In this document: positions 1 through 20,000 of the stretch, piece after piece | Layout: the number at the start of each line of letters is the position of its first letter | Numbering within the stretch: position 1 is the stretch's first letter | Sequence record: DRR723986_3489 | DNA: 20,000 nucleotides | Reading direction: 5' to 3' (one strand) | Notes under the pieces: model-generated | Database searches by the model: none | The model's input: the letters and a program-made list of their open reading frames with translations, nothing else | What the model was told of the DNA's origin: nothing | Made by a program: the position numbers and the translations under genes

Positions 1-108
1 ATTGAACTCTTGAAAAGAGAGTTCGGGATTTGCATGAAGATGACGACGGTTTGCAATTACTTCTTCTTTATAGGCCTTAGCCAGAGATTTAATTTTGTCC
101 TTCAACAT
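1..108 (-). CDS. M20 family amidohydrolase/peptidase, 5' end only (runs off the window)
   Basis: Manual translation from ATG at 108-106 gives MLKDKIKSLAKAYKEEVIANRRHLHANPELSFQEFN. RRHLHxNPELSFQE is the typical N-terminal motif of M20D amidohydrolases. Overlaps the end of the SPOR gene by 20 nt. Confidence 0.85.
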   Translation of the reverse strand, partial: MLKDKIKSLAKAYKEEVIANRRHLHANPELSFQEFN

Positions 109-634
109 CTTCTTGATTGAGTTCGTTTAGCGTCTTGAATTCTTCACGCTGAAAGCGATCTTGAATAATTCTCGCTGTTGGGAATTGTGTTTTTACTTCT
201 GCGAAGCTTTTTTGAGCCTCTATTTTGTGTGCATACTTTCCAACTTTCACCAAATATCTCGGCTGTTCGTATTGCATTTGTGGCGTCAGATCAGGAAAGT
301 TCATGGTTAAATCATCACGGGTTTTGAAAGCTTTGTTGCGATCAATACCTGAATAAACCAAGACGGAATAGCCATTAAAGTATGGCTCAGACTTATTTTT
401 ACTTACCAAGCTTGCCTGAATCTGATCAAGTTGTTCATCGATCGCCTCAGTAGATTCTGCGGATTCGAAAGATGATTTGGAGCTCATTTGCGCACGGTAA
501 TCCGGGTATACCGGAAGAGAAGCAGTAAGGTTCTCCTGATAATTCGCATAGCTGGAGGCAGAACTAGACGTTTTGCTAGTGGTTTTACAACTCGCTAAAA
601 TCAATACCAATCCTAAAATCCAGAAAATTCTCAT
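89..634 (-). CDS. SPOR-domain lipoprotein (peptidoglycan-binding)
   Basis: Lipobox LILAS-C, Ser/Thr-rich linker, C-terminal SPOR-like segment (GYSVLVYSG...RYLVKVGKY...AQKSFAEVKTQFPTARII). Starts 7 nt after the secA stop. Confidence 0.8.
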   Translation of the reverse strand: MRIFWILGLVLILASCKTTSKTSSSASSYANYQENLTASLPVYPDYRAQMSSKSSFESAESTEAIDEQLDQIQASLVSKNKSEPYFNGYSVLVYSGIDRNKAFKTRDDLTMNFPDLTPQMQYEQPRYLVKVGKYAHKIEAQKSFAEVKTQFPTARIIQDRFQREEFKTLNELNQEDVEGQN

Positions 635-641
635 GCTTTGC

Positions 642-3600
642 TTAATTGTCGATGATTACACACTTTCCTTCCTGCACATCCTGTTCCACACTTTTATATT
701 TCACGTCAGATTTGGTAGTTCCATTTGTGTATTGAACAGAAACTTTGTCATTTCTTCCGTAGGCTTTATCAGATTTTCTAGGAGCAACTACCTGCGGAGC
801 TGGTCTTCCAGCATTTGATGCTGCGACTGCTGCACGGTTTGCACCTGGGTTTAGAGTGCTTCCTGCCTCAGCTTTAGAAGCTTGTACTTGAGGTTCTGAA
901 GTATGTTGAGGAGCTGCTGCATGCACATGATTTGGATCTTGCTTAGGCAAGTCTGCCCTAGTCAAGAATGTGGTCATGTCCTCATTCAGCTTACCGATGA
1001 AGCGTTTGAACATTTCAAATGCCTCGAACTTGTAGATCAACAGCGGATCTTTTTGCTCATAAACGGCATTTTGTACCGACTGCTTTAGATCATCCATATC
1101 TCTCAAATGCTCTTTCCAGTTTTGATCAATGATAGCAAGTGATACATTTTTCTCTATCGCTCGTACTAGCTCTCGACCTTCAGAGTTAATTGTCGCTTCA
1201 AGATTTGCAACTACTCCGATTTGTTTGATTCCATCAGAAATCGGAACCATGATATCTTTCACAGTAGCTCCTCTTTCCTCCTGCACTCTCTTGAAAATCG
1301 GAAGAGCTGTACTCATCATTGTTTCGCTTTTCTTCTGATAAGCCTCAAAAGATGCAGTATATAGCTCTTGGGTCAATTGACCTGCGTCCTTGGTTTTGAG
1401 GTCATTTTCAGTGACATTATAATCTATACCCAAGGTAGTGAATACGTTCATTCTGAAATCCTCAGGATCTGCTGTTGATTTGCCCATATCCACTAAGCCT
1501 TCACATACATCATAGAGTACGTTCAGAATATCCAGCTCAAGTCTTTCTCCTTTCAGCGCATTTCTTCTTCTCTTGTAAACGACTTCACGCTGTGAGTTCA
1601 TCACATCATCGTACTCAAGTAGTCTCTTTCTGGTGCCAAAGTTGTTTTCCTCCACCTTTCGTTGCGCACGTTCGATAGACTTGGAAATCATGCTGTGCTG
1701 AATCACTTCTCCTTCTTCAAGGCCCATTCTATCCATCAACTTTGCAATACGATCGGAACCAAATAGACGCATCAAGCTATCCTCTAGTGACACGAAGAAC
1801 TGGGAAGAACCCACATCACCCTGACGTCCAGATCTACCTCTCAGCTGTCTATCAACACGACGGGATTCGTGGCGCTCTGTACCTATGATGGCCAAACCGC
1901 CAGCTTTTTTAGCTTCTGGAGAAAGCTTAATATCTGTACCACGTCCAGCCATGTTAGTTGCAATAGTAACCGTGCCCGCTTGACCGGCAATGGCAACCAC
2001 ATCAGCTTCTCGAGCGTGCTGCTTTGCATTCAATACCTGATGTGGAATCTTCTTTAAAGTAAGCATTCTACTCAGTACCTCTGAAATTTCTACCGAAGTG
2101 GTACCCACCAAAACAGGTCTTCCAGCTGCAACTAGCTCATTGATTTCGTCACCGACAGCGTTGAATTTCTCTCGAACAGTCTTGTAGACTTTATCTTCTC
2201 GGTCAGCTCTGATAATCGGCTTATTGGTAGGTATTACTACTACATCCAATTTGTAAATTTCCCAGAATTCCCCAGCTTCCGTTTCCGCTGTACCAGTCAT
2301 ACCAGCCAGCTTATGGTACATTCTGAAATAGTTCTGAAGGGTAATGGTAGCGTAAGTCTGCGTGGCATCTTCCACCTTCACATTTTCCTTCGCTTCGATG
2401 GCCTGGTGTAATCCATCAGAATAACGACGACCTTCCATCACACGACCAGTCTGCTCATCTACAATCTTCACTTTTCCATCTACCAAGATGTACTCAGTAT
2501 CCTTCTCAAACATACAGTATGCTTTAAGAAGTTGATTTACAGTATGGATTCGTTGTGCTTTTACGCTGTAATCTTTGATTGCCTCCTCTTTACGGACAAG
2601 CTTTTCGGTATCTGAAAGACCTTCTTCTTTCTCCAAATCAGCAATCACAATTCCGATATCAGGGAGTATGAAGAATTCTGTGTTTTCATTTTTAGTAGTC
2701 ATCGTCTCGATACCACGATCTGTCAGATCGACTACGTTTGTTTTTTCATCTATAGTAAACAAAAGTGGCTCATCTGCCTCTGGCATTTGACGCTTATTGT
2801 CCTGTAGGTAATAATTTTCTGTCTTCTGTAGGATTACTCTAATGCCTGGTTCAGAAAGGTATTTGATCAATGGCTTATATTTTGGCATACCACGGAATGC
2901 ACGGAATAAAGCCAAGCCTCCCTCTTTTTCATTGCCATCAGCAAGCATTTTCTTAGCCGAGGTCAAAAAGCCCTGAACCAACTTGCGTTGCTCATCAACA
3001 AGTGTAGCTACTCTTGGCTTCATGTCATCAAACTCGTGAACATCGCCTTTAGGCACAGGACCAGAAATAATCAATGGCGTTCTCGCATCATCAATCAAAA
3101 CGGAATCGACCTCATCAATCATTGCAAAATGATGCTTGCCCTGAACCAAATCTCCGGCTTCACGAGCCATGTTGTCTCTCAGGTAGTCAAATCCAAATTC
3201 GTTATTGGTACCATAAACGATATCTGATTTATATGCCTTCTTTCGACCGGCTGAATTTGGAGTGAATTTATCAATACAATCCACCGTCAATCCGTGGAAT
3301 TCAAAAAGTGGCGCATTCCATTCAGAATCACGTTTTGCCAAATAATCGTTTACAGTAACAATGTGTACACCACGTCCTGCAAGCGCATTCAGGTAAGCAG
3401 GTAGAGTCGAAACCAACGTTTTACCTTCACCTGTGGCCATTTCGGCAATTTTACCTTTGTGAAGCACCATACCACCGATCAGCTGAACATCGTAGTGAAC
3501 CATGTCCCATACAACTTCAGAACCGGCGGCCATCCATCTATTATGCCAGATCGCCTCATCTCCTTGTATTTCTACATTCTGCTTACTTGCAGATAGCTCT

Positions 3601-4022
3601 CGATCACGGTCATTCGCTCTTACAACTAGCTTTCCGTTTTCTTTAAAACGTCTCGCTGTCTCTTTTACGACCGCGAAAGCTTTCGGCAAAACGTTATTTA
3701 AAACAACCTCAAGTGCTTCATTTCTTTCTTTTTCGACCTGATCGATCTGATTGAAAAGCTGATCCTTCTCATGAATAGCTTTCACAGGCAAGTCTTCTAC
3801 CTTAGCTCTGATGCTACTGATTTTATCATCAAACTCCTTTAGGTGAGTGTTGATTTCAGCTTTAATTTCCTCCGTTTTAGCACGCAATTGGTCATCACTG
3901 AGGCTCTTTAATCCAGAAAAAACATCATTAATCTGCTTGACGATTGGGAGAAGTTCCTTAATATCTCTGTCGGACTTGGTTCCAAATACTTTTGCAAGTC
4001 CTTTTGCTATTATATCTAACAT
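642..4022 (-). CDS. secA: Preprotein translocase ATPase SecA
   Basis: 1126 aa with MATGEGKT Walker A, VTVNDYLAKRD, IDEVDSVLIDDARTPLIISG, TNMAGRGTDI, RQLRGRSGRQGD. Confidence 0.99.
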   Translation of the reverse strand: MLDIIAKGLAKVFGTKSDRDIKELLPIVKQINDVFSGLKSLSDDQLRAKTEEIKAEINTHLKEFDDKISSIRAKVEDLPVKAIHEKDQLFNQIDQVEKERNEALEVVLNNVLPKAFAVVKETARRFKENGKLVVRANDRDRELSASKQNVEIQGDEAIWHNRWMAAGSEVVWDMVHYDVQLIGGMVLHKGKIAEMATGEGKTLVSTLPAYLNALAGRGVHIVTVNDYLAKRDSEWNAPLFEFHGLTVDCIDKFTPNSAGRKKAYKSDIVYGTNNEFGFDYLRDNMAREAGDLVQGKHHFAMIDEVDSVLIDDARTPLIISGPVPKGDVHEFDDMKPRVATLVDEQRKLVQGFLTSAKKMLADGNEKEGGLALFRAFRGMPKYKPLIKYLSEPGIRVILQKTENYYLQDNKRQMPEADEPLLFTIDEKTNVVDLTDRGIETMTTKNENTEFFILPDIGIVIADLEKEEGLSDTEKLVRKEEAIKDYSVKAQRIHTVNQLLKAYCMFEKDTEYILVDGKVKIVDEQTGRVMEGRRYSDGLHQAIEAKENVKVEDATQTYATITLQNYFRMYHKLAGMTGTAETEAGEFWEIYKLDVVVIPTNKPIIRADREDKVYKTVREKFNAVGDEINELVAAGRPVLVGTTSVEISEVLSRMLTLKKIPHQVLNAKQHAREADVVAIAGQAGTVTIATNMAGRGTDIKLSPEAKKAGGLAIIGTERHESRRVDRQLRGRSGRQGDVGSSQFFVSLEDSLMRLFGSDRIAKLMDRMGLEEGEVIQHSMISKSIERAQRKVEENNFGTRKRLLEYDDVMNSQREVVYKRRRNALKGERLELDILNVLYDVCEGLVDMGKSTADPEDFRMNVFTTLGIDYNVTENDLKTKDAGQLTQELYTASFEAYQKKSETMMSTALPIFKRVQEERGATVKDIMVPISDGIKQIGVVANLEATINSEGRELVRAIEKNVSLAIIDQNWKEHLRDMDDLKQSVQNAVYEQKDPLLIYKFEAFEMFKRFIGKLNEDMTTFLTRADLPKQDPNHVHAAAPQHTSEPQVQASKAEAGSTLNPGANRAAVAASNAGRPAPQVVAPRKSDKAYGRNDKVSVQYTNGTTKSDVKYKSVEQDVQEGKCVIIDN

Positions 4023-4052
4023 GCTAGCTTATTGTAATTCTACTTTGAGGCT

Positions 4053-4060
4053 CAAAATTA
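4053..4060 (-). promoter_or_regulatory. Bacteroidota housekeeping -7 element (TAATTTTG) for secA
   Basis: Exact TAnnTTTG match about 30 nt upstream of the secA ATG. Confidence 0.6.
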
Positions 4061-4083
4061 AGCCCTTTTTGTTATAATTGATA

Positions 4084-4111
4084 ATAAAACGAGTTCATCT
4101 AAAGAGAACTC
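4084..4111 (-). terminator. Possible intrinsic terminator after dapF
   Basis: Minus strand GAGTTC-TCTTTAGAT-GAACTC followed by GTTTTATT, 10 nt after the dapF stop. The stem is modest. Confidence 0.4.
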
Positions 4112-4120
4112 AAAAATTTG

Positions 4121-4894
4121 TCAAACACTTATTTTTCCGGCAAAAACCTGCTGAGCGGGCCCAATCAACCAGACTTCTCTGAAACTTTCATTTTCGGAAG
4201 CTTTAAATTTCACTGATAATTGACCGCCAAGGGTTTTTATTTTTATCTCGGCTGCTTGCTGGTTTTTTCCAAAGGCAATTGCAGCAGCAGTAACTCCAGT
4301 TCCACAAGAAAGCGTTTCGTCTTCAACGCCTCTTTCATACGTACGGACAAAGATTTCATCTTCACCTATTTTCTCCACGAAATTCACATTGGTGCCTGCT
4401 GGAGCATACATTTGATCGTAGCGTATGGTTTTACCTTCTGCGAAAATAGGATAGTTTTGAACATCATCTACAAAGCGAACATGGTGCGGAGAACCTGTAT
4501 TAACAAAGAAATCTGCTCCTTTATTATCCACGCTTGCTACATCTCCCATCAACAGCTGCACCAAACCATCTATCAAAATCGCCTTATGGGCTCCATCGAT
4601 GGCCAGGAAACTCGTCTTTTTATCCAAAATCCCTAGAAATGCGGAAAATGCAACTGCACATCGTGCACCATTGCCGCACATACTCTGACTACCATCGGCA
4701 TTGAAGTAGATCATTTCAAAATCATAATCTTTATGATTTCTGATCAAAATCAAGCCGTCAGCTCCTACGCCAAACTTTCTGTCGCACAGCTTACTTACCA
4801 GGTTCAGATCTGTATCATCAAACTTTTGATCACGATCATCGATCATGACGAAGTCATTGCCGGTTCCTTGATATTTATAAAATGAAATTTCCAT
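4121..4894 (-). CDS. dapF: Diaminopimelate epimerase
   Basis: KYQGTGNDF, catalytic MCGNGARC and ETLSCGTG, NTGSPH, GTNVNF, RTYERGVE. Confidence 0.98.
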   Translation of the reverse strand: MEISFYKYQGTGNDFVMIDDRDQKFDDTDLNLVSKLCDRKFGVGADGLILIRNHKDYDFEMIYFNADGSQSMCGNGARCAVAFSAFLGILDKKTSFLAIDGAHKAILIDGLVQLLMGDVASVDNKGADFFVNTGSPHHVRFVDDVQNYPIFAEGKTIRYDQMYAPAGTNVNFVEKIGEDEIFVRTYERGVEDETLSCGTGVTAAAIAFGKNQQAAEIKIKTLGGQLSVKFKASENESFREVWLIGPAQQVFAGKISV

Positions 4895-4948
4895 GGAAAA
4901 TTATTGTAAATAGTGGGACAAAAACTCATCCAAGCCAATGTATCACCA

Positions 4949-4956
4949 CAAACTTA
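4949..4956 (-). promoter_or_regulatory. Bacteroidota -7 element (TAAGTTTG) for dapF
   Basis: Exact TAnnTTTG match about 55 nt upstream of the dapF ATG. Confidence 0.55.
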
Positions 4957-4971
4957 AACATCTTGTCACAA

Positions 4972-5024
4972 AATCAGACTTATTGTCTGATTCTCAATTT
5001 TAAATAAGACAGAAAACTGTCTTA
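4972..5024. repeat. Two 8-bp inverted repeats in the dapF / NTP-pyrophosphohydrolase divergent intergenic region
   Basis: AATCAGAC-TTATT-GTCTGATT (4972-4992) and TAAGACAG-AAAA-CTGTCTTA (5005-5024). Both arms are perfect in each repeat. Confidence 0.7.
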
Positions 5025-5126
5025 GCTAAATTCTTATTCTCCTGAGGGTAGTTAGAATTCGCAGGGCAAAAGTCCGGAAAACCGGTTCTTTTTTAGTTAT
5101 TTCAGGCTTTCAATTATTACAAAATT

Positions 5127-5594
5127 ATGCAAGATCCTAAGTCACTTACCTCTGTAGCTTTATTTCACGAAACTTTCAAACACCCGGTTTTACCATCTCC
5201 AACTATCCCTGAGAAAGTTAGATGTGATCTTAGGGTTTCTCTTTTGGCCGAGGAACTGAAAGAGCTGGAAGAGGCTATTGCAAACAATGACTTGGTCGAA
5301 GTGGCTGATGCGCTTTGTGACTTGCAATACGTATTGTCTGGGGCGATTTTGGAGTTTGGACTTGGCGAAAAATTCAAAACGCTCTTCGACGAAGTACAAC
5401 GCTCTAATATGAGTAAAGCCTGTAAAACAGAAGAAGAAGCCAAAGCAACTGTGGCGCACTACAATGCAAAAGGGACAGAATGCTTCTATGAAAAAGAAGG
5501 AGATTTATTCTTAGTGTTCAGGGAAGGCGATAGAAAAACACTGAAATCAGTAGCTTATTCTCCAGCAGATTTAGCTGGAATTATCAAATCATAA
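5127..5594 (+). CDS. MazG-like (PRA-PH/all-alpha) nucleoside triphosphate pyrophosphohydrolase
   Basis: EELKEL...EVADALCDLQYV acidic metal-binding motif and FDEVQRSNMSK. Confidence 0.9.
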   Translation: MQDPKSLTSVALFHETFKHPVLPSPTIPEKVRCDLRVSLLAEELKELEEAIANNDLVEVADALCDLQYVLSGAILEFGLGEKFKTLFDEVQRSNMSKACKTEEEAKATVAHYNAKGTECFYEKEGDLFLVFREGDRKTLKSVAYSPADLAGIIKS

Positions 5595-6455
5595 GGAATT
5601 AGGGAAGGAGGTTTTCAACTCCTTACCCTGATAATTCTTCAATTCTATAATTCGGGCCGGCATATTAAAGCCGGCCTTTTCTAATGCGGTCAACACCATC
5701 AAAATCGCGCTGCTTTTAACAATAGCGTCAGATATCGCTCGATCAAATGTGTTAACCCAAAAAGTTACCTGAATATTCAGTGTGCTTTCTGCCATCTCGG
5801 TTACCCACACTGAAGGTAATTTGGAACTATCCAACACCCCAGGCACCTCTACGATTGCAGACTTGATCACTTCAATAGCGGCATAATAATCCGAGCCGTA
5901 ATCCAATCCCACGATAAAATCATAGCGAAGAAACCCATCTATGGTAAAATTGATCAATGGATTTTTCAGGATTATCCCATTTGGAATAAAAACATCTTTT
6001 CCGTCGCCAGTTTTAATCTGAGTATCCCGAAGATTCAAAGTCAGCACCTGACCTCTCATCCCGTTAATATCAACGATATCACCTACCCGAAATGGTCTTT
6101 TGAAAGCCAGAATAATTCCTGCCAAGAAATTTTCTCCAATATCTTTTAATGCAAAACCTATGATAAAGGCAGAAATCCCAGCTCCTGCCAACATTCCTGA
6201 GATGACACCTGTCAACCCTATAATCCTAAAGACGACCAGCAAGCCAATCAGAATCACAATAGAGCCAAAAATTCCCGCTAGAAAGTTCGCAAGCAGATCG
6301 TCATCCATTCGCTTTACCAATCTTCTACTTAAAAGCGTTCTTGATTTCCTGGCGAGAAAAAGGAAAATCAGAAAAGTGGCAAGAGCGATTCCTCCTATAA
6401 TCAGCCAATGCTTTACAGTAGGCCAATCAGTAGACAAAAATTCTAATTCTTTCAT
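5589..6455 (-). CDS. Small-conductance mechanosensitive channel, MscS family
   Basis: Three TM segments, GFALKDIGENFLAGIILAFKRPFRVGD, DGKDVFIPNG, VGLDYGSD. ATG at 6455 preferred over TTG at 6464. Confidence 0.93.
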   Translation of the reverse strand: MKELEFLSTDWPTVKHWLIIGGIALATFLIFLFLARKSRTLLSRRLVKRMDDDLLANFLAGIFGSIVILIGLLVVFRIIGLTGVISGMLAGAGISAFIIGFALKDIGENFLAGIILAFKRPFRVGDIVDINGMRGQVLTLNLRDTQIKTGDGKDVFIPNGIILKNPLINFTIDGFLRYDFIVGLDYGSDYYAAIEVIKSAIVEVPGVLDSSKLPSVWVTEMAESTLNIQVTFWVNTFDRAISDAIVKSSAILMVLTALEKAGFNMPARIIELKNYQGKELKTSFPNSL

Positions 6456-6470
6456 AGGTCTCAAAATACG

Positions 6471-6500
6471 AAAAATAGCACCGAGTGTTTACTCGATGCT
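6471..6500 (-). terminator. Intrinsic terminator after the lipoprotein gene
   Basis: Minus strand AGCATCGAGT-AAAC-ACTCGGTGCT-ATTTTT: 10-bp stem with one G-U pair and a U tract, about 28 nt after the stop. Confidence 0.75.
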
Positions 6501-6528
6501 GTCTAAACTTGATCCTGTGCTCCTAAAG

Positions 6529-9048
6529 CTATTTCAACGTGATAACTATATTTGCTTGCCCTCCTGCTGCCAAAGATCCGGCGATCCACCCAGGAATAGC
6601 GTCTGGACACTGCCCACTACACCAAGTCGCTCCTAAAGAATAATAATAACTGTTTTGATAAATATAATATCGTGTGTCACCAAGTGGCCATCCGTAATAA
6701 CTTGGTGGGTACCCTCCATTTAACCAAGAAACGGTTCTCCCCTCATAGGGATGTTTATAGGACGTTTTGAATCCGTAGGTTGTCACGGTATAAGATTTTG
6801 CATCTGGATTGACCGGGACAATCACTAGTGCATGTACACCATTTGAAAATGCACCGGGTACTACTTCATATAAATAATCCTTCGCCGTCACAGGGACATT
6901 AAGTATGATTTTCTTCGGATCGTTATTGACTTTCACTTTCCCTATCACTTCTTCTCGTAGGACCCATTCCCCTGAACCAGGAACTCTGAAATAAACACTG
7001 GCTTTGATCTCTTCCTCTCCTTCTATGATATCTCCATCCAATGCTTGATAATTAATCGCATTGCCTCGAGTAGTTGCAAATGTGTTTTTTCCGTCAAACA
7101 TTCCGTACTTCCCTTCTGTGGACCATTCCACTTTGTACTCTAAGGCTGATGTACTGACAATGTCATTGATATTATCACTTCGCTCCAAGTAAAGTCGCAC
7201 GGAATGCTTCTCCTTCCCGCTAAGCGTAATGCCATCTGGCTTCATCAGCAGTTTTTGCTTTTTGACGTTTATCGTTGCGGTAGCGTCACCTATCAATGAT
7301 AAGTCAGCACCTTTTTTAATAAAAACTTCTACCGTAACTGTTTCAAAATTATTTTCAGCTAGGTCGGCCGGATTTACCTCACTCCTGAAATTGACAGTGG
7401 CTGAAGTTGTTTCTATTTTAGTGCCTTTGGACGCTCCGGCTGCAATCAAGCCATATTTACCAGTAGTGGACCAAACGTAAACAAACGACTGTCCATCTGA
7501 CAGCTGTGTTTGCGTGTCCGCTTTCAATGCCACGTTAGCAAATGGAACAGTAGATTCTTTTCCAGGATTAATTTTGACTTCAGATCGACGCGCTTTTGCT
7601 GTGAACTCCACAATCCGGTCTGAAAGGATCAGCTCAGTGGTGAGTTTGCCCATATCCAAAAGTTTCACGCACATCTCTACCGCCTTGATTACTTTCAGAT
7701 ATTTTTCAACAGCAGCAGCATTAGTATAATCACGATTCAAATCAATCCAAGTAGGCTTATTCAGGTTTTTATACTTATCTACAACTTTTTGAATAAATAA
7801 TTTTTGAAATTCTTGGCCTCCCTTATCAACCATAAATTTCACGAATTCTTCAATCCCCTTTTTAAAGTTGCCACTTAGAACTAGATCCATGATTTGTGGA
7901 GACTGAGAAATTGTAGCTTCGAAAGCCTCAAAAGCAAAACCAGCATCTCCAGTTCCTTTGATCTCAGAAATTATCTCAGTAATAATGGGTAGAGCATAGT
8001 CCACATAAAATTGCTTTAGCATCAATTTCTGCCAAGCAGCATTTTCTTCAGTGGTCATGGTGAGAGAACCGGCAGGCCTAAAAGCAGAACCAACTATGCG
8101 TACCTTATAAATCGCCTCATCTTCATTATCTCCCAAAGACAATAAAATCGGCTCTGATTCCTTTTTTGCATATTCCATTCCCTTACCAGAGATCTGATCC
8201 ACAATAGTACCAAGCGTACTGCTAAATCCTTTGGTACCATCTACGTCATGAATAGATTTAGCTGCTTGAGTTGGCCCAATTGTCGGGATCAAAATCACCT
8301 CTTCTTTAGATCCTTTTGCCTTATAGGCAGTTTTATAGATAAATGCTTTCCCTAGTCTACGGTAGTGATTGGCTATTTTTATATTCAGGAAATCATGTTC
8401 GAAAATTTGCATACCGCTTTGAAAACCAGTAGGGTCCACGTTAATTTGCCGCGCTCGCATATCCAAAACTTCTCCATCCTTACTATACTCAGTCAGCAAA
8501 GCTGTCAAGTCCTGCTCAAACTTGAGATTTTCGAGATAAAGTAAATCGTTCTTAATTCCTGTAGCCACTTTTGCCTTAAATTCCTCATAGCCAGGCAGCG
8601 GCATAGATGGGTTCAAAAATTCAGTGACCACCGCATCGGGTAAGTAAAATACTCCAGCTCCCAAGTAGAATAGCGCCTGGGCGGTAGTCTCAGCATTTAT
8701 AGATTTATTTTTTTCGTTGAGAACACCCATTAAAATCAACTTATTCGACTCATCGAATAAAAAAGCCAATCTAGTTACACTATCTGGCAAAATTGCTTTG
8801 GATTTGCCATCAGCAGCTACCGGAAATGTCATCAATCCCGTAGAGACCGTTGCCTTGGATAAATCAAAATTGACACCTTGAGGGAATGAAACTGCTACAT
8901 CCACAGTTTGTGCAAGTGGGGAGGATCCTCCAGTAGGAGGTTTTGTAGGATCTGGATCAGGGTCTATAGGACTTTCCGGATCGCTACATGCAAATGCCAG
9001 TATCGAAAAAAGGATGCAAATCCATTTAGTGAGTTGTAAATTTTTCAT
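6529..9048 (-). CDS. Large uncharacterised lipoprotein (839 aa), probably surface-exposed, with two tandem beta-rich repeats
   Basis: Lipobox ILAFA-C21, then acidic SDPES and a PDPDP/PPTGGSS linker, a helical central region, and duplicated WST(T/E)GKYG-containing beta-rich units. Confidence 0.85.
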   Translation of the reverse strand: MKNLQLTKWICILFSILAFACSDPESPIDPDPDPTKPPTGGSSPLAQTVDVAVSFPQGVNFDLSKATVSTGLMTFPVAADGKSKAILPDSVTRLAFLFDESNKLILMGVLNEKNKSINAETTAQALFYLGAGVFYLPDAVVTEFLNPSMPLPGYEEFKAKVATGIKNDLLYLENLKFEQDLTALLTEYSKDGEVLDMRARQINVDPTGFQSGMQIFEHDFLNIKIANHYRRLGKAFIYKTAYKAKGSKEEVILIPTIGPTQAAKSIHDVDGTKGFSSTLGTIVDQISGKGMEYAKKESEPILLSLGDNEDEAIYKVRIVGSAFRPAGSLTMTTEENAAWQKLMLKQFYVDYALPIITEIISEIKGTGDAGFAFEAFEATISQSPQIMDLVLSGNFKKGIEEFVKFMVDKGGQEFQKLFIQKVVDKYKNLNKPTWIDLNRDYTNAAAVEKYLKVIKAVEMCVKLLDMGKLTTELILSDRIVEFTAKARRSEVKINPGKESTVPFANVALKADTQTQLSDGQSFVYVWSTTGKYGLIAAGASKGTKIETTSATVNFRSEVNPADLAENNFETVTVEVFIKKGADLSLIGDATATINVKKQKLLMKPDGITLSGKEKHSVRLYLERSDNINDIVSTSALEYKVEWSTEGKYGMFDGKNTFATTRGNAINYQALDGDIIEGEEEIKASVYFRVPGSGEWVLREEVIGKVKVNNDPKKIILNVPVTAKDYLYEVVPGAFSNGVHALVIVPVNPDAKSYTVTTYGFKTSYKHPYEGRTVSWLNGGYPPSYYGWPLGDTRYYIYQNSYYYSLGATWCSGQCPDAIPGWIAGSLAAGGQANIVITLK

Positions 9049-9071
9049 GGTAAAAGTAGTTTATACTTCTC

Positions 9072-9102
9072 CATCGAAATCTTTTACAATAGGTCATCAA
9101 AA
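9072..9102 (-). promoter_or_regulatory. Candidate ECF-sigma promoter, copy upstream of the lipoprotein
   Basis: Minus strand TTTTGATGAC-N16-CGATG; CGATG ends 23 nt before the ATG. Confidence 0.7.
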
Positions 9103-9143
9103 CTTTAAAAAATAATTTCCATATAAAAACTTAGGCATTCCTC

Positions 9144-9881
9144 TTACTTGTCTTCTTTCTCCAATATGGAAATTAGCATTGTTGACTCTTCTCGATCAGC
9201 GGCATCGAGCAAAGGAATAGCTGCTTCAAAGTTACCTTCTTTGACCATAATCAGTCCTAAGTACCAATTGGCATCCTTGTAAAAATAACTTTCCTCTGTG
9301 CCCGTGATATTGCCTAATAGCTGCTTACTTTTTTGAAAATCATCTAATTCCAGATAAGATAGTCCTAAGAAGTAATTAAGTGTATCACTTGAAGGATTAT
9401 CGGCTAATAACTTGTCCCATCGATTCACAGCTTCACTGTATTCACCTAATTTGAAATCCACCATACCTCTGGCAAATTCATAATCGCCTGCTGATGACAT
9501 CGTAGAAATCAGCCCTGGATCGGTATGATAGTAGGACTGAAAAATCTTTTCCTGAGGGGAAGTGGATTGAGTTGCCCACCAGATTCCAGCCAGAATAAAC
9601 AGACTGATAGAGGCCGCTATTGCCCAATACATCAGGTGAATCTTGTTTTTTTCTGGTTGGACCTTTTCTATGTCCATATGGAATACATTCAGTTTTTCCT
9701 TCAATGCCGCTCGTTGAATGCCCTCTCTGAGATCTCGAATTTCTTCCACATTGATTCTAAAATCTTCCTCCTGACTCAGACGGGCTTCCACTTTTGCTAT
9801 ACTAGTGGAATCTAGATTCCCATCGAGGTAATTTTCAATCAACTCAAAGTCTTCAGACGATATTTGCGCTTTATTATTCAA
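9144..9881 (-). CDS. Putative anti-sigma factor: N-terminal helical domain, single TM, C-terminal TPR domain
   Basis: IENYLDGNL...VEARLSQEEDF N-terminus resembles anti-sigma domains. TM YWAIAASISLFILAGIWW. TPR-like YFLGLSYLEL and ANWYLGLIMVKEGNFEAAIPLL. ATGA overlap with the sigma gene. Confidence 0.7.
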   Translation of the reverse strand: MNNKAQISSEDFELIENYLDGNLDSTSIAKVEARLSQEEDFRINVEEIRDLREGIQRAALKEKLNVFHMDIEKVQPEKNKIHLMYWAIAASISLFILAGIWWATQSTSPQEKIFQSYYHTDPGLISTMSSAGDYEFARGMVDFKLGEYSEAVNRWDKLLADNPSSDTLNYFLGLSYLELDDFQKSKQLLGNITGTEESYFYKDANWYLGLIMVKEGNFEAAIPLLDAADREESTMLISILEKEDK

Positions 9882-10450
9882 CTCTCTTTTTCTCCTTCCT
9901 GTATGATATTTTTAAGCTTCTGCATGCAGCGATATTTGTTGTTTTTGGCCGTTTGGGCTGTCCAACCCATCGCCCTTGATACTTGAGTCAACGATTCTTT
10001 TTTGTAATAAAACCTTGTCAGAAGTTCATGACAATCCTTGCCAATTTTCTGAAAAGCATATTCTATTTTTAAATAGTACGCTTCCTTATCATGTACTTCA
10101 AGATTCGGAAAATCGGTTATATCTCGCTCTTCAAGGGGTACTGTCTTTTTTGTTTTAGACGATCTTAAGTGATCCAACCATTTGTTCTTAGCAATTTGAA
10201 ATAGGTAGCCAACGAGGGCAGATTCATTTTCCGGTGCAAATTTCCCCGATCTGATATTCGTCCAGAAAGAAATAAATGCATCCTGAAATATATCTTTTGC
10301 CTGATCTTCACTACCACTATTTCTCAGTATAAAATGCTGCACTTTTGGAAAACCTAACTTATATATCGACTGTAACACAACATTATCGTTATTGATAATG
10401 GCCTTAGTGAGTTCCTCCTGTGAATAAGAATTAAAAATATCCTTTGGCAT
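9878..10450 (-). CDS. ECF-type RNA polymerase sigma-70 factor
   Basis: Region 2 (AKDIFQDAFISFW...YLFQIAKNKWLDHLR) and region 4 HTH (CHELLTRFYYKKESLTQVSRAMGWTAQTAKNNKYRCMQKLK), no region 3. Start is ATG 10450 or TTG 10468. Confidence 0.93.
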   Translation of the reverse strand: MPKDIFNSYSQEELTKAIINNDNVVLQSIYKLGFPKVQHFILRNSGSEDQAKDIFQDAFISFWTNIRSGKFAPENESALVGYLFQIAKNKWLDHLRSSKTKKTVPLEERDITDFPNLEVHDKEAYYLKIEYAFQKIGKDCHELLTRFYYKKESLTQVSRAMGWTAQTAKNNKYRCMQKLKNIIQEGEKES

Positions 10451-10598
10451 ACTTGTTACAATTGCCAAGAAGATACAATTAAATGTATTTCAGCTCAAGA
10501 ATATTTGAGGAAATAGATCAATAGACATATGCTCAGCTTCTAAATATTAGGATTGAGATTATTACTTCCCTTCACAATTAAGATTGAACTCATTATAT

Positions 10599-10626
10599 CA
10601 TCGGCCAAAGGCAAAAATGTCATCAA
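10599..10626 (-). promoter_or_regulatory. Candidate ECF-sigma promoter, copy upstream of sigma/anti-sigma
   Basis: Minus strand TTGATGAC-N15-CGATG. Its TGA (10625-10623) is the CHAT stop codon. Confidence 0.65.
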
Positions 10627-13600
10627 CCCTTGGGATTTTTGATTAGTTTAAAAACAAACCAACTTCCAATCAAACCAAGAAGAATTAAAGTGACTATCCA
10701 ATACATAGGAACCGGTTTCTCCAACGCTAAGGGCTCAGTAGATCCCATGACAATTAATCCTGCCCAGAAATTCGGAGCTAATGCGCGACTTTCGGCAGTA
10801 GATAGGTAATTCAGCTTCGCGACTCTTAATGCTTGATCTTTAGTCAAGCCCTTGGCAAGATTTTCATAAAAATCCATTGCAATATCTGAGCTAGCATGTT
10901 CGTCTATTTTCCAGATACCCATCAGCATGCTTTTACTTCCTGCATAGTTAAAAGCATGCGCCAGCGAAATCATCCCCTCGCCTGGTGAATAGGAAGGTTT
11001 TCCTGATTCACACGCAATGAGTACCGCCAATTCCGAACTCAAATCCATCGCATAAATATCCTTCACGAAGAGCGAGTTCTCGTCTTCTGGATGATTCGTT
11101 GACTTCGCGAAAAATAAACGAGAGAGATTAGGACTAATATTATTCGATTCTGCATGAGTTCCGATATGGATAATCTTGTGCTTTCCGGCCTCGAGTTTAA
11201 ATCTATTCACAGTTGATTTTTCATCTGTAAAAATCCTACCTCCAAAAATTTTAGAAATCCCTGCGACAAGTTGTTTGGTAAAAGGTTGGGGCAAAAGAGT
11301 CAGATAAGCACGATCAAGGGTCAGCGAATCTTTCACTTCGCTGAGGTAGCTCTCTTTCATTACATCAAAAAACCCGGGAGCAAAAGCCACGAATTCGGAT
11401 TCATACGAAGCTGATTTCCTACCATAATCAAACAAAAGTGTGCTATAATGGTAAGAAAAGCTATGCGATGCAATCAGGCTTTTTGTCGCTAATTCTGAAT
11501 AACGATGAATGCGTTGTGGGGTCAAAATCTCAAAACTCAAATTAAATAACAGACCATCCGGAACGATCAGCACATGCTCAGTAGTTATGTAGGGCTCTAA
11601 AGGCATCCAAAGTCGGTCATATAGCTGCTTCAAATCAGCGGTCGATTGCTTTTCATCAGACCAATTGTCTTGCAATCGGTTCAAAATCGTTGAAAGGCCT
11701 TCAAACTCCAACTCTATAAGGCTCTTCTGATCTTGCTTCATTACTAATGCCTTCAGCTCCGTTCCAACAAAAAAATATCGGATCACAGAAGTGTTATCAG
11801 GGATTGATTCCTGGATTTTATCAATAGATCTTTCCAAACTTGCGTACCTGAAATCATAATAGGTTGAGTATTGAGTCCTTAGGTTTTCCACAAATCTCTC
11901 CCATTCATGATTCGCTAGGAGATAATTTTGCACCCCATCTACTTCATTATTAAGAGCATTTTCAAGTTTTGATTTTAATGCTTCTTCTTCCTCAAAAATC
12001 TCAATTGGCACATTTGCAAAGCGCAGCTGTCCATTTTGTTCTAGCCTCAGACGGATCTTTTGATATATCCCAGATTCGTGTAAGCTTAGCAAATCCTCAA
12101 CATAAGACTCGTCGTTGGTCTTTTGATAAAGCTCAAAAGTCAGTTGCTTCAAGAAATCAAAATAATCCTTATTGTCCTGAATCAGCAGATTTACATCATC
12201 CTCGGATTCCAAAAATGTTTTCCTCCTCTCCAGAAATTCAACTCCTTCGTCTAATTCACTTACCAGAGACTTCAAAAAGGCTGGACTTCTTTCCGTTTCC
12301 AAGTAATATTGAGACTTCACTTTAAGCAAAATTGCCTGAGGCTTTTTCAGATTTACACGGATAGAGTCCAGTCTTTCGGTTTGATTTACAAGATGCATTT
12401 TCAGGATTTGCAATGCCTCTATACTCAGATTTTGAGCCTTTCTGTAATTTCCAGAAATGAATGAAACATCTGCCATGCTCAATGATTGATCAAAGAGTTG
12501 GAGACTAGTCCCATTTCCAATGGTATTTAAATATTGATATGCCTTAGAGGCAGTACTTTCCGCTAGACTTTGGTTTCTATTTTCGGCTAAAAACTTACTA
12601 TAGTTAGTTAGAAACTCGAGGTAAACAAGGTCAAAATCACCGCCAAGTACATTTTGGTATAGTGCATCTGCCCGTTGATAGTATGTCAAAGCTAATTCAT
12701 CATTTCCCTCATAATCTTCCACTCTCGCCAAGGCATTCCATCCGTCAGCCTCCCAAAAGTCTCGGTTTCCAGCAATTTGCTTCAGTCCATCCAAACCCGT
12801 CTGAAGGATAGCTCTGGCATCTTCCATTTCAAACATTTCATAGTATAGCTGACCCAAGAGAATTTTGGAATTGATTACTTCTTTATTGGCTAACCCAAAT
12901 GAACTCAACTTCTTAGAATGAGCATATTCAAGCAGATTTTTAGCTTTTTGAAAATTCCCAAGTTCTTTATAAATGCCTCCAAGGTTATCTACCGCTTGTA
13001 GGTAAAACTCTAAAGTTTTATTCTTTTCCGCTGGATCACTCAATGAATCTTGATAGAAAACAAGATTACTGAGCACCTTTTCCATAGACTGAATTGCTTG
13101 GCTCATATGGCCTGAAGCACTCTGAACCCCGGATAGATTATTGTAAATCAGGGCTGTTCGATAATACTTATTTCTTGGAGTTTGGTTCAGCAGAGAGATC
13201 GCCTCAAGGCATTGTTCATAATAATACTCTGCTGAATCTAACTTGGAAGAAAAATAGGAAAGGTTGCCCAGATAGCTATTTGTGAGGTAAACCGACTCTG
13301 GATCTGGGTCTTTTAGGAGGAAATCAAGTGCCTCATGGAGATGCATTTTGGCAGATTCCAGATCCATTCGATTGATAGAATAGGCGCCAAGATTCATCTT
13401 GATCTTTCCCTTTTCCTTATCACTAACTACTCCTTGGCTCTTTATCGCAGCATCGAATGCTTTGAGTTCAAACTGATATGCTGATTCTGTGTCTCCAAGG
13501 TATTCATACCAATTGGCCGCAGTCATCCAAAGGTCTTTTTGATAGATAGGGCCAGGCATTTGCTTTTCCCATCCCAAAATCAAATCATCCATCATTTGAA

Positions 13601-13850
13601 TTGCCACTGGATAAGCATGAATCTCTAGTAATGCTCTTCCATATACTTCCAAATAATCAGGTATTACTTCCTGTTGCTTATTCTTTACTACTTCTGAAAG
13701 AACTTGCTTAAGCTCTTTCAACGCAACCGCTGCTTGATCCATGGAGATCAAACTATCTAAAGACTTTATTTTCGAATCTAAAGTCTGCCCTTCTACCAAA
13801 AAAGACAAAAGAACGAAAAGTAAAGAAGTTGCATATTGAAGAGGTTTCAT
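10623..13850 (-). CDS. TPR-CHAT domain protein (caspase-hemoglobinase fold protease), signal peptide plus C-terminal TM anchor
   Basis: Signal peptide MKPLQ...SFLVEG|Q, many TPR-like helices, CHAT motifs LIVPDGLLFNLSFE, IIHIGTHA (His899), VLIACESG (Cys947), GEGMISLAHAFNYAG, WKIDE, PNFWAG, and a hydrophobic C-terminal helix followed by KLIKNPKG. Confidence 0.93.
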   Translation of the reverse strand: MKPLQYATSLLFVLLSFLVEGQTLDSKIKSLDSLISMDQAAVALKELKQVLSEVVKNKQQEVIPDYLEVYGRALLEIHAYPVAIQMMDDLILGWEKQMPGPIYQKDLWMTAANWYEYLGDTESAYQFELKAFDAAIKSQGVVSDKEKGKIKMNLGAYSINRMDLESAKMHLHEALDFLLKDPDPESVYLTNSYLGNLSYFSSKLDSAEYYYEQCLEAISLLNQTPRNKYYRTALIYNNLSGVQSASGHMSQAIQSMEKVLSNLVFYQDSLSDPAEKNKTLEFYLQAVDNLGGIYKELGNFQKAKNLLEYAHSKKLSSFGLANKEVINSKILLGQLYYEMFEMEDARAILQTGLDGLKQIAGNRDFWEADGWNALARVEDYEGNDELALTYYQRADALYQNVLGGDFDLVYLEFLTNYSKFLAENRNQSLAESTASKAYQYLNTIGNGTSLQLFDQSLSMADVSFISGNYRKAQNLSIEALQILKMHLVNQTERLDSIRVNLKKPQAILLKVKSQYYLETERSPAFLKSLVSELDEGVEFLERRKTFLESEDDVNLLIQDNKDYFDFLKQLTFELYQKTNDESYVEDLLSLHESGIYQKIRLRLEQNGQLRFANVPIEIFEEEEALKSKLENALNNEVDGVQNYLLANHEWERFVENLRTQYSTYYDFRYASLERSIDKIQESIPDNTSVIRYFFVGTELKALVMKQDQKSLIELEFEGLSTILNRLQDNWSDEKQSTADLKQLYDRLWMPLEPYITTEHVLIVPDGLLFNLSFEILTPQRIHRYSELATKSLIASHSFSYHYSTLLFDYGRKSASYESEFVAFAPGFFDVMKESYLSEVKDSLTLDRAYLTLLPQPFTKQLVAGISKIFGGRIFTDEKSTVNRFKLEAGKHKIIHIGTHAESNNISPNLSRLFFAKSTNHPEDENSLFVKDIYAMDLSSELAVLIACESGKPSYSPGEGMISLAHAFNYAGSKSMLMGIWKIDEHASSDIAMDFYENLAKGLTKDQALRVAKLNYLSTAESRALAPNFWAGLIVMGSTEPLALEKPVPMYWIVTLILLGLIGSWFVFKLIKNPKG

Positions 13851-13940
13851 TTAGATAAGAGGCTTCTTTGAAAAAAGGATGCAAATTATATCCCTTAAAA
13901 GTTAGAAATAATCCGGGTGAAAAATGCCCAGACAAATTCA

Positions 13941-13970
13941 CATCGGTCAAAATGAATAAAGTCATCAAAA
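13941..13970 (-). promoter_or_regulatory. Candidate ECF-sigma promoter, copy upstream of the CHAT gene
   Basis: Minus strand TTTTGATGAC-N15-CGATG, about 90 nt before the CHAT ATG. Confidence 0.65.
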
Positions 13971-13984
13971 AAGTATTAAAACAC

Positions 13985-14011
13985 AAAAAGCCCCACATTT
14001 CTGTGAGGCTT
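13985..14011 (-). terminator. Intrinsic terminator after tRNA-Leu
   Basis: Minus strand AAGCCTCACA-GAAA-TGTGGGGC-TTTTT: GNRA loop and U tract. Confidence 0.8.
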
Positions 14012-14014
14012 ATG

Positions 14015-14098
14015 TACCAGGAGCGGGAATCGAACCCGCACGGCCTTACGGCCACAAGATTTTAAGTCTTGCGTGTCTACCTATTCCACCATCCCGGC
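14015..14098 (-). tRNA. tRNA-Leu (anticodon TAA)
   Basis: GCCGGGA/TCCTGGT acceptor stem, CAAGA-CTTAAAA-TCTTG anticodon arm, long variable arm GGCC-GTAA-GGCC, GGTTCGATTCC T-arm. CCA not encoded. Confidence 0.97.
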
Positions 14099-14139
14099 TT
14101 CACTCCAGCTTTTTGGAGCTACTGTTTTCTTGAAACAAG

Positions 14140-14162
14140 AAAGCCCTTGAATCAAGGGCTTT
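14140..14162. terminator. Near-perfect palindromic hairpin between tRNA-Gly and tRNA-Leu
   Basis: AAAGCCCTTGA-A-TCAAGGGCTTT immediately 3' of tRNA-Gly. Confidence 0.55.
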
Positions 14163-14165
14163 TTG

Positions 14166-14238
<73 letters not shown>

Positions 14239-14276
14239 GTTGTTAACTGAAACGTGATCCAGTTGAATTGTGGATG

Positions 14277-14306
14277 CAAAGGTAAGCGTCATTAATAAAA
14301 TCGCAA
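14277..14306 (-). promoter_or_regulatory. Bacteroidota housekeeping promoter for the tRNA pair
   Basis: -7 TACCTTTG at 14284-14277 and TTG at 14306-14304 with a 19-nt spacer. Confidence 0.7.
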
Positions 14307-14375
14307 GCATTCATTCGTTATTTTTTTCACACATTCTAAAAAAACTGGAGTTTACCGTTGATTTACAGACAAGTA

Positions 14376-15173
14376 TCAAAATGGATAACTAGATAATATT
14401 TTTACCATTTCTCCCAAATTTCGGGCATTGAGCTTTTTAAGGATGTTTTTCCGATGAGTCCCTACAGTATTCACTGAAATATTTAAGTGTGCAGCAATTT
14501 CCTTGGACTCTTTACCATCCAGAATCAGATCAACAATTTCCTTTTCCTTTTTGGTGAGAGAAACCACACGGCTATTTGGAGAGTTTTTACTCACAAATAC
14601 TCTTGTTTCATCTGCTTTTTGGTAGGAATAATTCCAATCGTACCCACCAGATTTAGGTGGATTGTGCATTTGCACTATAATATGCAAGTCCATCGCAAAA
14701 TTCCCCGCTGAATCAATTAAATAAGGTCTTACTTTTCCCAGCATCCAAGAAATGGCCTTCGTCTTTCGATGAACCCAACGCGTAGTGTATGAAAATTCAA
14801 AGGTATGCTTCTCAGCCAAAGTGAGTTGATGGAAGTTATCGAAAACAATTTTCTGAAAGCGGAAAAGCTCCTCTCTATCTTCAGGATGTATCATTGCAAA
14901 GGAAGTTTCCATTCCTTGCGAACGAAACATAGCTGCTGGATAGCCTGTCAACTCCTCTACATTGCCCGTGAAAAAAGCCAAACTCAATTTTCTATAGTCA
15001 AAGCAGGCAATCGTAAGACCTTCCTGCATGCCAATATTCTGGCTCAATTGCTCGAGTTGCTCCATTTTATGGTCTTCTTCTGGATGGTCTTGAAACTCCT
15101 GCTCTTTCCACTCCTGAAAAAATTGAGTGTATTTATTTTGCTTCCGCAAATCTTTTAGCAATACTTTATCCAT
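14376..15173 (-). CDS. PAS-domain / LuxR-type HTH transcriptional regulator
   Basis: PAS motifs NVEELTGYP and MIHPEDRE, and C-terminal LTKKEKEIVDLILDGKESKEIAAHLNISVNTVGTHRKNILKKL. Confidence 0.9.
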   Translation of the reverse strand: MDKVLLKDLRKQNKYTQFFQEWKEQEFQDHPEEDHKMEQLEQLSQNIGMQEGLTIACFDYRKLSLAFFTGNVEELTGYPAAMFRSQGMETSFAMIHPEDREELFRFQKIVFDNFHQLTLAEKHTFEFSYTTRWVHRKTKAISWMLGKVRPYLIDSAGNFAMDLHIIVQMHNPPKSGGYDWNYSYQKADETRVFVSKNSPNSRVVSLTKKEKEIVDLILDGKESKEIAAHLNISVNTVGTHRKNILKKLNARNLGEMVKILSSYPF

Positions 15174-15218
15174 GAAAAAATCATTTTATTTTTAAGATAA
15201 GACACGAAAACAAACATC

Positions 15219-17825
15219 TTATGTTTCAATTTTCTTTTTGATCTCATGCAATTTTAAGAGTGCTTCAATCGGAGAAATTGCGTTAATATCTATTCCCTCA
15301 ATCAGCTCTTTTGCTTCCTTCATCTTTGGATCCATCTCGAACATGCTTAGCTGATAATTATTTTTAGGAATGGATTTAACATTTTCCTTTTGCTCCGCCA
15401 TAGCCTTGTCCTTCTCCAAGTGCGACATAATCTCAGCTGCCCTCAACACTATAGGATTAGGCATTCCCGCCATTTGGGCCACATGGATACCAAAGCTGTG
15501 CTCGCTACCTCCTTGTTTCAGTTTACGCATGAAAATCACCTTGTTTCCAACTTCCTTTACCGAGACATTGAAATTCTTGATTTTGGGGAAGTCAGAAGCC
15601 AATTGATTTAATTCATGGTAATGCGTTGCAAAAAGTGTCTTTGCCCGGAAGGTAGGGTGGTTGTGCAAGTACTCCACGATAGACCAAGCAATGGAAATCC
15701 CATCGTAAGTTGACGTTCCCCTTCCGATTTCATCCATCAGAACCAGACTTCTATCTGATAGATTATTTAGAATACTTGCCGTCTCGGTCATCTCCACCAT
15801 AAAGGTCGATTCTCCCTTAGAGAGATTATCCGATGCACCTACACGCGTAAAAACCTTATCGATAATACCTATTCTCGCGAAGGACGCAGGTACAAAACTA
15901 CCCATTTGAGCCATCAGCACTGTGAGAGCCGTTTGACGCAACAGAGCGGATTTACCAGCCATATTAGGACCTGTGATAATCATGATCTGCTGAGAATCAT
16001 GATCCAGATAAATGTCGTTCGGAACGTAATTTTCGCCTGGAGGCAGCTGTTTTTCAATTACTGGATGACGGCCATCTTTGATTTCGAGTGTTTCTGTTTC
16101 GGAAATTTTTGGTCTGCAATACCCGTTGGAAAGTGCAACTTGGGCAAAGGAAAGTAACACATCCAGTGTTCCTAGCACTCGAGCATTCTGTTGAATTTGC
16201 GTTACATATTGAGCGGTCTCTTGTACCAATGCCAAGAAAAATCGCTGCTCAATCGCAATCATTTTATCTTCTGCATTCAGGATCTTGTCCTCGTATTCTT
16301 TCAATTCTGGAGTGATGTATCGCTCCGCATTCACTAGCGTTTGCTTACGAATCCACTCCGCAGGAACTTTGTCTTTGTGAGCGTTACTAACTTCCAGATA
16401 ATACCCAAAAACCTTGTTGAAAGCAATTTTCAAAGAAGTAATTCCTGTTTTCTGAACTTCCCGCTGCTGGATTTGCACCAAAAAATCCTTACCTGTATTC
16501 GCTAGACCTCTATATTCATCTAATTCCGAATCTACACCGTCATTAATTATTCCACCTTGGTGAGTGAGCATGGGCGCATCTTCCTTGAGCTCTGTATTAA
16601 TCTTTTCCAGTAAGAACTCACAAGGGTGCAGCTGATCCGAAAGCCTTTTTAGGGTAGGGTTCTTTTGGTTTTTTAGAAGCTCTTTAATCGGCTGAATGTT
16701 AATCAGCGCACGTTTGATCTGATTGATCTCACGGGGATTTGCACGACCTACAACTACCTTAGAAATCAATCGCTCCAGATCGCCGATATGCTTTAGTGGA
16801 TCGACCATTTCATCTATCAGAGCAGAATTTTGGTAGAAAAATTCGACTACGTTCTGACGCTCCACGATGGCTGCTTTCTCCTTTAGCGGTAGCACCATCC
16901 ATTTTTTCATCATTCTAGAGCCCATGGGCGTCACCGTCTGATCCAGGATATTGATCAAAGGAATACCGCCTTCGTGCTGAGGGAAAACCAATTCTAGGTT
17001 TCGAATGGTGAATTTGTCCAACCAGACATATTTTTCCTCTGCTATTCTTGAAATCGAAGAAATATGCTGAATCTCCTTGTGCTCAGTTTCTTCCAGATAA
17101 TACAAAATCGCACCCGCTGCTACGATCCCCATTTCCAGCTCTTCTACACCAAACCCTTTAAGGTTAGCAGTTCCAAAATGGGTCTTTAGTTTTTCATACG
17201 TGAAGTCATATTGATACACCCAATCCTCACAGTGAAATGTGATAAAATCATTCTTTAATAGGTCTGAAGCAGCTTTTTTAGCAGTTTTGGAAAATATAAT
17301 TTCTGCTGGAGCAAAGCTTTGTATCAGTTTTTCTAGATAAGAAGCAGAGCCTTCCGCACACATAAATTCACCCGTAGAAAGATCCAGAAATGCGATTCCA
17401 TGCTTGTCCTTTCCAAAATAAATTGAAGCGAGGTAATTGTTTTTTTTCGTGTCTAACACCTGGTCATTAAATGAAAGACCTGGTGTCACCAATTCTGTAA
17501 CTCCACGCTTCACGATTCCTTTTACCGACTTTGGATCTTCGAGCTGATCACAGATAGCGACACGATTTCCTGCACGGACTAATTTCGGTAGATACGTATC
17601 CAAAGAATGGTGAGGAAAACCAGCAAGCTCAATATGAGATGCGGAACCGTTAGCTCTTTTGGTCAACACGATATCCAGAATTTTGCTGGCACGAACGGCA
17701 TCTTCACCGAAAGTCTCATAAAAATCCCCAACCCGAAACAGCAATAACGCACCAGGATGCTTGGCTTTGATCGCATTGTACTGCTTCATTAAAGGCGTTT
17801 CTTTGCCGTCTTTAGACTTACTCAT
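15219..17825 (-). CDS. mutS: DNA mismatch repair protein MutS
   Basis: TPLMKQY, FRVGDFYETF, ITGPNMAGKS, STFMVEM, MDEIGRGTST, FATHYHEL, SFGIHVAQMAG. Confidence 0.99.
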   Translation of the reverse strand: MSKSKDGKETPLMKQYNAIKAKHPGALLLFRVGDFYETFGEDAVRASKILDIVLTKRANGSASHIELAGFPHHSLDTYLPKLVRAGNRVAICDQLEDPKSVKGIVKRGVTELVTPGLSFNDQVLDTKKNNYLASIYFGKDKHGIAFLDLSTGEFMCAEGSASYLEKLIQSFAPAEIIFSKTAKKAASDLLKNDFITFHCEDWVYQYDFTYEKLKTHFGTANLKGFGVEELEMGIVAAGAILYYLEETEHKEIQHISSISRIAEEKYVWLDKFTIRNLELVFPQHEGGIPLINILDQTVTPMGSRMMKKWMVLPLKEKAAIVERQNVVEFFYQNSALIDEMVDPLKHIGDLERLISKVVVGRANPREINQIKRALINIQPIKELLKNQKNPTLKRLSDQLHPCEFLLEKINTELKEDAPMLTHQGGIINDGVDSELDEYRGLANTGKDFLVQIQQREVQKTGITSLKIAFNKVFGYYLEVSNAHKDKVPAEWIRKQTLVNAERYITPELKEYEDKILNAEDKMIAIEQRFFLALVQETAQYVTQIQQNARVLGTLDVLLSFAQVALSNGYCRPKISETETLEIKDGRHPVIEKQLPPGENYVPNDIYLDHDSQQIMIITGPNMAGKSALLRQTALTVLMAQMGSFVPASFARIGIIDKVFTRVGASDNLSKGESTFMVEMTETASILNNLSDRSLVLMDEIGRGTSTYDGISIAWSIVEYLHNHPTFRAKTLFATHYHELNQLASDFPKIKNFNVSVKEVGNKVIFMRKLKQGGSEHSFGIHVAQMAGMPNPIVLRAAEIMSHLEKDKAMAEQKENVKSIPKNNYQLSMFEMDPKMKEAKELIEGIDINAISPIEALLKLHEIKKKIET

Positions 17826-17835
17826 GGGGTATGCT

Positions 17836-17843
17836 TACTTTTG
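17836..17843 (+). promoter_or_regulatory. Bacteroidota -7 element (TACTTTTG) for the TrmH gene
   Basis: Exact TAnnTTTG match about 70 nt upstream of ATG 17915. Confidence 0.45.
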
Positions 17844-17914
17844 TACGTAATTTCGAAAATTCACTCTGGGAATAAAGTCGAAAATAAGCCATTCATAAAG
17901 CAGAACAAAAAAGC

Positions 17915-18448
17915 ATGAAAAAATTAAGCATGGAAGAGCTCGAAAGAGTGTCAGTCGAGGAGTTTAAAGAAATGGATAAATCGCCTATTGTGCTCGTTTT
18001 GGACAATGTTCGCAGCTTAAATAACGTGGGTTCTGCTTTCAGAACAGGAGATGCATTTGGTGTAGAAAAAATTTACCTCTGCGGAATTACAGGTACTCCA
18101 CCTCATCGTGATATTCAGAAAACTGCTTTGGGTGCAACCGAATCAGTGGAATGGGAATATTGTCTCAATACTATGCTGGCAATGGATAAATTAAAATCTG
18201 AAGGCTATCAAATATGTGCACTTGAACAAGTAGATCGCTCGGTGATGTTGAATGAATTTATTCCCGAAAAAGGAAAAAAATACGCGTTGGTGTTCGGAAA
18301 TGAGGTTTTTGGGGTAGAAGAAGAAGTGCTTAATGCATGTGATGCGGTGTTGGAAATCCCACAATTGGGTACTAAGCACTCTTTGAATATTTCCGTTTCG
18401 CTAGGAATAGCGGTTTGGGATTTGATGGTGAAAATGGAGCAGTTTTAG
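17915..18448 (+). CDS. TrmH/SpoU family RNA methyltransferase
   Basis: VLDNVRSLNNVGSAFRT, LVFGNEVFGV and IPQLGTKHSLNISVS SPOUT motifs. Confidence 0.95.
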   Translation: MKKLSMEELERVSVEEFKEMDKSPIVLVLDNVRSLNNVGSAFRTGDAFGVEKIYLCGITGTPPHRDIQKTALGATESVEWEYCLNTMLAMDKLKSEGYQICALEQVDRSVMLNEFIPEKGKKYALVFGNEVFGVEEEVLNACDAVLEIPQLGTKHSLNISVSLGIAVWDLMVKMEQF

Positions 18449-18858
18449 TTTTTGGCGAAACGGTATCGAATACCAAAGGACCCTCGGAATAAGGAATCAT
18501 CACTAAAACCTAAAATTGGAGCTCCTTCTATATGGAAGCCAAAGTCCTTTTGATCGAAAGGATAAATATTTAACCCCACAGGAATTACTATTCCATCAAA
18601 ACTTCCAACTCTTAAACCTGCTCCTCCATAAAATTCAAAATTATCTTTCTTTTTAAAAATGTAGTTTGCTACAAGTTCTGCTGAAAGATCTTCAATATAT
18701 TGATCAGTCCCCAATCTAAATTCAGGTATAAATTTCTCACCAAATTGGTAATTAACTCCTAAAAAAGGGAGGTTGCTTTGGTGGAAAGTAATGGTAGTTT
18801 GTGAAAATGCGACCGATGAAAATAGGCAAAAGCAGGCAATGAGTACAATTTTTTTCAT
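18445..18858 (-). CDS. Small outer-membrane beta-barrel protein
   Basis: Signal peptide ending AFS|Q, alternating beta strands (LGVNYQF, FYGGAG, IPVGLNIYPF), C-terminal GIRYRF beta-signal. Confidence 0.75.
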   Translation of the reverse strand: MKKIVLIACFCLFSSVAFSQTTITFHQSNLPFLGVNYQFGEKFIPEFRLGTDQYIEDLSAELVANYIFKKKDNFEFYGGAGLRVGSFDGIVIPVGLNIYPFDQKDFGFHIEGAPILGFSDDSLFRGSFGIRYRFAKN

Positions 18859-18884
18859 TTGCTTAAAATTAAGTTGTCTAAAAT

Positions 18885-19340
18885 CTAAAACCCGAGATCG
18901 CTGAGTTTTACATGCGTTTTGATCATGTTTGAACTGGCTTTAGCTACCAGCTTACCTGAATCTTTAGTGATTACGGCTTCCCAATGATTTAAGTTTGCAC
19001 CAGAACGAATTAATTTGGCAGAAACTTCAAGTTTTTCACCAATTCTTGCAGATGACAAGAAATCAACGTTCAGATTGATACTGGTCATCAAAAATTCAGA
19101 ACCCGCAGCAAAGTTTGCCATTCCGATCACGTCATCCATCATCAACGAAGCTACACCACCGTGAAGAATTTTGGCAGGGTTACTCATTGCTGCAGTGACC
19201 GTGTAAGATACTTTGATATAATCCTTTTCAATTTCCAGAAGCGTTCCTCCAAGCCAGTTTCCAGCCATAGAGGGCATTTTATCTAACTTCTGACCAATTA
19301 ATTTCTTGAATTCCTCTAGCTGTGGACTTTGGTTTTTCAT
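18885..19340 (-). CDS. PaaI family hot-dog thioesterase
   Basis: NPAKILHGG...MMDD and SINLNVDFLSSA. Start is ATG 19340 or 19358. Confidence 0.92.
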   Translation of the reverse strand: MKNQSPQLEEFKKLIGQKLDKMPSMAGNWLGGTLLEIEKDYIKVSYTVTAAMSNPAKILHGGVASLMMDDVIGMANFAAGSEFLMTSINLNVDFLSSARIGEKLEVSAKLIRSGANLNHWEAVITKDSGKLVAKASSNMIKTHVKLSDLGF

Positions 19341-19344
19341 AGAG

Positions 19345-19938
19345 TTATTCCCGTTCATTTATTAATCTAAAATAGTCTTCCAATATAGTTTTTACTGCTT
19401 GCTTTTCTTTTGGTTTTGCCCACAGAGACCCCCAACCCGAACCATGATAGATTTCAAATTTAGCTTCATCTAATATCCAGGGTTCGAGATCTCTCACATA
19501 CGTTTGAAAATCAGAATTATTACTGTTTTGAAACTGAAACATTTTCTCCTTTCCTGCCTTGGAAGCTCGGATTTGCAAAGGCCACTCTAGATTAACAGGT
19601 TCTAGATATAAATATGCCTCATCTTTTTGGCTATTGAGAATTATCACTAAATCCAGCAAGGGGTCAGCCTCAGAAACTTCTCTATTCCCATGACGAAAAA
19701 GGACCATTCCCGCATCTGATCTATTTTCTCTATCATATTTAATTGCCCGCACATTCAAAAAATAAAGACGACTGGAAGAGGTCATTCGAAACGTGAGATC
19801 ATCCCCAGTGTTATTTGCTCTTTTTGAATTGAAAAAGGAAAGCAACAGCACCAAACCAATTGAGATCAGTCCAAAAATCTTTAGAATCTTGACTAATTCT
19901 GGGGTAAATACTTCGTTGGGTTTTTGCCGCTGGGGCAT
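19345..19938 (-). CDS. Hypothetical membrane-anchored protein
   Basis: 197-aa ORF with N-terminal TM (IFGLISIGLVLLLSFF), tightly packed with the PaaI gene. No family recognised. Confidence 0.75.
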   Translation of the reverse strand: MPQRQKPNEVFTPELVKILKIFGLISIGLVLLLSFFNSKRANNTGDDLTFRMTSSSRLYFLNVRAIKYDRENRSDAGMVLFRHGNREVSEADPLLDLVIILNSQKDEAYLYLEPVNLEWPLQIRASKAGKEKMFQFQNSNNSDFQTYVRDLEPWILDEAKFEIYHGSGWGSLWAKPKEKQAVKTILEDYFRLINERE

Positions 19939-19967
19939 AGGATTTCACTTTAGTGACTATATAACTA

Positions 19968-20000
19968 ATGTACATACGAACCAGCATTGATATCAATGCT
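19968..20000 (+). CDS. Possible 5' end of a LamB/YcsF (5-oxoprolinase subunit A-like) gene
   Basis: ATG at 19968 gives MYIRTSIDINA, resembling the IDxNxDxGE N-terminus of the family. Only 11 codons are visible. Confidence 0.35.
   Translation, partial: MYIRTSIDINA

Follow-up and report, generated by a model that had tools for sequence, protein, structure and literature searches.

Layout of the locus

The window, meaning the whole 20,000-nt stretch of DNA analysed here, comes from an Algoriphagus-like host and contains an island of ~7.5 kb with four co-oriented minus-strand genes at 6471-14011 (Table 1). A sequence-only reading of this DNA had described four co-oriented genes that share an upstream motif, are bracketed by terminators and have no CRISPR nearby. 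All four open reading frames are found in place on the minus strand, with the TTG start of the TM-TPR gene and the TGA stop of the sigma gene overlapping as TTGA. Both hairpins are also present, but the upstream one directly follows tRNA-Leu and therefore ends the tRNA gene, outside the module. A tRNA-Gly at 14165-14238 forms the upstream border of the island together with tRNA-Leu. The absence of CRISPR is confirmed, as no cas genes were found among the 16 window ORFs scanned against protein families and the window has no CRISPR-like array, only two short tandem repeats.

Table 1. Features of the island and its borders (positions in the 20,000-nt window)
Feature	Position	Strand	Remarks
Promoter-like motif copy 1, GATGAC-N15-CGATG	13941..13966	-	91 nt 5' of CHAT start codon
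TPR-CHAT gene, 1075 aa	10623..13850	-	Product exported and C-terminally membrane-anchored
Promoter-like motif copy 2	10599..10624	-	Starts within CHAT stop codon, upstream of sigma gene
ECF-type sigma factor gene, 196 aa	9878..10468	-	Counted from TTG
TM-TPR gene (probable anti-sigma), 245 aa	9144..9881	-	Start overlaps sigma stop
Promoter-like motif copy 3, spacer 16	9072..9098	-	24 nt 5' of lipoprotein start codon
Lipoprotein gene, 839 aa	6529..9048	-	Putative sigma output
Terminator-like hairpin after lipoprotein gene	6477..6500	-	Downstream island end
tRNA-Leu (14014-14098) with its own terminator-like hairpin (14011-13988)	13988..14098	-	Upstream island border

The encoded proteins

The sigma factor matches the TIGR02937 sigma70-ECF model over residues 43-187 (66 bits vs a cut-off of 42.9) and Sigma70_r2 (E 8e-10), and the solved chains closest to it are ECF SigL and RpoE. 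Its ECF model score above cut-off places it among the ECF (group 4) sigma factors, which have sigma-2 and sigma-4 regions only. Judged by the alignment with its closest relative, translation probably begins at the ATG at 10450 (residue M7). Against the type III-E sigma model (CAS_III-E_sigma) it reaches 32.1 bits, below the cut-off of 100.

The CHAT protein carries a CHAT domain (Pfam PF12770, E 4.1e-40, 138.5 bits vs a cut-off of 24, residues 739-1037) and matches several TPR families over residues 220-475, while topology prediction gives a signal-like N-terminus and a single C-terminal hydrophobic helix (1047-1071). Its predicted structure (pLDDT 88.6, pTM 0.80) has the TPR-CHAT architecture of superhelix followed by CHAT in one chain: a TPR superhelix (about 23-605), a helical linker (616-669), the CHAT domain (687-1037), the transmembrane helix and a basic tail, with about ten residues between the end of the CHAT domain (about 1037) and the helix. 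H899 and C947 are invariant in 72/72 aligned relatives, in keeping with the earlier proposal of C947 as the conserved catalytic cysteine; we take them to be the catalytic pair from their motif contexts (GTHA, ACE) and from the fold match. Along the aligned proteins the CHAT domain is most conserved and the N-terminal TPR region least. Over the whole TPR-CHAT body no structure matches better than Csx29 (Z 25-28, model residues 184-1039). The model also matches the protease domain of separase (model residues 582-1044; Z 25.6, rmsd 2.8 over 295 residues) and DdvA (8rw5, residues 371-991; Z 20.6, rmsd 6.0 over 587 residues). DdvA takes the top rank in Foldseek (E 1.2e-12), and sequence similarity to it is marginal (E 0.66).

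The predicted topology of the TM-TPR protein comprises a cytoplasmic N-terminus of 80 aa, one hydrophobic transmembrane helix (81-104), a DPGLxTxM segment (121-128) and a periplasmic TPR region (135-230, with TPR matches over 135-192). The DPGLxTxM segment is juxtamembrane, between the helix and the TPR, and across 69 TM-TPR proteins its residues D121, G123 and M128 never vary, while P122, L124 and T126 hardly ever do. Position, coupling and topology make this protein a probable anti-sigma factor, and it would bind the sigma factor. Its N-terminal 84 residues have no anti-sigma family match, with only TPR-type families among the 25 listed for the 69 members, and a search of the PDB with the N-terminal profile returned no anti-sigma chain, the best match (E 0.036) being an unrelated protein. 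The zinc motif HxxxCxxC is absent from the N-terminus, whose first 80 residues have no Cys, and no family of Class I or zinc-binding anti-sigma domains (such as zf-HC2 or RskA) is among those 25. A fused TM-TPR/CHAT form was not found among longer TM-TPR relatives, although the three matches obtained, all TPR-only, are weak evidence.

The lipoprotein has a hydrophobic N-terminus with a lipobox-like end (...LAFAC), an acidic and proline-rich stretch after the Cys, and, around residues 490-710, beta-sandwich domains of the Ig-like type. No Pfam or NCBIfam family matches this protein. It may act as a surface protein induced by the sigma factor, of which it is a putative output.

Conservation and distribution of the module

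Gene neighbourhoods were surveyed around 79 sigma relatives with 41-56% identity from Cyclobacteriaceae, Chitinophagaceae and Flavobacteriaceae, counting homologs at E<1e-20. A TM-TPR homolog is present in 77/79 loci and a CHAT homolog in 75/79. The loci lacking one of these calls either end at contig ends (L100, L113 and L129, the last keeping a 210-aa CHAT fragment) or, in the single case of L114, are decayed copies left by a deletion, so CHAT is absent from no intact module. The lipoprotein family, by contrast, occurs in only 24/79 loci; sigma, TM-TPR and CHAT therefore form an invariant core with variable outputs. Both the recurrence of CHAT-sigma neighbourhoods in Bacteroidota and a variable fourth gene had been predicted by the sequence-only reading. 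In most loci the order is contiguous (SIG-ASF-CHAT, for sigma, anti-sigma and CHAT), so that CHAT comes third in the sigma operon.

The island is missing from an otherwise intact site in 5/5 complete same-genus genomes checked. Its presence/absence polymorphism adjoins tRNA genes, its make-up is mosaic, and it is diverging far faster than its surroundings, with identities of 40-57% beside flanks that are 86-90% identical. Two genes of the Peptidase_M50 (site-2 protease) family were found in the nearest genome. None of the four proteins matched a family in the PADLOC-DB 2.0 defence models at E up to 0.01.

A shared promoter-like motif

The motif GATGAC-N15/16-CGATG occurs three times in the window against 0.01 expected, a number reached in 0/200 shuffles, and the same three matches are the only ones in the nearest 5-Mb genome. 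Across the loci of sigma relatives there are 157 matches in 67/79 loci, and 148 of these share the strand of the sigma gene, whereas over the same 1.40 Mb the reversed motif gives no match and other spacers 0-4. The shared motif that the sequence-only reading had noticed is thus real, and we regard it as a candidate for a conserved sigma-type promoter. Its placement ahead of the sigma, CHAT and lipoprotein genes in the window fits autoregulation together with induction of a surface lipoprotein.

Promoter activity is putative, and the four genes could be chance neighbours and the motif a chance or non-promoter repeat. This is most improbable, being contradicted by the co-occurrence of the trio in 75-77/79 loci across three families, by the strand bias of the motif and by the reversed control.

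The next ORF 3' of the 157 matches is a sigma gene (SIG) in 29 cases, a lipoprotein gene (LIPO) in 19, CHAT in 10, ASF in one and another gene in 74, with none in 24. The other targets are exported proteins, including 23 beta-lactamase-fold lipoproteins, 12 outer-membrane-like proteins, subtilase and M23 peptidase with T9SS tails, and a YadA-head/S74 protein. A putative regulon of exported proteins with several hydrolases, and CHAT genes among the motif targets in the window and elsewhere, would also suit CHAT as an output or maturation enzyme, with the anti-sigma's own TPR sensing the signal and tethered CHAT processing co-regulated exported proteins or degrading foreign periplasmic proteins. 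We consider this unlikely, as outputs swap between loci while CHAT is never lost from an intact module, and a short inner-membrane tether is better suited to a membrane-protein substrate than to soluble or outer-membrane targets.

Comparison with known systems

ECF sigma factors are commonly released by proteolysis of membrane anti-sigma factors, as in the RseA/DegS/RseP system. The proposed circuit shares with that system a membrane anti-sigma removed by site-1 and then site-2 proteolysis and an autoregulated sigma factor. In E. coli the site-1 cut is made by a PDZ serine protease that misfolded porins activate, whereas the candidate for this step here is a cysteine protease of the caspase fold that carries a large TPR sensor, and no homology of the TM-TPR protein to RseA was found. 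Separase resembles the CHAT model in the fold of its protease domain and adjoining helical region; it is a eukaryotic, cytoplasmic or nuclear enzyme, and we know of no link between it and sigma factors.

The control of E. coli sigma-E by RseA/DegS/RseP is summarised in PMC10028731, which also describes type III-E systems in which the TPR-CHAT protein Csx29 cleaves the inhibitor Csx30, which binds a sigma factor (CASP-sigma/RpoE). The sigma in that system, according to the same text, binds motifs within its own locus (PMC10028731); this and the cleavage of a sigma-binding inhibitor by a TPR-CHAT protease liken it to the circuit proposed here. The craspase differs in being cytoplasmic and RNA-guided, and no Cas7-11/gRAMP or other cas gene was found among the scanned ORFs of the window, which has no array, so the island is not a type III-E craspase.

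The closest studied system is DdvA/DdvS of Myxococcus xanthus, of which the trio looks like a split, two-protein variant. As described in its report, DdvA fuses an anti-sigma domain, a transmembrane helix and a periplasmic TPR-CHAT (PMC11506125; PDB 8rot, 8rw5), and RseP degrades it once the TPR-CHAT is removed; site-1 cleavage by CHAT is proposed in that text, with none seen (PMC11506125). Shared with this account are an ECF sigma under an anti-sigma (here a probable one) that spans the membrane once and is linked to a periplasmic TPR-CHAT bearing a His-Cys dyad, and the proposed site-1 role of CHAT followed by RseP. DdvA, however, is one polypeptide, whereas the anti-sigma part and the TPR-CHAT here are two genes, the CHAT protein having its own signal sequence and C-terminal membrane anchor. 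DdvA is also described as having a CHCC zinc anti-sigma domain, while the TM-TPR protein has no such motif or family match, and the regulon reported for DdvS is a CBASS/CRISPR island, while the motif here marks only local exported-protein genes. With separate genes and no N-terminal Cys, the trio falls outside the DdvA-like anti-sigma class, in which a zinc domain and TPR-CHAT share one chain. In the available part of the DdvA paper, its authors place DdvA-like proteins in Myxococcota and a single Comamonas only (PMC11506125). No paper on a split form of the DdvA-type module was found.

CHAT might instead be a co-inhibitor or sensor partner whose TPR-CHAT body shields the periplasmic anti-sigma, as RseB does RseA, until a signal removes it or makes it cleave itself and another protease or RseP attacks the anti-sigma. 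Gene order indicates co-transcription of CHAT with sigma and anti-sigma in most loci, and a position after these two genes is the usual spot for accessory negative regulators. The bulky TPR-CHAT of DdvA, moreover, blocks RseP, and the cleavage proposed in that report is self-cleavage in trans (PMC11506125). We nevertheless find a co-inhibitor improbable, as a steric role alone leaves unexplained both the invariant His-Cys dyad and the CHAT domain being the best conserved part of the protein.

Proposed mechanism

We tentatively favour the possibility that these genes form a self-contained island for envelope signalling, in which CHAT acts as site-1 protease on the TM-TPR anti-sigma and so frees the ECF sigma. 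The co-translated single-pass TM-TPR protein would hold the sigma at the inner membrane, and the exported TPR-CHAT would remain anchored in that membrane through its C-terminal helix, the short tether placing the His899-Cys947 site beside the conserved DPGLxTxM segment of the anti-sigma. The N-terminal TPR superhelix, which diverges fast, would sense a signal, presumably periplasmic, and activate the protease, which may then clip the anti-sigma (site 1), after which an RseP-type site-2 protease and cytoplasmic proteases would release the sigma. Free sigma would read the three candidate promoters, raising expression of its own module by positive feedback and switching on the surface lipoprotein. 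Such a sensor and site-1 protease circuit had been put forward in the sequence-only reading, and it is partly supported by the conserved unit, the variable fourth gene, the placement of the motif and the conserved C947.

Some observations count against this model, among them the lack of a fused TM-TPR/CHAT form among longer relatives, itself weak evidence, and the lack of PADLOC matches. The CHAT gene lies behind the sigma's motif and is mostly the third operon gene, which a co-inhibitor or an output would fit too. The TM-TPR N-terminus lacks both an anti-sigma family match and the DdvA-type zinc motif. For DdvA, dyad mutants are reported to have been like wild type in the conditions tested (PMC11506125).

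A more specific and rather doubtful reading is that the trio is an innate-immunity sensor of the envelope that works by caspase logic and recognises a foreign protein entering the periplasm, for instance a component of a phage, a bacteriocin or a predator. The TPR superhelix would recognise the intruder, CHAT would cut the anti-sigma at DPGLxTxM, and the sigma released in this way would turn on a set of surface and secreted proteins that is strictly local and differs between strains (Ig-like lipoproteins, beta-lactamase-fold proteins, M23 and S8 hydrolases, and fibre-like proteins). The polymorphism of the island beside tRNA genes, its mosaic make-up and its low identity relative to its flanks would then mark an arms race.

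Significance

DdvA, the only anti-sigma carrying a periplasmic TPR-CHAT that has been studied, left the first cut by CHAT and its trigger as the central question. In the split form the protease and its candidate substrate are separate, so each can be deleted, mutated, tagged and mixed independently, and the sharply conserved motif at the sigma's candidate promoter offers ready-made reporters. Cultured members of the Cyclobacteriaceae and Flavobacteriaceae carry the module, which takes it beyond Myxococcota. If the site-1 model is true, a caspase-fold protease would join the short list of site-1 proteases in ECF signalling, and CHAT-sigma control, so far tied to CRISPR/CBASS defence, would extend to an envelope response that lacks CRISPR and whose surface proteins vary.

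Gene content and predicted topology

Four co-oriented open reading frames (ORFs) were confirmed on the minus strand of the window (see table), encoding a CHAT protease-like protein, an ECF sigma factor, a TPR protein with a membrane helix (TM-TPR) and a lipoprotein. The four-gene observation of the sequence-only reading is real and far above chance. The TTG start of the TM-TPR gene overlaps the TGA stop of the sigma gene in the sequence TTGA, and a promoter-like motif, GATGAC-N15/16-CGATG, precedes the CHAT, sigma and lipoprotein genes. The flanking genes are housekeeping genes, with SecA, DapF, a PRA-PH-family protein and an MscS-type channel on one side and tRNA-Leu, tRNA-Gly, a PAS-LuxR regulator and MutS on the other. 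Terminators had been proposed to bracket the genes, and this stands on the downstream side only, since the upstream terminator lies directly 3' of tRNA-Leu and therefore belongs to that tRNA.

Coordinates of features in the window and in loci (L numbers) of related genomes
Feature	Position (strand)	Length	Description
CHAT protein	10623-13850 (-)	1075 aa	Pfam: CHAT PF12770, E 4.1e-40, residues 739-1037; several TPR families
Sigma factor	9878-10468 (-)	196 aa	ECF model TIGR02937, 66 bits against a cut-off of 42.9; Sigma70_r2
TM-TPR protein	9144-9881 (-)	245 aa	Pfam: TPR matches only
Lipoprotein	6529-9048 (-)	839 aa	No family in Pfam or NCBIfam
Downstream hairpin	6500-6477		3' of the lipoprotein gene
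Upstream terminator	14011-13988
17-nt exact repeat	13870-13886	17 nt	In the CHAT leader
17-nt exact repeat	9005-9021	17 nt	Within the signal-peptide codons of the lipoprotein
Additional ORF	13753-14055 (-)	100 aa	Spans tRNA-Leu and the CHAT leader; no family match; most likely no gene
Trypsin-like protein	L026:8679-9782 (-)	367 aa	Beside a related ECF sigma
Decayed module	L114:10043-10866		Cyclobacterium
CHAT matches	L084:1-8853, other contigs		Genome G026; at least 20 matches, four of them genes head to tail

Hydropathy scans give the CHAT protein one C-terminal hydrophobic helix (1047-1071) followed by KLIKNPKG, the TM-TPR protein a single helix (81-104) with a lysine-rich stretch before it, and the lipoprotein a hydrophobic N-terminus ending in LAFAC; the N-terminus of the CHAT protein also has a short signal-like hydrophobic stretch. 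Membrane proteins are oriented by the positive-inside rule, and on that basis the bulk of the CHAT protein and the TPR part of the TM-TPR protein are predicted to be periplasmic, both tethered to the inner membrane.

Co-occurrence and spread of the module

A sigma-centred survey with one genome per species, restricted to the best 80 of 141 relatives, yielded 79 distinct loci at 41-56% identity, which by record title come from Cyclobacteriaceae (Algoriphagus, Aquiflexum, Cyclobacterium and others), Chitinophagaceae and Flavobacteriaceae. When all ORFs of these loci were searched by phmmer with the proteins of the window as queries (E<1e-20), a TM-TPR homolog was found in 77/79 and a CHAT homolog in 75/79, which bears out the proposal that sigma, TM-TPR and CHAT form one unit. 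Most often sigma, TM-TPR and CHAT follow one another in this order, contiguously and on the same strand; in the lineage of the window CHAT stands first. Within these 79 loci (best 80 of 141), no intact sigma of the group was found without both partners. Three loci (L100, L113 and L129) are cut at contig borders, with a CHAT fragment still present in L129, and L114 holds a decayed module, a deletion remnant that has lost the TM-TPR and CHAT genes; there the motif is followed by a sigma that breaks off at about residue 152 and continues directly into a fragment of an outer-membrane-like target gene.

The wider distribution is uneven. In a first look at 41 relatives, the sigma was present at E<=1e-20 in 12, and only 2 of 25 same-genus genomes had it. 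Outside the nearest genome (G001, which shares 100% of the sampled words of the window), CHAT, TM-TPR and lipoprotein genes surrounded only the same-genus one of 15 sigma matches (48% identity); the other 14 (29-37% identity) are different ECF sigmas with no CHAT within about 10 kb. A CHAT-centred look took in 20 CHAT genes from more distant members of the order; a sigma and TM-TPR pair lay near only 3 of them, and therefore most CHAT paralogs sit in other contexts. Across an even sample of 401 Bacteroidota genomes (>=90% complete), the TM-TPR profile matched at E<=1e-25 in 14, eight of them at E<=1e-60, and the module is therefore widespread but patchy.

Several arrangements were also seen around CHAT genes. 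One Algoriphagus locus (L088) has the complete CHAT-sigma-TM-TPR module twice, one copy after the other, at the same chromosomal site, and two Flavobacteriaceae loci (L145 and L156) have a second CHAT paralog directly after the first. G026, a genome of this order, contains at least 20 matches to CHAT, four of them genes arranged head to tail; no sigma lay near CHAT in the four G026 stretches examined (L066, L067, L073 and L084). Three contigs titled uncultured Limnohabitans, Citrobacter and Alteromonas (L086, L129 and L137) carry the Bacteroidota-type module, the PRA-PH flank of L086 being 88% identical to that of the window, and are probably mis-binned or mislabelled MAG contigs.

A candidate promoter and its targets

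In the window the motif has three matches against 0.01 expected, a number reached in 0/200 shuffles. It occurs exactly three times in the 5 Mb of G001, always at the island sites (backwards control, 1); as base composition predicts about three chance matches per 5 Mb, it is the clustering in the island and not the total number that is the finding. In the loci of the best 80 of 141 sigma relatives, the exact motif occurs 157 times in 67/79 loci, with 148 of the 157 copies on the strand of the sigma; the motif is conserved together with the sigma. The same 1.40 Mb contains no reversed pattern and 0-4 copies with other spacers, and the extended consensus reads tTTGATGACATTTT...tTtCGATGTa. Up to 450 nt upstream of the sigma ORF, 30/79 loci (best 80 of 141) have an exact copy and 12 more a copy with one mismatch.

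The first ORF 3' of the motif is the sigma in 29 cases, a lipoprotein homolog in 19, CHAT in 10, TM-TPR in one and another gene in 74, with none in 24. The lipoprotein family, found in 24/79 loci (best 80 of 141) and exclusively in Cyclobacteriaceae, together with the 74 other targets, upholds the variable output that had been suggested. Among these 74 are 23 lipoproteins with a beta-lactamase fold (PF00144), 12 outer-membrane-like proteins (about 392 aa) and eight unknown lipoproteins. Others are a YadA-head/Peptidase_S74 protein, an S8 subtilase and an M23 peptidase that carry type IX secretion tails, and a type IX substrate of 1559 aa. By a strict heuristic 58/74 have a signal-like N-terminus; most of the remaining 16 have one by eye, and two resemble spurious ORFs. 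Our reading of these sequence patterns is that the motif is a candidate promoter that the sigma would recognise, thereby autoregulating and driving a local, variable set of exported proteins.

The two copies of the 17-nt repeat each lie 51-55 nt after a promoter-like motif. The repeat was not seen after the motifs of the 79 related loci (best 80 of 141), and duplication of a promoter-plus-gene-start cassette may have left it behind.

The lipoprotein of the window gave a model of moderate quality (pLDDT 75.9, pTM 0.49) in which the middle (333-474) is helical and the rest includes beta-sandwich domains and a series of Ig-like domains. Residues 490-710 have only generic Ig-like beta-sandwich matches in Foldseek and VIA-align (Z 8-9.7), to adhesins, pilins and phage decoration domains, and the best protein atlas score, 0.78, is under the lead threshold. 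Its lipid-anchored Cys is followed by an acidic and proline-rich stretch similar to the surface-export signal of Bacteroidota lipoproteins.

The CHAT protease and the probable anti-sigma

Across 72 aligned CHAT proteins H899 and C947 never vary, and conservation rises from 0.32-0.46 over the first 350 residues to 0.65-0.74 over residues 901-1050. In the confident AlphaFold model (pLDDT 88.6, pTM 0.80) the TPR superhelix extends to about residue 605, residues 616-669 form helices and the alpha/beta CHAT domain occupies 687-1037, with the membrane helix starting at about 1047-1049, some 10 residues beyond the domain end. The top Foldseek matches of the model are DdvA, the fused anti-sigma-TPR-CHAT protein of Myxococcus xanthus (8rw5, E 1.2e-12), the type III-E TPR-CHAT Csx29, and separase. 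VIA-align gives Z 25-28 for Csx29 (model residues 184-1039), 25.6 for the separase protease domain (rmsd 2.8 over 295 residues) and 20.6 for DdvA (rmsd 6.0 over 587 residues), which is a marginal match by sequence (E 0.66). DdvA has no three-helix motif in its CHAT domain.

The TM-TPR protein is a probable anti-sigma, a label that rests on gene coupling, topology and co-occurrence because its N-terminus has neither a zinc motif nor, over the 84 cytoplasmic residues, a match to any anti-sigma family (Pfam on 69 members; PDB profile search). A similar N-terminal pattern occurs in neighbours of related sigmas that have quite different periplasmic domains, which fits a modular sigma-binding head. 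The best conserved part is the DPGLxTxM stretch (D121-M128) between the membrane helix and the first TPR, where D121, G123 and M128 are invariant and P122, L124 and T126 nearly so among 69 homologs. When CHAT-linked and CHAT-less relatives are compared at this juxtamembrane motif, the periplasmic domains of the CHAT-less ones are entirely different. A search of longer TM-TPR relatives for a form fused to CHAT gave three proteins, all TPR-only, which is weak evidence. G001 encodes two site-2-protease family genes (PF02163).

A further protein in L026 has a similar N-terminal head and membrane helix, and there a trypsin-like domain (GNSGGP motif) replaces the TPR. No CHAT lies nearby, and the protein is a candidate for another protease-bearing anti-sigma.

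An accessory, fast-diverging island

In 5/5 complete same-genus genomes free of the module, MutS, PAS-LuxR, (MscS) and PRA-PH are adjacent, and the motif is absent. Syntenic relatives that carry the module are 86-90% identical to the window in MutS, 86-88% in PRA-PH and 66-72% in PAS-LuxR, against 39-57% in CHAT, 48-56% in the sigma, 33-44% in the TM-TPR protein and 24-75% in the lipoprotein. Combinations are mosaic, as in L091, where the lipoprotein is 75% identical and the CHAT protein 41%. Given this contrast, the absence from the 5/5 genomes and the mosaicism, the module, at a site adjacent to tRNA genes, is an accessory island that diverges fast and recombines. Its flanks have no tRNA-derived direct repeat, and there is no integrase among the window ORFs.

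Relation to known systems and outlook

A full-text literature search (the supplements of PMC7826278 and table S7 of PMC11506125 lay outside it) found no paper that describes a Bacteroidota module with sigma, anti-sigma and periplasmic CHAT as split components, and neither 'CHAT' nor 'caspase' occurs in the main text of PMC7826278, a paper on ECF reclassification. The sole characterised anti-sigma with a periplasmic TPR-CHAT found in this search is DdvA, with its sigma DdvS (PMC11506125). According to that paper, DdvA is a fusion of the domains with its CHAT site in a resting state, and mutants of the dyad had no phenotype in the conditions of the study. DdvA is degraded by RseP after removal of the TPR-CHAT, and the authors propose, but do not show, that CHAT cleaves. 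In type III-E systems, as PMC10028731 describes, Csx29 cleaves Csx30, a sigma inhibitor. The module of the window has its logic in common with both systems but belongs to neither, being split, CRISPR-free and non-zinc, with its own conserved candidate promoter and a putative regulon of exported proteins.

The sequence-only reading had proposed that an exported TPR-CHAT cleaves the anti-sigma and that the freed sigma amplifies the circuit and induces a surface lipoprotein. The wiring of this circuit (unit, promoters and variable output) is well supported, and its key biochemical step, anti-sigma cleavage by CHAT, is a hypothesis. The split trio is a good experimental handle on the question left open by DdvA, namely whether CHAT cleaves the anti-sigma.

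Follow-up and report, generated by a model that had tools for sequence, protein, structure and literature searches.

The 20,000-nt stretch of DNA analysed here (the window) contains a module delimited by terminator-like hairpins, in which one two-box motif, TTGATGAC-N15/16-CGATG, stands before a TPR-CHAT protease gene (copy P1), before an ECF-type sigma factor gene followed by an anti-sigma-like gene (P2), and before a lipoprotein gene (P3). In our reading, the sigma factor encoded at 9878-10450 recognises this motif as its promoter; we would put the probability of this at roughly 85%. The sigma factor would then very probably switch on itself, the caspase-like protease and the surface lipoprotein as a self-reinforcing unit. 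A sequence-only reading of the window had already proposed a cognate, autoregulatory promoter through which the sigma factor also governs the protease and the lipoprotein. Sequence comparison agrees well with this: the motif is unique to the locus in the genome, it is conserved in related loci at a characteristic distance from start codons, it co-occurs with this sigma clade, and it follows the CHAT gene when this is relocated. To that proposal we add that the feedback loop probably takes in the anti-sigma gene too. The features are collected in Table 1.

Table 1. Features of the module and its borders, with positions in the window.
Feature	Position	Strand	Description or basis
LuxR-PAS regulator gene	14376-15173		just upstream of the module
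tRNA-Leu	14014-14098		tRNA scan
Terminator-like hairpin, upstream module boundary	13988..14011	minus	after tRNA-Leu; terminator scan
P1	13941..13970	minus	TTTTGATGAC + 15 nt + CGATG (TTGATGAC core from 13968)
TPR-CHAT protein, 1075 aa	10623..13850	minus	Pfam CHAT and TPR families
P2	10599..10626	minus	TTGATGAC + 15 nt + CGATG
Putative housekeeping-type (Bacteroidota sigma-A-like) element	10469..10498	minus	TTG-N20-TATCTTC
ECF-type sigma factor, 190 aa	9878..10450	minus	TIGR02937, Pfam Sigma70_r2, alignment
Anti-sigma-like protein, 245 aa	9144..9881	minus	Pfam TPR, hydropathy, alignment
P3	9072..9102	minus	TTTTGATGAC + 16 nt + CGATG (TTGATGAC core from 9100)
Lipoprotein, 839 aa	6529..9048	minus	signal peptide, Cys21; family-less
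Terminator-like hairpin, downstream module boundary	6477..6500	minus	after the lipoprotein gene

The sigma factor matches the ECF superfamily model TIGR02937 of NCBIfam with 66.1 bits (cut-off 42.9) over residues 37-181 of 190, and regions 2 and 4 are its only sigma regions; Pfam detects region 2 alone. Its start is placed at the ATG at 10450, while the listed open frame begins at a TTG at 10468. The best-conserved segments of the sigma alignment are YLxQIAKNKWLD and WTxxTAxNxKYRC, which we take to be those contacting the -10 and -35 elements. The next gene, whose start overlaps the sigma stop codon, adjoins the sigma gene in 78 of 80 related loci. Its product, which probably acts as an anti-sigma, comprises a cytoplasmic N-terminal part of about 80 residues, a membrane helix (81-104) and a periplasmic TPR domain.

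In the protease, a signal-like N-terminal segment is followed by TPR repeats, the CHAT domain (739-1037; Pfam PF12770, E 4.1e-40) and a C-terminal membrane helix (1047-1071), according to Pfam and hydropathy. The His-Cys residues H895, H899 and C947 are invariant in nine orthologues, the catalytic His being our presumptive assignment. The structural model is good in the TPR part and poor in the CHAT domain (pLDDT < 50 for 886-983). Its top Foldseek matches are separase and craspase TPR-CHAT proteins, at a low TMq of 0.16-0.29, and the 45 matches listed include no DdvA entry. The lipoprotein has no Pfam or NCBIfam match. Its model (pLDDT 76.8) is made up of beta-sandwich domains of Ig-like fold plus a helical domain. 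Against the PDB, Foldseek gave generic Ig-like or adhesin folds alone (TMq <= 0.18); scores in the Atlas reached 0.78 at most.

A pattern search of the whole window for TTGATGAC-N15/16-CGATG returned exactly three matches, with the positions, strands and letters first read by eye from the sequence, and all three lie on the minus strand, in sense orientation to the module. None of 200 dinucleotide-preserving shuffles of the window contained any match. The nearest genome (G001; 5 Mb, containing 100% of the sampled words of the window) holds three matches, P1, P2 and P3, against none for the reversed-pattern control. Looser patterns gave no enrichment in this genome: GATGAC-N14-18-CGAT had 42 matches against 38 in the control, and GATGAC-N15/16-CGATR had six against three. 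The three CGATR matches outside the locus all fall within long open frames, and the genome-wide scan that had been suggested added no member to the regulon in G001. Judged by the motif, the regulon of this genome appears to be limited to the locus. The spacers had been described as 15-16 nt long and unrelated in sequence. The length holds and the second statement does so only in part, since the spacers of P1 and P2 both begin T-rich (TTTATT and ATTTTT), as in the family consensus; the spacer of P3 has no T-run.

The start codon of the CHAT gene (13850) lies 90 nt past the end of CGATG in P1, the sigma ATG about 150 nt downstream of P2, and the lipoprotein ATG (9048) 23 nt past the end of CGATG in P3. 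P2 runs into the end of the CHAT gene, whose stop codon (TGA at 10625-10623) is also the first TGA of TGATGAC, and the same type of overlap was found in six of nine loci compared by coordinates.

Conservation was studied in 80 loci (1.11 Mb) from several orders of Bacteroidota, located by alignment of relatives of the sigma factor, with GATGAC-N15/16-CGAT as the strict match. The pattern matched the sigma strand 145 times and the opposite strand 14 times, against 1 and 0 for the reversed control. Of the 80 loci, 70 carry one or more sigma-strand matches, and several of the ten loci without a match are short contigs. The letters outside the search pattern are conserved as well: the consensus of 142 sites is tGATGAC(a)TTTt ... 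CGATGta, with T before GATGAC in 89% of them, TTTT one nucleotide past GATGAC (83, 84, 80 and 64% per position), and G (78%), T (65%) and A (56%) past CGAT. The spacer is 15 nt long in 100 of these sites and 16 nt in 42. Downstream of the motif stand genes for exported proteins with their start codons about 22-33 nt away, the range in which the distance from CGAT clusters for targets other than sigma; P1 and P2, at 90 and about 150 nt, are farther from their start codons than most. Of 72 loci, 54 have a copy in the 1600 nt preceding the sigma gene (30 have one within 400 nt), and 18 have no strict match in this interval. Sixteen copies in the 80 loci directly precede a homologue of the lipoprotein gene.

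ECF promoters consist of two boxes separated by a spacer of fixed length, 14-17 bp, usually with AAC in the -35 and CGT in the -10 element (PMC6061681). The motif agrees with this in its two conserved boxes and its spacer of 15 or 16 nt, in its sense orientation with coding regions shortly downstream, and in the copy upstream of the sigma operon (P2 here); its core letters differ, GAC and CGA standing in place of AAC and CGT. In kind, the motif would be an ordinary autoregulated ECF promoter. The -35 element would be TGATGAC(A)TTT and the -10 element CGATG(TA), with transcription expected to start about 6-8 nt past CGATG.

The placement of the CHAT gene also speaks for this reading. Where it directly follows the anti-sigma gene, it has no motif copy of its own (0 of 60 loci), whereas in 10 of the 15 loci in which it is positioned elsewhere it does. 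Among the other five, two carry a one-mismatch GGTGAC variant and three have the CHAT gene behind the lipoprotein gene, which bears the motif in two of them. The protease would in this way stay under the control of the sigma factor even where rearrangement relocates its gene.

The two-box geometry is common to ECF groups (PMC6061681), and G001 showed 22 sigma-like candidates in a first look. An ECF-type promoter read by a paralogous ECF sigma factor elsewhere in the genome would also account for the motif, and we consider this improbable. The motif co-occurs with the clade of the encoded sigma factor over several orders. Moreover, the seven family genomes with a sigma orthologue (E <= 1e-47) hold 23 strict matches, 16 of them less than 10 kb from the sigma gene and on its strand, whereas the 54 family genomes that have paralogues and no orthologue hold 48, that is 0.9 per genome, which is background level (reversed control: 31 matches over all 61 genomes). 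At the loci themselves, the motif is nearly missing next to the paralogues (two matches in 22 loci, 76.6 kb, both without the extra conserved letters) and present next to the orthologues (six in seven loci, 24.8 kb). One genome with an orthologue (G033) has no strict match and carries variants with CAATG or CTATG at the -10 position.

GATG is present in both boxes, which permits another reading: a direct repeat of (T/C)GATG, 22-23 bp apart, forming the operator of a tandem DNA-binding regulator (a response regulator, for instance) in place of a promoter; a LuxR-PAS gene lies just upstream of the module. We hold this to be even less probable. The flanks of the two boxes are consistently unlike (T-GATG-AC-A-TTTT against C-GATG-TA) and the distance to the start codons suits a -10 element. 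Besides, the only regulators conserved together with the motif are the sigma factor (80 of 80 loci) and the anti-sigma (78 of 80). The LuxR-PAS neighbour is rejected as regulator of the motif, since only 6 of the 80 loci have it. A chance or non-functional repeat, such as a leftover of duplication, has the small number of copies in one genome in its favour and nothing else. It is hardly credible given that P1-P3 are the sole matches in the genome with none in the shuffles, that the three spacers differ, for which reason the copies are not duplicates, and that the motif is conserved in other genera and orders, predominantly on one strand (145 to 14).

A second promoter may provide the starting level of the sigma factor. 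Bacteroidota housekeeping promoters follow the consensus TTG ... TAnnTTTG, with TTG about 17-22 nt upstream. The element TTG-N20-TATCTTC, two positions off this consensus, lies close to the sigma gene, its TA standing 25 nt before the ATG. In related loci, TAnnTTT occurs near -24 in 33 of 38, the opposite strand having it in 7; TTG-N17-22-TAnnTTT occurs in 28 of 38, and the 7-mer TATCTTT in 39 loci in sense against 4 in antisense (n=78). The sigma gene seems to have a second, conserved promoter of housekeeping type close to its start codon.

With the encoded sigma factor as the reader of the motif, the three copies would split the module into units for TPR-CHAT (P1), for sigma plus anti-sigma (P2) and for the lipoprotein (P3). 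The housekeeping-type promoter would give basal sigma and anti-sigma. Inactivation of the membrane anti-sigma would release sigma to transcribe from P1, P2 and P3, yielding more sigma, which is the positive feedback, together with more inhibitor, more protease and more lipoprotein. The module of ECF sigma factor, TPR anti-sigma and exported TPR-CHAT protease is widespread in Bacteroidota and uncharacterised, and the motif makes it testable: it gives a sequence-based definition of the regulon, and P1-P3 offer three promoters that can be mutated and followed with reporters in cultured relatives. Several Algoriphagus, Cyclobacterium, Indibacter and Mongoliibacter strains are among the cultured relatives with the motif at this locus.

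Among known systems, the ECF classification 2.0 (PMC7826278) likewise describes two-box motifs with a fixed spacer before the sigma operon and its neighbours, derived in the same way, by setting side by side the upstream regions of the members of one sigma clade; CHAT has no occurrence in its main text. A review ties CHAT genes to group ECF54, which it describes without an anti-sigma (PMC8999054), a description that misfits the locus studied here with its anti-sigma-like gene. For SigD (ECF40) of Mycobacterium abscessus, ChIP-seq gave GTAAC(A/G)-N16-CGAT (PMC13537577). That motif has in common with ours a -10 element with CGAT rather than CGT, a -35 element ending in AC and a fixed spacing, and it differs in the phylum and sigma family to which it belongs, in the -35 letters (GTAAC against TGATGAC), in a spacer 1-2 nt longer and in a regulon that is genome-wide (72 sites) and not local (PMC13537577).

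Among the literature matches listed, no published version of the motif was found; one may be among the per-group motifs that the ECF classification 2.0 (PMC7826278) gives in its supplement and on the ECF Hub. The ECF03 promoter literature gives no motif in the matches listed. We found no work joining ECF sigma factors, the CHAT domain and Bacteroidetes, and the matches listed for extracytoplasmic function and CHAT contain no Bacteroidota work in their titles or the start of their abstracts. A search joining the CHAT domain, anti-sigma and periplasmic led to DdvA and craspase only.

Craspase, the type III-E CRISPR system, comprises the TPR-CHAT protein Csx29, Csx30 and an RpoE-like sigma factor. 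Like the module described here, it encodes a TPR-CHAT protease together with an ECF-like sigma factor, and Csx29 chains are among the Foldseek matches listed for the CHAT model. It differs in that there are no CRISPR genes at this locus, and in that the protease here is exported and membrane-anchored whereas craspase is cytoplasmic. The match of the sigma factor to the type III-E sigma model is weak (32.5 bits, cut-off 100).

Of the systems studied so far, DdvS/DdvA of Myxococcus xanthus comes closest (PMC6061681, PMC11506125). Its promoters, GTAA-n16-CGT in four local copies, were confirmed by 5' RACE, reporters and ChIP (PMC6061681), and they are reported to be silent until the anti-sigma is removed (PMC6061681, PMC11506125). 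As described in these papers, it shares with the present module an ECF sigma factor, a single-pass anti-sigma, a periplasmic TPR-CHAT element and private promoter copies around the sigma gene, one of which serves sigma and anti-sigma. In DdvA, however, the TPR-CHAT part is fused to the anti-sigma, whereas here it is a separate, membrane-anchored protein, and the anti-sigma-like protein has, unlike DdvA, a small periplasmic TPR domain of its own. The box letters also differ, and so do the targets, which are exported envelope proteins here and CBASS or CRISPR genes for DdvS. Of the two DdvA-type traits looked for, the anti-sigma-CHAT fusion and the cytoplasmic CHCC zinc-binding three-helix bundle, neither is present: residues 1-80 of the anti-sigma-like protein hold no cysteine, so that a CHCC zinc site is impossible in this N-terminal part. 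The two sigma factors are not close in sequence, and in a PDB sequence search SigL and RpoE were the sole matches to the one encoded here at E <= 1e-3. Fused proteins of the DdvA type are described in Myxococcota and one Comamonas only (PMC6061681 / PMC11506125).

We tentatively raise the idea, with the odds against it, that the locus works like the DdvA switch of Myxococcus but in trans, its parts being split between separate proteins and CHAT cutting the anti-sigma. The membrane-anchored periplasmic TPR-CHAT protein, with its His-Cys residues intact, would then be the site-1 protease for the TPR domain of the anti-sigma. Since the protease gene is under the promoter of the sigma factor, activation would feed forward on both protease and sigma, and a latching, all-or-none envelope response might result. 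Because protease and anti-sigma are separate here, CHAT-initiated proteolysis of an anti-sigma, a proposal made for DdvA, could be more cleanly testable. The outputs of such a switch would be few, lineage-variable exported proteins: the Ig-like lipoprotein at this locus and, in relatives, a serine hydrolase, a PorV-like barrel and a subtilase.

We think that the bipartite motif preceding the three units of the module is very probably (about 0.85) the cognate promoter of the encoded ECF-type sigma factor. This is the best-supported reading, and the sequence-only reading, which had taken the motif for an autoregulatory promoter of that sigma, gains support from conservation, from the way in which the motif tracks the CHAT gene and from presence and absence across genomes. 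The -35 box would be TGATGAC(A)TTT, the -10 box CGATG(TA), and the regulon in the window's genome would consist of the three units of the module. In kind, the motif is a further case of a well-known class, the autoregulated ECF promoter.

When the minus strand of 8900-14100 was read, the three bipartite sites (P1, P2 and P3, before the TPR-CHAT, sigma and lipoprotein genes, respectively) were found exactly as first described. Their common sense orientation holds as well, the pattern having three matches in the window, all on the minus strand, and no others; 0 of 200 dinucleotide-preserving shuffles of the window contained any match. The 5-Mb genome G001, which shares 100% of the window's sampled words, was used as the nearest genome for whole-genome counts. 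It also gives three matches, which are the P1-P3 sites, and 0 for the reversed pattern counted as control on the same DNA, so that on a genome-wide scan the strict motif is not frequent away from the locus. The looser GATGAC-N14-18-CGAT is not enriched in G001 (42 vs 38 in the control), and GATGAC-N15/16-CGATR stays at control level (6 vs 3), its three off-locus matches all lying within long open frames.

Features of the module and its neighbourhood in the window
Feature	Position	Strand	Remarks
tRNA-Gly and tRNA-Leu			first features in minus-strand order, before the 14011-13988 hairpin; tRNA scan
Terminator-like hairpin	14011-13988	minus	between the tRNAs and P1
P1, TTTTGATGAC-tttattcattttgac-CGATG	13970-13941	minus	read from sequence
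TPR-CHAT protein, 1075 aa	13850-10623	minus	Pfam CHAT, E 4.1e-40
P2, TTGATGAC-atttttgcctttggc-CGATG	10626-10599	minus	read from sequence
TTG-N20-TATCTTC element	10498-10469	minus	sigma ATG about 25 nt downstream
ECF-type sigma	10450-9878	minus	TIGR02937, 66.1 bits vs cut-off 42.9
Anti-sigma-like protein, 245 aa	9881-9144	minus	start codon overlaps sigma stop codon
P3, TTTTGATGAC-ctattgtaaaagattt-CGATG	9102-9072	minus	read from sequence
Lipoprotein, 839 aa	9048-6529	minus	without family assignment (Pfam, NCBIfam)
Second terminator-like hairpin	6500-6477	minus	after the lipoprotein gene
PAS-LuxR (GerE) regulator gene	14376-15173	minus	upstream of the tRNA genes

The minus-strand order is thus tRNAs, hairpin, P1, CHAT, P2, sigma, anti-sigma, P3, lipoprotein and hairpin, and the flanking genes are housekeeping ones (MutS and the LuxR-PAS regulator upstream; MscS, DapF and SecA downstream). 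At P2, the CHAT stop codon coincides with the opening TGA of the -35 box TGATGAC (10623-10626). This overlap is common to the window and the Algoriphagus-type loci L076, L079, L080, L081, L088 and L092 (6 of 9 loci compared), in which a serine-hydrolase gene, missing from the window, lies between the overlapping promoter and sigma.

The motif recurs at homologous loci. Seven sigma orthologues were aligned, and a search with this alignment gathered 80 related loci (1.11 Mb). Their labels read Algoriphagus, Cyclobacterium, Aquiflexum, Mariniradius, Indibacter, Mongoliibacter, Chitinophagaceae, Flavobacteriaceae and Prolixibacteraceae, and for a few metagenome bins Balneolaceae or Chlorobiota. 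GATGAC-N15/16-CGAT occurs there 145 times on the sigma strand vs 14 on the other (reversed control, 1 and 0), with at least one sigma-strand match in 70 of the 80 loci; several of the other 10 are short contigs. Letter frequencies were taken from 142 sites, three matches within the sigma coding region being left out. Conservation extends to positions outside the search pattern: T precedes GATGAC in 89% of the sites, A follows in 60%, and then TTTT at 83, 84, 80 and 64%. After CGAT comes G (78%) or A (19%), next T (65%) and next A (56%). The spacer measures 15 nt at 100 of the sites and 16 nt at the other 42. An unbiased count, sense vs antisense, of the 7-mers within 400 nt before sigma at 78 loci puts TGATGAC (36 vs 13) and CGATGTA (18 vs 4) with the words of strongest strand bias. 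Among regulators, only sigma (80/80 loci) and the anti-sigma-like gene (78/80) are conserved alongside the motif. The LuxR-PAS neighbour, considered as the regulator, lies beside the module in only 6/80 loci and is therefore probably unrelated to it. Several Chitinophagaceae and Flavobacteriaceae loci (L097, L104, L108, L117, L131, L136 and L143) have a second, oppositely directed copy ~100-250 nt from the sigma-proximal one, which suggests divergent promoter pairs.

Comparison of the loci indicates that the motif follows the CHAT gene when this gene is displaced. CHAT is present in 75 of the 80 loci. In 60 it follows immediately on the anti-sigma gene, in the same direction, and in none of these do the 500 nt before CHAT contain the motif; at the other 15 loci it is placed differently, and 10 of them carry a strict copy of its own, as does the window with P1. 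Two more (L072 and L073) carry the one-letter variant GGTGAC-N15/16-CGATGT before the displaced gene, and in the last three CHAT directly follows a lipoprotein gene, which itself carries the motif in two. Both the window (13941-14098, minus) and L073 (~3200-3450), an Algoriphagus jejuensis locus whose -35 box reads GGTGAC, show tRNA-Leu, a terminator hairpin, the motif and CHAT in this order.

Among the 61 genomes of the family, 7 (G001 counted) have a clear sigma orthologue (E <= 1e-47; identity 43-52%), and G039 has one weaker relative (39%). In 15.6-kb regions from the six orthologues besides G001 and from G039, the usual order is about 400-aa gene, sigma, anti-sigma, CHAT, lipoprotein, and TGATGAC-N15/16-CGATG recurs, in the direction of sigma, ahead of the 400-aa gene, of sigma and of the lipoprotein genes. 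Five orthologue genomes scanned in full each have 3-5 strict matches vs 0-2 for the reversed control, and the 61 genomes together have 71 vs 31. The 7 orthologue genomes have 23 strict matches, of which 16 share the strand of the sigma gene and lie no more than 10 kb from it; the other 7 average one per genome, and the 54 genomes without the orthologue have 48, or 0.9 per genome. Around paralogous ECF sigmas (22 loci, 76.6 kb) only 2 matches were found, both lacking the flanking T as well as the T-run, vs 6 at orthologue loci in the same control (7 loci, 24.8 kb). In G033 (L068, ~5440, 6990, 11575 and 14345), TTTTGATGAC is kept and CAATG or CTATG replaces CGATG at 3 of 4 sites, a possible sign that the -10 box has shifted in this lineage.

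For each of 159 matches, the open frame next downstream was taken, and the products were clustered. Sigma (30) forms the largest group, followed by a 406-aa PF00144 serine hydrolase (26), homologues of the window lipoprotein (16), an unassigned 391-aa family (11), CHAT (10) and a PorV/PorQ-like protein (8); among the smaller ones are a Peptidase_S74 protein and a subtilase that carries a type-IX sorting domain. All inspected representatives open with signal-peptide-like segments. Motif outputs differ by lineage and are all exported proteins, as in L072:6715-7935, L074:13453-14661, L121:12591-14462 and L121:14626-16227, whose products are a PF00144 serine hydrolase (beta-lactamase/D-aminopeptidase-like), a PorV/PorQ-like barrel, a subtilase and Peptidase_S74.

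In the non-sigma groups CGAT mostly stands 22-33 nt before the start codon, and at sigma mostly 60-240 nt; a housekeeping-type element that sits in between would explain the longer distance. Ahead of sigma, TATCTTT (39 vs 4; 78 loci) has the strongest strand bias of all 7-mers. Among 38 loci with an exactly known sigma start codon, TAnnTTT lies ~24 nt before the ATG in 33, vs 7 on the opposite strand, and TTG stands 17-22 nt further upstream in 28. This element resembles the housekeeping promoter type of Bacteroidota. Therefore, the sigma gene appears to have two promoters, the ECF-type copy and a housekeeping-type one, and the latter would supply basal sigma and anti-sigma, as the feedback loop requires.

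In the anti-sigma-like protein, a single membrane helix joins ~80 residues on the cytoplasmic side to a TPR domain in the periplasm. The CHAT protein has a signal-like segment at its N-terminus, a C-terminal membrane helix (1047-1071) and residues H895, H899 and C947 invariant in nine orthologues; it therefore looks like an active, periplasm-facing protease. Matches of its structure model include separase and craspase chains; the TM-scores are low, and the catalytic domain is modelled poorly. Once sigma is freed from the membrane anti-sigma, sigma, anti-sigma, protease and lipoprotein would rise together. The protease could be either the input or an output of this switch; if it is the input, its substrate would be the anti-sigma's TPR domain in the periplasm.

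Comparing the members of a clade is an established way to predict autoregulated ECF promoters (PMC7826278). The module of sigma, anti-sigma and TPR-CHAT was not found described in the literature searched; the motif itself may already be predicted among the ECF classification's per-group logos. Among studied systems, DdvS/DdvA of Myxococcus comes closest by analogy. DdvS has four local GTAA-n16-CGT promoters, one before ddvS-ddvA, confirmed by 5' RACE, reporters and ChIP (PMC6061681), and the anti-sigma DdvA has a periplasmic TPR-CHAT domain, whose self-cleavage is proposed, not shown (PMC11506125). Fused DdvA-type proteins are reported only from Myxococcota and one Comamonas. At the window locus, in contrast, the protease is a separate gene, and the anti-sigma N-terminus is without cysteine, so that a zinc site cannot form. 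The window sigma is not close to DdvS, a PDB sequence search matching only SigL and RpoE. The box letters also differ from those of the DdvS promoters; for a CGAT -10 box, SigD of Mycobacterium abscessus is a precedent (PMC13537577).
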